From: an uncultured Bacteroidales bacterium
GTDB taxonomy: Bacteria; Bacteroidota; Bacteroidia; Bacteroidales; WCHB1-69
Direction: 5' to 3'
Assembly (NCBI GenBank): GCA_905235135.1
Contig: CAJOKR010000004.1
Location: forward strand, 25,027 to 89,026
Length of the DNA: 64,000 bases
In this document: piece after piece, positions 1-64,000 of the stretch
Numbering within the stretch: the first letter of the stretch is position 1
How the letters are laid out: each line of letters starts with the position of its first letter
Position numbers and translations under genes: made by a program
The notes under the pieces: generated by a model
Told to the model about the DNA's origin: nothing
Database searches by the model: none
The model's input: only the letters and a program-made list of their open reading frames with translations

Positions 1-1
1 G

Positions 2-434
2 CAGCGGCTGAAAGCGATAGATCCCGATTTGTCGCTGCTGATTTACGATGCCGCCCGACCGCTGTGCGTGCAGCCGTGAGATGTGGGAGTCGGTGAAAGG
101 GACGCCCAACATCTCCTTTGTGGCCAATCCGGCCAAAGGTCGCGGGATGCACAACTACGGTGCGGCAGTCGATATCACCATCATGGACAACAAGGGAACA
201 CCTCTGCCGATGGGCTCGAAACACGACTATTTCGGTCCCGAGGCGCGCATCGACCATGAAGATGAGCTGGTCGCCAACGGACTGATTACCACCCAAGAAC
301 TCGAAAACCGCAAGCTGCTACGCCGCGTAATGACCGAAAGCGGCTTTATTACCTGCATCTCCGAATGGTGGCACTTCAACCACATCCCTTCGATTCGGGC
401 AAAAAAGGAGTTGAGGATTATTGATTTTGAGTAG
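2..434 (+). CDS. D-alanyl-D-alanine dipeptidase (peptidase M15, VanX/DdpX-like). It is 5'-partial at the window edge and has an apparent 1-nt frameshift near 74-77
   Basis: Frame 2 from nt 2 reads QRLKAIDPDLSLLIYDAARPLCVQP*. Frame 0 continues REMWESVKG...MHNYGAAVDITI...SEWWHFNH, which are typical VanX-family motifs. Removing one C from cagCcgtgag joins them as ...CVQREMWE... Confidence 0.75.
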
Positions 435-487
435 GGACGGGATTTTTTCGTATTTTTGCGGTCTGAAAAAATGAAAGAAAAGAAACT

Positions 488-766
488 ATGTGTACATACA
501 CCATAACAGTAGATGACAAAGCCTTGAAACGGCTGCGCCCGACATTCACTCAGGAATCGTTCGGGGTGTGGCTGCAACAGCATGTGGACAATCTGGTAGA
601 GGACATCACCTCTGATGCGCCACACAGCGAATCCCCCATCGCCCACACGGCGGAGGAGATGAAGGCCATCGTGGTGGAGAGGTTGCGGCGAATGGAGTCC
701 GGCGAAGCCACTTATATTGACGGGAGCGCAGGTTTTGAACAAATACGTGCAAAGTATGGCCTATAG
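488..766 (+). CDS. small antitoxin-like protein upstream of the ParE/RelE toxin
   Basis: A 92-aa ORF whose stop (764-766) overlaps the toxin ATG (756) by 11 nt. A TATTTTTG box lies at 451-458. The role is inferred from position only. Confidence 0.5.
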   Translation: MCTYTITVDDKALKRLRPTFTQESFGVWLQQHVDNLVEDITSDAPHSESPIAHTAEEMKAIVVERLRRMESGEATYIDGSAGFEQIRAKYGL

Positions 767-1112
767 ATACAGATGGCTCGACCAAGCCCTTGGTGATTTG
801 GGCGAGGAAATTGATTATGTTCTTAATATGTTTGGAGAAAATGCTGCCCGGAAAGCTGAATCTAAAATCCGAACTCGTGTTGAACAGTTATGCATTTTTC
901 CAAACATAGGAGTCCTCTATGAAAATCTTCTGTACAATGGCAATGAGGTGCGCATACTGCATCTCGGCCAAGTGTCTGTCATATACAGTTTTCATAATGA
1001 ACTAATCACACTGATCGCCGTTTGGAACAACCGCCGAGACGAAACTAAACTTGCTGATGTCATAGAATTAGTACAAGAATTGAAATACAATAAATGGGAG
1101 AGTAATCACTAA
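756..1112 (+). CDS. type II toxin-antitoxin system RelE/ParE family toxin
   Basis: The ~118-aa product reads ...AESKIRTRVEQLCIFPNIGVLYE...VRILHLGQVSVIYSFHNELITLIAVWNNRRD, a typical ParE/RelE core. The start is taken at internal M14 of the tracked ORF. Confidence 0.7.
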   Translation: MAYRYRWLDQALGDLGEEIDYVLNMFGENAARKAESKIRTRVEQLCIFPNIGVLYENLLYNGNEVRILHLGQVSVIYSFHNELITLIAVWNNRRDETKLADVIELVQELKYNKWESNH

Positions 1113-1301
1113 AACAAACGAATAAAAGAAAGAAGAAAAGTAAACTAACATAGTATAAATCATAGCGTTTGCTGTTTGTTCGGTAACATCTTGAAACCTG
1201 AGAAATTTCAAAGTAAGTATTGATACGAACAAGTTGTAAATGTCTGCGCATTGCGTGGGCAGACTTGTCTTTCAATACGGGTTTTCTCAGGACCTCAAGA
1301 T

Positions 1302-1327
1302 GTGGACAAAGTAAGTCCACGTTTTTT
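1302..1327 (+). terminator. possible rho-independent terminator
   Basis: Hairpin GTGGAC-aaagtaa-GTCCAC followed by gTTTTTT. It lies 190 nt after the toxin stop. Confidence 0.3.
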
Positions 1328-1381
1328 ATATCCTGTGGGGAATTCGTAAGCCGACAAGCAACCGCCGCAAAAGCAGACATC

Positions 1382-1606
1382 ATGGCAGAGGTCATCCACA
1401 TCGGGCACATTATTCAGAAAGAGTTGCGGTCGCAAGGTCGCAGCGTGACCTGGTTTGCCCGGCAGCTGAATATCGACCGCCGGGTCTGCTACCGCATATT
1501 CCACAGTTACAGCATCGACACGCTAGTACTGTTCCGCATATCAAGGATATTAGGAAAGGATTTTTTCGCGGATTATTCCGTTTGTCTCAACACAGACGAC
1601 ATGTGA
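1382..1606 (+). CDS. small helix-turn-helix (XRE-like) DNA-binding protein
   Basis: MAEVIHIGHIIQKELRSQGRSVTWFARQLNIDRRVCYRIFHSYSIDTLVLFRISRILG has an HTH pattern. The start is taken at the internal ATG 1382. Confidence 0.5.
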   Translation: MAEVIHIGHIIQKELRSQGRSVTWFARQLNIDRRVCYRIFHSYSIDTLVLFRISRILGKDFFADYSVCLNTDDM

Positions 1607-1713
1607 CAATTATGTCTCGTTTTAGAGATATTATTGACACATTATATATAGATGCGGGAATAGCAGATATGGTATTTTTGCAGAACATATTATTTTTCTT
1701 AAATCCAAAAATT

Positions 1714-2517
1714 ATGAAACATTTGATACCCTTTTTGCTTGTACTATTTATCAGCAATGCACTTTTTGCCCAAGACATCATCGTGACCAAAAATTCTGAA
1801 AAAATTGAAGCAAAGATCACTGATGTAGAACAAGATTGCATTAAATACAAAAAGTTCAGTTATCAAGAAGGTCCTACTTACACTATCCAAAAGTCGGAGA
1901 TAGCTTCTATTATCTATCAAAACGGGGATGTGGAGACTTTCGCTGATTATAATCAACAAAGCAAATCTGACATTAATGAAAAGCTCATGACAGGCCAATA
2001 TATTGATGGATACTGCACCCATATAACCTTTCAATCAAGGGATTTATTAGGAGGTGGCTACAAACATTCAGGTTATGTTATTGGTGATATCATTGATGGA
2101 CTGAGTGATATGGAAATTGAAAACAAAATCAGAAATGGAGAATTAGTATTTTTTGCAGACAGAGATTTCAGAGATTACTTGGAAAAGTATGATCAAGAAA
2201 CATTTCGTAAAATGAAACAAGGTATCGCCTGTGCCACCACTGGATATGTTTTTACATTCGTCGGTATAGGTGGTGGCGTTAGTATGCTTTGCAGTATGGC
2301 TATAAACGGAGCGACTGCAGTTAATTTGGGGCTCGGTATCACATCTCTTCTAATCGGTGTAGTCGGAATCCCTTTATGGGTAGGTGGTAATAATATCTGT
2401 TACAAAAGGGTTCCTGAGATATATAACAACCACTATGTTCAGAAACAAAGCTCTTATTCTATGAGTTTGGATTTTGGTGCAGTAAACGGTGGAGTGGGTT
2501 TGAGTTTTCTTTTTTAA
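1714..2517 (+). CDS. hypothetical membrane protein with a signal peptide, a shared ~55-aa N-terminal domain and C-terminal TM helices
   Basis: Signal peptide MKHLIPFLLVLFISNALFAQ. The N-terminal domain DIIVTKNSEKIEAKITDVEQDCIKYKKF..GPTYTIQKSEIASIIYQNGD is paralogous to the next gene. The gene is low-GC. Confidence 0.6.
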   Translation: MKHLIPFLLVLFISNALFAQDIIVTKNSEKIEAKITDVEQDCIKYKKFSYQEGPTYTIQKSEIASIIYQNGDVETFADYNQQSKSDINEKLMTGQYIDGYCTHITFQSRDLLGGGYKHSGYVIGDIIDGLSDMEIENKIRNGELVFFADRDFRDYLEKYDQETFRKMKQGIACATTGYVFTFVGIGGGVSMLCSMAINGATAVNLGLGITSLLIGVVGIPLWVGGNNICYKRVPEIYNNHYVQKQSSYSMSLDFGAVNGGVGLSFLF

Positions 2518-2535
2518 TCATAAATAACTTTCGCT

Positions 2536-3741
2536 ATGAAAAAAATCACTTTATTGTTCTTCGCAATGATATCATTGTCTTTTGCTGAAGCTCAGGACTA
2601 TATTATCACAAAAAAATCAGACACTGTAAAGGTCAAAGTTATTGAAATAGGTACAACTGAAATCAAATACAAGAAATGGAATTATCTTGATGGTCCAAAT
2701 TACTCAATTCCTAAAGAATCCATCAATAAAATCATTTATCAGAATGGAGATCAAGAAGTATATGAAACAAAAAATGCAGCTCCTAAAACCACATTGGTTG
2801 AGCAAAGCTATCAACAGCCTGCCACAAGCAACAGTGCAATGATTTCTCAATTATCAAAAACTAATTCCACGCGCCCTACGAACAAATGTGATACATGTTT
2901 CAAGTATGAGAAGTTTAATTTTTCGATGTTCTTTGGACCAGCTTTTTCAGTGGGTAAATTCGGTCAGGTTGATGATTATCTCTCAGCAATCTACCGCTAT
3001 GGAACAGAATCGTATGTTACTGTCAACGGTGAAGAAATTGGTTCTGTTCCAATAGAGGCAGCAGCAGCAAAAGTGGGAGCGCTAATAGGTGTTAATCTGC
3101 ATTTCCCCATATTCAGAAAAAAACATCACACCATAGGTTTTGATCTGAAAAGCGACCTGCATTTTGCAACAATATGTCAAAAGGAAAAGGAAAATTTTGA
3201 GAAAAACGAAATTGAACCTTTCCAAGATTTCAGCGATTACTATTATAATGTTCCTTATGGAGTTAATGCATACCTATGGATGCCGGGGCGTTATTCCTCT
3301 TACTGGAATTTCGCATTGAAGTTAGGCTTTGATTACTCATACTATTTCAACAAGAATATCGCATTAATGCTAAATGGGAACATTGGTTTGCAATTGAATA
3401 TGGTTTCAAGAACTCAGATACTAAACATGATGGGAGGCACTTATGTAACCACTGAATATCTTGAGGAATACGGCCAATATTCAAGGATGTACTCTTCGGA
3501 TGGCATGTACTACAAGTACAAACCGTCTTGTTCATTCGTTTACGAATTGGGCGCAGGTGTTTTGTTAGGAGATCTCGTTAGCCTTAGCGTTTTATATTCA
3601 GCAGGTACTCCTCATAAGCACAACATGGAAATAGTTGAATATTCTTCCAAACAATTAATGGGAGGTTTTAATCCAATTTCGGTTATTTCCCGAAAACTCA
3701 GAGTACAATATGTTGCCTTACAAGTTGGTTTTCACTTCTAA
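2536..3741 (+). CDS. hypothetical secreted or outer-membrane protein with the shared N-terminal domain and a beta-barrel-like C-terminus
   Basis: Signal peptide MKKITLLFFAMISLSFAEAQ, then DYIITKKSDTVKVKVIEIGTTEIKYKKW..GPNYSIPKESINKIIYQNGD. The C-terminus is aromatic-rich with alternating residues and ends ...QVGFHF. Confidence 0.6.
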   Translation: MKKITLLFFAMISLSFAEAQDYIITKKSDTVKVKVIEIGTTEIKYKKWNYLDGPNYSIPKESINKIIYQNGDQEVYETKNAAPKTTLVEQSYQQPATSNSAMISQLSKTNSTRPTNKCDTCFKYEKFNFSMFFGPAFSVGKFGQVDDYLSAIYRYGTESYVTVNGEEIGSVPIEAAAAKVGALIGVNLHFPIFRKKHHTIGFDLKSDLHFATICQKEKENFEKNEIEPFQDFSDYYYNVPYGVNAYLWMPGRYSSYWNFALKLGFDYSYYFNKNIALMLNGNIGLQLNMVSRTQILNMMGGTYVTTEYLEEYGQYSRMYSSDGMYYKYKPSCSFVYELGAGVLLGDLVSLSVLYSAGTPHKHNMEIVEYSSKQLMGGFNPISVISRKLRVQYVALQVGFHF

Positions 3742-3752
3742 AAATAAATATA

Positions 3753-3998
3753 ATGAATAAATTATTCATTTTTTTGATTTTTTTGACTATGACATCTTTA
3801 ATGTCTTGTTCTAAAACTTGTGATTGTAAAATCACAACACGAACGAATAGTTATAATGTTAATTATTCATTAAACAACTATAGCGACTATGGTGTAACAA
3901 CTTGTGATGGTCTTTCAATTTATTTGGAAGGAAAAATGTGGGAAAATGCACATCAACAAGTAGAGGTCATCTGTGTTGACTCCGATAGACTGTTTTAA
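3753..3998 (+). CDS. small Cys-rich lipoprotein (hypothetical)
   Basis: Lipobox-like LMSCSKTCDC follows a hydrophobic leader. The product is 81 aa. Confidence 0.45.
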   Translation: MNKLFIFLIFLTMTSLMSCSKTCDCKITTRTNSYNVNYSLNNYSDYGVTTCDGLSIYLEGKMWENAHQQVEVICVDSDRLF

Positions 3999-4019
3999 AG
4001 AATCGGAAATCTCACACAA

Positions 4020-4970
4020 ATGAAAAGAGCACTATCCTTTGCTTTGTTTCTGTTATGTTTATTCGGCCAACTATCTGCTCAAACCGTCGTCTTTTGGACT
4101 GACAATGTTGATGCTTTACCTATAAAAGTTTACATGAACGGCAGCTACATCGGCTCTATCACCAAAGCATACGGACGTGATCCCGGCTGCTATACGTCCG
4201 GATGTGTCACGAAACGACCTCCTTACAAAAGTAACACATGGAGAGCCGTGAGTGAATCCTTGGGAACGGAAACTACAGGTCGTTATTCTCTTGTCGATGG
4301 TTGTAATTCTTTTCAGCTTTTTTCGGGTGGGCGCAAGCTCAACTACAATCCATATCAAAGTTCAACCCCAACACAACCCACAAATCCTCCTCCCACACCT
4401 CCCTCTTCCGGGGCTGGTCTGGCTGGATTAGTCCTAATAGTGTCAGAAGTGATTCTGAACAGCGATCTATACGTTAGCGGAATAGCTTCAGATTACTACA
4501 GCGGGCTTGAATTCGGCTTCCGAAATAATTGGAACAGTCACATCAGTTTTGAGCAGACTGTCGCTTGGCGATACACTTTGGACAAGCCCCTGTTGTCCCC
4601 TTTTCACACCGACACATACGGACCGAATCAATTTTTAGGAGAAATGGGGTTATCCTACAGAAAGAGGAGCAATTGGGGTTGTAATTTCCGCTTCCTCTAT
4701 AATTTTTTGGATAGAGATGCTGTTTTCTCTCGTTACAAACCGTTCATGATTAATCCATACATCGGATTTGGTTGTGATTATATGCAATATGACGGTTTTT
4801 TCACAAGTGCAGTTGCTGGATTTACATTCGGTAGCAGACGTGTGAAAATGGATTGCCGCTACACTTTCGGATACGACTTACGGTATCAGCGAATTCCAGT
4901 AAACCAACTCCAACTTGGTCTCATTGTGGCTTACCAATACAATAAATTTGGATTTTTCAAAAGACATTAG
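4020..4970 (+). CDS. hypothetical secreted protein with a Pro-rich linker and a beta-barrel-like C-terminus
   Basis: Signal peptide MKRALSFALFLLCLFGQLSAQ, linker TPTQPTNPPPTPPSSG, and an aromatic-rich C-terminal half. Confidence 0.55.
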   Translation: MKRALSFALFLLCLFGQLSAQTVVFWTDNVDALPIKVYMNGSYIGSITKAYGRDPGCYTSGCVTKRPPYKSNTWRAVSESLGTETTGRYSLVDGCNSFQLFSGGRKLNYNPYQSSTPTQPTNPPPTPPSSGAGLAGLVLIVSEVILNSDLYVSGIASDYYSGLEFGFRNNWNSHISFEQTVAWRYTLDKPLLSPFHTDTYGPNQFLGEMGLSYRKRSNWGCNFRFLYNFLDRDAVFSRYKPFMINPYIGFGCDYMQYDGFFTSAVAGFTFGSRRVKMDCRYTFGYDLRYQRIPVNQLQLGLIVAYQYNKFGFFKRH

Positions 4971-5633
4971 ATGAAAAAACGGACATTTATTATACTAATT
5001 GCTTTCGCTACTAGTTATTTCAGCAATTGTCTTGCACAAAACAATCATTTTGGCATTCCTTTTGGGAGAACTGACAATAAGTTCTTGTGGGGTGTATCAG
5101 GTGGTGTGACTATGCCTAACATATCCCCAAGCACAAGTTTCCAATACATATCACTCCGTCCAGGTTTTGATTTCGGATTAGACTTCAGGCACAAACTTGG
5201 TAATATGTATGATGGTACATACTTTGTATTTCTGCACTATGGGTTCAATATGGGAAGTTTCTACTATAAAGTCACAGATAACACTTCCATTATCCCCACT
5301 GAATGTACTCTTGATCACTTATTTTATGAAAACAATCCAAGATTTCTACATTTAGACATACCTATCGGAATCGAATTTCCATTAGGATATATTTGCCACA
5401 ATCGTCTTTCGTTCAACTTTCGCACTACTATAACATCCAGGTTTTACTTTTTCCCACCCAATCAGACATACAATCTTGCCACCACTAACGGATTAGCCAT
5501 TCGTTTTGACAAAATCCAGCTAGAGGCAGCTTATTCGTTTTTCCTTTTATCTCAATTCTCAAAAAAAATCTATATGGAGATGCCCATTTGGAAAACGCGG
5601 GAACTTTACGTAGGACTTAGATTCTACTTTTAG
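4971..5633 (+). CDS. hypothetical outer-membrane beta-barrel protein
   Basis: Signal peptide MKKRTFIILIAFATSYFSNCLAQ and a C-terminal ...YVGLRFYF (terminal Phe). The start directly abuts the upstream stop. Confidence 0.55.
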   Translation: MKKRTFIILIAFATSYFSNCLAQNNHFGIPFGRTDNKFLWGVSGGVTMPNISPSTSFQYISLRPGFDFGLDFRHKLGNMYDGTYFVFLHYGFNMGSFYYKVTDNTSIIPTECTLDHLFYENNPRFLHLDIPIGIEFPLGYICHNRLSFNFRTTITSRFYFFPPNQTYNLATTNGLAIRFDKIQLEAAYSFFLLSQFSKKIYMEMPIWKTRELYVGLRFYF

Positions 5634-5694
5634 CTGGACTGTTTCCTCAACGCGGACACCTTCCACGTAATCCCACAGGCCACTGCCAAACCAT

Positions 5695-5725
5695 AAAAAA
5701 ACACCCGCGAAACCAATCGCAGGTG
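5695..5725 (-). terminator. rho-independent terminator downstream of tRNA-Ala
   Basis: On the minus strand the sequence reads CACCTGCG-attggttt-CGCGGGTG (one U.G pair) followed by T7. Confidence 0.5.
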
Positions 5726-5734
5726 CCTTTCCTG

Positions 5735-5808
5735 TGGAGCGTATGAGAATCGAACTCACGACCTCTTGACTGCCAGTCAAACGCTCTAGCCAACTGAGCT
5801 AACGCCCC
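5735..5808 (-). tRNA. tRNA-Ala (anticodon GGC)
   Basis: The reverse complement GGGGCGTTAGCTCAGTTGGCTAGAGCGTTTGACTGGCAGTCAAGAGGTCGTGAGTTCGATTCTCATACGCTCCA folds as a cloverleaf. It has a G3:U70 identity pair, the anticodon loop CT-GGC-AG, and a GTTCGATTC T-loop. CCA is not encoded. Confidence 0.9.
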
Positions 5809-5829
5809 ATCATTGCTTAAAAGCGGTGG

Positions 5830-5837
5830 CAAAAATA
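5830..5837 (-). promoter_or_regulatory. Bacteroidota -7 box (TAnnTTTG) upstream of tRNA-Ala
   Basis: The minus strand reads TATTTTTG about 22 nt upstream of the tRNA 5' end. Confidence 0.35.
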
Positions 5838-5893
5838 CACTTTTTTTCGATATACGACACGTCTTTTTTAACTTTTTGGCCGTTGGCTATTGG

Positions 5894-6616
5894 CTAAAAG
5901 ATTGTCAAATAAGGTTTTACAAGTTCTATATAATCCTGCTTGTATTGTAGGGATGTGTCACGGATGGAGATATGCAGCTCCGTTTTGGGAAGATTTGCGC
6001 GTCCGTACTCGCAAACCTCGCGGAAAATCGGTTTCGATTCCGTCGGACGGATGTGCACTGTTTTCCGACAATGCCACCGGCCAACCGTAAGCTGATGGAA
6101 CTCCGCCATTTCCGTCGGCGGAAGAATCAGCGCGAAACGACCCTCGGGCGACAATAGCCTGTCAACCCCGTCCACCAGCTCCTGAAACGACAGCTGACCA
6201 TCGCCATGCTTGCTCTGCAACTTACATCTATCCTGCGGTTTAAGGTCGCCATGGAAGTAGGGCGGATTGCTGATAACCAGATTGAACGGTCCACTCCCCG
6301 GCTGGCTTGCAAAGTCTTGCAAACTAATCTGCTCGAAATAAAAACTGCTGTTCGGAAGTAACGGAAACCGTTCAACATTCTCCCGTGCCTCCGCGATAGA
6401 TTCGGCATCCACGTCAATGCCAACAATATTCGGAATAGTTTGATTCTCTGCAAGTTTCTGCGCCAAACAGAAGGCAATCACCCCGCAGCCACAGCCGATA
6501 TCCAAGACGGATTGTGCGTTTTCCACCGGCGTGAGCGCGGCCAACAACACCGCGTCAGTGCCGATTTTCAACGTACTGCGCTCGTGGGCTAAGTCAAACT
6601 GCTTGAAATGGAACAT
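5894..6616 (-). CDS. yfiC: tRNA1(Val) (adenine37-N6)-methyltransferase (YfiC/TrmN6 family)
   Basis: MFHFKQFDLAHERSTLKIGTDAVLLAAL...LDIGCGCGVIAF...ISNPPYFH, including the SAM-binding motif and NPPY. The start is taken at internal M25 (CAT at 6614-6616). Confidence 0.8.
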   Translation of the reverse strand: MFHFKQFDLAHERSTLKIGTDAVLLAALTPVENAQSVLDIGCGCGVIAFCLAQKLAENQTIPNIVGIDVDAESIAEARENVERFPLLPNSSFYFEQISLQDFASQPGSGPFNLVISNPPYFHGDLKPQDRCKLQSKHGDGQLSFQELVDGVDRLLSPEGRFALILPPTEMAEFHQLTVGRWHCRKTVHIRPTESKPIFREVCEYGRANLPKTELHISIRDTSLQYKQDYIELVKPYLTIF

Positions 6617-6678
6617 TGGCTTTTGGCTTTTAGTGTTGGCTATTGGCCATTGGCTTTTAGAATAAAGCAAATAGCCAG

Positions 6679-7655
6679 TTAGGAACAATAAACTTCCAAC
6701 AGTTTCGCTCTCGGATCAGGGATGATTTGCATCTGATCGATCTCGGCAGGCACTAACACCACCTCGCCGGTCTCTAACCGTTCCTTGAAACTGTCAGAAA
6801 CGAGGAATGCGCTGCCTTCCAAGCAGATATAGATGACAAAGGAGTCCAGATTCACGAAGGATTTCTGCACCTGCATATCCATCTCCAACAAGTTGGTATT
6901 GAAGTAAGGCGAATGCACGAGCGTCACTGTCTTGTTCATCTCATGCTCGTAATGCACTTGGAAATCAGCCAGATTCGCTTCGGAATGGATAGCGTCGAAC
7001 GCCTCTTCGGTGTGCAACTCCCGACTATTTCCCTGATCATCCACGCGGTTCCAGTCGTAAATACGGAAGGTGATGTCGGAAGGCTGCTGAATCTCGGCCA
7101 ACAGCACCCCCTTGCCGATGGCATGGACCGTTCCGGCGGGAATCATAAACGTGTCGCCGGGCTTCACGGGATAGAACTTGAGGTAGTTCTCCAACGTGCC
7201 GTTTTCCACGGCATCCAAATACTGCTGCGCCGTAATCTTCTGATTAAAACCCACATACAAACCCGCTCCCTCATCTGCCTGAATCACGTGCCACATTTCG
7301 GTCTTGCCGTTCTGCCCGTAATGCTCCTGCGCAAATGCGTCGTCCGGGTGCACCTGTACGGAAAGGTTGTCCTGCGCATCGATAAACTTGATGGAAAACC
7401 TAATCCATACTTCTCGTAGTTTTTCTCGCCCACAAGGTCGGTGAGATAGATCTCCATCAGCTCGTTGAGATTATTCTCGGCCAAAAAGCCGTTGGCCACC
7501 ACGGATTCGTCATCCACGATGCCGGAAATCTCCCAGCTCTCGCCGCAGTTCTTCAACGAACCGATTTGGTGTTTCAAGATGGTCTCAATTTTGTTGCCGC
7601 CCCAGATTTTCTCCTTCAGGACGGGCGTGAATTTCAAGGGATATAATGTTGCCAT
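6679..7655 (-). pseudogene. manA: mannose-6-phosphate isomerase, class I. It is split by a frameshift at about 7392/7393
   Basis: The N-terminal part is MATLYPLKFTPVLKEKIWGG...GESWEISG...EKYGLGFP. The C-terminal part, in another frame, reads IKFIDAQDNLSVQVHPDDAFAQEH... Only 2 nt (cc) lie between the ttt and atc codons. Confidence 0.8.
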
Positions 7656-7660
7656 ATATA

Positions 7661-8617
7661 TTATTGTACAGAATAGTAGTTTCGGTTTTTGTGCTGATAG
7701 TCGGGACGCACCTTGTCGGGATTGGAGCCGCGCACGTTTTTCTGGAACACCCACTTGCCGTCTTCCTCGATAAAACCCTGATTCAGACTGGATTCCGGCA
7801 CCATGTAGGCTGGCACATTCTTCATAGCCTCGTCCATCGGAATCAGTTCCTCAAAGATGATCATGTCGCAGCGCATCCGCTTGTAGTCGTAGTCGTGGGT
7901 TTTAGGGTTGTACTTGCCCGTGCTGACGAGGTATTCCTGATTCTCGTAGTTAAGGTACATGGTAGCGTTTTTGGAGTATTCGAAGATAACCCGCGCCACC
8001 TTCTCGGTGTAGTTCTTGAAGACACGCGCCCCGAAAATCGGGGTCATCTCTTTGTTGAAATGCAGAATCTCAATGAGTTTCTGGTTGGTAAACAGGTCAT
8101 TCCCGTTCCAGCCGAGCAGCGTATAGTAGGTGGTATTCTTATCCTTCACGGGAATCAGCTTGTAATAGACCGCCCCATACCAGCGGTTGTGGTTGCCCAC
8201 CTGCGTTTTCGGGTAGTCGATGTTCTGCCGCTTGTCGTAAAGCGGATAGAGCACGTATTTCTTTCGGGAATCGTTATAGACGTGGATGAAGCCGAAATTC
8301 TCAATGTCGTAGTTGTTTTTCACCACATACCACGTGAAAATCTTGAAAACGTTGTCGGGCGAAGCCAAAACACTGAAGTTTTTGACAGAATCCCACGAAA
8401 ACTTGAATGCATCGGGCATCTGCAACACTTCTTCTAACAACGACATAAAATCCTCATTCAGAGCCAGTCGTGTGGTCTCGTCAGATTCAGCCATCACCTG
8501 GTCGCGCAGGTGGCAGAGGCTGTCCTCCCACATACGGAAATCGACCTTCTTTTGGGAGAAAGCCGTCGTCCCGCACAGCAGGACCAATACCACTATGGAC
8601 AAAATACGTCTGAACAT
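7661..8617 (-). CDS. hypothetical secreted protein
   Basis: Signal peptide MFRRILSIVVLVLLCGTTAFSQ. The ORF is 318 aa with coding-like composition. I recognise no family. Confidence 0.6.
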   Translation of the reverse strand: MFRRILSIVVLVLLCGTTAFSQKKVDFRMWEDSLCHLRDQVMAESDETTRLALNEDFMSLLEEVLQMPDAFKFSWDSVKNFSVLASPDNVFKIFTWYVVKNNYDIENFGFIHVYNDSRKKYVLYPLYDKRQNIDYPKTQVGNHNRWYGAVYYKLIPVKDKNTTYYTLLGWNGNDLFTNQKLIEILHFNKEMTPIFGARVFKNYTEKVARVIFEYSKNATMYLNYENQEYLVSTGKYNPKTHDYDYKRMRCDMIIFEELIPMDEAMKNVPAYMVPESSLNQGFIEEDGKWVFQKNVRGSNPDKVRPDYQHKNRNYYSVQ

Positions 8618-8631
8618 CTGAAAACAAACGG

Positions 8632-8639
8632 CAAAAATA
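8632..8639 (-). promoter_or_regulatory. -7 box TATTTTTG
   Basis: The minus strand reads TATTTTTG 15 nt upstream of ATG 8617. Confidence 0.4.
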
Positions 8640-8696
8640 CAAAATATATTGCACCATATCGAAAATTATGTACATTTGCCGCCCTGAGTTTGTCGT

Positions 8697-10484
8697 ATGA
8701 AAAACAGACGATTTATATATGCGGTAGCGAAGTTCAGACGGTTTGTCCGGAAGCATTTCAAGGACAGGACTACCGTATTGGTTCTCAGCGTGTTAATCGG
8801 TGTTTTAGGGGCTGCGGCGGCCATCATTATCAAGAACTTGCTGCACTTCACCACGCGGTTGCTGAGCCAAGCGTTCGCGGTGACTGACATCAACTATCTC
8901 TACCTGATTTTCCCGCCCATCGGCATTTTTCTCACGCTGCTGTTCGTGCGGCGTGTGGTGCGCGACAATCTCAGTCATGGCGTGAGCATCGTGCTCAAAT
9001 CCATCTGCAAGAGCGACGGCAAGCTGCGGTTCCATAACGTCTATTCTTCAATGGTGGCAAGTGCCATCACCGTCGGATTTGGCGGTTCGGTAGGTTTGGA
9101 GGCCCCGATTGTGCTCACCGGCAGCGCTATAGGTTCGAACGTAGCGCGGTTTTTCCACCTCAACACGCGGCAGACCACCCTATTGTTAGCCTGCGGTTCC
9201 ACCGCCGCGATGGCCGCCATCTTCAAAGCTCCCATCGCCGCGCTGGTTTTCACCTTCGAGGTGCTGATGCTCGATCTTACCGGCAGTGCCCTCCTGCCGC
9301 TGCTGCTTTCCGCTGCCACGGGCACGGTGATGTCGGTGCTTTTCCTCGGCAACGACGTCATGTTTACCATCAAAGGCACGCAAGGATTTTCGGTCGGCAA
9401 CATCCCGTTCTACATCATCCTCGGCGCCCTTTGCGGTTTCATCTCGGTCTATTTCCTGCGCGTGTCCCGCTGGATTGAGAAGCAGATGCGCCGAATCAAG
9501 AAAATCTATGTGCGGGCGCTGGTCGGGTCGCTGGCCCTCTGCCTGCTCATCTACCTCTTCCCCGCGTTTTACGGCGAAGGCTACAACAACATCAACGACC
9601 TGCTGCACGGCGACTGGCTCTCTGTCTTCAACAATTCCCCGTTGCTGAAGCTGATGGGGCACGAAGGACTGCTAGTGCTGGCAGTCATTGGCATCATCCT
9701 GATGAAGGTTTTCGCCACCACGTTCACTACCACCGCTGGCGGTGTGGGCGGCGTTTTCGCCCCTACCCTCTTCATCGGCGCATTCACCGGATTTTTGGTA
9801 GCGCATGTTTCGCACGTTTTCCTCGGCATCGACTTGCCCTACGTCAATTTCATCCTCGCGGGCATGGCTGGCGTGATGACGGGTGTGATGCAGGCTCCGC
9901 TTACGGCAATGTTTCTAATCGCCGAATCCTCAACGGGTTACACACTACTTATCCCGCTGATGGTCACTGCTGCTTGCTCCTACCTCTGCGTCAACCCGTT
10001 TGAAAAATACTCCGTCTATACGCAACCGTTAGCCGAAAAGGACAACCTCCGGACCCACAACAAAGACAAGTACGCTTTGCGCAAACTACTCTGGCACGAC
10101 ACCATCGACACTAACATCCTGACCATCCCCACCCACAGCACCCTGCGCAAATACACGGAGGTGATTGCCCAATGCAAGCGCAACCTCTTCGTGGTCGTCG
10201 GCGAAAACGACTATTTTTCTGGTCTTTTGGTGATGGACGACCACCGCGATATTATCTTCAAACAGGAGCTGTACGACACAGTCCACGTCGAGGATTTGAT
10301 GATTGAGCCCGAAGAATTTATCTACGATGACGACACCGCTGCTGTGGTTTTGGAAAAGTTCAAGCGAACCGGCAACTTCAACATGCCCGTCATCACCCGC
10401 GAACGGAAATACATCGGGTTCGTCTCGAAGGCAAAGTTCCTGTCGGAGTACCAGAATTTTATTGCGGAAAATTCGGAAGACTAA
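8697..10484 (+). CDS. ClC-family voltage-gated chloride channel or Cl-/H+ antiporter with a C-terminal CBS pair
   Basis: The 595-aa product has multiple TM helices, the motifs GSVGLEAPIV and GGVGGVFAPTLFIGA, and a CBS-like C-terminal region. Confidence 0.85.
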   Translation: MKNRRFIYAVAKFRRFVRKHFKDRTTVLVLSVLIGVLGAAAAIIIKNLLHFTTRLLSQAFAVTDINYLYLIFPPIGIFLTLLFVRRVVRDNLSHGVSIVLKSICKSDGKLRFHNVYSSMVASAITVGFGGSVGLEAPIVLTGSAIGSNVARFFHLNTRQTTLLLACGSTAAMAAIFKAPIAALVFTFEVLMLDLTGSALLPLLLSAATGTVMSVLFLGNDVMFTIKGTQGFSVGNIPFYIILGALCGFISVYFLRVSRWIEKQMRRIKKIYVRALVGSLALCLLIYLFPAFYGEGYNNINDLLHGDWLSVFNNSPLLKLMGHEGLLVLAVIGIILMKVFATTFTTTAGGVGGVFAPTLFIGAFTGFLVAHVSHVFLGIDLPYVNFILAGMAGVMTGVMQAPLTAMFLIAESSTGYTLLIPLMVTAACSYLCVNPFEKYSVYTQPLAEKDNLRTHNKDKYALRKLLWHDTIDTNILTIPTHSTLRKYTEVIAQCKRNLFVVVGENDYFSGLLVMDDHRDIIFKQELYDTVHVEDLMIEPEEFIYDDDTAAVVLEKFKRTGNFNMPVITRERKYIGFVSKAKFLSEYQNFIAENSED

Positions 10485-10487
10485 TAC

Positions 10488-10520
10488 AATTATGAATTAT
10501 GAATGCTGAATTATGAATAA
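10488..10520. repeat. 7-bp-period degenerate array (AATTATG units)
   Basis: AATTATG AATTATG AATGCTG AATTATG AATAA lies directly after the ClC stop. The same template, with a coordinated T-to-A change, occurs inside vsr (48254-48287). Confidence 0.7.
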
Positions 10521-10536
10521 AAAACGCCTATATACA

Positions 10537-10593
10537 CTAACCTTCTAACCTATAACCCATAATCCTTAAACATTAAACCTTAACCCTTAAACC
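10537..10593. repeat. short-period degenerate array (TAACC/TTAAACC words) in the rfbC leader
   Basis: ctaaccttctaacctataacccataatccttaaacattaaaccttaacccttaaacc ends 5 nt before ATG 10599. Confidence 0.6.
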
Positions 10594-10598
10594 ATATA

Positions 10599-11147
10599 AT
10601 GGAAATAATCAAAACCAAAATAGACGGATTGTTAATCATCGAACCGACGGTTTTCAAGGATGACCGCGGGTATTTTTTCGAGAGCTATAACGAACAGCGT
10701 TTCAAAGAGTTGGGCGTTATGGATGATTTCGTACAGGACAACCAGTCGTGCTCGCAGAAGGGTGTGGTGCGCGGGCTGCATTTTCAGAAACCACCGTTCG
10801 CGCAGGCCAAGCTCGTGCGCGTATTGCGCGGTGCGGTCCTCGATTTTGCCGTCGATATCCGCAAAGGCAGTCCCACCTACGGGCAGTATGTCTCCACGTT
10901 GCTCACCGCCGACAACTTCCGCCAGTTCTACCTCCCCACCGGCTTCGCGCATGGTTTCGCCGCGTTGGAAGACGACACCGTTTTCGCCTACAAGTGCTCC
11001 GCCTTCTACAACAAGGCCTCCGAAGGCTGCATCCTCTTCAACGACAAGGATTTGAACATCGACTGGCAGGTGGAGAACCCGATTACATCGGAGAAGGATA
11101 TGATGGGAGAACGTTTTGCGGATTTCGTATCGCCGTTTGAATACTAA
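10599..11147 (+). CDS. rfbC: dTDP-4-dehydrorhamnose 3,5-epimerase
   Basis: MEIIKTKIDGLLIIEPTVFKDDRGYFFESYNEQRF...RGLHFQKPPFAQAKLVRV..G.VLDFAVDIRKGSPTYGQ is a typical RmlC sequence. Confidence 0.9.
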   Translation: MEIIKTKIDGLLIIEPTVFKDDRGYFFESYNEQRFKELGVMDDFVQDNQSCSQKGVVRGLHFQKPPFAQAKLVRVLRGAVLDFAVDIRKGSPTYGQYVSTLLTADNFRQFYLPTGFAHGFAALEDDTVFAYKCSAFYNKASEGCILFNDKDLNIDWQVENPITSEKDMMGERFADFVSPFEY

Positions 11148-11155
11148 TCCCGATT

Positions 11156-11183
11156 GTAGAGACGCAATGCATTGCGTCTCTAC
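11156..11183 (+). terminator. perfect palindromic hairpin of the GAGACGC family after rfbC
   Basis: GTAGAGACGCAATG/CATTGCGTCTCTAC is a 28-nt perfect palindrome 9 nt after the rfbC stop. Confidence 0.6.
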
Positions 11184-11199
11184 TGTATCGGACCTGCAT

Positions 11200-11247
11200 C
11201 GGAGTTACATCGGAGTTACACCGGACTTACACCGGACTTACACCGGA
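11200..11247. repeat. 11-bp tandem repeat, about 4.3 units
   Basis: cggagttacat cggagttacac cggacttacac cggacttacac cgga. Confidence 0.75.
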
Positions 11248-11305
11248 GGAAGAGCCTTTTTTTAACCCATTAATAACAGGCAATCATCCGTATTCGTAAT
11301 TTCCG

Positions 11306-11313
11306 TATTTTTG
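11306..11313 (+). promoter_or_regulatory. -7 box TATTTTTG upstream of GH97
   Basis: ccgTATTTTTGccg lies 21 nt upstream of ATG 11334. Confidence 0.45.
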
Positions 11314-11333
11314 CCGTCTAAAAACTCACAATT

Positions 11334-13418
11334 ATGAAAAAACACTTCCTTCTGCTGCTGTTTTGCGGCCTGTTCGTCACCCTTTTCGCACAAAAAGAAC
11401 GACTTTACTCTCCTGATGGAAGAATCCTGGTCATTGTCAACTGCGCCAGTGATCAGCTGAACTATTCCGTGCGCAACACCAGGCCGAATTTCGATACGGT
11501 CGGCAGCGTTTTTATCACACCGTCGCACATCGGACTGGAGTTGGACGATGCCACTATTCTCGGCTGGAAACCAAAAGTAGTGAAAACCGAGCGGAAGTCG
11601 GTGAATCAGACGGTCGCGGCACCTTTTTATCGCAAAAGCAAGATTGAGGATAACTATAACGAACTGACAATCAGTTTCAAGGGAAACTACCAAGTGGTTT
11701 TCCGGGCTTACAACTCTGGTATCGCATACCGCTTTGTGACCAAGATAAAAGATTCCATCGTCATTAAACACGAGACGGCAGAGTTCAACTTTTCGGGTGA
11801 AACACCAATGGAGTGGTCAACGGGCAATTATCTGCAGACTAAGGCCTTAATCCCGTATGTCAACCGAGAACCGACAGAGGATGGTGACTTCTCCGCTCAA
11901 TACTGCACCTCCTTTGAGAATCGTTATACAGATACGCCGCTCAGCCGCATGGACGACCGCCGTTTGGCTTTTCTGCCAGTGTTAGTGTCACAAGAATATT
12001 TCCCGTCCTGGACAAAAAGCTTAAAAACCTATCCTCAACGCACGGCCGTCATTACCGAGGCCGACCTGCGCGACTATCCAGGCATGTACCTCAAGCACAC
12101 GAGCGGCAACTCCATGATCGGCTATTTCGCGCCGCTGCCGAAGAAGTGGGAGCAAGGCGGGCACAACAATCTGCAATATGTGGTGAAAGATAGGGAAAAC
12201 TACATCGCCAAAACCGCCGGCACACGGGCGTTCCCGTGGCGCGTAATCGCCATCGCCGAACAGGACAAGGAACTGGTCGATAACGACCTCGTCTATCTAC
12301 TCGCCGAACCTTCGAAAGTATCTGATATTTCGTGGATTAAGCCTGGTAAAGTGGCTTGGGACTGGTGGAACTTCTGGAATATCTGGGGCGTGGATTTCGT
12401 GGCCGGCATCAACAACGACACCTACAAATACTTCATCGATTTTGCGGCCAAGTATGGCATCGAGTACGTGATTTTGGATGAGGGCTGGGCCGTGAACGGG
12501 GAGGCTGATCTCTTCCAGGTGATTCCCGAAATAGACCTGCCGATGTTAGTGAAATATGGTGAATCCAAAGGCGTTGGCATCGTGCTATGGGCTGGGTACG
12601 CCGCTATGGATCAAGAGATGGAGCGTGTTTGCAAGCACTATTCCGAGATGGGCGTGAAGGGCTTCAAGGTCGATTTCATGGACCGCGACGACCAGATTGT
12701 AGTCAACTTCTACGAGCGGATGGCCGTCACCGCCGCCAAATACCACCTCTTCATCGACTTCCACGGAGCCTACAAGCCGACGGGACTGAGCCGCACCTAT
12801 CCCAACGTGCTCAACTATGAGGGCGTTTTCGGGCTGGAGCAGTGCAAATGGGTCGGTGCGGATGTGGATATGGTGACCTACGAGGTCACGATTCCCTTCA
12901 TTCGAATGCTGGCCGGTCCAATGGACTTTACCCAAGGCGCGATGCGCAACGCTGCCAAGTGGTGTTACCATCCGAGCTGGAACGAGCCGATGAGTCAGGG
13001 TACACGCTGCCGGCAACTGGCTGAGTACGTGGTCTTTGACGCACCCTTCGCCATGCTTTGCGATGCACCGTCCGCTTACTTGGAGGAACCTGAATGCACG
13101 GAATTCATCGCCAATGTGCCCACCGTGTGGGACGAGACCCGCATTTTGGACGGCCAGGTTGGCGACTTCGTGATTAGCGCCAAACGCAAAGGCGATACCT
13201 GGTACATTGGCGCCCTCACCGACTGGGAGCGCCGCACTTTCGAAATCGACCTCAAGGCTTTGGGCATCACCTCCGGCACGGTCACGATGTTCATCGATGG
13301 CCCCAACGCCCACCGCAAAGGCATTGACTACCAGAAGAAAACAATGCCCGTTCCCGCTGACGGAAAGTTAAGAGGGGAACTGGCCCCGGGCGGGGGCGCG
13401 GCGATAATGATTCGGTAA
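11334..13418 (+). CDS. glycoside hydrolase family 97 (alpha-glucosidase/alpha-galactosidase, SusB-like)
   Basis: The 694-aa product has the signal peptide MKKHFLLLLFCGLFVTLFAQ and ...ISWIKPGKVAWDWWNFWN...YGIEYVILDEGW...GVKGFKVDFMDRDDQ, which are typical GH97 blocks. Confidence 0.85.
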   Translation: MKKHFLLLLFCGLFVTLFAQKERLYSPDGRILVIVNCASDQLNYSVRNTRPNFDTVGSVFITPSHIGLELDDATILGWKPKVVKTERKSVNQTVAAPFYRKSKIEDNYNELTISFKGNYQVVFRAYNSGIAYRFVTKIKDSIVIKHETAEFNFSGETPMEWSTGNYLQTKALIPYVNREPTEDGDFSAQYCTSFENRYTDTPLSRMDDRRLAFLPVLVSQEYFPSWTKSLKTYPQRTAVITEADLRDYPGMYLKHTSGNSMIGYFAPLPKKWEQGGHNNLQYVVKDRENYIAKTAGTRAFPWRVIAIAEQDKELVDNDLVYLLAEPSKVSDISWIKPGKVAWDWWNFWNIWGVDFVAGINNDTYKYFIDFAAKYGIEYVILDEGWAVNGEADLFQVIPEIDLPMLVKYGESKGVGIVLWAGYAAMDQEMERVCKHYSEMGVKGFKVDFMDRDDQIVVNFYERMAVTAAKYHLFIDFHGAYKPTGLSRTYPNVLNYEGVFGLEQCKWVGADVDMVTYEVTIPFIRMLAGPMDFTQGAMRNAAKWCYHPSWNEPMSQGTRCRQLAEYVVFDAPFAMLCDAPSAYLEEPECTEFIANVPTVWDETRILDGQVGDFVISAKRKGDTWYIGALTDWERRTFEIDLKALGITSGTVTMFIDGPNAHRKGIDYQKKTMPVPADGKLRGELAPGGGAAIMIR

Positions 13419-13450
13419 ATTCCCGCAGAACTCGCAGCCTATCGCAGAAA
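13419..13450 (+). repeat. CGCAGA-word intergenic element, short copy
   Basis: aattcccgcagaactcgcagcctatcgcagaaa starts 1 nt after the GH97 stop. Its 5' part is identical to the four longer copies. Confidence 0.6.
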
Positions 13451-13454
13451 ACAA

Positions 13455-13485
13455 CGGCGGGGAGAAACTGATGTCCTCCCCGCCG
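13455..13485. terminator. bidirectional hairpin terminator between convergent GH97 and gcvP
   Basis: CGGCGGGGAG-11 nt-CTCCCCGCCG is a 10-bp perfect stem followed by TTT. Confidence 0.6.
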
Positions 13486-13513
13486 TTTAATATCCAATAG
13501 TCGTAGTATTTTC

Positions 13514-16373
13514 TTACTCACTCAGCACGCAAACGAGGTTTCTGTCGCCGAAGGCGTCGTCGATCTTGCCGACGGTCGGCCAGTATTTCTCGGTGTGCGG
13601 CAACGGGAATGCAGCCTGCTGACGGGTGTAGGGACGATCCCATTCGTCGGCGCAGACCACGTTCATGCTGTGCGGGGCGTTCTTGATGAGGTTGTTAGCT
13701 CTGTCGGCCTTGCCCTCTTCAATGTCGCGAATCTCCTGACGGATGGCAATCATCGCGTCGCAGAAACGGTCGAGCTCGCTCAGCGGTTCGCTCTCGGTGG
13801 GCTCCACCATCAAGGTGCCGTGCACCGGGAAAGCGACCGTGGGAGCGTGGAAACCGTAGTCCATCAGTCTCTTGGCGATGTCACCGACTTGCACGCCAGC
13901 GTGTTTGTCGAATTCGTTGCAGTCGAGGATCATCTCGTGAGCACACATGCCGTTGGTACCCGTGTAGAGAATCTTGTAGTCCTTCTCCAGTCTTGCACGC
14001 ATGTAGTTGGCGTTCAGGATGGCGTTCTTGGTGACTTCCGCCAAACCCTTGCCGCCTAACATCTTGAGGTAGCCGTAGGTAATCGGAATCAGGTAGGCGC
14101 TGCCGTAAGGAGCCGTGGCCACCTGGCTGCCTTGCTCACCGCCGACTTTCACGGTAGCGTGGTTCGGCAAGAACGGGACGAGCTTTTCGCAGACACCGAT
14201 CGGGCCAACACCAGGACCGCCACCGCCGTGAGGCATGGCAAAGGTCTTGTGCAGGTTGAGGTGGCAGACGTCGGCGCCCATGGTGCCCGGAGAGGTGAGA
14301 CCCACCTGGGCGTTCATGTTGGCACCGTCCATATAAACCAGACCGCCGTTCTCGTGGATGATCTTGATGATTTCGAGGATGCCTTCCTCAAACACGCCGT
14401 GCGTGGAAGGATAGGTGGATCATCAAGCAGGAGAGGTTGTCCTTGTATTGTTCAGCTTTAGCACGAAGATCGTCAATATCGACTTCACCGTGCTCGGTAG
14501 CCTTCACCACCACGATCTTGTTGCCGGCCTTGGCAGAAGAAGCGGGGTTGGTGCCGTGTGCAGAGGACGGGATCAAGCAAATGTTGCGGTGACCCTCGCC
14601 ACGGCTGAGGTGATAGTTGCGGATGACGGTCATACCGGCATACTCACCAGCAGCACCGGAGTTCGGTTGCAGGGAGATGGCAGCGAAACCAGTAATCTTG
14701 CACAGCCAGTTGCAGACTTCGTCCAACATCTCTTTGAAGCCCTCGGCTTGGTCGGCGGGAGCGTACGGATGGATGTTGCAAACCTCGGCCCAGCTCAGCG
14801 GCAGCATTTCGGCAGCAGCATTGAGCTTCATGGTGCAGGAACCCAGCGGAATCATAGCACGGTTCAGTGACAAATCCTTGACTTCCAGCATCTTCATGTA
14901 GCGCATCATCTCGGTCTCGGAATGATACTGGCTGAAGATCTTGTGCTGCATGAACGGGCTCTTACGGGTCAGTTCGGCAGGGATGTGCAGGTCGGGAATA
15001 CCGCATTTGCCGTCGCAGACATACGGGGTGAAGTTCTTACCGGCGGTAATAGCCAGCACTTCGAGAATATCGTTGACATCCTTCAGAACCACGGTCTCGT
15101 CGAGGGAGACGGTGAAGCAACGCTCGCAGTGGTAGCAGAGGTTGATTTCTTTCGACAGAGCCACCTTCTTCACGTCCTCGCAGGTGAGGCCTTCGGGCGT
15201 TTCGAAACAAAGGGTGTCGAAGTAGTGTTCGTTATACTGTTTGAAGCCGTATTTCGCAGCCTCGGCAGCCAAAACGCCAGCCAAAACGTTAATCTTCACA
15301 GCTTTGTTCTTCAGACCATCGGCACCATGCCACATACCGTAGAAGCCGGCCATGATGGCAGTCAAAGCGCTAGCGGTACAGATGTTGGAGGTTGCACGCT
15401 CGCGTTTGATGTGCTGCTCGCGGGTCTGCAGGGCCATACGCACGGCACGGTTGCCTTGTGCATCAACGGTGACGCCGATGATACGGCCGGGCATCTGGCG
15501 CAGAAACTCCTCGCGGCAAGCGTAGAAGCCAGCGGCAGGGCTGCCATAGCCCATCGGGATACCGAAACGTTGAGTGGAACCGACCACACAGTCAGCGCCC
15601 CACTCGCCCGGAGGCGTGAGCAGCGTCAAAGCTAACAGGTCAGTAGCCACACCCACAAAGATGTTTTTGGCGTGTGCTTTCTCAACCCATGCGCTGAAGT
15701 TGTGAATGCCGCCCCAGTAGTTCGGGTACTGGATCATCGCCCCGAAGAAGGTTTCGTCGAGTTCCACCTGGTCGGGTTTGCCGATCACGAGTTCGATGCC
15801 GTGCGGCGCAGCATTGGTCTTCATCACACCGATGGAGTGCGGGAAAACGCCTTCAGCCACAAAGTATTTCACCACGTTATTTTTCTGCTGCTCACGGCTG
15901 CGGCTGCGGAAGAACATCAGCATCATCTCGCCAGCGGCGGTAGCATCATCCAACATGGAAGCGTTAGCCAACGGCATGGCGGTCAGGCTGCTGATCATCG
16001 TCTGGTAATTCAGCAAAGCCTCGATACGGCCTTGGGAAATCTCAGCTTGGTACGGGGTGTAGGAGGTGTACCAGCCCGGATTCTCGAAAATGTTGCGCAA
16101 AATCACCGCCGGGGTATAGGTGTTGTAATGACCCATACCAATGTAAGAGCGGTAAATTTTGTTCTTCGCCATCAGGCTGTGGATATGGTTGAGGTATTCG
16201 CCCTCGGTCATGCCTTCCGGCAAGTCCAGCGGCTTCGGCAAACGGATGGCGGCGGGAACCGTCTTCTCAATCAGTTCGTCCATTGATTTGACGCCGATGA
16301 CATCCAGCATTTTCTGTTGTTCGCTTACGGCGGGACCATTGTGTCTGCACACAAAATCATCTTTTATTATCAT
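13514..16373 (-). pseudogene. gcvP: glycine dehydrogenase (aminomethyl-transferring), single-chain GcvP. It is split by a 1-nt insertion at about 14417/14418
   Basis: The N-terminal ORF is MIIKDDFVCRHNGPAVSEQQ... and the C-terminal ORF is ...[31 protein letters not shown]... The minus strand reads atgatcCacctatccttccacgcacggc. Without the extra C it reads [14 protein letters not shown]. Confidence 0.85.
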
Positions 16374-16422
16374 ATTGATTATCAGTTTGTTATTAATACT
16401 TTTGTACGAAATTAAGGAAGGG

Positions 16423-16430
16423 CAAAGATA
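16423..16430 (-). promoter_or_regulatory. -7 box TATCTTTG upstream of gcvP
   Basis: The minus strand reads TATCTTTG 50 nt upstream of ATG 16373. Confidence 0.4.
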
Positions 16431-16491
16431 CATTTTTTTTTATTCGGGAAGACCAACGAATAGGAGGGTCGGCATTCCTACCGACCGCAGT

Positions 16492-16515
16492 AGAGACGCA
16501 AAATTTTGCGTCTCT
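16492..16515 (-). terminator. GAGACGC-family hairpin after the 16515-17465 gene
   Basis: AGAGACGCAAAA/TTTTGCGTCTCT is a perfect palindrome abutting the stop. A second hairpin, GGTCGG-cattccta-CCGACC, lies at 16469-16488. Confidence 0.55.
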
Positions 16516-17465
16516 TAGTACGCCAACCGGATATTATCGCACCACACCACATTGCCCGGACAGCCGATAAACGGCTCCTGGCAACCGGCGGAAATTTGCA
16601 GGATTATATGGGTGGGCTCCACATCAGCCTTAAAACCAATCTCTTGCACGGGGACCATCTTTCCTTTTGAGTTGCGGGCCATGAAGCGGTTCTTGGACAG
16701 CTTCTCCCAAGACTTGTAATCTGCAGACTTGGTGATGTCGCCATAGCGGATGGGCAGACGGTGGTTGTTTTGCCAGTTGGGGATGCTTTTAGTGATGCGT
16801 TCCGTGGCTGTACCCACTCGGTAGGCGAAGATGTTGCCATCAGCATCTTCCCAACGATGTTGCAGGAAAAGGGTAATCTCGCCCGCATCCTGCCCCTGGA
16901 CAGTGGTCACCTTGGTGGAGCCTGTAGCCTTCACCATCGGTTTGCCTTGCTGTATAATAGCCTTGTAATCAAGGATTAGCGCTATCGGGTGCTTCGTGAA
17001 AGGAACCCCCATATCGATGGCCTTCATCGGCACTTTGCAGCCTTCGAGCGTCACCGGGTCCATAAGTCGGCCCATGAACAGACTGCCGGTGGCCAGGGCC
17101 TTGAGGTCGATACCCACAGCCGTAACTGTCTGCAGGGAGGTCTCCAGCTTGCAGCAGTAGCCGTTGCCCCGCCTTTCGGGAGTCGCTGACACAGCAGCCT
17201 TTTCCACTCCGCACACCTTGGCATACGCATTGCTCGTACACCACGGTGAACCGTTCTTCCCATACGGATAAGGCCCGTTTTTGCGGATAGTGTCCGTCTT
17301 GGCAACCACATACAGGGCGCGAGTCTTGCCACCCAGCAAAAACGACTCCTTGATATACCGCACCGTCCACGTATCCAGCTTGCCGTAGGGCAGGTATTCG
17401 ATCTTCTCTTGGGCGTGAAGGCACAAGGCCAAGGTTGAAAATATAAGCAACAATCTGAATTTCAT
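16515..17465 (-). CDS. secreted protein, probably containing a PCMD (putative carbohydrate metabolism) domain
   Basis: Signal peptide MKFRLLLIFSTLALCLHAQ. The family assignment is from memory of similar Bacteroidales proteins, not from a search. Confidence 0.45.
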   Translation of the reverse strand: MKFRLLLIFSTLALCLHAQEKIEYLPYGKLDTWTVRYIKESFLLGGKTRALYVVAKTDTIRKNGPYPYGKNGSPWCTSNAYAKVCGVEKAAVSATPERRGNGYCCKLETSLQTVTAVGIDLKALATGSLFMGRLMDPVTLEGCKVPMKAIDMGVPFTKHPIALILDYKAIIQQGKPMVKATGSTKVTTVQGQDAGEITLFLQHRWEDADGNIFAYRVGTATERITKSIPNWQNNHRLPIRYGDITKSADYKSWEKLSKNRFMARNSKGKMVPVQEIGFKADVEPTHIILQISAGCQEPFIGCPGNVVWCDNIRLAY

Positions 17466-17469
17466 TGTT

Positions 17470-18687
17470 TTAGCTTTTGTCTTTACTGGTCAAGGCGTTC
17501 TGATCCGCAATCTCCTCGTTCAACATCTCCTCAAACATACGCACCGAATTAGTCAAACTATAGGTTTTGGCTGCCTTTGCATAGATTTTCTCCATATATT
17601 CGCGCTCTTTCGGATGGTCAAGCCAATAGTCGATGGCGCGGGCAAGGTCTTTCGGACTTCCTGGCAAAAACAGCGACCGACCATCCAAGGCAAACTGTGG
17701 TGTAGCACTGACCTCCGAATTGGCAATGACCGGAACAAGTCCTGTAGCGAAAGCCTCAATACACGAAATGGCTTCACTCTCCATATCGCTGGCATGCACA
17801 TATAAGTCGCACTGCAACAGCAAGTTAATCAGTTCTTTCTGTTCCAAATAAACAAATTGCGGCTCATGTTTCAATTGCTTCCCGAGTTCCACATAATGGT
17901 CGTATTCCGGCCCCTTGCCCGCAAAAATCAGCTGGATTTTGTCGGCATATTTGGAATACGTTACAGCATTGATAATCACATCCTGCCGTTTCTCCTGACT
18001 CAAACGCCCCACCATCATTATCACTATCTTATCCTGATATTCAGCCAATTTCGGCGGGCGACCATTATCCATCTTATTTTTCCCAGCCTCCATAAACGTA
18101 TCTTGAATGCCGTTGCTGATTACATGAATCTTCGCATTGTAACCTCTCTCTTCAAGCATACGCCCCATAAAGGCAGACGGCACATGCACATGGGAGAACT
18201 TGTAGTAATGCCAGTCACGGAAATTACGATAACTCATATTCTGTATCCATTGCACTTTCCCCAAGCCCACTGACGACCACAGGTTTTCGGGCTGGATATG
18301 GAATGCCCCCGTGTTTGGTTTCCCAATCTTTGCCGCATAACTGCTTGCCACCATTTCAAGTGCGAAAGGCATAAAACTATGCACAATATCCGCCCACTCT
18401 ACCGCCTCACGGATAACAGGTTTTGACTTGGACAGAACATCACCGAATGTGAAACCGTGTTTCTTAATCAGCGGGTTAAACAGTGGTACTTTATATTCCG
18501 ATACAATGTATTTCCCTGTCACCTCCACGGGTAACGCCACGCCTTTCTCATCCGTCTCCTGCGGGTCAGCACATAATATCCGCACCTCATGTCCACGCCG
18601 CCTCAATTCGCCGGCAAAACGCTGCGCTGAGATGCTCGTCCCGTTGTTGTTGGTATCGTAAGTGTCTATGACAAAGAGAATTTTCAT
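17470..18687 (-). CDS. glycosyltransferase family 4
   Basis: MKILFVIDTYDTNNNGTSISAQRFAGELRRRGHEV... with a C-terminal ...ESEAISCIEAFATGLVPVIANS (EX7E-like). The start at 18687 is supported by the -7 box at 18706-18713. Confidence 0.75.
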   Translation of the reverse strand: MKILFVIDTYDTNNNGTSISAQRFAGELRRRGHEVRILCADPQETDEKGVALPVEVTGKYIVSEYKVPLFNPLIKKHGFTFGDVLSKSKPVIREAVEWADIVHSFMPFALEMVASSYAAKIGKPNTGAFHIQPENLWSSVGLGKVQWIQNMSYRNFRDWHYYKFSHVHVPSAFMGRMLEERGYNAKIHVISNGIQDTFMEAGKNKMDNGRPPKLAEYQDKIVIMMVGRLSQEKRQDVIINAVTYSKYADKIQLIFAGKGPEYDHYVELGKQLKHEPQFVYLEQKELINLLLQCDLYVHASDMESEAISCIEAFATGLVPVIANSEVSATPQFALDGRSLFLPGSPKDLARAIDYWLDHPKEREYMEKIYAKAAKTYSLTNSVRMFEEMLNEEIADQNALTSKDKS

Positions 18688-18705
18688 TTGACCTGTTTTT
18701 TGCGG

Positions 18706-18713
18706 CAAAAATA
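18706..18713 (-). promoter_or_regulatory. -7 box TATTTTTG
   Basis: The minus strand reads TATTTTTG 19 nt upstream of ATG 18687. Confidence 0.45.
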
Positions 18714-18838
18714 CCATTTTTTACATTTCTAATTATGTCTATTTTGGAGTAAAATTTGTTCTATTTGTCATTAACTTAAAAATTAACATTGATAAAAATT
18801 GTATTTTTGTCGTGCAAATTGTTCTAAATTTCGGATAG

Positions 18839-19723
18839 ATGAAAAACAAGAATAAAGAGAAAGTGTTGCCTATTTTGACAGATGTTGATTGCGATATCCG
18901 ACGTAATGTTTGGAGAAATGGTGAGATAAAGATTATTGAAATGGAAGATGTCTCGAACGAGTATTTCCCCAAATATTTTAAGACTAGTGACTTCGCAATT
19001 TTGTTTATCACGGAAGGTACACTCCATAGTCAGTTCAACCTCATGGATGTTAATATGTCCGCCCCTTCAGCGATATATATTTTTAACAGTCACACGCTAC
19101 ACTACCTCGGAAACACACCAAATTTGAAAATTCGCATCCTTTCATATTCTCCTACGATTGCAGAGGAAATTTCATTGTCAATGCAGATGGATTTTTTGCG
19201 ATATGCTTACGTGCGCCCAGGAACAGCCCTCACCGATGAAGTTATGTAAATCACAATGCATTATCTTGACTTATTAGCGGATCTCATTCGCAGCGACAAT
19301 AAGAATATGCGTCCAGTGATTGTGCATTTCTTACGCTCACTCATCGTTTTCCTGTTGAACTCCTACGATGAAAGCGTTTCTTTTCAAAAACTGCTTACAC
19401 GGGAAGAAGACATTGCCGGGCGTTTTCTCTCCCTTGTGGACAATCATTGCACCGAGCATCACGACATTAACTGGTATGCTGATGAGTTACATCTTTCGCC
19501 CAAATATATCATGCATGTGGCGAAGAAAGTGACAGGAGTGTCAGCAGAAAATTGTATCAGCGAACACCTTGTACGTCAGGCCAAATCGTTACTGCTCACT
19601 TCCACATTCTCTATCCAGCAGATTTCCGACCGTCTCGGTTTCAAAAACCAGAGCCACTTCGGTACTTTCTTTCGCCGGGCGGTGGGGATGAGTCCGAAAG
19701 CGTTCCGAAATGGGAATTCGTAG
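18839..19723 (+). pseudogene. AraC-family transcriptional regulator interrupted by an in-frame TAA at 19247-19249
   Basis: ORFs 18839-19249 and 19256-19723 are in the same frame (...LTDEVM*ITMHYLDLL...). The C-terminal part has the AraC HTH (...ISDRLGFKNQSHFGTFFRRAVGMSPKAFR). Confidence 0.7.
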
Positions 19724-19803
19724 AAAAGTGTCAATAAGATAATCGCATAGAGCGTGCCTTCTAATTCTTGGCTAGACAGGTGATATGCAGAACTAAAATA
19801 CCG

Positions 19804-20799
19804 CTAATTCCCCGCAAGGTACCCCAAAAACTCCGTCATAATCTTCGGCATCGGGTACTTTTCAATGTCGTCAAAATCTATAATCAGCTGATTTTCTGCT
19901 AATTTCAGCAGCTTTTTCACGTTCTTGACGTAAAACGCCGCGTGGATGAGCTGGTGGCTCAAGATTTCGCGGGTGGAATAAACAGGCTTTCCGGTCGATT
20001 TCTCCGAATCAGTTTCCAAGAGCGGGAACTGGTACATGTTGCGCCAAATGTCCGAGCCTGTACGCTTCTCAATAATCGTCTGGTCGTCAGAAAGATAAAC
20101 GGTATAATGGAAATAGCGGTGCTTCAGTTCGGACTTCTTCTTCTTGACGGGCAGAATGTCCACCAGATTGTTTTTGTAAGCGTAACAGCTCAATTGGAAA
20201 GGACAATCGTCGCAATTCGGGTTGCGGGGCACGCACTGCATAGCCCCGAAGTCCATGGCCGCCTGGTTGAAACTGCCGGGCTGTTTGGGGTCAATCTCCT
20301 TCTCGCAGATTTCGGTAATACGCTTTACCACAGCCGGTTGCATTACATCGTCACAAACCCCGTAGATGCGGCTGACAATGCGGATCACATTACCGTCAAC
20401 GGCGGGATAGGGCAAGTGGAAAGCGATGGAACTGATGGCTGCAGCGGTGTATTTCCCAATCCCTTTGAGTTCCAAGATCTTATCGTATTCCTGCGGAAAA
20501 GTCCCATGGTGCTTCGACATGATCTCGCGGGCGGCGGCATGCATGTTTCGGGCGCGGGAATAGTAACCCAAGCCCTGCCAAACCTTCAGCACCCGCTCCT
20601 CTTCGGCCTCTGCCAACGCTTTGACATTCGGAAAGTTGTCAATAAAGCGGAGATAGTAATCCCAGCCCTGCTGCACGCGGGTTTGCTGCAGGATGATTTC
20701 GGAAACCCAGATTTTGTAAGGGTCAGGCTCGCCGCGCCACGGCAGGTCGCGTTTGTGGCCCTCGTACCACGAAATCAGCGTGTCGGCAAAGGCGGCCAT
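19804..20799 (-). CDS. mutY: A/G-specific adenine DNA glycosylase
   Basis: WYEGHKRDLPWRGEPDPYKIWVSEIILQQTRV..., an HhH-GPD region, a 4-Cys cluster (CVPRNPNCDDCPFQLSC) and a NUDIX-like C-terminus. Confidence 0.9.
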   Translation of the reverse strand: MAAFADTLISWYEGHKRDLPWRGEPDPYKIWVSEIILQQTRVQQGWDYYLRFIDNFPNVKALAEAEEERVLKVWQGLGYYSRARNMHAAAREIMSKHHGTFPQEYDKILELKGIGKYTAAAISSIAFHLPYPAVDGNVIRIVSRIYGVCDDVMQPAVVKRITEICEKEIDPKQPGSFNQAAMDFGAMQCVPRNPNCDDCPFQLSCYAYKNNLVDILPVKKKKSELKHRYFHYTVYLSDDQTIIEKRTGSDIWRNMYQFPLLETDSEKSTGKPVYSTREILSHQLIHAAFYVKNVKKLLKLAENQLIIDFDDIEKYPMPKIMTEFLGYLAGN

Positions 20800-21788
20800 T
20801 AGTTGCCCTGTATCAATTGGAAGAGCTGGTCCAAATTGGGGGTGAGGATGATCTCCGTGCGGCGATTCTTGGCCCGCGCCTCGGGCGTATTGTTCTCATC
20901 CAACGGGAGATATTCGCTGCGACCAGAGGCCGACAACCGCACAGGCTCGATGTCGCCGCTCCCTAACAGCGCCTTTACCACGGCGGTGGCGCGCATCACG
21001 CTCAAATCCCAGTTGTCTTTGATTTGACCGCTGCCACGATAGGGTACATTGTCGGTATGACCTTCGATGAGAACGGAGATTTCCTTCTCATTCTCAAGCA
21101 CTTTCGCCAACTGCTTGATAGCGTTGAGACCCTGCTCGTTGATATCCCAGCTGCCGGAAGCAAACAGCAGTTTGTCGTCCATAGAGACATACACCTTGCC
21201 ATCTTTTTCATAGACATTCAGCCCGCTGCCCTCGAAACCCTTCAGCGCGTTGGCCACCTTATCTTTCAAGGCCTTGACCTCAGCGTCCTTCTGCGCGAGA
21301 ATAGCCTGCATCTCCTTGATACGTTGCTCCTTAAGTGACAGTTCCACCAATGCCTTCGCCAACGAATCCTGCTGCAAAGCGAGCATCTTTTCCTTCTGGG
21401 TCAGCTCATCTTTATAGCGGTCACGGTCACCGAGCAGGTCGTTGATGGTGCTCTGATTGTTGTTCGACACGTCCGCAAAATTTTGGAGCAGCTCATCGTA
21501 ATCTTTCTTCGCCTTTTCATACTCCATGGCGCAGGTGCGGGCCTGACGGTAAAGCCGCAAAGTATCAGAGCGCAACTGTTCGGCCTCGGAAGTTAGCTCG
21601 CTCAGCTGCGCTTGCAAAGCCTTTTTCGCATCCTGACAGTTCTTGTTCTCGGAAGTCATAAACGTCAGCTCATCCTGCGTACGCTGGCATTTAAGCTGCA
21701 ATTCGTTATACTTCTGCTTGGTCACACAGCTGGAAAACAGTGCCGCTGCGAACACCAAAAATAGCGTTATTCTGAATGTTTTTCTCAT
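20799..21788 (-). CDS. OmpA/MotB-family protein with a long coiled-coil N-terminal region
   Basis: The C-terminus reads ...IEGHTDNVPY...NWDLSVMRATAVVKAL...GRSEYLP...NRRTEIILTP. The start at 21788 is preferred because the -7 box at 21816-21823 lies inside the longer ORF. Confidence 0.75.
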   Translation of the reverse strand: MRKTFRITLFLVFAAALFSSCVTKQKYNELQLKCQRTQDELTFMTSENKNCQDAKKALQAQLSELTSEAEQLRSDTLRLYRQARTCAMEYEKAKKDYDELLQNFADVSNNNQSTINDLLGDRDRYKDELTQKEKMLALQQDSLAKALVELSLKEQRIKEMQAILAQKDAEVKALKDKVANALKGFEGSGLNVYEKDGKVYVSMDDKLLFASGSWDINEQGLNAIKQLAKVLENEKEISVLIEGHTDNVPYRGSGQIKDNWDLSVMRATAVVKALLGSGDIEPVRLSASGRSEYLPLDENNTPEARAKNRRTEIILTPNLDQLFQLIQGN

Positions 21789-21815
21789 CTTTATGGATAA
21801 TAATTGCTCAATCGG

Positions 21816-21823
21816 CAAAAATA
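21816..21823 (-). promoter_or_regulatory. -7 box TATTTTTG
   Basis: The minus strand reads ccgTATTTTTGccg 28 nt upstream of ATG 21788. Confidence 0.45.
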
Positions 21824-21887
21824 CGGTATATTCCGAAGTGATTCCGACGAAAAAAATAAAGATATAAACAATGGATTTTGGATAAAA

Positions 21888-22490
21888 TCAGAGGGCCGTG
21901 ACCTCTGTCATGGGCACTTTGCGCAACGCCATGGTGATACGGTCGGCATCACGCTGACGCACGGAGATGGTGTAAATGCACTGCATGTAACTTTGCCGGT
22001 CAAGTACCTGAACTTCAGGATCTTTCAGGATCTGCATAATGTCGTTCATCTTCACATATTCGAAGGTCACGCGGTAGGTTTCCTGGACGGTGCGTTCCTC
22101 AATGACAGCGGCCTCTAACGCCTCCCGGGCTGCCACCTTGTAGGCATTCTGCAATCCGCTGACACCCAGCTTAATACCCCCAAAATATCGAACCACAATC
22201 ACCAGCGTGTTGGTCAGATCTTTCGACAGCAGCTGACCGTAAATGGGCCTGCCCGCCGTGCCGGAAGGTTCGCCATTATCGTTCAAGCGATAGGCATCCT
22301 TATTCGGTCCGAGGATGTAGGCATAGCAATGGTGGCGCGCATCCCAGTGTTTTTTCTGAATCTCTGCAAGACGTTGCTTCACTTCCTGCTCGTTCTGCAC
22401 GGGAAAAGCGTAGGCCAGGAATTTGCTGCGCTTTTCGCTGTAGCTGCCCTCAGCCGGTTTCGCGATGGTTTTATACGTGTCGTCGAACAT
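21888..22490 (-). CDS. YigZ/IMPACT-family protein
   Basis: ...EKRSKFLAYAFPV...HWDARHHCYAYILG...NDNGEPSGTAGRPI... is the typical UPF0029 core. Confidence 0.8.
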   Translation of the reverse strand: MFDDTYKTIAKPAEGSYSEKRSKFLAYAFPVQNEQEVKQRLAEIQKKHWDARHHCYAYILGPNKDAYRLNDNGEPSGTAGRPIYGQLLSKDLTNTLVIVVRYFGGIKLGVSGLQNAYKVAAREALEAAVIEERTVQETYRVTFEYVKMNDIMQILKDPEVQVLDRQSYMQCIYTISVRQRDADRITMALRKVPMTEVTAL

Positions 22491-23433
22491 ACATCAACTG
22501 ATTGTCGTCAATATTCACTGTTTTATCCGGAATTCCGAGCAGTTTCGGAGCAGGAAGACCTCCACCCCACTGCTGGTTCCCCACCAAAATCCGCGCCTCG
22601 TCCCATAAGCCTGCCATCAAGAATTTCTCCAACGTATTCTTTCCTCCTTCGATGATAACAGACTGTATATTACGCTCATACAATTCTCTGACAGCCTCTT
22701 CTGCATTGTCATGAACTGCGGTACAGGATAACGGCGCATCTACCTCATCACCTCGCTGCATCACAAAACGTTGCGGATTTTTGCCGGGATATTCGCGGGT
22801 GGTGAGCTGCGGTCGGTCATTCTGCATTGTTCGCCAACCTACCAAGATGGCATCCTCCTCGCCCCGCCACTTGTGAGCCAACACCTTGAGAGCATAATTC
22901 GTTATCCAATAGGAATTTACATTTCCGTTACGGCGGTCAATGTCCATATAGCCATCGCGGGTTTGCGCCCATTTGAGGATAATATACGGACGATGTTTTC
23001 GGTGAAATGTGAAGAACCGCCTATTCAGTTCCTCGCATTCTTCACGGCAGATATTTTCCACCACCTCCACACCAGCCTCGCGCAGTTTCCGCACGCCAGC
23101 ACCATTCACTTTGTCGTGATAGTCGATAGAACCGATGACCACTTTGGGGATGCCGTAACGGATAATGGCATCAGCGCAGGGCGGGGTTTTTCCGAAATGC
23201 GAACAGGGTTCCAAATTCACATACAGTGTGCTGCTCTTCAGCAACTCCTTATCATTCACAGAGTTGATGGCATTTACCTCGGCATGAGCCTCGCCGCAGC
23301 GATGGTGGTAGCCTTCGCCGATAATCCGACCATCGCGCACAATGACAGCCCCCACCATCGGGTTGGGACTCGTGCTGCCCAGACCGAGTTCAGCCAGCTG
23401 CAGACACCGCCGCATATAGGTTTCATCGCCCAT
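22471..23433 (-). CDS. ribD: bifunctional riboflavin biosynthesis protein RibD (deaminase/reductase)
   Basis: MRRCLQLAELGLGSTSPNPMVGAVIV...GEAHAEVNA...LEPCSHFGKTPPCA is followed by the reductase domain. The start is uncertain (23433 or 23415). Confidence 0.85.
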   Translation of the reverse strand: MGDETYMRRCLQLAELGLGSTSPNPMVGAVIVRDGRIIGEGYHHRCGEAHAEVNAINSVNDKELLKSSTLYVNLEPCSHFGKTPPCADAIIRYGIPKVVIGSIDYHDKVNGAGVRKLREAGVEVVENICREECEELNRRFFTFHRKHRPYIILKWAQTRDGYMDIDRRNGNVNSYWITNYALKVLAHKWRGEEDAILVGWRTMQNDRPQLTTREYPGKNPQRFVMQRGDEVDAPLSCTAVHDNAEEAVRELYERNIQSVIIEGGKNTLEKFLMAGLWDEARILVGNQQWGGGLPAPKLLGIPDKTVNIDDNQLMYVRRHV

Positions 23434-23435
23434 GC

Positions 23436-24512
23436 CTACTGCTGTTTCAGGAAATAGGACAACGGCTGGTTCTGACGATCGAAGTGGTAATATTGGCACT
23501 GAACCAAATTGTTGGTGTTGCCATTATGCACCGCGTAGAAATTGTCGCGGTTATAGGGCTCATCCACAGCCCGCTCAGCGCCACCTATAATCGCATCCAG
23601 ATAATAGGGGTCAATCTCCAACTTGCGGTACATATCCAAGGTCGTCGTCTCGCCATTTACATCCGTCAACGTGATGGTTTTGAAGTGATTATACTTCAAA
23701 ATCGAATCCTTCGCATCCTTCGACATGCTCGATATGTACAACTCGTAATTCTTATCGCGATACTCCGACAGCATGTCCAGCAACTTGGCGGTATCATAAT
23801 CCGCAATTAGCTCATTATGAACATTATACAGATTAAAGAAACGGGTTCCCGACTTTTCCACATAGTAGGAATTCTCGGGATTCTCGAAATCCTCGACCTT
23901 CAGCGACTGGATGCGGGTAATCTTCGTGGAGAAGAGGTCGCAATTGTACCAATCAACGGGTTTGAAGGCGTAGAACGGGGTCAGAAAGCCACGGAAACCG
24001 GGGATATGGACGATACAAGGTTCGTCAAAGCCTTCAAGAATGGCGAAATTGGCGATATTATCCATCGTCGAGGGTCCCATGTAGTAAGTCTTCACATTCC
24101 GCTCCTTGGTGAAGAAAGGAATGCCGAAAATCTTGAATTTGGGAGCTTTCTGGTAGATTTCCACCTTCACGGCGTTCACAGACATCATCTTGTTGATGTT
24201 AGACTGGGCGGTCTTGGCCACGGTCTGCCGCAACTCGACATTGTGGATGGTGGACAGCAGATCGTTAACCTTCGCGGGCATCGCCTTTATGGAATCCTGC
24301 ACATACCAGCCGTCATCGTGGCGCACCAACAGCGTATATTCGCCATTCATGTCGGCGATGAAAATCTTGGTGATATTGTTCGTGTCCTTGACGGCGAAAA
24401 TGTCGGCATTGGGCTGTTTGTTGCCAATGGCGCCGGTTTTGGTCAGAACCAGAAGCAGGCAGCCGATGAACAAAACGGCGGCCAGGATGATGTAAATCGT
24501 TTTCTTTTTCAT
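23436..24512 (-). CDS. membrane-anchored hypothetical protein (DUF4340-like)
   Basis: N-terminal anchor MKKKTIYIILAAVLFIGCLLLVL. The family guess is from memory only. Confidence 0.4.
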   Translation of the reverse strand: MKKKTIYIILAAVLFIGCLLLVLTKTGAIGNKQPNADIFAVKDTNNITKIFIADMNGEYTLLVRHDDGWYVQDSIKAMPAKVNDLLSTIHNVELRQTVAKTAQSNINKMMSVNAVKVEIYQKAPKFKIFGIPFFTKERNVKTYYMGPSTMDNIANFAILEGFDEPCIVHIPGFRGFLTPFYAFKPVDWYNCDLFSTKITRIQSLKVEDFENPENSYYVEKSGTRFFNLYNVHNELIADYDTAKLLDMLSEYRDKNYELYISSMSKDAKDSILKYNHFKTITLTDVNGETTTLDMYRKLEIDPYYLDAIIGGAERAVDEPYNRDNFYAVHNGNTNNLVQCQYYHFDRQNQPLSYFLKQQ

Positions 24513-24545
24513 TCGATTATTCTGATAAAAAGTGAACGTTTGGTT

Positions 24546-25784
24546 TTATTGCCAACGCTGTTCGGATTTGTCGATTTCCCGTTGCAATTTGTCGGGCAAA
24601 CCCTCCGCCATGCACTGGTGGCACTTCATATCCAAGGTGTACATACGACCGATGCAATAGTTAGAATGCTTACAACCGCTACGGGTGACCTCGCCACTGT
24701 GCAGTTTATTCACAAAATCGGTGTCGTGCACCAGGGCGCGGGCCATCTGGAAGGCCACAAAGCCGGAATTGAGCACCTTTTCCATATTGTCCTTATCGAC
24801 CATGCCGCCCACGTAAATCAGCGGCATCTTGACCGCCTGGCGGAACTTTATGGCCGTATCATAGAAGTAGGCATCCTTATAAGGCACGGTGGGGATGACG
24901 ATATGGCCGCCGAGATGCAGACCGATTTTCAGCCACCAGAACTTCTTCGTGTCCATATAGTAAGCCATCGTCTTCACCGGCATGGAACCGCGCATCACAT
25001 CCATCGGGGCCTTACTCACAAAACCGGCCGTGAGCACCAATGCGTGCACCCCAAGACGTTCCAGCTCTTGAGCCACTTTGATGCATTCGTCTTCCTGCAT
25101 ACCGCTTCGGAAACCATCGTACATGTTGGTTTTCACCACGATAGCCATATCATCCTTAGCCTCTTCCATCACGCGAGTGATGACGCGGCGCATGAAACGC
25201 ATACGGTTTTCGAGGGAGCCACCGTATTCGTCCTTGCGGCGGTTAGTGTAGGGCGACAGGAACTGGCTGATGAGGTAACCGTGACCGGCATGGACCTCAA
25301 TGCAGTCGAAACCGGCGCGGCGACAAAGGTCCACCGCCTTACCGAAATCCTCCACAATCTGGTCGATGTCCTGAATGGTCATCTTGCGGGTGAAGGTCGG
25401 GGAATAGAGGTTGAAGCGGCCTGACGGGGAAAGCGGTTTCTCGCCGCAGGTGGACTTGTGCGTCATATTGCCGCAGTGCCCAATCTGGATGGAGGCTTTC
25501 GCACCTTCCGCGTGGATGGCATCCGTCAGCTTTTTCAGCTCGGGAACAATCTCCTCGCGCAGCCAAAGCTGTCCCTCGAAAGAGAGACCGCTGCGGCTCA
25601 CGGAAGCGTAGGCCACGGTCGTCATGCCGATGCCGCCACGGGCCACGGCCGTGTGGTAATTGAACAGCGCCTCCGACGGACGGTTTTTGACCGCCATATT
25701 CTCAAATGCTGCGGAACGTATCGTTCTGTTTCTCAATGTGACTGGCCCTATCTGACAGGGCGTGAAAATGGGGGATTCAATCAT
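24546..25784 (-). CDS. NADH:flavin oxidoreductase (Old Yellow Enzyme family)
   Basis: ...CQIGPVTLRNRTIRSAAFE...GGIGMTTVAY...GFDCIEVHAGHGYLISQFLSPYTNRR.DEYGGSLENR. Confidence 0.75.
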   Translation of the reverse strand: MIESPIFTPCQIGPVTLRNRTIRSAAFENMAVKNRPSEALFNYHTAVARGGIGMTTVAYASVSRSGLSFEGQLWLREEIVPELKKLTDAIHAEGAKASIQIGHCGNMTHKSTCGEKPLSPSGRFNLYSPTFTRKMTIQDIDQIVEDFGKAVDLCRRAGFDCIEVHAGHGYLISQFLSPYTNRRKDEYGGSLENRMRFMRRVITRVMEEAKDDMAIVVKTNMYDGFRSGMQEDECIKVAQELERLGVHALVLTAGFVSKAPMDVMRGSMPVKTMAYYMDTKKFWWLKIGLHLGGHIVIPTVPYKDAYFYDTAIKFRQAVKMPLIYVGGMVDKDNMEKVLNSGFVAFQMARALVHDTDFVNKLHSGEVTRSGCKHSNYCIGRMYTLDMKCHQCMAEGLPDKLQREIDKSEQRWQ

Positions 25785-25813
25785 TTTGGGGGTTATTGTT
25801 ATGGGTTATTTAT

Positions 25814-25864
25814 CAGTGAACTGTGATCTGTGATCTGTGATCTGTGACCAGTGATTAGTGAATA
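25814..25864. repeat. 7-bp-period degenerate array (CTGTGAT units, about 7 units)
   Basis: cagtgaa ctgtgat ctgtgat ctgtgat ctgtgac cagtgat tagtgaa tag lies in the leader of the 24546-25784 gene. Confidence 0.75.
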
Positions 25865-25905
25865 GTTGTTAAAGTTCGTATTTCGGCTTCATTACCAATT
25901 ATCCA

Positions 25906-26448
25906 TTAAAACCGGTAGCGGATGCCAGCTGCGACGTTGAGCAGCTTGGAAGCGAGGCTTTCGTGGAAGCTGAACAGATTGACTGTGGGGCGCCAGTCTA
26001 AACTGAGATTCAGCGGGATGGGAAGTTCGTATTCCAAACCGACCTGCAAGCCGATGGGCATTCCTAAACGCCGGACATCCACGTTTTCGCTGCTATACGG
26101 GGAAAAGATGTCGCCGTAGCCCCAGCTGACCCCAATACCGGCGCCAACATATACGTTGAAGTTGGTGACAGGGTTCATAATGTAGTCGTACAGGATCATC
26201 GCCTGCGCCCGACCATAGCGATAAGTGCGCTCGTAACTGTCTCCCGGGGCCTCGATGATGAGCACTTTTTGGGAGAGGAAGGGCGAGATTCCGGCATCCA
26301 CCTCTATCATTCCGGTCCCTGATCCCACACTATGCTGGTAGGAGAGTTCGAAGTTATAGCCGGCACGGAGACCGAGGGCCCGCGGCTGCGCCATGACTGC
26401 CACTTCGGTCAAGGCGAGGATTGCGATTATAGTGAGTGTTCTTTTCAT
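25906..26448 (-). CDS. small outer-membrane beta-barrel protein
   Basis: Signal peptide MKRTLTIIAILALTEVAVMAQ, alternating aromatic strands, and a C-terminal ...AAGIRYRF. Confidence 0.6.
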   Translation of the reverse strand: MKRTLTIIAILALTEVAVMAQPRALGLRAGYNFELSYQHSVGSGTGMIEVDAGISPFLSQKVLIIEAPGDSYERTYRYGRAQAMILYDYIMNPVTNFNVYVGAGIGVSWGYGDIFSPYSSENVDVRRLGMPIGLQVGLEYELPIPLNLSLDWRPTVNLFSFHESLASKLLNVAAGIRYRF

Positions 26449-26449
26449 A

Positions 26450-27244
26450 TTACTTTGGTCTTTCTTCGTTAAAAAAAATGCGCAGCGCGTTCTCCGTCGT
26501 CCGTTCCATCACCTCTTTTACGGGAACTTCCATAATTTCGGCGATCTTTTGGGCGATGAGGGGGATGTAACTGCTCTCGTTGGGGGTGCCGCGATGCGGG
26601 GTCGGGGCGAGGTAGGGGGCGTCAGTCTCCAAGACGATGCGGTCGAGGCCGATTTTCGGGATCAGCTCTTGCAGTTTGCTGTTCTTGAAGGTCACAATGC
26701 CACCGATACCAATCACGAAACCGTGTCTCGCAGCCCATTCCGCCTCTTGGATGCCACCCGAAAAACAGTGCAGGACACCGCGCAACGAACCCACTGGATA
26801 ACTGTCTAAAATCGGGATAGCCTCGCTGTAGCCATTGCGGATATGCAGCGACAGGGGAAGTTTGCGGTCGCGGGCCCAGTCTAACTGCCGTCTGAAAACG
26901 ATTTGCTGCTCCTTTTCGAAGTCGCGGTCGTGGTAAAAGTCCAGCCCGATCTCACCGATGCCCACGATATTGCGGTCGCCGATATGCTTTTCTAACTCCG
27001 CAAGCTGGGTCTCGTAATCCTCTTTCACATCGGAAGGATGCAGCCCGATGAGTCCGAAAATGTTCTCAGGAAACATCTCCACCGCCTCCGCAATCATCGG
27101 CGGGGTGTTCTCATCCACACATGCGAGCAGCACCCGCTCCACACGGGCATCCACCGCCCGCTGAATCACCCCCTGAAGGTCTTCGGGGTAGTACTCGCGG
27201 TAGAGGTGGGCGTGGGTGTCTATATAGTAGGTTGGTTTGTTCAT
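26450..27244 (-). CDS. TatD-family hydrolase
   Basis: YIDTHAHLY...GEIGLDFYH...LHCFSG...ETDAPYLAP are typical TatD metal-binding blocks. Confidence 0.85.
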   Translation of the reverse strand: MNKPTYYIDTHAHLYREYYPEDLQGVIQRAVDARVERVLLACVDENTPPMIAEAVEMFPENIFGLIGLHPSDVKEDYETQLAELEKHIGDRNIVGIGEIGLDFYHDRDFEKEQQIVFRRQLDWARDRKLPLSLHIRNGYSEAIPILDSYPVGSLRGVLHCFSGGIQEAEWAARHGFVIGIGGIVTFKNSKLQELIPKIGLDRIVLETDAPYLAPTPHRGTPNESSYIPLIAQKIAEIMEVPVKEVMERTTENALRIFFNEERPK

Positions 27245-27274
27245 TTTAGATTATACGGTTACACGGTTAAAGGG

Positions 27275-28690
27275 TTATTGCAGAGACGCGAAATTTTGCG
27301 TCTCCACGTTCTTCGTTTCCTCGTTGCTTGTTATGGAAAACACCTGACGCTGCGTAAACAGCAGCACTGCGGCGAGAATCGCGCCTAAAACGTCGGAAAT
27401 GGTGAGTGAGAGCCAGATGCCGTGAAGGCCATCCCAGCCGGCATCCACAAAGAGCAACGGGATGATGAGGCTCATGGGGACCAAAAAGAGGACCTGCCGC
27501 GAGAGGCTGGTGACAATGGCCACCCAAGGTTTGTCGATAGATTGGAAGAAGTTGGAGTTCACGATGGTGAAACCGATGAGCGGGAACATCACCATGCTAT
27601 AGCGCAATGCTGTTTTGCCGATTTCGATAAGCTGCTGGTCAGTGGTGAAAAGCCGCATCATCGTACGTGGGAAAATGCAGGAAACCACACTGCCGAACAG
27701 CCCGATGGCCACACAAACCCACATCGTAAGGCCATAGACGTGCTTCAGCCGGTCGCCGTGACCTGCACCGTAGTTGTAACCCGCAATCGGCTGCATACCC
27801 TGACAAACACCGATAATCATGAGTACCAAGAAGTTACCGTAGGTATTGCAGATTCCGTAGGCACCCACCGCAAGGTCGCCGCCATAGCGCAGCAGCTGCC
27901 GGTTGAGGATGGCCACCACACCCGCCGCAGCGAGGTTCATCAAGAACGGACTCATACCGATGAGCGTGATATTACGGAAGATATAGCCGCGAAGCTTCCA
28001 GCAGTGCGAACGGAAGCGAATGAACGAATCGGGTTGCACAAAATGGAGTACCGAAACCAGCGCCATGCAGAAGATGGAGATGGTGGAAGCGATAGCCGCG
28101 CCCTTGATGCCGAGACCTAATGCAAAAATGAAAATCGGGTCGAGGATGATGTTCAGAACTGCACCCCCCGCCATAATCAGCATAGACTTGGTGGGATAAC
28201 CCGAAGCACGAATCAGACCCGTAAGGTTGAAGGTGACGGTAATCAGGAACATGCCCGGCAGGATATAGACCATATACTCGCGGGCGTAGGCCACCGTCTC
28301 TGCCGTCGCACCAAACATCATCAAGATGCGGTCCATGAAGAGGTAGCAGAAAAAGACCACCAATCCGCTCAGGATAAAGGTGAATATCAAGCTGTTACCG
28401 AGGATATTCTCCGCCCATTCCTTATCTTTGCGACCTAACACGATGGACATCCGGGCGGAAGAACCCACCCCGATGAGGGATCCGAAAGCGTGGATGATGT
28501 TCATCAGCGGGAAAGTGATGGCGAGGCCTGCAATGGCCAGCGCACCCACCCCGCGGCCGATGAAAATGCGGTCCACGATGTTATAGATGGAGGCGATAAT
28601 CTGGCTGATCACCGCCGGCAGCGCATACTTCCACAGCAGGCTGCCAATGTCGCGGGTCTCCAGTTCCTTTGTTCTGTCAAGCGTTTCCAA
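27275..28690 (-). CDS. MATE-family efflux transporter
   Basis: The 471-aa product has about 12 TM helices and the N-terminus ...LLWKYALPAVISQIIASIYNIVDRIFIGRGVG. The last 10 codons run through the GAGACGC hairpin. Confidence 0.85.
   Translation of the reverse strand: METLDRTKELETRDIGSLLWKYALPAVISQIIASIYNIVDRIFIGRGVGALAIAGLAITFPLMNIIHAFGSLIGVGSSARMSIVLGRKDKEWAENILGNSLIFTFILSGLVVFFCYLFMDRILMMFGATAETVAYAREYMVYILPGMFLITVTFNLTGLIRASGYPTKSMLIMAGGAVLNIILDPIFIFALGLGIKGAAIASTISIFCMALVSVLHFVQPDSFIRFRSHCWKLRGYIFRNITLIGMSPFLMNLAAAGVVAILNRQLLRYGGDLAVGAYGICNTYGNFLVLMIIGVCQGMQPIAGYNYGAGHGDRLKHVYGLTMWVCVAIGLFGSVVSCIFPRTMMRLFTTDQQLIEIGKTALRYSMVMFPLIGFTIVNSNFFQSIDKPWVAIVTSLSRQVLFLVPMSLIIPLLFVDAGWDGLHGIWLSLTISDVLGAILAAVLLFTQRQVFSITSNEETKNVETQNFASLQ
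27283..27304 (-). terminator. GAGACGC-family hairpin overlapping the MATE 3' end
   Basis: GAGACGCGAAA/TTTTGCGTCTC has an 11-bp stem with one G.U pair. Confidence 0.45.
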
Positions 28691-28751
28691 TCTCGTAAAA
28701 AATTATATTTCAGTATTCCAAAAAACAAACCGCGAAAATACACTTTTTTCG

Positions 28752-28759
28752 TATTTTTG
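28752..28759 (+). promoter_or_regulatory. -7 box TATTTTTG
   Basis: tcgTATTTTTGcgg lies 22 nt upstream of ATG 28781. Confidence 0.45.
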
Positions 28760-28780
28760 CGGCTTATAAAATTAAGCATT

Positions 28781-29949
28781 ATGAAATCCATTAAAGCCCT
28801 TTGTATGTCCATCGTGATATGTTTGTCGGCGCTGACCGCAAGTTTGAACGCCGATGCCCAGAAATCAGACAGTTACAAGAATCCTGCGTTGGAGAACATC
28901 GCGACCCGCACCTCCGTGCGCGAATACCTCAGCAAGCCTGTGGATGCCATCCAGATTGAGCAGCTGCTGCGCGCCGGAATGGCGGCTCCCTCGGCGGTGA
29001 ACAAACAGCCGTGGCACTTCGTGGTGGTCACCGACAAGGCACAGTTGAAAGAGCTTGCCAAAGCCAGCCCGAATGCGGGTATGGCGGCAAGAGCGCCCCT
29101 CGCCATCGTGGTTTGCGGCGACATGAAGAAGGCCCTTGACGGCCCGGCCAGGGAGTTTTGGGTTCAAGACTGTTCCGCCGCCACCGAAAACATCCTGCTG
29201 GCCGCAAATGCCCTGGGACTCGGCGCCGTATGGACTGGCACCTACCCCAACCGGGAACGCTGCAAAGATGTTTCCGCCATCCTGAAACTGCCCGAAAACC
29301 TCATCCCGCTTTGCACCATCGTCATTGGCTATCCCGCTGACGAACAGAAACCCAAAGACAAGTGGAACCCCGAGAATATCTCCTACAACTTCTATGGAGG
29401 CAGGAAACCTGAGGCGGATCCCCGTCCAATCCGGGAGTCCGACTTCGTGGAATTTGACTACACCCAGTCATCGAACCTCAACCCGTTCACCTGGTTCAAG
29501 GGCAGCGGACTGCTGTTGGCTTCCGGCGATATAAGACGTCACAACGCCATGACCATTGGCTGGGGTGCGTTAGGCAACGTTTGGCAGCACGACATCAGCA
29601 CCATCACCGTATATGTCGCGCCCGCCCGCTACACTTACGAGTTCATGGAGCGCTACCAGTATTTCACAGTGATGGTCTTCGACGAGGACCGCAAGGACGT
29701 GCTCGAGTATATGGGCACGCACAGCGGCCGCGACGGCGACAAGGATGCGGCGTTGGGCTTGCATGTGGCTTATACAGAGCATGGTGCGCCCTATTATTTA
29801 GAGGCCCGCGAAGTCTATGAGTGCGAGGTCATCTACCGCGACCCGCTCGATCCGAGTTCGAGGAAATCCCGCGCAAACGTTACGAGAACTTCCCTGCCGG
29901 TATCCACAGTGTGTATATCGGAAAGATTGTGAGCGCGAGAAGAAGGTAA
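28781..29949 (+). CDS. signal-peptide-bearing nitroreductase-family domain fused to a flavin-reductase-like (FMN-binding split-barrel) domain. A 1-nt deletion near 29854 alters the last ~30 codons
   Basis: MKSIKALCMSIVICLSALTASLNADAQ, then ...TRTSVREY...APSAVNKQPWHFVVV..., then ...HNAMTIGWGALG... After ...DPLDP the frame that reads EFEEIPRKRYENFPAGIHSVYIGKIVSARRR* (stop at 29947-29949) is far more protein-like than the tracked frame. Confidence 0.7.
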
Positions 29950-29954
29950 CACTT

Positions 29955-30045
29955 TTCCCGCAGAACTCGCAGACTAACGCAGAAAATATACGTGCAGATA
30001 CGCGTGATACGCGGAGATAAAACATGATATGCGAAGATAAAAAAA
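29955..30045 (+). repeat. CGCAGA-word intergenic element, full copy
   Basis: ttcccgcagaactcgcagactaacgcagaaaatatacgtgcagatacgcgtgatacgcggagataaaa... Confidence 0.7.
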
Positions 30046-30101
30046 CTGCAACCTTTCAACTTTTTTGCGTCATAATTGTATAAACCTGAAAAATTCTTGA
30101 T

Positions 30102-30596
30102 ATGAAAAAAATTGCCGTTATCATTTTCAGCCTGCTCCTCGCGCAAGGCGTGAGTGCTCAGAACGTAACATTCACCGTTCCAGAAATCCCGGGAGAAATC
30201 GAAAAGTCCGAGTATGCCAACTATACACTTCCCGCCATGGACTGCATCGAATGGCTAAAAACACATTCCCCGAATGACCCTCGGCGGAAAGAAGTGTCGG
30301 AGTTTGCAGTCTGGTGGCTCGTTGGCACCCCCGATGTGCGCATTGAGCTTAATGCAGCCGCTGCAGAATTCGAGAACAGTAACCTGCTGATTCTGTTACT
30401 CGGAGGCTGGGCACAATACGCCATTCAGTACAAAAGCGATGACCAGCTGGACGGCTGTCTCGCCGGGGTGATCACCGCCCTCAATTACTATGAGAAGTAT
30501 AAGAAAGAGCTTGGAAAGGACAAAGGCGCGGAGAAGTTACTCAAGATGCGCGAAAAAGGGACGCTGAAGTCCTATCTGGAGGAGTTGATGCCGTAA
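30102..30596 (+). CDS. hypothetical secreted protein
   Basis: Signal peptide MKKIAVIIFSLLLAQGVSAQ. The product is 164 aa. Confidence 0.55.
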   Translation: MKKIAVIIFSLLLAQGVSAQNVTFTVPEIPGEIEKSEYANYTLPAMDCIEWLKTHSPNDPRRKEVSEFAVWWLVGTPDVRIELNAAAAEFENSNLLILLLGGWAQYAIQYKSDDQLDGCLAGVITALNYYEKYKKELGKDKGAEKLLKMREKGTLKSYLEELMP

Positions 30597-30600
30597 ACTG

Positions 30601-30670
30601 TTTCCCGCAGAACTCGCAGACTGGCACAGAATCATACGTGCAGATACCTCTGATACACGGAGGCAATCAC
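30601..30670 (+). repeat. CGCAGA-word intergenic element, full copy (more diverged 3' half)
   Basis: tttcccgcagaactcgcagactggcacagaatcatacgtgcagatacctctgatacacggagg... Confidence 0.7.
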
Positions 30671-30685
30671 CTTAGATCGCCCATC

Positions 30686-32112
30686 ATGAACCGTACCCTC
30701 ATCATCGCAATCCTCCTGCTCCCACTGCTCGCATGGGCGCAGACAAAACCGACAGCACCCCTGCCGCCCGAAGAGAGCAAGGCACGGCTACAGCAGCTTG
30801 GCGACTCTCTCCGGAAATACGATTACTTCGACTACCTCGACCGCTACGGCTGGATAATCGTGAGCGTACGCTCGGACGACAATGCAAAGAAAGCATGGCC
30901 AAACCGTTTTGGTATTATTGACGATTTTGGGAGGCAGATTTTACCCTGCGAGTACAGTGACATCCGTTTCCAAGAGCACTCCGACCTAATCTTTGTGATG
31001 AAAGATAGCCTTTTAGGCTTCATGAACCGGCAATTGGAATGGGTAATCCCCCCGAAATATGACGGCAGGGTATGGTACGATGTGGAGGAGATTGATGACT
31101 TTTTTGAGTATGGGATGATTGTATTAGATATGAACGGGAAAGAGGGTGTGGTGGATTCTACTGGTCGCGAGATACTGCCCTGCCAGTATGACCGGGTGAG
31201 AACAGCCGGTCCAGACCTTTTTATCATTGAAAAAAGGAATGAAAAGGTTGTCGGTGCAGTCAACCATCACGGCGACACTGTGATACCTTTTGTCTATAAT
31301 CTCCTGTACGCTTACAACGATCATTATCTTAAAGCAGAAAGGCAAGACTTGTACGGTGTGCTTTCTGCCACAGGACAGGAAATCATCCCATGCAAGTACG
31401 AAATGATTTGGGGCTCGGATATGGGCTATTTCGCTGCACGTCAGGGAGGAAAGTGGGGCGTGGTGGATTCGGCGAACAATGTGGTGGTCCCTTTCCTTTA
31501 CAAAGCATCATACCTGTGTTTTTTTCCAAAATCGGATATTATTGAACTTGTAATTCCAGGGAAAAAAGTCAGTTACTCAACAGAAAAGGGGAAATTCTGG
31601 TTTCTTCCTTTGACGACTGTATCCTAAGTGAATCCGGCGAGCGCATTGCGATACTGAATCGTGATCAGGATTGGAACGCGACATGCGATATCTACGACCG
31701 GCAGGGCAAGAAGGTGGATGCATTTGAAGGAATTGAGTATGAGGAGGAACTAATGCCCTACATCTCCATGATTCCTGTGAAACGCAACGGCAAGTGGGGC
31801 TTCGTCAACCGAGACTTTGAACTGATTGTGCCGTGCCAATATGAAACGCCGATATTTGGAGGAGATGGATATGGAAATGTGAATACAGGTGACGGCCAAA
31901 CCACCTTGATTGACGAGCAAGGCCAGTTAATCATCTCAGGACCATACGCTTATATCACTTCACCAAAAGTGAACGGTTGGTTTATGGTAGGGGGCTATTC
32001 CCCTGACTCCTGGAATGGCCTCAGCGGTTTCATCGACCGCTACGGCAACAGCACCTTCACGGAGGAGGAGATGCAAAAACTTCGGGAGTGGCATGAGAAG
32101 CGGAAGAAATAA
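30686..32112 (+). pseudogene. WG-repeat (KWG) containing secreted protein, split by a frameshift in an A6 run at 31562-31567
   Basis: Signal peptide MNRTLIIAILLLPLLAWAQ. Repeats include RFGIIDDFGRQILPCEY, GKEGVVDSTGREILPCQY, GKWGVVDSANNVVVPFLY and, downstream, NGKWGFVNRDFELIVPCQY. With A7 the frame continues ...PGKKSQLLNRKGEILVSSFDDCILSESGERIAILN... Confidence 0.7.
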
Positions 32113-32182
32113 TTCCCGCAGAACTCGCAGACTTACGCAGATAATCATACGTGCAGATACGCGCGATACGCGGAGATAAAAA
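32112..32182 (+). repeat. CGCAGA-word intergenic element, full copy
   Basis: attcccgcagaactcgcagacttacgcagataatcatacgtgcagatacgcgcgatacgcggagataaaaaa. Confidence 0.7.
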
Positions 32183-32334
32183 ATCCGAAATAATCAATAT
32201 TAAAAGTATAGTTTGAAATATTGTTGTATTCTTGCAAAGTTAACTTTAGAATATTGATATGGTGAAACAGGTCAAACAAAAACAACTTCTTCCTCTCAGA
32301 AGAAATTATTGTTTGCTGGTTTCAATATTATTCG

Positions 32335-32342
32335 TATTTTTG
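32335..32342 (+). promoter_or_regulatory. -7 box TATTTTTG
   Basis: tcgTATTTTTGcag lies 46 nt upstream of ATG 32388. Confidence 0.4.
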
Positions 32343-32387
32343 CAGCGTGATTATTACGAAAAAGTTCGTAACGAAAAAATACGTAAT

Positions 32388-33455
32388 ATGGAAAACCCTT
32401 TCAAATTCGGCACTATCGTGGAAGAAGAGTACTTCACCGACAGAGTGAATGAGGTGGCTTATATCACCCAGTTTGTGAAAAGTCCAAACCACTTGATCCT
32501 CATCAGTCCTCGTCGTTTCGGCAAAAGCAGCGTGGTGGCGAAGGCCTTGAAACAGAGTAAATGCAAACACATCACGGTGAACCTCCAGCAGGTCACGTCG
32601 GTCTCTGACCTTTCTTCAAAACTGCTGCGGGAATTTTTCAAAGTGCATCCGATGGAACGCATTCGACATCTAATCACCCACTTTCGTGTCGTTCCCACCG
32701 TCACAACCAACCCGATGACGGGCTCCATGGATGTATCGTTCCAGCCTGGCGTAGATGGCACTATGTTACTCGAAGATGTGCTCACTCTGATAGAGAAAGC
32801 CCACTCTGAAAAAGACCGAATGATTGTGGTGATGGATGAATTTCAGGATATTTGTGACCTCGCCCCAAAATTCGACCGACAGTTGCGTTCCATCATGCAG
32901 GAACAAAAGCACATCAACTACATTTTGTTGGGAAGCCAGGAAAGTATGATGACGGAAATTTTCGAGAACAAAAAGTCGCCTTTTTACCACTTCGGTGAGA
33001 TGATGCGGCTTGGGAAACTGCCTCGCAAGGACTTCCATCGTTATCTGTCGGAACGCTTGGCCTATTGCTTCCCCGACAATTGCGTAGAGTTATCAGACCG
33101 TATCTTAGATCACACCTCTTGTCATCCCTATTACTCGCAACAACTGGCAGCCAATATATGGCAAGTGGGCGTATTACAGCCCGATGTTGAAGATCCTTTC
33201 AAAATAGCCATCGGTCATATCGTGACAACCCACGGTTTGGATTACGAACGCCTGTGGATGAACTTCAACCGCACCAACAAGTGGATTTTGCAGCGACTTT
33301 CATCGGGCAAGCCGTTACAATCAAGCGACCATCGCACCAGCACAATCTATAGTGCTTTGAAACGTCTGCAAAAAGATGGCTACGTGATTTACACGGACCG
33401 TTATGAAATGGAAGACCCTTTCTTCCGCGAGTGGATAATGGTTAACAACGAGTAA
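32388..33455 (+). CDS. AAA-type ATP-binding protein (archaeal-ATPase / DUF234-like family)
   Basis: MENPFKFGTIVEEEYFTDRVNEV......ILISPRRFGKSSVV (Walker A-like) and ...VVMDEFQDI (Walker B). The start is at the internal ATG. Confidence 0.65.
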   Translation: MENPFKFGTIVEEEYFTDRVNEVAYITQFVKSPNHLILISPRRFGKSSVVAKALKQSKCKHITVNLQQVTSVSDLSSKLLREFFKVHPMERIRHLITHFRVVPTVTTNPMTGSMDVSFQPGVDGTMLLEDVLTLIEKAHSEKDRMIVVMDEFQDICDLAPKFDRQLRSIMQEQKHINYILLGSQESMMTEIFENKKSPFYHFGEMMRLGKLPRKDFHRYLSERLAYCFPDNCVELSDRILDHTSCHPYYSQQLAANIWQVGVLQPDVEDPFKIAIGHIVTTHGLDYERLWMNFNRTNKWILQRLSSGKPLQSSDHRTSTIYSALKRLQKDGYVIYTDRYEMEDPFFREWIMVNNE

Positions 33456-33460
33456 AATTT

Positions 33461-33545
33461 TCTCCCGCAGAACTCGCTGATTCCCGCTGAATCATACGTG
33501 CAGATCCGTGTGATACGCGGAGATAAAATCAAAGGAGATAAAAAC
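33461..33545 (+). repeat. CGCAGA-word intergenic element, full copy
   Basis: tctcccgcagaactcgctgattcccgctgaatcatacgtgcagatccgtgtgatacgcggagataaaatcaaaggagataaaaa. Confidence 0.7.
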
Positions 33546-33553
33546 GACAAACA

Positions 33554-34813
33554 ATGGACGACAACAGCAAAATAATGGACCTGGCCTACGAGGCTGGCAG
33601 CATCCTCCTAGAAAATGGGGCGGAGATTTCGCGCGTGATCGAGACCATGCGGCGCATTGCAGGACACTACGGTGTGGATGACGAGAGCTTTTTCGTGCTC
33701 AGCAACGGCATCATGGCCACAGCGAAAGGGTTCGCCCGCACGAAGTTCATCCCCATTAAGGGCGCGAGCCTCGACAAGGTAGTGGCCGTGAACCAGTTAT
33801 CCCGTGAGGTGGCGGAAGGCAAGTGCGATTTGGAGCAACTGGAACAGCGACTGAAAAAGATTCGGGCCATGAGACACAAACCCGTATGGGAGCAGGTGGC
33901 AGCCTCCGCGTTCGGCAGCGCGGCCTTCTGCATCATCTTCGGCGGCGGTTTTGCCGACTGTCTCGTGGCGTTCATCGCGGGACTGGTGCTTTGGTGCTAC
34001 CTGCTGTACGTCGGTTCCCGGCACCTTTCGCGCATCGCGAGCAACATCACGGGCGGACTATTAGCCACCGTGATTTGCGGGGTGATGTACAAATTAGGCT
34101 TAGGCACGCACTTGAGCAACATGATTATCGGGGCCATCATCCCGCTGATTCCAGGAGTGCCCTTCACCAACGGCATCCGCGACATCGCCAACGAGGACTA
34201 CATCGCGGGACTCACGCGCCTGTTGGATGCCCTGCTCGTCTTCTTCTGTATCGCCATGGGCGTGGCGTTAGCCTTCCTCTTAGATGCAACCATAACCGGA
34301 AAGATGCAGCCCATGGAGGATCTGGCGGCAGCTCCTGAGACGGCGGGTATGTTCGTCCAGCTGGTGGCAGCCTTCATCGGCACATTAGCCTTTGCCGTCC
34401 TCTTCGGTGTGCCCCGCAAGTGCTACATCGACAGCGGGTTATGCGGTATGGTGGGTTGGTTGCTCTACCTTATCTTGGTGCGCTACACGGAGATGTCGGT
34501 GCCTTTCGTGGTCTTCTTCGCCACCGCGCAAGTCGCCTTCACAGCATTGCTGTTGTCCATCCTGCGTAAATGTCCCGTCACGGTGTTCCTCATCTGCGGC
34601 ATATTCCCCTTAGTGCCCGGCGCAGGCATCTTCTGGACCAGCTACAACATCGTTTCCAACCAATATTCCGCCGCCGTCGGGACTGGCTTCGTAGCGTTGA
34701 AGGTCACCGTAGCCATCGCCTTCGGCATTTTGGCGGTGATGGAGATAAACGGCAAGAACCGAATCGGGCGGGGGCTGATGCGGGGGAAGAAGAAATCAGA
34801 GAAACGAAAATAA
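33554..34813 (+). CDS. threonine/serine exporter (ThrE) family membrane protein
   Basis: ...AYEAGSILLENGAEISRVIETMRRIAGHYG... (DUF1212-type N-terminal half) followed by about 10 TM helices. Confidence 0.8.
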   Translation: MDDNSKIMDLAYEAGSILLENGAEISRVIETMRRIAGHYGVDDESFFVLSNGIMATAKGFARTKFIPIKGASLDKVVAVNQLSREVAEGKCDLEQLEQRLKKIRAMRHKPVWEQVAASAFGSAAFCIIFGGGFADCLVAFIAGLVLWCYLLYVGSRHLSRIASNITGGLLATVICGVMYKLGLGTHLSNMIIGAIIPLIPGVPFTNGIRDIANEDYIAGLTRLLDALLVFFCIAMGVALAFLLDATITGKMQPMEDLAAAPETAGMFVQLVAAFIGTLAFAVLFGVPRKCYIDSGLCGMVGWLLYLILVRYTEMSVPFVVFFATAQVAFTALLLSILRKCPVTVFLICGIFPLVPGAGIFWTSYNIVSNQYSAAVGTGFVALKVTVAIAFGILAVMEINGKNRIGRGLMRGKKKSEKRK

Positions 34814-34822
34814 TTACGTAAT

Positions 34823-35314
34823 ATGAAGAAACTGAGAGAAATAGTCGGCTACGTACTCGGCGGTTTGATGTTCGTGCTGCTGATCCCGACCCTGATGTGG
34901 TTGGCATCCGGGAGACCCCATCTTGGGGACATCCCTGTCTGGCGGATAGTGATCACCGTACTGCTTGCGGTGCTCGGCATCGCGCTAAGTGTCTGGTCGA
35001 TAGTCTATATGCGGCGCAAAGGCAACGGCAACCCGATGGACGCCTTCGGCCACGAGGTCGCGCCCCGCACCCGCCATTTGATGACCGACGGTCCCTACCG
35101 TCTGAGCCGCAATCCCATGTTGACCGGCAGTTTCGTCTATTACGTCGGTGTTTGCGTCTGCCTTTGGACCTGGCAGGCCTTGCTGGTCTTCGTAGCCTTC
35201 ATCGCCATCATGCTCTTGCAGATCCGCAGCGAGGAAAAGCGCCTCCTCCGGGACTTCGGCGCGGAGTACGAGGAATACTGCCAGCGGACCGGACGATTTT
35301 GGCCGAAAGGGTGA
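34823..35314 (+). CDS. isoprenylcysteine carboxyl methyltransferase (ICMT)-family membrane methyltransferase
   Basis: ...LMTDGPYRLSRNPMLTGSFVYYVG...IRSEEKRLLRDFGAEYEEYCQRTGRFWP. Confidence 0.7.
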   Translation: MKKLREIVGYVLGGLMFVLLIPTLMWLASGRPHLGDIPVWRIVITVLLAVLGIALSVWSIVYMRRKGNGNPMDAFGHEVAPRTRHLMTDGPYRLSRNPMLTGSFVYYVGVCVCLWTWQALLVFVAFIAIMLLQIRSEEKRLLRDFGAEYEEYCQRTGRFWPKG

Positions 35315-35420
35315 TTACCGCACCGCAGGCGGCTGTATTCCGCTGAAAATCCCCAACTCATTCGCAGGTACTTGAGCCGTATTTGAACAGTAGTAGGCAA
35401 GTATATGGCAAGTCCAAAGT

Positions 35421-35470
35421 ACTTGCCTGGACTTGCGAAGTACTTGCCATCTACTTGCCAAATACTTGCC
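35421..35470. repeat. iteron-like array: five ACTTGCC words at 10-11-bp spacing, with two inverted GGCAAGT words just upstream
   Basis: acttgcctgg acttgcgaag tacttgccat ctacttgcca aatacttgcc. The inverted words ggcaagt lie at about 35397 and 35407. Confidence 0.65.
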
Positions 35471-35487
35471 AAAGGCCTGTGATGTGA

Positions 35488-36297
35488 TTCGCCGATGACG
35501 ACGGGCAGGAGATAGAGGTATGGTATGCTCGGGAATTGCAGCAGGTATTAGGGTACTCCCGATGGGAGAATTTCGCGACCGCCATCGGACGGGCTATGCA
35601 ATCGTGTAAAACATTGGGTATCAATATTGATGACCATTTTCGTGAGGTCACGAAAATGGTCATGTTGGGCAGTGGATCGCAACGCGAGGTACAGGACTTT
35701 ATGCTCACCCGCTATGCCTGCTACCTCATTGCCCAAAATGGTGATCCGAAGAAAGATGAGATCGCCTTTGCCCAAAGTTACTTCGCCGTGCAGACCCGCA
35801 AAATCGAGCTTATAGAAGAAAGGCTTCATCAGCTTTTACGAATTGAAAGCAGAGACCGGTTGCGCGCATCTGAAAAGCAGTTGAGCAAGAACATTTACCA
35901 GCGCGGGGTTGACGAAAGAGGGTTCGGACGCATCCGTTCAAAAGGAGACCAGGCACTTTTTGGCGGTCTCTCTACCGAACAGATGAAACAGCGTTTAGGT
36001 ATCAAAAGCGGTGCCTTGGCCGATTTTCTCCCCACACTTACCATTGCAGCCAAAAACCTTGCGACGGAGATGACCAACCACAATGTTGAACAGAAAGATT
36101 TGCGTGGAGAAGAAGGCATTACCGCCGAACACGTGCAAAACAACACGAGTGTAAGGGGAATGCTGAGACAGCGAGGCATAAAGCCGGAAGAACTCCCTCC
36201 CGCGGAGGACATTAAGAAAGTGGAACGCAAGGTGGCGAAAGATGAAAAGCAGCTACAGGAGAAGTCGCAAAGGCTGCCGAAAGAGAAGGACTCTTAG
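35488..36297 (+). CDS. dinD: DNA-damage-inducible protein D (DinD)-like protein with a degenerate or frameshifted 5' end
   Basis: ...DDDGQEIEVWYARELQQVLGYSRWENFATAIGRAMQSC...MLTRYACYLIAQNGDPKK..IAFAQSYFAVQTR. An upstream fragment (...CDVIRR*) lies in another frame. Removing C35493 gives ...DVIRDDDGQEIEVW. Confidence 0.7.
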   Translation, partial: FADDDGQEIEVWYARELQQVLGYSRWENFATAIGRAMQSCKTLGINIDDHFREVTKMVMLGSGSQREVQDFMLTRYACYLIAQNGDPKKDEIAFAQSYFAVQTRKIELIEERLHQLLRIESRDRLRASEKQLSKNIYQRGVDERGFGRIRSKGDQALFGGLSTEQMKQRLGIKSGALADFLPTLTIAAKNLATEMTNHNVEQKDLRGEEGITAEHVQNNTSVRGMLRQRGIKPEELPPAEDIKKVERKVAKDEKQLQEKSQRLPKEKDS

Positions 36298-36344
36298 GAC
36301 AAGCAACAATCCAACAATTATTTCCAAACCAAAAACATAAATCT

Positions 36345-36962
36345 ATGAGTATTACATTAAAAGAAAAACTTGAAAACGAGGTTCGATTCCTCCGGATTTC
36401 CATTCCTTACGACAAACGTGACAATTACACAATGGTCTCCTTCGACGACGGTGTGATGTCAGAATTAGAGTGTGACGAATCTTTCGTGCCCCCGATGTAC
36501 GACGAAGACACCAAACTATTGGAGTTTTGGGTGGATTTGAACGAGCAGAAGGTGAAGGACTGGAACAAGGACAACGGTTACTTGCGTATTTGGGCGAAGG
36601 TGCGCGACGAAGGGACCTACACCTTGTACGACAAAGACATGAAGCCGCTTTGGCAGATCCAGGGATACGTCCCCAACGCCTTGATTCCTCCATACGAAAA
36701 AGGTTTCGGTGACTACTTGGAACTAACCATCGAAGCCGACGGCACGCTCCCACAATGGAAAACGACATCCGACTTTACAGACTTCATCAACGATGGTCGG
36801 GAGCCCGGGCCTGTGTTATCTTACAAGTGGAACCACGCGGCGACCGCCTACTACGATGTCTTGAGTTACAAGCTCGAAAAGGAAGAGGTCATCTGGCTGG
36901 TGCAGCGGTTGATGGGGAAGTATGGTTTGAGTGGGGAAGAGGTGGGGAAAGAGATATTGTAG
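36345..36962 (+). CDS. hypothetical protein (acidic, no recognised domain)
   Basis: A 205-aa ORF with coding-like composition. Confidence 0.5.
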   Translation: MSITLKEKLENEVRFLRISIPYDKRDNYTMVSFDDGVMSELECDESFVPPMYDEDTKLLEFWVDLNEQKVKDWNKDNGYLRIWAKVRDEGTYTLYDKDMKPLWQIQGYVPNALIPPYEKGFGDYLELTIEADGTLPQWKTTSDFTDFINDGREPGPVLSYKWNHAATAYYDVLSYKLEKEEVIWLVQRLMGKYGLSGEEVGKEIL

Positions 36963-37035
36963 TAAATGGATGTGTAATCTTTTCACAATAAGAGAAGAAC
37001 AACAATAATCAAAACAAACTATAAAACAATTTAAT

Positions 37036-37314
37036 ATGAGCACTATACAAGAGATACACGCTTTAGAGCAAAGCATTTACGATATAGTTCAAGACTACAT
37101 CGATGGAGATTACAATGAAGACGACGTCCTCGCGATTGACCGTCGCCATGGCGAAATCACTCTCACGGCCGATACCCGAGAAACCATCAAAACCAGAAAG
37201 GGCACCGAAGTTTACCCACTTAAAGAATTGGTTTGCGCAGGAGAACACTTTTCTCTTGAACCAGATGGAGACAAAATTTCGGAGGTGGCGAACAGTTGGC
37301 TTTTTTTGGAATAA
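37036..37314 (+). CDS. small, strongly acidic hypothetical protein
   Basis: The 92-aa product has about 21 D/E against about 8 K/R. It lies immediately upstream of the methyltransferase operon. Confidence 0.45.
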   Translation: MSTIQEIHALEQSIYDIVQDYIDGDYNEDDVLAIDRRHGEITLTADTRETIKTRKGTEVYPLKELVCAGEHFSLEPDGDKISEVANSWLFLE

Positions 37315-37341
37315 AGATTTGGGACCAAAAGAAAAAAAGAT

Positions 37342-37349
37342 TATTTTTG
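37342..37349 (+). promoter_or_regulatory. -7 box TATTTTTG upstream of the methyltransferase operon
   Basis: gatTATTTTTGcag lies 24 nt upstream of ATG 37373. Confidence 0.45.
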
Positions 37350-45170: not shown

Positions 45171-45266
45171 ACTGAAAGCCTGCTAAGTTCTTTCTACACG
45201 CTCCCTTTACTCACATCTTATCCTTTCCTAAACTCAAATCCTTCTAAATCAAAAAAACTGATATCT

Positions 45267-45449
45267 ATGCCCCACACCCTCTACAAAACCCAAGGCACCT
45301 GCTCGCAGTTCATCGATGTGACCGTCGATGACGAGGGCGTTATCCGGCAGGTCTTCATTTATGGCGGATGCAACGGAAACAGGCAAGGGTCCTGCACCAA
45401 CATAATTCATCAGAATCGTTCAATATCACCACAAAACAAGCAACAATAG
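45267..45449 (+). pseudogene. truncated duplicate of the 5' part of the TSCPD (TIGR03905-like) gene
   Basis: The first ~42 codons parallel the gene at 46700 (MPHTLYKTQGTCSQFIDVTVDDEGVIRQV.. against MKHTLYKTQGTCSQFIDVTVDDEGVIRQV..). Similarity ends near 45393. Confidence 0.6.
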
Positions 45450-45456
45450 TCATCCT

Positions 45457-46695
45457 ATGAATAAGAACAAACAAAGAACCCTGGAGAACCTTTTTGAAGA
45501 GTTGGAGATAGAAGAGGTCCTTGATAATGCCGAAGTAATGGGGTATAATCCCGACAAACGGTTGGACAAGTTGAAAAAGCCCGAACTCATCCGGAAAGAA
45601 CTGGCACGAGCCATCCTGGATAATCCGAAAACGCTCCTGCGGCAGCTTCCCGTCGAGGATTTGATGTTACTCCACACTCTGAGAAACGCAGAACCCGGAA
45701 TGGGAATAAGTATACCCCAATCCTTGCAAATGATGTCGATGGCGCTGTTGGGAGTCGCCGACCAGTCGTTGATGATTGATGACGATTCAATGGAAATGAT
45801 CAGCATCACGGAGGATTTCAAACAAGCCATCCGTCCTTGCTTTGACGAAGTGGTGAACGACTTCGAAGTTAAGCTGCGCTTGCACATTGAAGAGTTCCTG
45901 GTCGGCGCACTCAACCTCTACGGCGTCCTGACGCGAAGCGAGCTTAAAGCCATCCTGAAAGAGTGTCTTAACCTGGGAGATGACGGCTCCGGAATGTTCA
46001 ATCATATCTACCCGTATTCCATTACCTTGAAACTGCAGGAGTACGACGGATATTTCCATGGAGGAGAGGATTTCTTCCTTTCCCCGTTTGTTCTCGATTA
46101 CGGTTCAGTCCTCAGGGAACAGGAAAAGCGAAAAGAGGTAACATCCTTGAAACATTTCGACCGTGACACTCTGAGAAAGGCCGGAGAAATGCCCATCCCC
46201 GTCATACCTAACCGCACCAGCGGAAAATTGCTGAAAACACTGCAGACCAAATTAGGTTACACAGAACCAGTCGCCCTGTTCCAACAATTTCAGATGTGGC
46301 AAATGATTCAAGAAGAAGATTTGAGCACCGTCTTGCAGATGGTAATCGAAAACGCCCCGAAGAAATTGAATGGCCTCAACGAGCTGAATGATGTGATACA
46401 AGTCCTCACAGAATTCCTGAACAACGCCCCGCGATGGATATTCCAGGGACGTTGCCCGAACGATCTTCAGCAGCCGCTCACCTCCGCCCCCTCCATCACC
46501 CTCGGACCCAACATGCAAAACATGGGATTCAGGCAGGAGGACGTGCAACAATTGGCGAATGATGTGTGGGCGGGAGGCCCATTCTTCTATCCCGGAGCGG
46601 CAGCGCCCTTCGCCAAAACGAATAAAATCGGCCGCAACGATCCCTGCCCCTGCGGGAGCGGCAAAAAATACAAGAACTGCTGTGGCAAAAACTAA
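45457..46695 (+). CDS. SEC-C metal-binding-motif protein
   Basis: The C-terminus [21 protein letters not shown] is the SEC-C motif. The rest is uncharacterised. Confidence 0.7.
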
Positions 46696-46699
46696 TGTT

Positions 46700-46957
46700 A
46701 TGAAACACACCCTCTACAAAACCCAAGGCACCTGCTCGCAGTTCATCGATGTGACCGTCGATGACGAAGGCGTCATCCGGCAGGTCTCCTTTTATGGCGG
46801 TTGCCACGGTAACCTGCAAGGGATCTGTCGTTTGGTGACAGGTCAGAAAATCGATGATGTCATTCGCAAACTGGATGGCATCCGCTGCGGCGATAAAACT
46901 ACGTCTTGCCCCGACCAGCTCTGTCGGGCATTGGAAACCCTCAAAAATAACCCATAA
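46700..46957 (+). CDS. TSCPD-domain protein (TIGR03905 family)
   Basis: MKHTLYKTQGTCSQFIDVTVDDEGVIRQVSFYGGCHGNLQGICRLV.G....VIRKLDGIRCGDKTTSCPDQLCRAL. Confidence 0.8.
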   Translation: MKHTLYKTQGTCSQFIDVTVDDEGVIRQVSFYGGCHGNLQGICRLVTGQKIDDVIRKLDGIRCGDKTTSCPDQLCRALETLKNNP

Positions 46958-46958
46958 T

Positions 46959-47111
46959 ATGTCTGTTTTACGTGTCCTCCTTGCCATTTTCTTCCCGCCG
47001 TTAGCCGTGATCGACCGCGGGTGCGGGTCCGTGCTCATTGTGTTCCTGCTTACCCTCTGCGGATGGGTGCCGGGCGTCATCGGCGCACTGGTGATCCTCA
47101 ACAAGAACTGA
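46959..47111 (+). CDS. YqaE/Pmp3-family small membrane protein
   Basis: MSVLRVLLAIFFPPLAVIDRGCGSVLIVFLLTLCGWVPGVIGALVIL is a 50-aa product. Confidence 0.75.
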   Translation: MSVLRVLLAIFFPPLAVIDRGCGSVLIVFLLTLCGWVPGVIGALVILNKN

Positions 47112-47150
47112 TTTAATCGGCAATAGAATCAAGCAAAATCCATATCGATT

Positions 47151-48026
47151 ATGAAACTTACCAACAATATCATCACCATTGAGGTGGCGGAACACGGGGC
47201 AGAAATGACAAGCCTCACCAAGGATGGGCGCGAGTTCTTGTGGACGGGCGATGCACAGTTTTGGAATCGACACGCACCCATTCTCTTCCCCGCCGTGGGT
47301 AAGCCCTTCAATAAAGAGATTCACGTGAATGGCGTTGCCTACTCCTTGGGGCAACATGGCTATGCACGCGACAGTGAGTTTGCGGTTGTCGCTTCTGACA
47401 ATGACCATGAACTGCACCTACGGATGCTGGAGAACGAACATTCGAAGGCTTACCCCTATAAGTTGGGATTGGAGGTTCACTACCAATTGGAAGGCAGTGC
47501 CGTGAAGGTAGTTTGGACTGTGGAAAACCTCGACAATAAGGAGGCGTATTTCCAAATCGGCGGTCACCCGGGATTCCTGCTGCCGGATTATGACCCCGAA
47601 AGTATGGTGAACGGATATATTCGATTCTATAACAAGGAAGGGGATCTCATCGCCCCCACGCTCACCTCCGATCTCGACGATGGATGTCGTGTTCCACGAA
47701 ACTCGAAGGTCATGCTGCTTCGCGAGACGCCCCTCATGCCGGATACTTTTCTCCATGATGCGTTGATCATCGAAGAGGGACAGGTGACAAAGGTCGAGCT
47801 GTGGGACAAACACTGCAAACCCGTCTTGAATGTCAATTGTCCGCAAGCCGAAGCTTTCGGTATCTGGGCACCTCACAAGGAGGGCTGTCCGTTCGTCTGC
47901 CTTGAGCCCTGGTGCGGCATCTGCGACTCCAAAGGCTTCACCGAAGACATCTCCAAACGGCAATACATCCACTGTCTTGCCCCTGGCGACACCTTCGATT
48001 TCGTTTACACCATCGAAATCTGTTAG
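47151..48026 (+). CDS. aldose 1-epimerase family protein
   Basis: ...GAEMTSL..DGREFLWTGDAQFWNRHAPILFPAVGK...YSLGQHGYARD...GGHPGF... Confidence 0.75.
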   Translation: MKLTNNIITIEVAEHGAEMTSLTKDGREFLWTGDAQFWNRHAPILFPAVGKPFNKEIHVNGVAYSLGQHGYARDSEFAVVASDNDHELHLRMLENEHSKAYPYKLGLEVHYQLEGSAVKVVWTVENLDNKEAYFQIGGHPGFLLPDYDPESMVNGYIRFYNKEGDLIAPTLTSDLDDGCRVPRNSKVMLLRETPLMPDTFLHDALIIEEGQVTKVELWDKHCKPVLNVNCPQAEAFGIWAPHKEGCPFVCLEPWCGICDSKGFTEDISKRQYIHCLAPGDTFDFVYTIEIC

Positions 48027-48033
48027 GGCCATC

Positions 48034-48609
48034 ATGACCGACACGATGACTCCCCAGCAACGCCACTACTGCATGTCGCGGATACGCAGTAAGGATACTA
48101 CGCCCGAGAGGCGCGTACGACAATGGTTGTGGCAACACGGCTACCGCTACCGGCTTTGCGTGAAGGGGGTTCCAGGGAAACCTGACATCGTAATGCGGAA
48201 GTATCGGACGGCGATTTTCGTGAACGGATGTTTTTGGCACGGACACCTTATTCAATTAAGAATTAAGAATGCAGAATTAAGAATGAATGGGGAAGGGCCG
48301 GAAACACACAGTTCAAAATGTTGCAAGATTCCGAATACCAATCGCGAATTTTGGGTGGCGAAGATACGGCGGAATCAGGAGCGGGACCAGCAAAATTACA
48401 AGGTGTTGGAGGAGAATGGGTGGCAGGTGATTGTGCTGTGGGAGTGTCAACTGAAGCCCAAAAAACTGGAGCAGACGATGTTACAAGTGGAAATCCAACT
48501 CCACGACTTCTACCTCAAAACCTTCAACTACCGGTCGAAATCGTACATTCATATCGAAGAGGAAAACCTGCCGATGGTGGCAGAGGATCCAGAAGAGTAT
48601 GGACAATAA
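48034..48609 (+). CDS. vsr: very-short-patch-repair endonuclease (Vsr) with a 23-codon in-frame insertion
   Basis: ...RIRSKDTTPERRVRQWLWQHGYRYRL....PGKPDIV....TAIFVNGCFWHGH[LIQLRIKNAELRMNGEGPETHSS]KCCKIPNTNREFWVAKIRRNQERD...GWQVIVLWECQL. Confidence 0.8.
   Translation: MTDTMTPQQRHYCMSRIRSKDTTPERRVRQWLWQHGYRYRLCVKGVPGKPDIVMRKYRTAIFVNGCFWHGHLIQLRIKNAELRMNGEGPETHSSKCCKIPNTNREFWVAKIRRNQERDQQNYKVLEENGWQVIVLWECQLKPKKLEQTMLQVEIQLHDFYLKTFNYRSKSYIHIEEENLPMVAEDPEEYGQ
48254..48287. repeat. 7-bp-period array (AATTAAG units) inside the vsr coding sequence
   Basis: AATTAAG AATTAAG AATGCAG AATTAAG AATGA has the same template as 10488-10520, with T-to-A in every unit. Confidence 0.7.
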
Positions 48610-48620
48610 ACAGAACGATT

Positions 48621-49019
48621 ATGAAACATATTACCGTAGCAGCAGCTATTATCCACGATGAGGAGAACCGCATCTTCGCCACCCAGCGGGGATCCGGCGA
48701 CTGGAAGGACTGGTGGGAGTTCCCGGGCGGGAAAATCGAACCCGGGGAGACACCCGAAGAGGCTGTCCGACGCGAGATTTGGGAAGAATTGGAGACCCAC
48801 ATCATCGTCGGGGAACTGTTGCATACCATCGAGTGGGACTATCCCAAATTCCACCTTACCATGCACTGCTTCCTCTGCACCATCGAGAGCGGCTCGCTGA
48901 CCCTCCTCGAACACGAGGCCGCCCGCTGGCTCGCCCCCGACGAACTGGACAGCGTGCAGTGGCTACCGGCGGATTTGGAGGTGATTGAAATGCTGAAGGA
49001 GAAGACTAAGTTAGTTTAA
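48621..49019 (+). CDS. mutT: NUDIX hydrolase, MutT-like (8-oxo-dGTP diphosphatase family)
   Basis: ...WEFPGGKIEPGETPEEAVRREIWEELE... is the Nudix box. Confidence 0.75.
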   Translation: MKHITVAAAIIHDEENRIFATQRGSGDWKDWWEFPGGKIEPGETPEEAVRREIWEELETHIIVGELLHTIEWDYPKFHLTMHCFLCTIESGSLTLLEHEAARWLAPDELDSVQWLPADLEVIEMLKEKTKLV

Positions 49020-49100
49020 GGTTTAGGGTTAAAGGTTTTACTTTGAACCTTGAACTTTGAACTCTTTGAAACTTGAAACCTGAAACTTGGAACCATTGGA
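49012..49100. repeat. short-period degenerate array (GGTTTA / TTGAAC words)
   Basis: tagtttaaggtttagggttaaaggttttactttgaaccttgaactttgaactctttgaaacttgaaacctgaaacttggaacc. Confidence 0.6.
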
Positions 49101-49141
49101 ATTTTTAATACGAAAAAAACATACATCAATAGGATAGTAAC

Positions 49142-50350
49142 ATGAACATTGCAGTCTATACCCTGACTTCCGCCCTGCACGACCCGCAGGCGCTGGATAC
49201 GCTCACGAAAGAGTTTCTAACCTCCTTGAATGTCCCGTACATTCTGAAAGGCGACGATTTTACTGACTATGGAAGTCACGAGCTTGATTTGATCTATGTC
49301 CGCACGGGCGGCACCGAAGGCCTCTTTCAGCAACGGATGCCTGTGCTGGCCGAAAAATCTGACGCTCCGTTCTATCTTCTAGCTTCCGACAAGAGCAACT
49401 CGTTGGCAGCCTCATTAGAGATTCTCTCCTACCTGCAACAGCAAGGGAAGCAAGGTGAGATTCTGCATGGCAATCCCGAATACATCGCCTCGCGCATCCA
49501 ATTGCTATGCCAGGTGGAATCGGCTGTCAAACGGCTGCGCCACTGCCGATTAGGGGTCATCGGGAAACCTTCCGACTGGCTCATTGCCAGCCAAGTGGAT
49601 ACGGAGTGCGTCCGACAGAAACTGGACGTTGAACTGCTGGAGATTCCCATGAGCGAACTGTTAGACACACTGACCGCAACCCCTACACCCTCACCAACGG
49701 AACATAGTGATATGCCTGCGGTCAATGAGGCGCTACCTGGTGCCTGCCGTCTCTATGAGGCAATGAAAACCATAGTGAAAAAACATGATTTACAAGGGCT
49801 TACAATCCGTTGCTTCGATTTATTGGATGCTGTTCACAATACCGGTTGCTGGGCGTTGGCAAAGCTGAACGCAGAAGGTTATATTGCAGGTTGCGAGGGC
49901 GATGTTCCCACCATGCTGACCATGATGCTGCTTCGCACTCTGTCCGGCACCTCCTCTTTCCAAGCGAACCCTGCCAGCATCGATCCTGAAACCGGCGAGA
50001 TTCTCTTCGCCCACTGCACCATCCCCTTTGATATGGTGCAACGTTACGAATTGGACACGCATTTCGAATCGGGAATCGGGGTCGGCATACGTGGTTTCGT
50101 GCCGGAAGGACCTGTCACGATTTGCAAAGTTTCGGGAGATTTGTCACGGGCGTTCATCGCGGAAGGGAAGCTGGTTCGCAGTCAGGCAAAGCCGGACCTC
50201 TGCCGCACGCAGTTAGTGGTGCGTCTTGCCAATCCGTCCGATACCGATTATTTTTTGACGAATCCTATTGGGAATCACCATGTTATCGTAGTCGGACAGC
50301 GCGCAGAAGCACTAAAAGCATTGTTACGGAGATGTTCCATCTGTTGTTAG
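49142..50350 (+). CDS. L-fucose/L-arabinose isomerase-like family protein
   Basis: ...RCFDLLDAVHNTGCWALAKLNAEGYIAGCEGDVPTMLTMMLL... resembles the C-terminal catalytic region of sugar isomerases. The assignment is from memory. Confidence 0.45.
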   Translation: MNIAVYTLTSALHDPQALDTLTKEFLTSLNVPYILKGDDFTDYGSHELDLIYVRTGGTEGLFQQRMPVLAEKSDAPFYLLASDKSNSLAASLEILSYLQQQGKQGEILHGNPEYIASRIQLLCQVESAVKRLRHCRLGVIGKPSDWLIASQVDTECVRQKLDVELLEIPMSELLDTLTATPTPSPTEHSDMPAVNEALPGACRLYEAMKTIVKKHDLQGLTIRCFDLLDAVHNTGCWALAKLNAEGYIAGCEGDVPTMLTMMLLRTLSGTSSFQANPASIDPETGEILFAHCTIPFDMVQRYELDTHFESGIGVGIRGFVPEGPVTICKVSGDLSRAFIAEGKLVRSQAKPDLCRTQLVVRLANPSDTDYFLTNPIGNHHVIVVGQRAEALKALLRRCSICC

Positions 50351-50363
50351 AATATTTATCACG

Positions 50364-51134
50364 ATGACCACCTATTACAATTTTGAGCATTCAACAATAA
50401 CAAAAGTGGTTGGAAGTGCCCCGGGGGGACAACTGGAACTCCTTCAGCCTCTGAATTTTAACAGCATGCAACAATTGTTCAACAAGTTGCCAAAACAATC
50501 GGAATTCAGGCTGAAAGGGAATTCTCGCCTTACAGATTTACTCTATTGCCTTAATATTAGCACTATCAATAACTTTATTGTCAGTTCCAAAATGTATTCC
50601 ATATTGAAGAAATTCAATCTTCAAGAACACCAATGGGAAAGTTGTACCATTAGAAAAAAGGACAAAACCTGGGACTATCATCTGCTCAGATTTGCGCAAC
50701 CGCGTGATAATAAAAGGCGTCCACAGCTCTGTTGTCCAGAAATGGTGGATTGGAAAAATTCGGTTTTTTTTGAGGATTCCTATGCTCGTTTTGGGGGAAT
50801 AAAAGGGAATGAGTCCATCTTAAAAATTAACAGCTATGATGACTATCTGAAAGTACAAGCCGAATATAATCGCAAATTCGATGAACATGAAAATATAGAC
50901 TTGGCAATTGGTGTCTTAAAATTTGCTTTCAACGAGGAATATATGGAGAAAAACAACCCCGATATGTGTTGGTTGTACCCATTGCATTCAAATCCGTTGA
51001 TTTCGGAAAGACTAAAAACGGCATTAGAGGAAAACGATATCACAAGTGTGGAAACGATGGAAATAAACTCCTATCTCTGTCGCAACGATGCAGAAGTACT
51101 TGGCAATACCTTTAAGGAACTTGGCGTGCGGTAA
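50364..51134 (+). CDS. hypothetical protein
   Basis: A 256-aa ORF with no recognised motif. Confidence 0.45.
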   Translation: MTTYYNFEHSTITKVVGSAPGGQLELLQPLNFNSMQQLFNKLPKQSEFRLKGNSRLTDLLYCLNISTINNFIVSSKMYSILKKFNLQEHQWESCTIRKKDKTWDYHLLRFAQPRDNKRRPQLCCPEMVDWKNSVFFEDSYARFGGIKGNESILKINSYDDYLKVQAEYNRKFDEHENIDLAIGVLKFAFNEEYMEKNNPDMCWLYPLHSNPLISERLKTALEENDITSVETMEINSYLCRNDAEVLGNTFKELGVR

Positions 51135-51205
51135 AGACCATAAATTCAACAGTCTTGTTCTGTATAAGTTTTTTTACAAAAATGTGGTTGAATCGAAAAT
51201 AGTTG

Positions 51206-51213
51206 TATTTTTG
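51206..51213 (+). promoter_or_regulatory. -7 box TATTTTTG upstream of abiEi
   Basis: ttgTATTTTTGcag lies 59 nt upstream of ATG 51272. Confidence 0.4.
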
Positions 51214-51271
51214 CAGCGGAAAAGTTGTAAAGATATGCATTAAGTGATACGTTTGACAACAAAAAGGTAAT

Positions 51272-52066
51272 ATGACAGTTACGGAATACATACGCGAAAG
51301 GGAGATACGAGGACGTGTGACGTTCACGATTGATGATGTCCGTCAAGCTGTGAACTTGTCGGACAATTCGCTTGTCACAGAATTGCAAAGACAAGTGGCT
51401 CGCGGTAGAATATGCATTCCTTATCGCGGTTTCTATGTCATTATACCTCCTCAATATGCTTTGAAGGGTGTTGTTCCTCCTACTTATTATATTGATAATC
51501 TGATGAATGCTGTCAGAAAACCCTATTATATATGCTTGCTGTCGGCCGCAGAATTTTACGGTGCCTGCCACCAGCGAGCTATGCAAACCCAAGTGATGAC
51601 AATAGCACCCCGATTAAAGCCCTCGAAGATGAATAATTTGTTGAACTGGAACTATCGTCAGCTAATTCCTTCTGAATTATTGATGAAAAAAAATGCTGAA
51701 ATGGGGGTGATAGTCTATTCCTCTGCCGAGTTGACAGCCATTGACCTCGTCCAATTTGCAAGCCACGTAGGTGGTTACCAACGAGCAGCCACGGTTCTTG
51801 CGGAATTAATGGAAAGTGTTGATGTAGAGCGAATTGAATCCGTTTTACCTTATACTACTACAGCAACCGTTCAACGCTTGGGTTATCTTTTAGAATTTAT
51901 TTTGGAGGAGCAGCATAAAGCCGACAAACTGTATAAGTTGTTGAAAGCATCAACTCCAAAATGGAAAAAGGTATTGATGAGCAATGCCAGCGAAGAAGAA
52001 GGCAGAAGCACAAGTAATCGATGGTATGTGGATATGAATATTGAAATTGAAATTGATGACCTATGA
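51272..52066 (+). CDS. type IV toxin-antitoxin system AbiEi-family antitoxin
   Basis: ...TFTIDDVRQAV......RGRICIPYRGFYVIIPPQY...VPPTYYIDNLM....KPYYICLLSAAEFYGA.HQ. Confidence 0.75.
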   Translation: MTVTEYIREREIRGRVTFTIDDVRQAVNLSDNSLVTELQRQVARGRICIPYRGFYVIIPPQYALKGVVPPTYYIDNLMNAVRKPYYICLLSAAEFYGACHQRAMQTQVMTIAPRLKPSKMNNLLNWNYRQLIPSELLMKKNAEMGVIVYSSAELTAIDLVQFASHVGGYQRAATVLAELMESVDVERIESVLPYTTTATVQRLGYLLEFILEEQHKADKLYKLLKASTPKWKKVLMSNASEEEGRSTSNRWYVDMNIEIEIDDL

Positions 52067-52869
52067 TAGACAAATCAGCAATTATAGAATGGACTGAACA
52101 AGCACCTTGGATATATGCCAATATGGTCGAACAAGACCTCATCATTTGCAAGGCCTTGGTCTGCATTTTCAGTGATGAATTTTTGGCATCGCAATTGGCA
52201 TTTCGGGGAGGCACGGCGTTGCACAAACTGTTCCTCACTCCGCAATCTCGCTACAGCGAAGACATTGACCTCGTGCAAATCCATCCCGGTCCCATCAAGC
52301 CCATCTTGTTCCGTCTTGGGGAGGTGCTGTCGTGGCTTCCTGGCAAAGTGACGAAGCAGAAACGGTACAACAACACGATGTTTTTCCGTATGGAATCTGA
52401 AGTTCCGCCGATACAACCTTTACGACTGAAAATTGAAATCAACTGCTACGAGCATTTTAACGTTCTGGGATTGCAAAAAATGCCGTTTGAAGTCCATAAC
52501 TCTTGGTTCAGCGGTAGATGCGAAATCACCACTTACACCCTTAACGAGTTGATTGGGACCAAGTTGCGGGCCTTGTACCAAAGAAAAAAGGGTCGCGACT
52601 TGTTCGATTTGCAAGTGGCTTTGGAAAGCGGAAACATAGACGTGGCACGGGTGCTGGAATGCTATCAAAAGTACATGGAATTTGTGGTGGAGAAGGTTCC
52701 TACCTACAAACAGTTCGTGCAAAATATGGAACTGAAGTTGCAGACACCGGAATTTTTAGGAGATATGGATATATTGGTCCGCGAAGGGGCTGAACAATTC
52801 AATCCGAACAAGGCTTACGATCTGGTCAAGAAAACCTTCATCGACCTTATGCCCGGAAGTAGAGATTAG
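52063..52869 (+). CDS. nucleotidyltransferase AbiEii/AbiGii-family toxin
   Basis: ...LAFRGGTALHKLFL...RYSEDIDLV...GTKLRALYQRKKGRDLFDL. An ATGA overlap links it to abiEi. Confidence 0.8.
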   Translation: MIDKSAIIEWTEQAPWIYANMVEQDLIICKALVCIFSDEFLASQLAFRGGTALHKLFLTPQSRYSEDIDLVQIHPGPIKPILFRLGEVLSWLPGKVTKQKRYNNTMFFRMESEVPPIQPLRLKIEINCYEHFNVLGLQKMPFEVHNSWFSGRCEITTYTLNELIGTKLRALYQRKKGRDLFDLQVALESGNIDVARVLECYQKYMEFVVEKVPTYKQFVQNMELKLQTPEFLGDMDILVREGAEQFNPNKAYDLVKKTFIDLMPGSRD

Positions 52870-52903
52870 ATTTTTGCAAATAACAATTAAAAAAAACAAT
52901 ATT

Positions 52904-53824
52904 ATGAAAAAAATCCTGATTTTTGCCATCGCCGCGCTGTTGTTTGCGGCATGTAGTGATTCTGAAAAACAGCTGCAGAAACGTGCGGCCGAGCTGTGCC
53001 AGTATATCCCCGACCACGAACTGCTGGAGAAGTCTAAAGACTATATGACGGCGGATTTTTACGCTGTTTTGGACACGATGTTCAACCAGCTGCCGGAGTT
53101 CGAAGCCATGGACCACGAATGGCTTTACTATTTTGTGACGGGCAATGGCGGAACCATCGCGGATTATGAGGTGGTCGGTGTAGAGAAAACCGATGACACC
53201 CACGCAATTGCGACCATCAAGGTGCGCCAGAAATGGGAAGACGGCTCGTTCGACGAATCGTCTGATATCGAGGAACATAAGCTCTATATGGAGAAAGTGA
53301 ACGGTCAATGGCTGATGTCCGATTTCGACGAGCATAAGGCCGACTGCATCCGCCATATCGCCATCAACAAAAAGGAGCAGGTCGTACGCAACGCCATCAG
53401 CGACTATCTGGTGAAGGAAATCGGCGAACATTACCTGAAAGGCGAACTCTGCATCCCCATGATGATCATGATACACGAGGAGGACGAACTCTTCATGGGC
53501 GACTTCTGGGTGCTTTGGTACAACCAGGTTGGCGACACACTCAAGTGCGTCTCCGGCGGCAATCACTCCGGTTTGATGACCCTGAGCAAGGAAGGCGACC
53601 AGTATAAGGTGACTTCCTTCGAGCAGACTGTTGACGGAGCCGGCAACGAGGCCAGCGCCAAACGCATCTTTGGCAGCTATTTCGACATCTACCAAAACAT
53701 CCACTCCAATGATAAAGTCCGCGAAGCTGTCCGTCAGGAGCAACTGCGCGAATATGTGAAAAAACACAACCTCAACGTCAAATACTATCAGGATTTCGGT
53801 TGGCCCGCCGTGGAACTGAATTAG
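52904..53824 (+). CDS. hypothetical lipoprotein
   Basis: MKKILIFAIAALLFAACSD contains a lipobox. The start is at the internal ATG 52904. Confidence 0.6.
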   Translation: MKKILIFAIAALLFAACSDSEKQLQKRAAELCQYIPDHELLEKSKDYMTADFYAVLDTMFNQLPEFEAMDHEWLYYFVTGNGGTIADYEVVGVEKTDDTHAIATIKVRQKWEDGSFDESSDIEEHKLYMEKVNGQWLMSDFDEHKADCIRHIAINKKEQVVRNAISDYLVKEIGEHYLKGELCIPMMIMIHEEDELFMGDFWVLWYNQVGDTLKCVSGGNHSGLMTLSKEGDQYKVTSFEQTVDGAGNEASAKRIFGSYFDIYQNIHSNDKVREAVRQEQLREYVKKHNLNVKYYQDFGWPAVELN

Positions 53825-53889
53825 CGAACTCCTACGAATCCGTCAATTAGAATGCCTGCCGCCCATCCGCAACATGGAGACATGAATCC

Positions 53890-55182
53890 CTACTTGCTGT
53901 AATACTGTATCACCTTCTCCAAAGCCTCGCGACAGACGGGACAGAAATCGTTGTAGCGGATGCTGTTCATCGTGCAGTGCATGGTCGGACGATAGACCCC
54001 CTTGGCTACGTAACCGCCTCCTTCATAGACACCTACGCGGTCGTAGTCGGGATGATTTTTGGTCACGGGAGGAGTAGGGATGGGCGTACCCTTCTGGATT
54101 TTGTCGGCCCATTTGGAGTCGAAATCGACCAGCGTGGTGAGATTGGGCTCCGTAGGTTCGATGCCAGCAGGGTAGAAATCCTGCACGGAAACCTCGGAAG
54201 TGTAGTACTCGTCAGCCAAACCGCCAATGAGATGCCCCATCTCGTGAACCACCACATAATCAGGATATTGGCCGTGGTTATAGACGGTACAGTAGAAGTT
54301 GTAAATGCCGCCGCCGCCGTATTTTTCACTGTTGCAGATGATGATGATAGCATCGTAAGGCGCATCATCAGCCACCTCATGCAGATTCCACACACCCGGA
54401 CACATCAGATAACGATCGAGGTCGAGGGCATTATAAGTACAGTTAAGCAACGTCTTGACATAAAAGTCGTTCTGCGGCTGCGTAATGCCCGATTGTTCCG
54501 AATAACCCATGATGGCGCGAATATTCACATGTTTGCGATATTCCTTATACGGCGTGCAATTCATCACATACTTGGCAAACCTTTTCATATCGTATTTGAG
54601 CGTCTTGGCATCGCTTTTGGCGTAACCGTCGGGGATGAAAAGGATGTCGATGGCGTTGTCCGGCGAATTACCCTTGTGCAAATTCATGACAGCATACTCC
54701 TTTTTGGCCATCTGTACGGGCAAGTTGGCAGGATCCAACACCGTGTCTTTCAGTACGGTAGCCTCCCGTTTGCGATTGTAAGAGGTAAGGCGCACGCGCA
54801 CAGGCTGTTTCGGCATCGGCATATTGACGCATTCCTCCATTTGGGCGATTTCCGTCTCGCCGCGTTCGGTCGTGCGGTACTCCGTAAAGAGGCAGGAGTA
54901 GCTACGGCTGAAGATCAGCTTCTGCGAGGCTTGGTCGAGAACTTCGATGAGAAGGTCGCCATAATGGTAAGGCTCCACCAACTGCGACCGCGTGCCGTTC
55001 CAATGGTTCACCAACGTGAAATGATCAATCTGCATCTGCTCCACATCCTTGTTTCCAATATGCAGATAACTGATTCTCAACGTTTTGTCAACAAAATAAT
55101 CGTCAAAATGTTGGGCCTGGGCAAAACCAAATCCGCACAGAATGATTAACAATGTTGCGAATAATCTTTTATGGGAATTCAT
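53890..55182 (-). CDS. M64-family (IgA-peptidase-like) zinc metallopeptidase
   Basis: Signal peptide, ...VVHEMGHLIGGLADEY... (HExxH plus the downstream E), and ...YEGGGY... Confidence 0.8.
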   Translation of the reverse strand: MNSHKRLFATLLIILCGFGFAQAQHFDDYFVDKTLRISYLHIGNKDVEQMQIDHFTLVNHWNGTRSQLVEPYHYGDLLIEVLDQASQKLIFSRSYSCLFTEYRTTERGETEIAQMEECVNMPMPKQPVRVRLTSYNRKREATVLKDTVLDPANLPVQMAKKEYAVMNLHKGNSPDNAIDILFIPDGYAKSDAKTLKYDMKRFAKYVMNCTPYKEYRKHVNIRAIMGYSEQSGITQPQNDFYVKTLLNCTYNALDLDRYLMCPGVWNLHEVADDAPYDAIIIICNSEKYGGGGIYNFYCTVYNHGQYPDYVVVHEMGHLIGGLADEYYTSEVSVQDFYPAGIEPTEPNLTTLVDFDSKWADKIQKGTPIPTPPVTKNHPDYDRVGVYEGGGYVAKGVYRPTMHCTMNSIRYNDFCPVCREALEKVIQYYSK

Positions 55183-55201
55183 ATCTATAATTTATTGATA
55201 A

Positions 55202-55636
55202 TCAAATTTGTATTTCTTTTTTACGTATCCCGAACTCCATCCCTTTCTCCACGGATTTTCCCGCTGATTTGAGAATGAGGTAATAGATGACGACCCCGAG
55301 GACACCGACGCCGACACTAAGCAGCTCTTTGCCGGTGAGGGCGTAGCAGCCGAATAGCATCACAAGGAGGACAAGAAGCGGCAGCACGTAGGCCAAAATC
55401 ACAGCCTTGTTGCCCGCGGAAGTCTCCAACAGCAGTTCCACGGTCTCCCCCACCTGATACTCTTCATAACGGGTGTTCTTGACGGTGATGACCTCCTTCC
55501 GACGGTCGGAGGGGATGCAGATACTCTTGGCGTGGCAGCCGCTACATGCGGAACTTACGATGATTTCCACGCTAATTTCGTCGCCATTGATGGCGCGGAT
55601 GATGCCTTCGCGGCAGATATTGGTTTCTTCGTTCAT
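55202..55636 (-). CDS. RseC/MucC-family (SoxR-reducing system) protein
   Basis: ...EGIIRAINGDEISVEIIVSSACSGCHAKSIC... followed by two TM helices. Confidence 0.65.
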   Translation of the reverse strand: MNEETNICREGIIRAINGDEISVEIIVSSACSGCHAKSICIPSDRRKEVITVKNTRYEEYQVGETVELLLETSAGNKAVILAYVLPLLVLLVMLFGCYALTGKELLSVGVGVLGVVIYYLILKSAGKSVEKGMEFGIRKKEIQI

Positions 55637-55637
55637 A

Positions 55638-57008
55638 TCACTGGAATAATAAACGTGCCATCTCCTCCACCTTCGTGATGGGGACGATTTGCAGGCTGTA
55701 GTCCGAGGGGCGGATGCCTTTGAGGTTGTACTTGGAGACGAACATGCGGGTAAATCCTAACTTGTCGGCCTCGGCAATACGTTGGGCGATGCGCGTCACG
55801 GGACGTACCTCACCACTCAGCCCCATCTCGCCCGCAAAACAGGTCTTGTTGTCAAGAGCAATATCGGTGGCCGATGACAGGATGGCCGCCACGATGGCCA
55901 CATTGATGGCCGGGTCCTCCACCCGCAGACCGCCCGCGATGTTCAAAAAGACGTCCTTGGCACCGAGTTTGAACCGGCAGCGCTTTTCCAACACGGCCAG
56001 CAGCATGTTCATCCGGCGGATGTCGTAACCCGTGGCAGAACGTTGCGGCGTGCCATACACGGCACTGCTGACCAGCGCCTGCGTCTCAATCATCATCGGT
56101 CGGTTGCCCTCCAAAATGCAGGCGATAGCATTACCGCTGTAGTCCTCTTCGTGCTGGGAAACTAAGATTTCCGAAGGATTCTGCACCTCCCGCAACCCAT
56201 CTTGCAGCATTTCGAAAATACCCAATTCGGAGGTGGAACCAAATCGGTTCTTGATGCAGCGCACCATGCGGTATCCGTAATGCTGGTCGCCCTCAAACTG
56301 CAACACCGTATCCACGATGTGCTCCAACAGCTTCGGACCCGCGAGGGAACCATCCTTGGTGATGTGGCCGATAAGGAACACGGGACAGGCGGTACGTTTG
56401 GCAAAATGCTGAAACTCAGCCGCGCACTCCTTCAGTTGCGAAATAGAACCTGCCGCCGATTCCAACAGATCGCTCTGCATCGTCTGGATGGAATCGACGA
56501 TGAGAATATCGGGTTGCAAAGAGTCTATGTGCTTGAAAATCTGCTGGGTGCTGGTTTCGGTGAGCACATAGCAGTGGGGTGCAGGATCACTCGACAGACG
56601 GGCGGCCCGCATCTTAAGCTGTGCCTCGCTCTCCTCACCGGAGACGTAAAGCACCTTTTGCCCATGCAGGCGAAGGGCCATCTGCAGCAGCAGGGTGGAT
56701 TTACCGATACCCGGCTCGCCGCCCAGCAGCACGATGGAACCTTTCACAATGCCGCCACCCAGCACACGGTCGAATTCTGCAAAGCCAGTCTCCGTGCGCG
56801 GAAAACGGGTCAATTCGATGTCATCTATCACCTTCGGAGCACTCTGCACAACGGGCGAAAAACGGCCTTTTTGGGCCGTTGCAGACTCTTGAAGGATAAC
56901 TTCCTCCTCGAAGGTATTCCACTCGTTGCATTCAGGACAGCGGCCCAGCCATTTCGCCGACTGTGCCCCGCAGTTCTTGCAATAGTACATCGTTTTACTC
57001 TTCGCCAT
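55638..57008 (-). CDS. radA: DNA repair protein RadA/Sms
   Basis: MAKSKTMYYCKNCGAQSAKWLGRCPECNEWNTF (zinc finger), GGEPGIGKSTLLLQ (Walker A), KNRFG, and a Lon-like C-terminus. The start is at 57008. Confidence 0.9.
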   Translation of the reverse strand: MAKSKTMYYCKNCGAQSAKWLGRCPECNEWNTFEEEVILQESATAQKGRFSPVVQSAPKVIDDIELTRFPRTETGFAEFDRVLGGGIVKGSIVLLGGEPGIGKSTLLLQMALRLHGQKVLYVSGEESEAQLKMRAARLSSDPAPHCYVLTETSTQQIFKHIDSLQPDILIVDSIQTMQSDLLESAAGSISQLKECAAEFQHFAKRTACPVFLIGHITKDGSLAGPKLLEHIVDTVLQFEGDQHYGYRMVRCIKNRFGSTSELGIFEMLQDGLREVQNPSEILVSQHEEDYSGNAIACILEGNRPMMIETQALVSSAVYGTPQRSATGYDIRRMNMLLAVLEKRCRFKLGAKDVFLNIAGGLRVEDPAINVAIVAAILSSATDIALDNKTCFAGEMGLSGEVRPVTRIAQRIAEADKLGFTRMFVSKYNLKGIRPSDYSLQIVPITKVEEMARLLFQ

Positions 57009-57028
57009 AGGTGTTAGATTTAGGACGG

Positions 57029-57036
57029 CAAAGATA
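57029..57036 (-). promoter_or_regulatory. -7 box TATCTTTG upstream of radA
   Basis: The minus strand reads TATCTTTG 21 nt upstream of ATG 57008. Confidence 0.4.
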
Positions 57037-57044
57037 AAAAAAAA

Positions 57045-57061
57045 GCCCGTCGGTGACGGGC
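57045..57061 (-). terminator. rho-independent (bidirectional-type) terminator after the PepSY-like gene
   Basis: GCCCGTC-ggt-GACGGGC is flanked by an A9 run upstream and a T6 run downstream. Confidence 0.6.
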
Positions 57062-57068
57062 TCATTTT

Positions 57069-57488
57069 TTAATCATCTGCTCCCATGAAACCTCCGTTTT
57101 TGTCAAAGACCAGATCGAGGTCATTATCCATCTCCACCTCATAGCGTCTGTGCTCGTATTTGACGTGGGTCGGAAAATTCATGGGGAACTTGGCGGCAAG
57201 GTATTGAGCCGTATTGGGAAGGAGAATGCCGGCGGGCAGCGGGTTCATTCCACAATCGACCTCTTTCCACTGTCCGTTGCATTTGAATTCTATCTCTGTG
57301 CCATCGAACAGCAGCACGTCGTATTTGAAACCGTCTTTCCGAACAGAAAGGATTTCCACACCGTTGAAATGGGCGGCAACAAATTGTTTCGCCTCATTGG
57401 GCAACTTGTCAACGGAGACCGTCCGATCGCACGACGCAAACGTCCCCAACATGAAAACACCCAATAATATTGCAATAATCTTTTTCAT
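57069..57488 (-). CDS. PepSY-like domain protein (paralogue 1)
   Basis: The product has a lipoprotein-like leader, LPNEAKQFVAAHF..., ...GQWKEVDC... and ...YEVEMDNDLDLVFDKNGGF. It is 139 aa, the same length as its neighbour. Confidence 0.75.
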   Translation of the reverse strand: MKKIIAILLGVFMLGTFASCDRTVSVDKLPNEAKQFVAAHFNGVEILSVRKDGFKYDVLLFDGTEIEFKCNGQWKEVDCGMNPLPAGILLPNTAQYLAAKFPMNFPTHVKYEHRRYEVEMDNDLDLVFDKNGGFMGADD

Positions 57489-57534
57489 AAACGATTCATT
57501 TTAACCGAATAACCGTGTAACCGCGTAACCAACA

Positions 57535-57954
57535 TCAATCATCAGCATACAGAAAATTCCCGTTCTTGTCGAACTTCAACTCCAAATCATTTTCGAGTTC
57601 AATGTCGTAGCCATTGTATTTTTTCTCAATCTTGGTGATGATATTGTTCGGGAAATTGGTTTTCACATATTGCGCGATGCCTGCAGGCACGAGAGCGGCC
57701 GGAACCGCACGCACGTGGCAATCCACATCTTTCCAGTCGCCCTGGAGGGTGAACTCAATTTTGGTGCCATCCTTCAGCATCACCTCATACTCGCCATCAT
57801 CCTGCTTGGCGGAAAGGAAACCCACACTACTGAAATGCTTGTTGATGAACTGCTGCGCCTTCTGCGGCAGCTGCGCGAACGTAACCGGAATGTCAGTGTT
57901 CGCATAAACATTGAGCGCAATCACACTCAACAGTAACAGAAATATTTTTTTCAT
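57535..57954 (-). CDS. PepSY-like domain protein (paralogue 2)
   Basis: LPQKAQQFINKHF..., ...GDWKDVDC..., ...YDIELENDLELKFDKNGNF. Confidence 0.75.
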   Translation of the reverse strand: MKKIFLLLLSVIALNVYANTDIPVTFAQLPQKAQQFINKHFSSVGFLSAKQDDGEYEVMLKDGTKIEFTLQGDWKDVDCHVRAVPAALVPAGIAQYVKTNFPNNIITKIEKKYNGYDIELENDLELKFDKNGNFLYADD

Positions 57955-57992
57955 TGCTATACTTTTTTAAGATGAACAATCAATTCCGACGG

Positions 57993-58000
57993 CAAAAATA
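57993..58000 (-). promoter_or_regulatory. -7 box TATTTTTG
   Basis: The minus strand reads TATTTTTG 39 nt upstream of ATG 57954. Confidence 0.4.
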
Positions 58001-58020
58001 CAAAAAAGATTAATTCAAAA

Positions 58021-58044
58021 AAGGGAGCCCTTTCGAGCTCCCTT
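58021..58044 (-). terminator. rho-independent terminator after the giant surface-protein gene
   Basis: AAGGGAGC-8 nt-GCTCCCTT. On the minus strand it is followed by T6. Confidence 0.55.
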
Positions 58045-58070
58045 TCAGAACATAATATGTCGTTCTTACA

Positions 58071-61000
58071 TTACTTCATCAGAACAACCTTGTAGTTGGC
58101 AACACCCTTGTCGGTGGTGACATTCACCATGTAGGTGCCGGCAGCCACATTGAGGCTGATGACCTCGTGCGTGGTGTTCACAGAACCGCTGTAGATCAGC
58201 TTGCCGTAAGCGTCGAAGATGCGGACATTGTCGATGTTCATACCCTCGTTGTTGAGGATGTGGACATTCTGATGCTCACCATAAACCTTGATGTTGTTCT
58301 TCACAAGGTCTTCGATACCAGTTTCGTCGATCGTGGTGTTGTCGGTCTGGAAGGACACCATGTTAGCCCAATCGCTGTGGTTGTTGCCAGCGCAGATAGC
58401 CTGGACTTGCCACAGATAGGTAGCACCCGGAGTCAAACCAGTCAGCTGATAGCTGTTACCAGAAACGTTAGCGATAGTAGTGAAGTTGCTGGTCGGGTTC
58501 TTGTACTGGATATTGAAGGTCGTTGCAGTCGGGTGAGACCAGTGCAGCATTGCGGAAGTGCTGTCAATATGCGTGTACAAGAAAATCGGAGCCTCACATT
58601 CAGCCGCAGCGAAGGTGACGTTGATGGTGTGGTTAGCGACCACGTTGGTGAAGACGTAAGAGGTCGGAGCACCGATGCTCATACCGTCAACCGTCACTTG
58701 AGCAACCACATAACCATTGGCCGGGGTGAAGGTATAGGCCTGAGAACCACCGTGGTTCACTGTCGTGTTGCCACTCGGCGAAATCGTACCGTTAGAACCG
58801 GCAGAAGCAGCGATGGTGTAGGTCTTGGCCGTCATCGTGGCCGTGATGGTCTGGTTGGAGTTGATAGCGGCGAAGGTGTAGGTGTAAGTACCGTTCACAT
58901 TCGGGACGTTGTTCAGGTTCACGTTAGAACCGTTCACAGCGATAGAAGCGACATTGTAACCGATAGCAGGAGTAATCACGAAGGAAGGCGTAGCACCGTA
59001 GAGGACGGTGGTCGTACCCGGCGTGATCGTACCATGGTTCGGTTGGGTCACCGTGACCGTGTACTCATTAGCGGCGAAGGCAGCGTAAATCGTGTGGTTG
59101 GCGGTAACGCCCGTGAAGCTGTAAGAAGTCACAGCACCCACAGAAATACCATCCACGAAGACATCGCTCACATGATAACCGCTGTTAGCAGAAATCGTGT
59201 AGGTCTTGTCGCCGTTGTAAGCAACCGTAGAAGCACCGGCAGGAGAAATCGTACCGCCGTTGCCAGCCGTAGCCGTGATCGTATAGACGTTAGCGGCGAA
59301 GGTAGCAGCGATGGAATGATCAGCCGTCAGAGCCGGGAAGGTGTAGGTGGAAACTGCACCGATAGAAGTACCGTCAACCGTCACGTCGGCAATGCTGTAA
59401 CCAGCTTCCGAAGTGATCGTGAAGGTCGGGGTAGCACCGTAAGCGTAAGAAGCCGTAGCAGGCGTGATAGTGCCGTGAGCACCAGCATTCACCGTGATTT
59501 CGAAGGACATTGCAGCGAAGGTTGCGCTGATAGCGTGGTCTTCCTCAATGTTGAAGAACGGAACAGTGAAGGTGGTCAGACCGTCCTCCTGAGTGAAGTT
59601 GTAGGTCGTACCGTCGTATGTCACGGAAGCGATGTAATAACCAGCGTTAGCGGTAATCACATATTCAGCATTCTGATGATAGAAGTAGCTGGAAGCACCT
59701 GCCGGGGAAATGGTACCGTTAGCACCGCAAGTAGCCGTAATCGTGTAGGTATTCTGCACGAAGAACACTTCATAGTTGTAATCGCTGGTGATGTTGGTCA
59801 GCGTGTCGGTGAAGGTTTCAGCAGGATTAGCCACAGTCAAGGCCTCGTTGTTGCGAGTCAGCGTACCGATACGATAGCCGTCAGCAGGAGTAGCGGTGAA
59901 GACATAGGTGTAATCCGGATCGTAATCGAACTCAGCACCTTCGGAAACAGTACCGTTGCCGTAACCAGCCGTCGTGATGACATAGTGGTTCACAGCGAAG
60001 GTCACCACCACCGTGTGAGTGCCGAACAGATGCTCGAAGGAGTAAGATTCAATGTTGTTATGCTCAACACCGTCAATGATGATGCTGGCAACATGATAGC
60101 CCGGAGCGGGAACAATCGTGCTGAACAGATCTGAGTAACCAGGCAGCGTAGCCGTGTAAACAGCCGGCAGCGGGGTGTTGGCATCCACCACAAACTCGTT
60201 GTTGATGACACCTTCACCGCCTTCCACCGTGTAGATGATAGTGGTGCTGTCGAGGTCAACCAAAACGGTGATGTCCTTGTCCTCCATCACCGAAGAGAGC
60301 GTCAACGTGTATTGGTTGTTGCCGAGCGGAGTGACGAATTCGGTGTAGTCCATGCCATTGACCAAGACACTTTCGAAATGGAAGTTCGGCAGGACGGTGA
60401 TGACACCGGTGTGGGTGCCGCCATGAGCCACCGTTTCGTGGGCAGGCGTATAGATGGCACCGGGAGCGTTGTTGTTGTACTCCGTGACATACAAGTTGCT
60501 CACCGTGGCGTTCACCTCGTAGTTGTTCGGGGCGAATGTGACGAGGTAAGAATAGTGCTGTTGAGGAACAATCGTGAAGAAATCAACAGCGGCATTGTTG
60601 GGGTTCTCTCCTCTCAAAAGTTCCCACTCGTCATTGCCAAGATTACGGTAGATTCCGGACACGTGATAGCCCTCGTTAGCGGTCATGATGAAAGTAGCCT
60701 CTTCATTTACGGGCACGAGGTATGAAACCATATTAGGAACAGAAAGCATGGCCACTTTGTCATTCGCAATCACATCTGCAGTACCATTTCCATCGGTGAA
60801 GACAAGAACCGTCTTACCGACTTTCAGCGAGACATTGTCAATGCTGAAACCATCAGAACCGGCATCGCTTTCCGCTTTGAAAATCAGGTGTGCGTTCGTG
60901 AGAACAGGATGCGTGGATTCTAAATCAACGTAGTTCGTTCTCTCCGTCACATGGACATACTCCGTGTTGTTGAAAACTTTGGTGGAGATGAGTCTCTCAT

Positions 61001-64000: not shown

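Follow-up and report, generated by a model that had tools for sequence, protein, structure and literature searches.

Spacer-like repeats within the putative zinc-binding motif of a Bacteroidales vsr gene: probably a tolerated, translated loop

Ogata et al., in 2000, reportedly described Rickettsia palindromic elements (RPE) within protein-coding genes, inserted without loss of frame; an RPE is one element of ~100-150 bp that entered many genes in separate events, and proteins that are otherwise conserved presumably tolerate it as a surface segment. Tandem heptanucleotide arrays, such as the one described here, have comparable counterparts in the STRR of cyanobacteria. The topic of in-frame RPEs in Rickettsia genes is covered in PMC1779305. 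As summarized in PMC4679880, Mrazek et al. 2007 found heptanucleotide simple sequence repeats (SSRs) to be the most abundant class of long SSRs in prokaryotes, mostly intergenic and often just upstream of start codons, with polymerase slippage proposed for them; TAACTGA repeats occur in Beggiatoaceae, Cyanobacteria and Bacteroidetes (PMC4679880). Repeats within genes normally have, in the literature, a unit length divisible by three, as does the in-frame VNTR in leuA of Mycobacterium tuberculosis, a 57-bp repeat (PMC2704214).

The 64-kb stretch of DNA analyzed here (the window) holds a predicted vsr gene in which repeats of spacer type lie within the coding sequence, and no paper describing this insert was found in full-text literature searches. 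We hold, with a probability of about 0.6, that the insert is a tolerated, translated, spacer-like loop.

The predicted vsr gene and its heptanucleotide array

The 191-aa protein matches the Pfam Vsr family (PF03852, E 3e-30; 104 bits, cutoff 27), in line with the identification made in an earlier note on this DNA, and phmmer pairs it with the E. coli Vsr entries 1cw0/1vsr at E 7e-24; it is predicted to be a very-short-patch-repair endonuclease, an enzyme that nicks 5' of the T of a T:G mismatch in 5mC methyltransferase sites, and its Bacteroidales subfamily is set apart by a C-terminal tail. When aligned, E. coli Vsr (1cw0) and the window protein match in two blocks, query 10-72 and query 95-144, and residues 72/73-94 have no counterpart there, which agrees with the earlier claim of an in-frame insertion relative to canonical Vsr. 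The extra residues, LIQLRIKNAELRMNGEGPETHSS, are coded by 48247-48315 and sit between CFWHGH and KCCKIPNTNREFW. Relative to insert-free alleles, which read H-EG-CCKI or H-EGC-KQFVL (L013, L019, L073 and L101 in alignments A1 and A2), the insert replaces 2-3 codons and adds a net ~22.

CFWHGH is invariant in alignments A1-A3 and has the same residue numbers as in E. coli Vsr. We take Cys66 and His71 to be zinc ligands, Phe67/Trp68 to be DNA-intercalating and His69 to be catalytic, the residue roles and the zinc-ligand list reportedly going back to the crystal structures of E. coli Vsr by Tsutakawa et al. in 1999. A statement of the zinc ligands was looked for in open papers and not found. The catalytic and intercalating residues Asp51, His69, Phe67, Trp68 and Trp86 align to 1cw0 and are invariant in A1-A3; among the zinc ligands Cys66, His71 and Cys138 (E. 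coli Cys117) are conserved, and E. coli Cys73 has no aligned partner. The pair Cys96-Cys97, which is invariant in the insert-bearing proteins of A1 and nearly invariant in insert-bearing loci, likely replaces Cys73. The insert follows His71 and precedes the next cysteines, placing it between zinc ligands as had been proposed.

An AlphaFold model computed from 57 more diverse sequences (25 close homologues gave a pLDDT of 46 and an unusable model) has a mean pLDDT of 72, with 83-90 in the core, and superposes on 1vsr (TM 0.77, rmsd 2.1 A) and 1cw0_A (TM 0.71). The insert is modeled at pLDDT 37-52 over residues 71-90 and without secondary structure; the structure prediction suggested in the earlier note thus returns a Vsr core with a low-confidence loop. 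The pairing of vsr with the NUDIX gene is kept in related strains (synteny in L161-L167), and the 5mC methyltransferase motifs PCQxFS...ENV in ORFs 37103-38440 and 43443-45170 of the window bear out the view that this genome encodes such enzymes.

Table 1. Positions of the vsr gene, its insert and related repeats in the window
Feature	Position	Strand	Basis
vsr gene, 191 aa, predicted T:G mismatch endonuclease	48034..48609	+	Pfam, phmmer, AlphaFold
CFWHGH codons (Cys66, Phe67/Trp68, His69, His71)	48229..48246	+	residue-for-residue alignment to 1cw0
Insert, 24 codons (LIQLRIKNAELRMNGEGPETHSSK), predicted low-confidence loop	48247..48318	+	alignments, pLDDT, GC
Heptanucleotide array AATTAAG AATTAAG AATGCAG AATTAAG AATGAAT	48254..48290	+	TRF, pattern search
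Cys96-Cys97 ('CC' of CCKIP), candidate stand-in for zinc ligand Cys73	48319..48324	+	inferred
NUDIX (MutT-like) gene, 11 nt downstream of vsr	48621..49019	+	Pfam NUDIX E 4e-23
Two inverted heptamer arrays (GTTTAAG... / ...TTGAACC) after the vsr-NUDIX pair	49014..49094	+	TRF
Twin array AATTATG AATTATG AATGCTG AATTATG AAT, ClC-rfbC spacer	10488..10518	+	pattern search
Intergenic perfect palindrome GTAGAGACGCAATGCATTGCGTCTCTAC	11156..11183	.	family also fills vsr insert in other lineages
Intergenic palindrome AGAGACGCAAAATTTTGCGTCTCT	16492..16515	.	same sequence as vsr inserts of L093, L002, L011
Intergenic hairpin, third member of the 11156/16492 family (GAGACGCGAAATTTTGCGTCTC)	27283..27304	.	

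GC content is 0.36 in the insert and 0.51 in the remainder of the gene, and Tandem Repeats Finder reports the insert's array as period 7 with 4.4 copies. The array has no more than two identical units side by side, and an alteration recurs in every third unit. With unit 3 in codon phase 0, AAT-TAA-G would read as a stop at this place; the idealized consensus of the array holds one in-frame stop and the actual array none, and the GC variant of the third unit falls exactly at that would-be stop, which upholds the stop avoidance seen earlier.

The pattern AATTAWG AATTAWG AATGCWG AATTAWG AAT has two exact matches in the 64-kb window, 48254-48284 and 10488-10518, where 0.00 are expected from dinucleotide shuffles, and both arrays are called period-7 by Tandem Repeats Finder; the claim that the insert is built from a 7-bp repeat otherwise found between genes thus stands. 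The twin at 10488 has W=T and occupies the spacer that separates the ClC stop codon from rfbC; none of its three frames is free of stops. Its third unit bears the same TA-to-GC variant with no reading frame to protect, which counts against the reading of the insert as a tolerated spacer-like loop. The two copies are 38 kb apart. They differ at four positions, by the same T/A change at the same place in each unit and with other adenines unchanged; uniform differences of this kind, rather than random changes at template adenines, led us to reject a diversity-generating retroelement target. The RNA fold of the 10488 array is no better than that of shuffles. The twin is identical in five related strains, and in L171, whose rfbC is 99.3% identical, it is partly replaced by a palindrome; the ClC-rfbC spacer of L171 is swapped in the same manner as the vsr inserts.

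Spacers in the window show autocorrelation at lags 7, 14 and 21. The palindrome family of 11156..11183 is encoded in the vsr insert of L096 as VETQCIASL. The inverted arrays after the vsr-NUDIX pair form an extended hairpin in RNA folding (-26.1 kcal/mol, z -2.95), and they illustrate the usual intergenic setting of heptamer arrays.

Spread, content and exchange of the inserts among relatives

Our survey comprised 169 vsr copies, from fetched loci of relatives and the window, and 136 of these carry an insert at the same site (45 nt or more from His71 to the Pro). In all 169 the distance from His71 to the Pro is stop-free and a multiple of three, ranging from 18 to 156 nt; the inserts span 27-138 extra nt, with a minimum of 9 aa, and reach ~110 aa in one cluster representative. 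Insert-bearing vsr genes occur in many lineages of gut and rumen Bacteroidales, and the insert holds the same codon position from close relatives (93% identity) to Prevotella-type proteins (~48%), with conserved ends: it opens with x-V and closes with (E/D)(N/S)S-x-CCKI. The shared codon position and conserved ends imply that the site is old and that only its filling turns over. The ortholog alignment thus confirmed the insertion and its boundaries, whereas the idea of a single repeat element landing in this gene has to be given up, since most relatives carry an insert at the same codon position. An equivalent segment in orthologs, which the earlier note had set against its own reading if non-repetitive, is indeed present, but it is mostly heptamer-periodic or palindromic again, and this generalizes the core point of that note rather than refuting it.

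Most inserts have a lag-7 self-identity of 0.5-0.73, against ~0.25 at lag 3, and others are perfect palindromes with 12-15-bp arms; by type, the fillings of the site include arrays built from diverse units as well as GC-rich palindromes and proline-rich repeats. Insert 14-mers gave 160 non-coding and 70 coding matches, compared with 13 and 107 for control segments from the vsr flanks, and at k=16 the non-coding and coding matches were 85 and 16 for inserts and 0 and 17 for controls. These k-mers match spacers of other genomes' loci. The mean GC content of the inserts (0.415) is similar to that of non-coding DNA at the same loci (0.416), while the vsr core is at 0.523. Strong period-7 arrays lie in vsr in ~48 of 93 cases, with at most ~7 in all other ORFs, and perfect hairpins in 9 of 42, with at most ~5 in all other ORFs; vsr holds 9 of the 14 ORF-internal hairpins and nearly all ORF-internal arrays (all in ~870 kb). 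With vsr as almost the sole coding host, tolerance alone is no explanation, unless the site goes back to one ancient event. In the arrays listed, there was no sign that a vsr array matches its own genome's flanks best (3-10 kb of flank per locus, few arrays).

If every array followed its consensus perfectly, in-frame stops would be expected in 43 of 60; the actual arrays are free of them, and where individual examples were inspected, departures from the consensus coincide with would-be stops. Array length changes in steps of three heptamers (2, 5, 8 units), or 21 nt and 7 codons, as exemplified by a copy-number series of AGTTAGT AGTTAAG (L176), 5 units (L177) and 8 units (L175) that encodes 10, 17 and 24 aa, respectively.

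Outside the insert, proteins of the close clade are >90% conserved, and inserts of different types cannot be aligned with each other (A1). Between the window and L161-163 the 3' 290 nt of vsr are identical and a divergence of ~13% is confined to ~nt 120-310, a tract that surrounds an unrelated insert; L092 and L093 display the same pattern. The core tree shows a scattered distribution of insert types and of insert-free alleles, with insert-free canonical alleles among close relatives (L101, L073). Within insert types, amino acid identity is 0.64 in the insert and 0.79 in the core. Silent changes follow the opposite order: among genomes sharing an insert type, synonymous codon differences amount to 23% in the insert versus 54% in the core and divergence at 4-fold sites to 0.36 versus 0.59, a comparison biased by the choice of pairs with alignable inserts, although the distance histogram is still bimodal. 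The ratio of amino acid to silent change is ~1.6 in the insert and 0.4 in the core. Silent-site divergence does not dip in the adjacent flanks (0.54), which are close to the distal core (0.59), a result that does not support recent recombination as the source of shared insert types on diverged backgrounds. The greater conservation of silent sites in the insert than in the core counts against a freely drifting loop; homogenization of arrays and palindromes, without any function, could explain it.

Explanations considered

The segment might be a functional and deliberately variable enzyme arm that contacts DNA or a partner (MutL) or evades an inhibitor, projecting from the zinc knuckle beside Phe67/Trp68 while diversifying or balancing selection keeps and exchanges its alleles. 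Such an arm would fit a site kept, always in frame, across a wide radiation, its conserved ends (x-V ... E/D-N/S-S-x-CC) and minimal 9-aa form, and the occurrence of identical alleles on diverged backgrounds and of unrelated alleles on near-identical ones, with the peak of divergence at the insert; by alignment the insert also adjoins residues that presumably touch DNA in the 1cw0 structure. We nevertheless consider it unlikely, as the insert types share no amino acid pattern, vary from 9 to ~110 aa, change without regard to codons, lack a period-3 signal and are modeled at low confidence without secondary structure, and insert-free alleles exist in close relatives. The segment could instead act as nucleic acid, a cis-acting element that is merely kept readable and serves as a binding site for a repeat factor, as a pause or attenuation site that keeps Vsr low, or as a signal for the NUDIX gene. 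Overproduction of Vsr is mutagenic in E. coli, which makes an expression brake plausible, and nucleotide conservation that is independent of codon position, silent sites more conserved than the core, insert families conserved and dispersed in spacers of distant genomes, the near absence of other coding hosts and the strong folding of hairpin-type vsr alleles (z -4.3) all point this way. Yet unrelated families swap at the site, insert-free alleles exist, the RNA fold of the window insert is no better than that of shuffles (z -0.4), an Rfam search of 46-51 kb gave no match and no motif common to the inserts was found, so that a cis-acting element appears quite doubtful to us.

It is far less probable that the tract is a contingency locus, in which 7-nt slippage would toggle Vsr and with it a reversible local mutator state. 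Its unit is not a multiple of three and lies inside the ORF of a mutation-avoidance gene, array length varies between strains, and heptanucleotide tracts mediate phase variation in Haemophilus influenzae (PMC2651432); known switches, however, have 13-38 perfect units (PMC2651432), against two identical adjacent units here, length variants differ by 21 nt and not 7, and out-of-frame alleles number 0 in 169 copies. The sole apparent frameshift allele, P0193, is a 545-bp contig whose sequence departs from vsr within the array, and the contig is probably chimerically assembled. That a MITE- or REP-like mobile repeat from intergenic DNA had recently inserted in this strain alone, or that the DNA was mis-assembled, might have been suspected from the 31-nt twin elsewhere in the window and from an AT-rich composition unlike that of the rest of the gene, but this explanation is already refuted and has next to no probability left: the exact window protein occurs on 10 independent contigs, the four that were read coming from four assemblies including NCBI GCA_017429365.1, L081, with a vsr protein of 92% identity, has the same insert allele, inserts keep the same codon position throughout the subfamily, and neither target-site duplication nor terminal inverted repeats were noticed on reading the sequence. 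The agreement of independent assemblies also disposes of the concern that the insertion might be an assembly artifact. We also rejected an intein or intron, for which 69 nt is too short, motifs are absent and all alleles are in frame, and a translational bypass of the gene-60 type, which would not require stop-free, in-frame fillings in 169/169 copies.

In the reading that we favor, a tolerated, translated, spacer-like loop, the zinc knuckle of one Bacteroidales Vsr branch would contain an old insertion site of which the 69 nt are the variable content, with the gene intact and the segment translated into a floppy loop predicted to lie between zinc ligand His71 and Cys96/97. The loop DNA would behave like intergenic spacer caught in a gene, made of heptanucleotide arrays and perfect palindromes with 7-nt periodicity, and its filling would change by gain or loss of three-heptamer blocks (21 nt, 7 codons) or by wholesale replacement. 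Slipped-strand mispairing would cause the length changes, and palindromes and new arrays would enter by insertion or short-homology copying from spacers. Alleles, insert-free ones included, pass between strains by homologous recombination in tracts of ~100-200 nt. What selection seems to act on in the filling is limited to the frame and the absence of stop codons; a point change in the unit at codon phase 0 removes TAA, TAG or TGA. The loop is presumably disordered and leaves T:G nicking intact, and its peptide probably has no sequence-specific role. We give a small chance to a related possibility, that the insert is an active site of exchange between the gene and the spacer-repeat pool, with templated repair at short homologies, or a repeat-specific enzyme, copying arrays and palindromes into and out of it. 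Such exchange would explain the conservation of silent sites, the coding-type patch in the 10488 array and the position of vsr as near-sole coding host, and, if true, heritable tuning or diversifying of a mutation-avoidance enzyme would be possible.

The insert matters in several respects. In many lineages of gut and rumen Bacteroidales, a conserved repair enzyme appears to carry an intergenic-like spacer in its metal-binding motif, and the alleles offer a natural record of non-triplet repeats surviving in frame, their length changing by three units at a time and would-be stops being removed by point changes. The insert may serve as a built-in reporter of the mutations through which spacers in these genomes take shape, and its position is one where the Vsr fold is highly permissive of insertions, which could be of use in protein engineering. 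The nucleotide-level conservation, if real, would point to an unrecognized function or copying mechanism for the heptamer arrays and palindromes that abound in Bacteroidales spacers.

Comparison with E. coli Vsr and with known repeat systems

E. coli Vsr (V.EcoKDcm; PDB 1VSR, 1CW0) shares the family and the fold (TM 0.71-0.77) with the window protein, Asp51, His69, Cys66, His71 and Cys117 (Cys138 here) being aligned and conserved, and here too 5mC methyltransferase genes lie near vsr. Unlike the E. coli enzyme, the window protein is longer by ~22 residues from His71 to the following cysteine, has instead of Cys73 a Cys-Cys pair that lies two residues nearer to Pro79, and bears a conserved C-terminal tail, LPMxAEDPEEYG; its gene does not overlap dcm and has the NUDIX gene as partner instead.

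Like heptanucleotide SSRs of prokaryotes, the inserts and the window spacers consist of tandem 7-nt units, but in vsr such arrays persist within an ORF that is held open by patched units and three-unit steps. As in the leuA VNTR, the copy number of an in-frame repeat is polymorphic inside a housekeeping enzyme gene; the leuA unit, however, is a multiple of three and belongs to a single repeat family, and neither exchange with intergenic repeats nor stop-avoiding patches are known for it. The vsr tract has in common with SSR contingency loci a non-triplet unit inside an ORF and strain-to-strain variation in length, and differs from them in being short and interrupted, in lacking out-of-frame alleles and in changing by frame-preserving steps.

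The resemblance to RPE lies in non-coding-type repeats within ORFs that keep the frame and are translated, in sequences dispersed in multiple copies through non-coding DNA (the palindromes at 11156, 16492 and 27283), and in the proposed accommodation as a tolerated surface segment of an otherwise conserved protein. In contrast to RPE, one site in one gene family here hosts many unrelated short repeats, mostly direct 7-nt arrays and not palindromes; the window insert itself is not palindromic (z -0.4), and only some other alleles are. The fillings at the vsr site turn over, again unlike RPE, and almost no other ORF in ~870 kb carries them.

A repeat-filled zinc site in Vsr

The earlier note had claimed an in-frame insertion that splits the zinc-site motif of Vsr, and the Pfam match together with the alignment to E. 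coli Vsr (1cw0) bears this out: the two proteins align over residues 10-72 and again over 95-144, with approximately 22 residues in between that have no E. coli counterpart. Numbering is identical to E. coli Vsr through residue 72, so that Cys66, Phe67, Trp68, His69 and His71 are all present, and the catalytic and intercalating residues and three of the four zinc ligands are conserved. The fourth ligand, Cys73 in the E. coli enzyme, is presumably replaced by an invariant Cys96-Cys97. In an AlphaFold model built with 57 diverse homologues as input, the core reached block-mean pLDDT values of 83-90 (TM 0.77 and rmsd 2.1 Å against E. coli Vsr 1vsr), while residues 71-90 had a pLDDT of 37-52 and no secondary structure. 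Model confidence was also low for a C-terminal tail that is conserved in this Vsr subfamily and absent from E. coli Vsr; its sequence looks like a short partner-binding peptide. Mis-assembly, by which the note had allowed that the insertion might vanish, is excluded because the identical protein lies on 10 contigs, four of which were examined and come from four assemblies, including NCBI GCA_017429365.1.

Coordinates of the features discussed (window positions)
Feature	Position	Strand	Remark
vsr	48034-48609	+	191 aa; Pfam Vsr PF03852, E 3e-30
Residues without E. coli counterpart	48247-48315		LIQLRIKNAELRMNGEGPETHSS; KCCKIPNTNREFW next
Heptamer array	48254-48284		in vsr insert; AATTAAG AATTAAG AATGCAG AATTAAG AAT
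Vsr C-terminal tail	48565-48606		residues ~178-191; (L/M)PM(A/V)AE(D/E)xxEYG
Twin array	10488-10518		spacer after ClC gene
GTAGAGACGCAAAATTTTGCGTCTCTAC-type palindromes	11156, 16492, 27283		spacers
GTAGAGACG family palindromes	11156, 16492		perfect
Spacer array	11183-11248		CGGAGTTACAC; directly follows palindrome at 11156
Spacer array	35417-35473		ACTTGCC-type
Inverted repeat	35630-35663		ATGACCATTTTCGTGA gg TCACGAAAATGGTCAT; perfect, 16 bp; within ORF 35536-36297
ORF with 5mC methyltransferase motifs	37103-38440		PCQxFS and ENV
ORF with 5mC methyltransferase motifs	43443-45170		PCQxFS and ENV; ends ~2.9 kb upstream of vsr
Opposed heptamer arrays	49014-49094		directly after vsr-NUDIX pair; GTTTAAG-type then TTGAACC-type
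ORF	50364-51131		two genes downstream of vsr

Among database proteins, the 120 nearest (71-93% identity, 177-209 aa) all have extra residues at the same site, between flanks that are more than 90% conserved, and the insert itself cannot be aligned between types. A set of 160 loci was drawn from species-representative genomes and from metagenomes, and in each we mapped CFWHxH and, further downstream, the P...xxFW motif, allowing any frame. The stretch from CFWHxH to the proline, 18-156 nt, had a length divisible by three and no stop codon in 169 of 169 vsr copies; it was at least 45 nt in 136 of them, and the other 33 were of the short, canonical kind (H-EGC-KQFVL-P or H-EG-CCKI-P). Inserts are conserved at both ends, opening with x-V and closing with (E/D)(N/S)S-x-C-C-K-I, and the longer ones look like mid-region expansions of a minimal version with 9 extra residues (e.g. 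LVDSSTMESS). When each 50%-identity cluster of Vsr relatives was represented by one protein, more than 10 residues were present at the site in 22 of 130 evaluable ones, the longest with 120 residues from His71 to the proline and internal tandem repeats of its own. The host genomes are Bacteroidales MAGs from rumen and gut, labeled Prevotella, Paludibacteraceae, Bacteroidaceae and unclassified Bacteroidales. The site is old and widespread, and its filling alone young; a recent private insertion or an artefact is refuted.

A NUDIX gene follows vsr at 11 nt, and the two ORFs with methyltransferase motifs, 3-10 kb upstream, probably give rise to the T:G mismatches that would be repaired by this Vsr. 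In a near-identical strain (loci L161 and L162, 1-10000) the window's aldose epimerase directly upstream of vsr is replaced by DUF1016/YhcG, ICMT-like and defence-like genes (Z1, AIPR, DUF4420, HNH), which suggests that vsr is bordered by a variable island. The ORF two genes downstream has a weak match, just above cutoff at E 5.5e-05, to the Imm11 family of immunity proteins.

Spacer repeats inside and outside vsr

Most insert DNA matches itself at 0.5-0.73 at lag 7, and also at lags 14 and 21, compared with ~0.25 at lag 3; the autocorrelation of the window's spacers peaks at the same lags of 7, 14 and 21. In a second group the inserts are perfect palindromes, their arms 12-15 bp long, e.g. 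GTAGAGACGCAAAATTTTGCGTCTCTAC, read within vsr as V-E-T-Q-N-F-A-S-L, and a third group is made up of a proline-rich ...CTCACCCCTAACCCCTCTCCAAAGGNGAGGGG... repeat read as TPNPSPKGEG. Insert 14-mers had 160 non-coding and 70 coding matches in the rest of the loci, of which non-coding DNA makes up only ~10%, whereas control 14-mers from the vsr flanks had 13 and 107, respectively; at k=16 the non-coding/coding counts were 85/16 for inserts and 0/17 for controls. The matched sequences are spacer arrays of other genomes, built from the same units (GTTCAAG, GTTGAGA, GTGAAAA, ATTCATA). Mean GC is likewise that of non-coding DNA of the same loci (0.415 for inserts, 0.416 for non-coding DNA, 0.523 for the vsr core), and in the window it falls to 0.36 for the insert and 0.19 for the array alone. 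As given in PMC4679880 for Mrazek et al. 2007, heptanucleotide repeats outnumber every other class of long simple repeats in prokaryotes, and repeats within genes normally have units divisible by three.

The intergenic counterpart that the earlier note had placed after the ClC gene was recovered: the degenerate template, in which each unit has W as its sixth base, has exactly two matches in the window, in vsr and in that spacer, where shuffles expect zero. This ClC-rfbC spacer, with the twin array, is unchanged in five strains and in related locus L171 (rfbC 99.3% identical) retains only AATGCTGAATTATGAAT, followed by a palindrome; this spacer turns over like the vsr insert.

Spacers of the window contain several repeat periods besides 7, among them two arrays with 11/22-nt periods. 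The GTAGAGACG family of palindromes also occurs in fetched loci L002, L008, L083, L084, L093 and L099; its central bases vary (AAAATTTT, GATTAATC, AATGCATT, GGGCGCGCCC), every member is perfectly palindromic through the center, and a change in either arm has its counterpart in the opposite one, which is what intrastrand template correction would produce. Apart from spacer palindromes, the longest perfect inverted repeat of the window lies within an ORF and could be an operator-like site. The opposed arrays behind the vsr-NUDIX pair fold as a long hairpin (-26 kcal/mol, z -2.95), so heptamer arrays can double as terminator-like stems. In some Prevotella-type genomes (L054, 3518-3552; L159, 2512-2560) an AATTAAA/AATTCAA array begins directly after the vsr stop, so that arrays flank vsr besides lying within it; it continues into AATGAAG, possibly a start codon or mini-ORF.

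Frame maintenance and allele exchange

Seven codons (21 nt) hold exactly three heptamers, and each unit is therefore read successively in all three phases. Unit 3 of the window array is in phase 0, where the expected AAT-TAA-G would be a stop and AAT-GCA-G is present. Such fixes recur in other lineages (AATTAGG to AATGAGG in L001, AATTGAA to AATGGAA in L003, AATTGAT to AATGGAG in L015, AGTTAGC to AGTGAGC in L177). When 60 distinct vsr arrays were idealized to their consensus unit, 43 acquired in-frame stops; the real arrays have none, and in the examples inspected their deviations from consensus coincide with would-be stops. One allele family has 2, 5 and 8 heptamers (L176, L177 and L175; 10, 17 and 24 residues), each step gaining AGTTAGT AGTTAGC AGTGAGC with the frame kept.

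The vsr genes of the window and of L161-163 do not differ in their last 290 nt and hardly differ in their first 115 nt, yet carry unrelated inserts, with ~13% divergence limited to roughly nt 120-310; L092 and L093 compare in the same way. Insert types are scattered over the core-sequence tree, on which insert-free canonical alleles adjoin insert-bearing ones (L101 by L008 and L093, L073 by L149), and chimeric inserts occur, e.g. in database proteins P0014 and P0027. Alleles of vsr are thus exchanged via recombination.

A probable translated spacer-like loop and its alternatives

We favor, at a probability of about 0.6, a translated spacer-like loop whose origin would be a single permissive insertion, of ancient date, into the zinc knuckle of Vsr. 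Repeat families of the spacers would since have filled, lengthened, shortened and replaced its interior freely, with selection acting on frame and stop codons and homologous recombination shuffling vsr alleles. A functional variable arm of Vsr, which the retained site and conserved insert ends would suit, is unlikely given that change in the insert is codon-blind, that its length ranges from 9 to about 110 aa, that model confidence of the loop is low and that insert-free alleles are nested among insert-bearing ones. We consider a phase-variation switch very improbable: a 7-nt unit suits one and heptanucleotide examples are known (PMC2651432), but no out-of-frame allele exists among the 169 vsr copies, lengths change in steps of 21 nt and the array has just two identical units.

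A loop that is purely passive does not account for three results: the conserved silent sites, the predominance of vsr among coding hosts and the intergenic twin. Over 148 pairs of the same insert type on well-diverged backgrounds, a comparison biased by the choice of alignable pairs yet with a bimodal distance histogram, amino-acid identity was lower in the insert (0.64) than in the core (0.79), but silent codon differences (0.23 versus 0.54) and 4-fold-site differences (0.36 versus 0.59) were fewer in the insert. At 0.54, the adjacent flanks of these pairs had diverged as much as the distal core. If repeat units, or the arms of a palindrome, correct each other, divergence of the insert could be slowed without any function. 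The alternative account, a nucleic-acid-level role of the insert as a cis-acting element, draws on this same silent-site result and seems slightly less probable still than the variable arm, since unrelated fillings are interchangeable, the window allele has no structure and there is no Rfam match. Of the 93 strong period-7 arrays and 42 perfect hairpins in ~870 kb, vsr holds ~48 and 9, respectively, and all remaining ORFs together account for a few, several of which lie in ORFs that are themselves doubtful; this is expected if all inserts descend from one old event, yet it is striking. The twin has the third-unit TA-to-GC change of the vsr array although it is untranslated, and a second non-coding array of X-X-Y-X-X layout lies at L054:5570; copying between vsr and spacers would explain the change in non-coding arrays.

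Our full-text literature search found no description of this Vsr insert. There is precedent for in-frame insertion of repeats (Rickettsia RPEs), for in-frame VNTRs and for heptanucleotide repeats; what we have not seen described is the combination here, in which one conserved site in the metal-binding motif of a repair enzyme is a long-lived host of many spacer repeat families, and non-triplet arrays are held open by patched units and three-unit steps.
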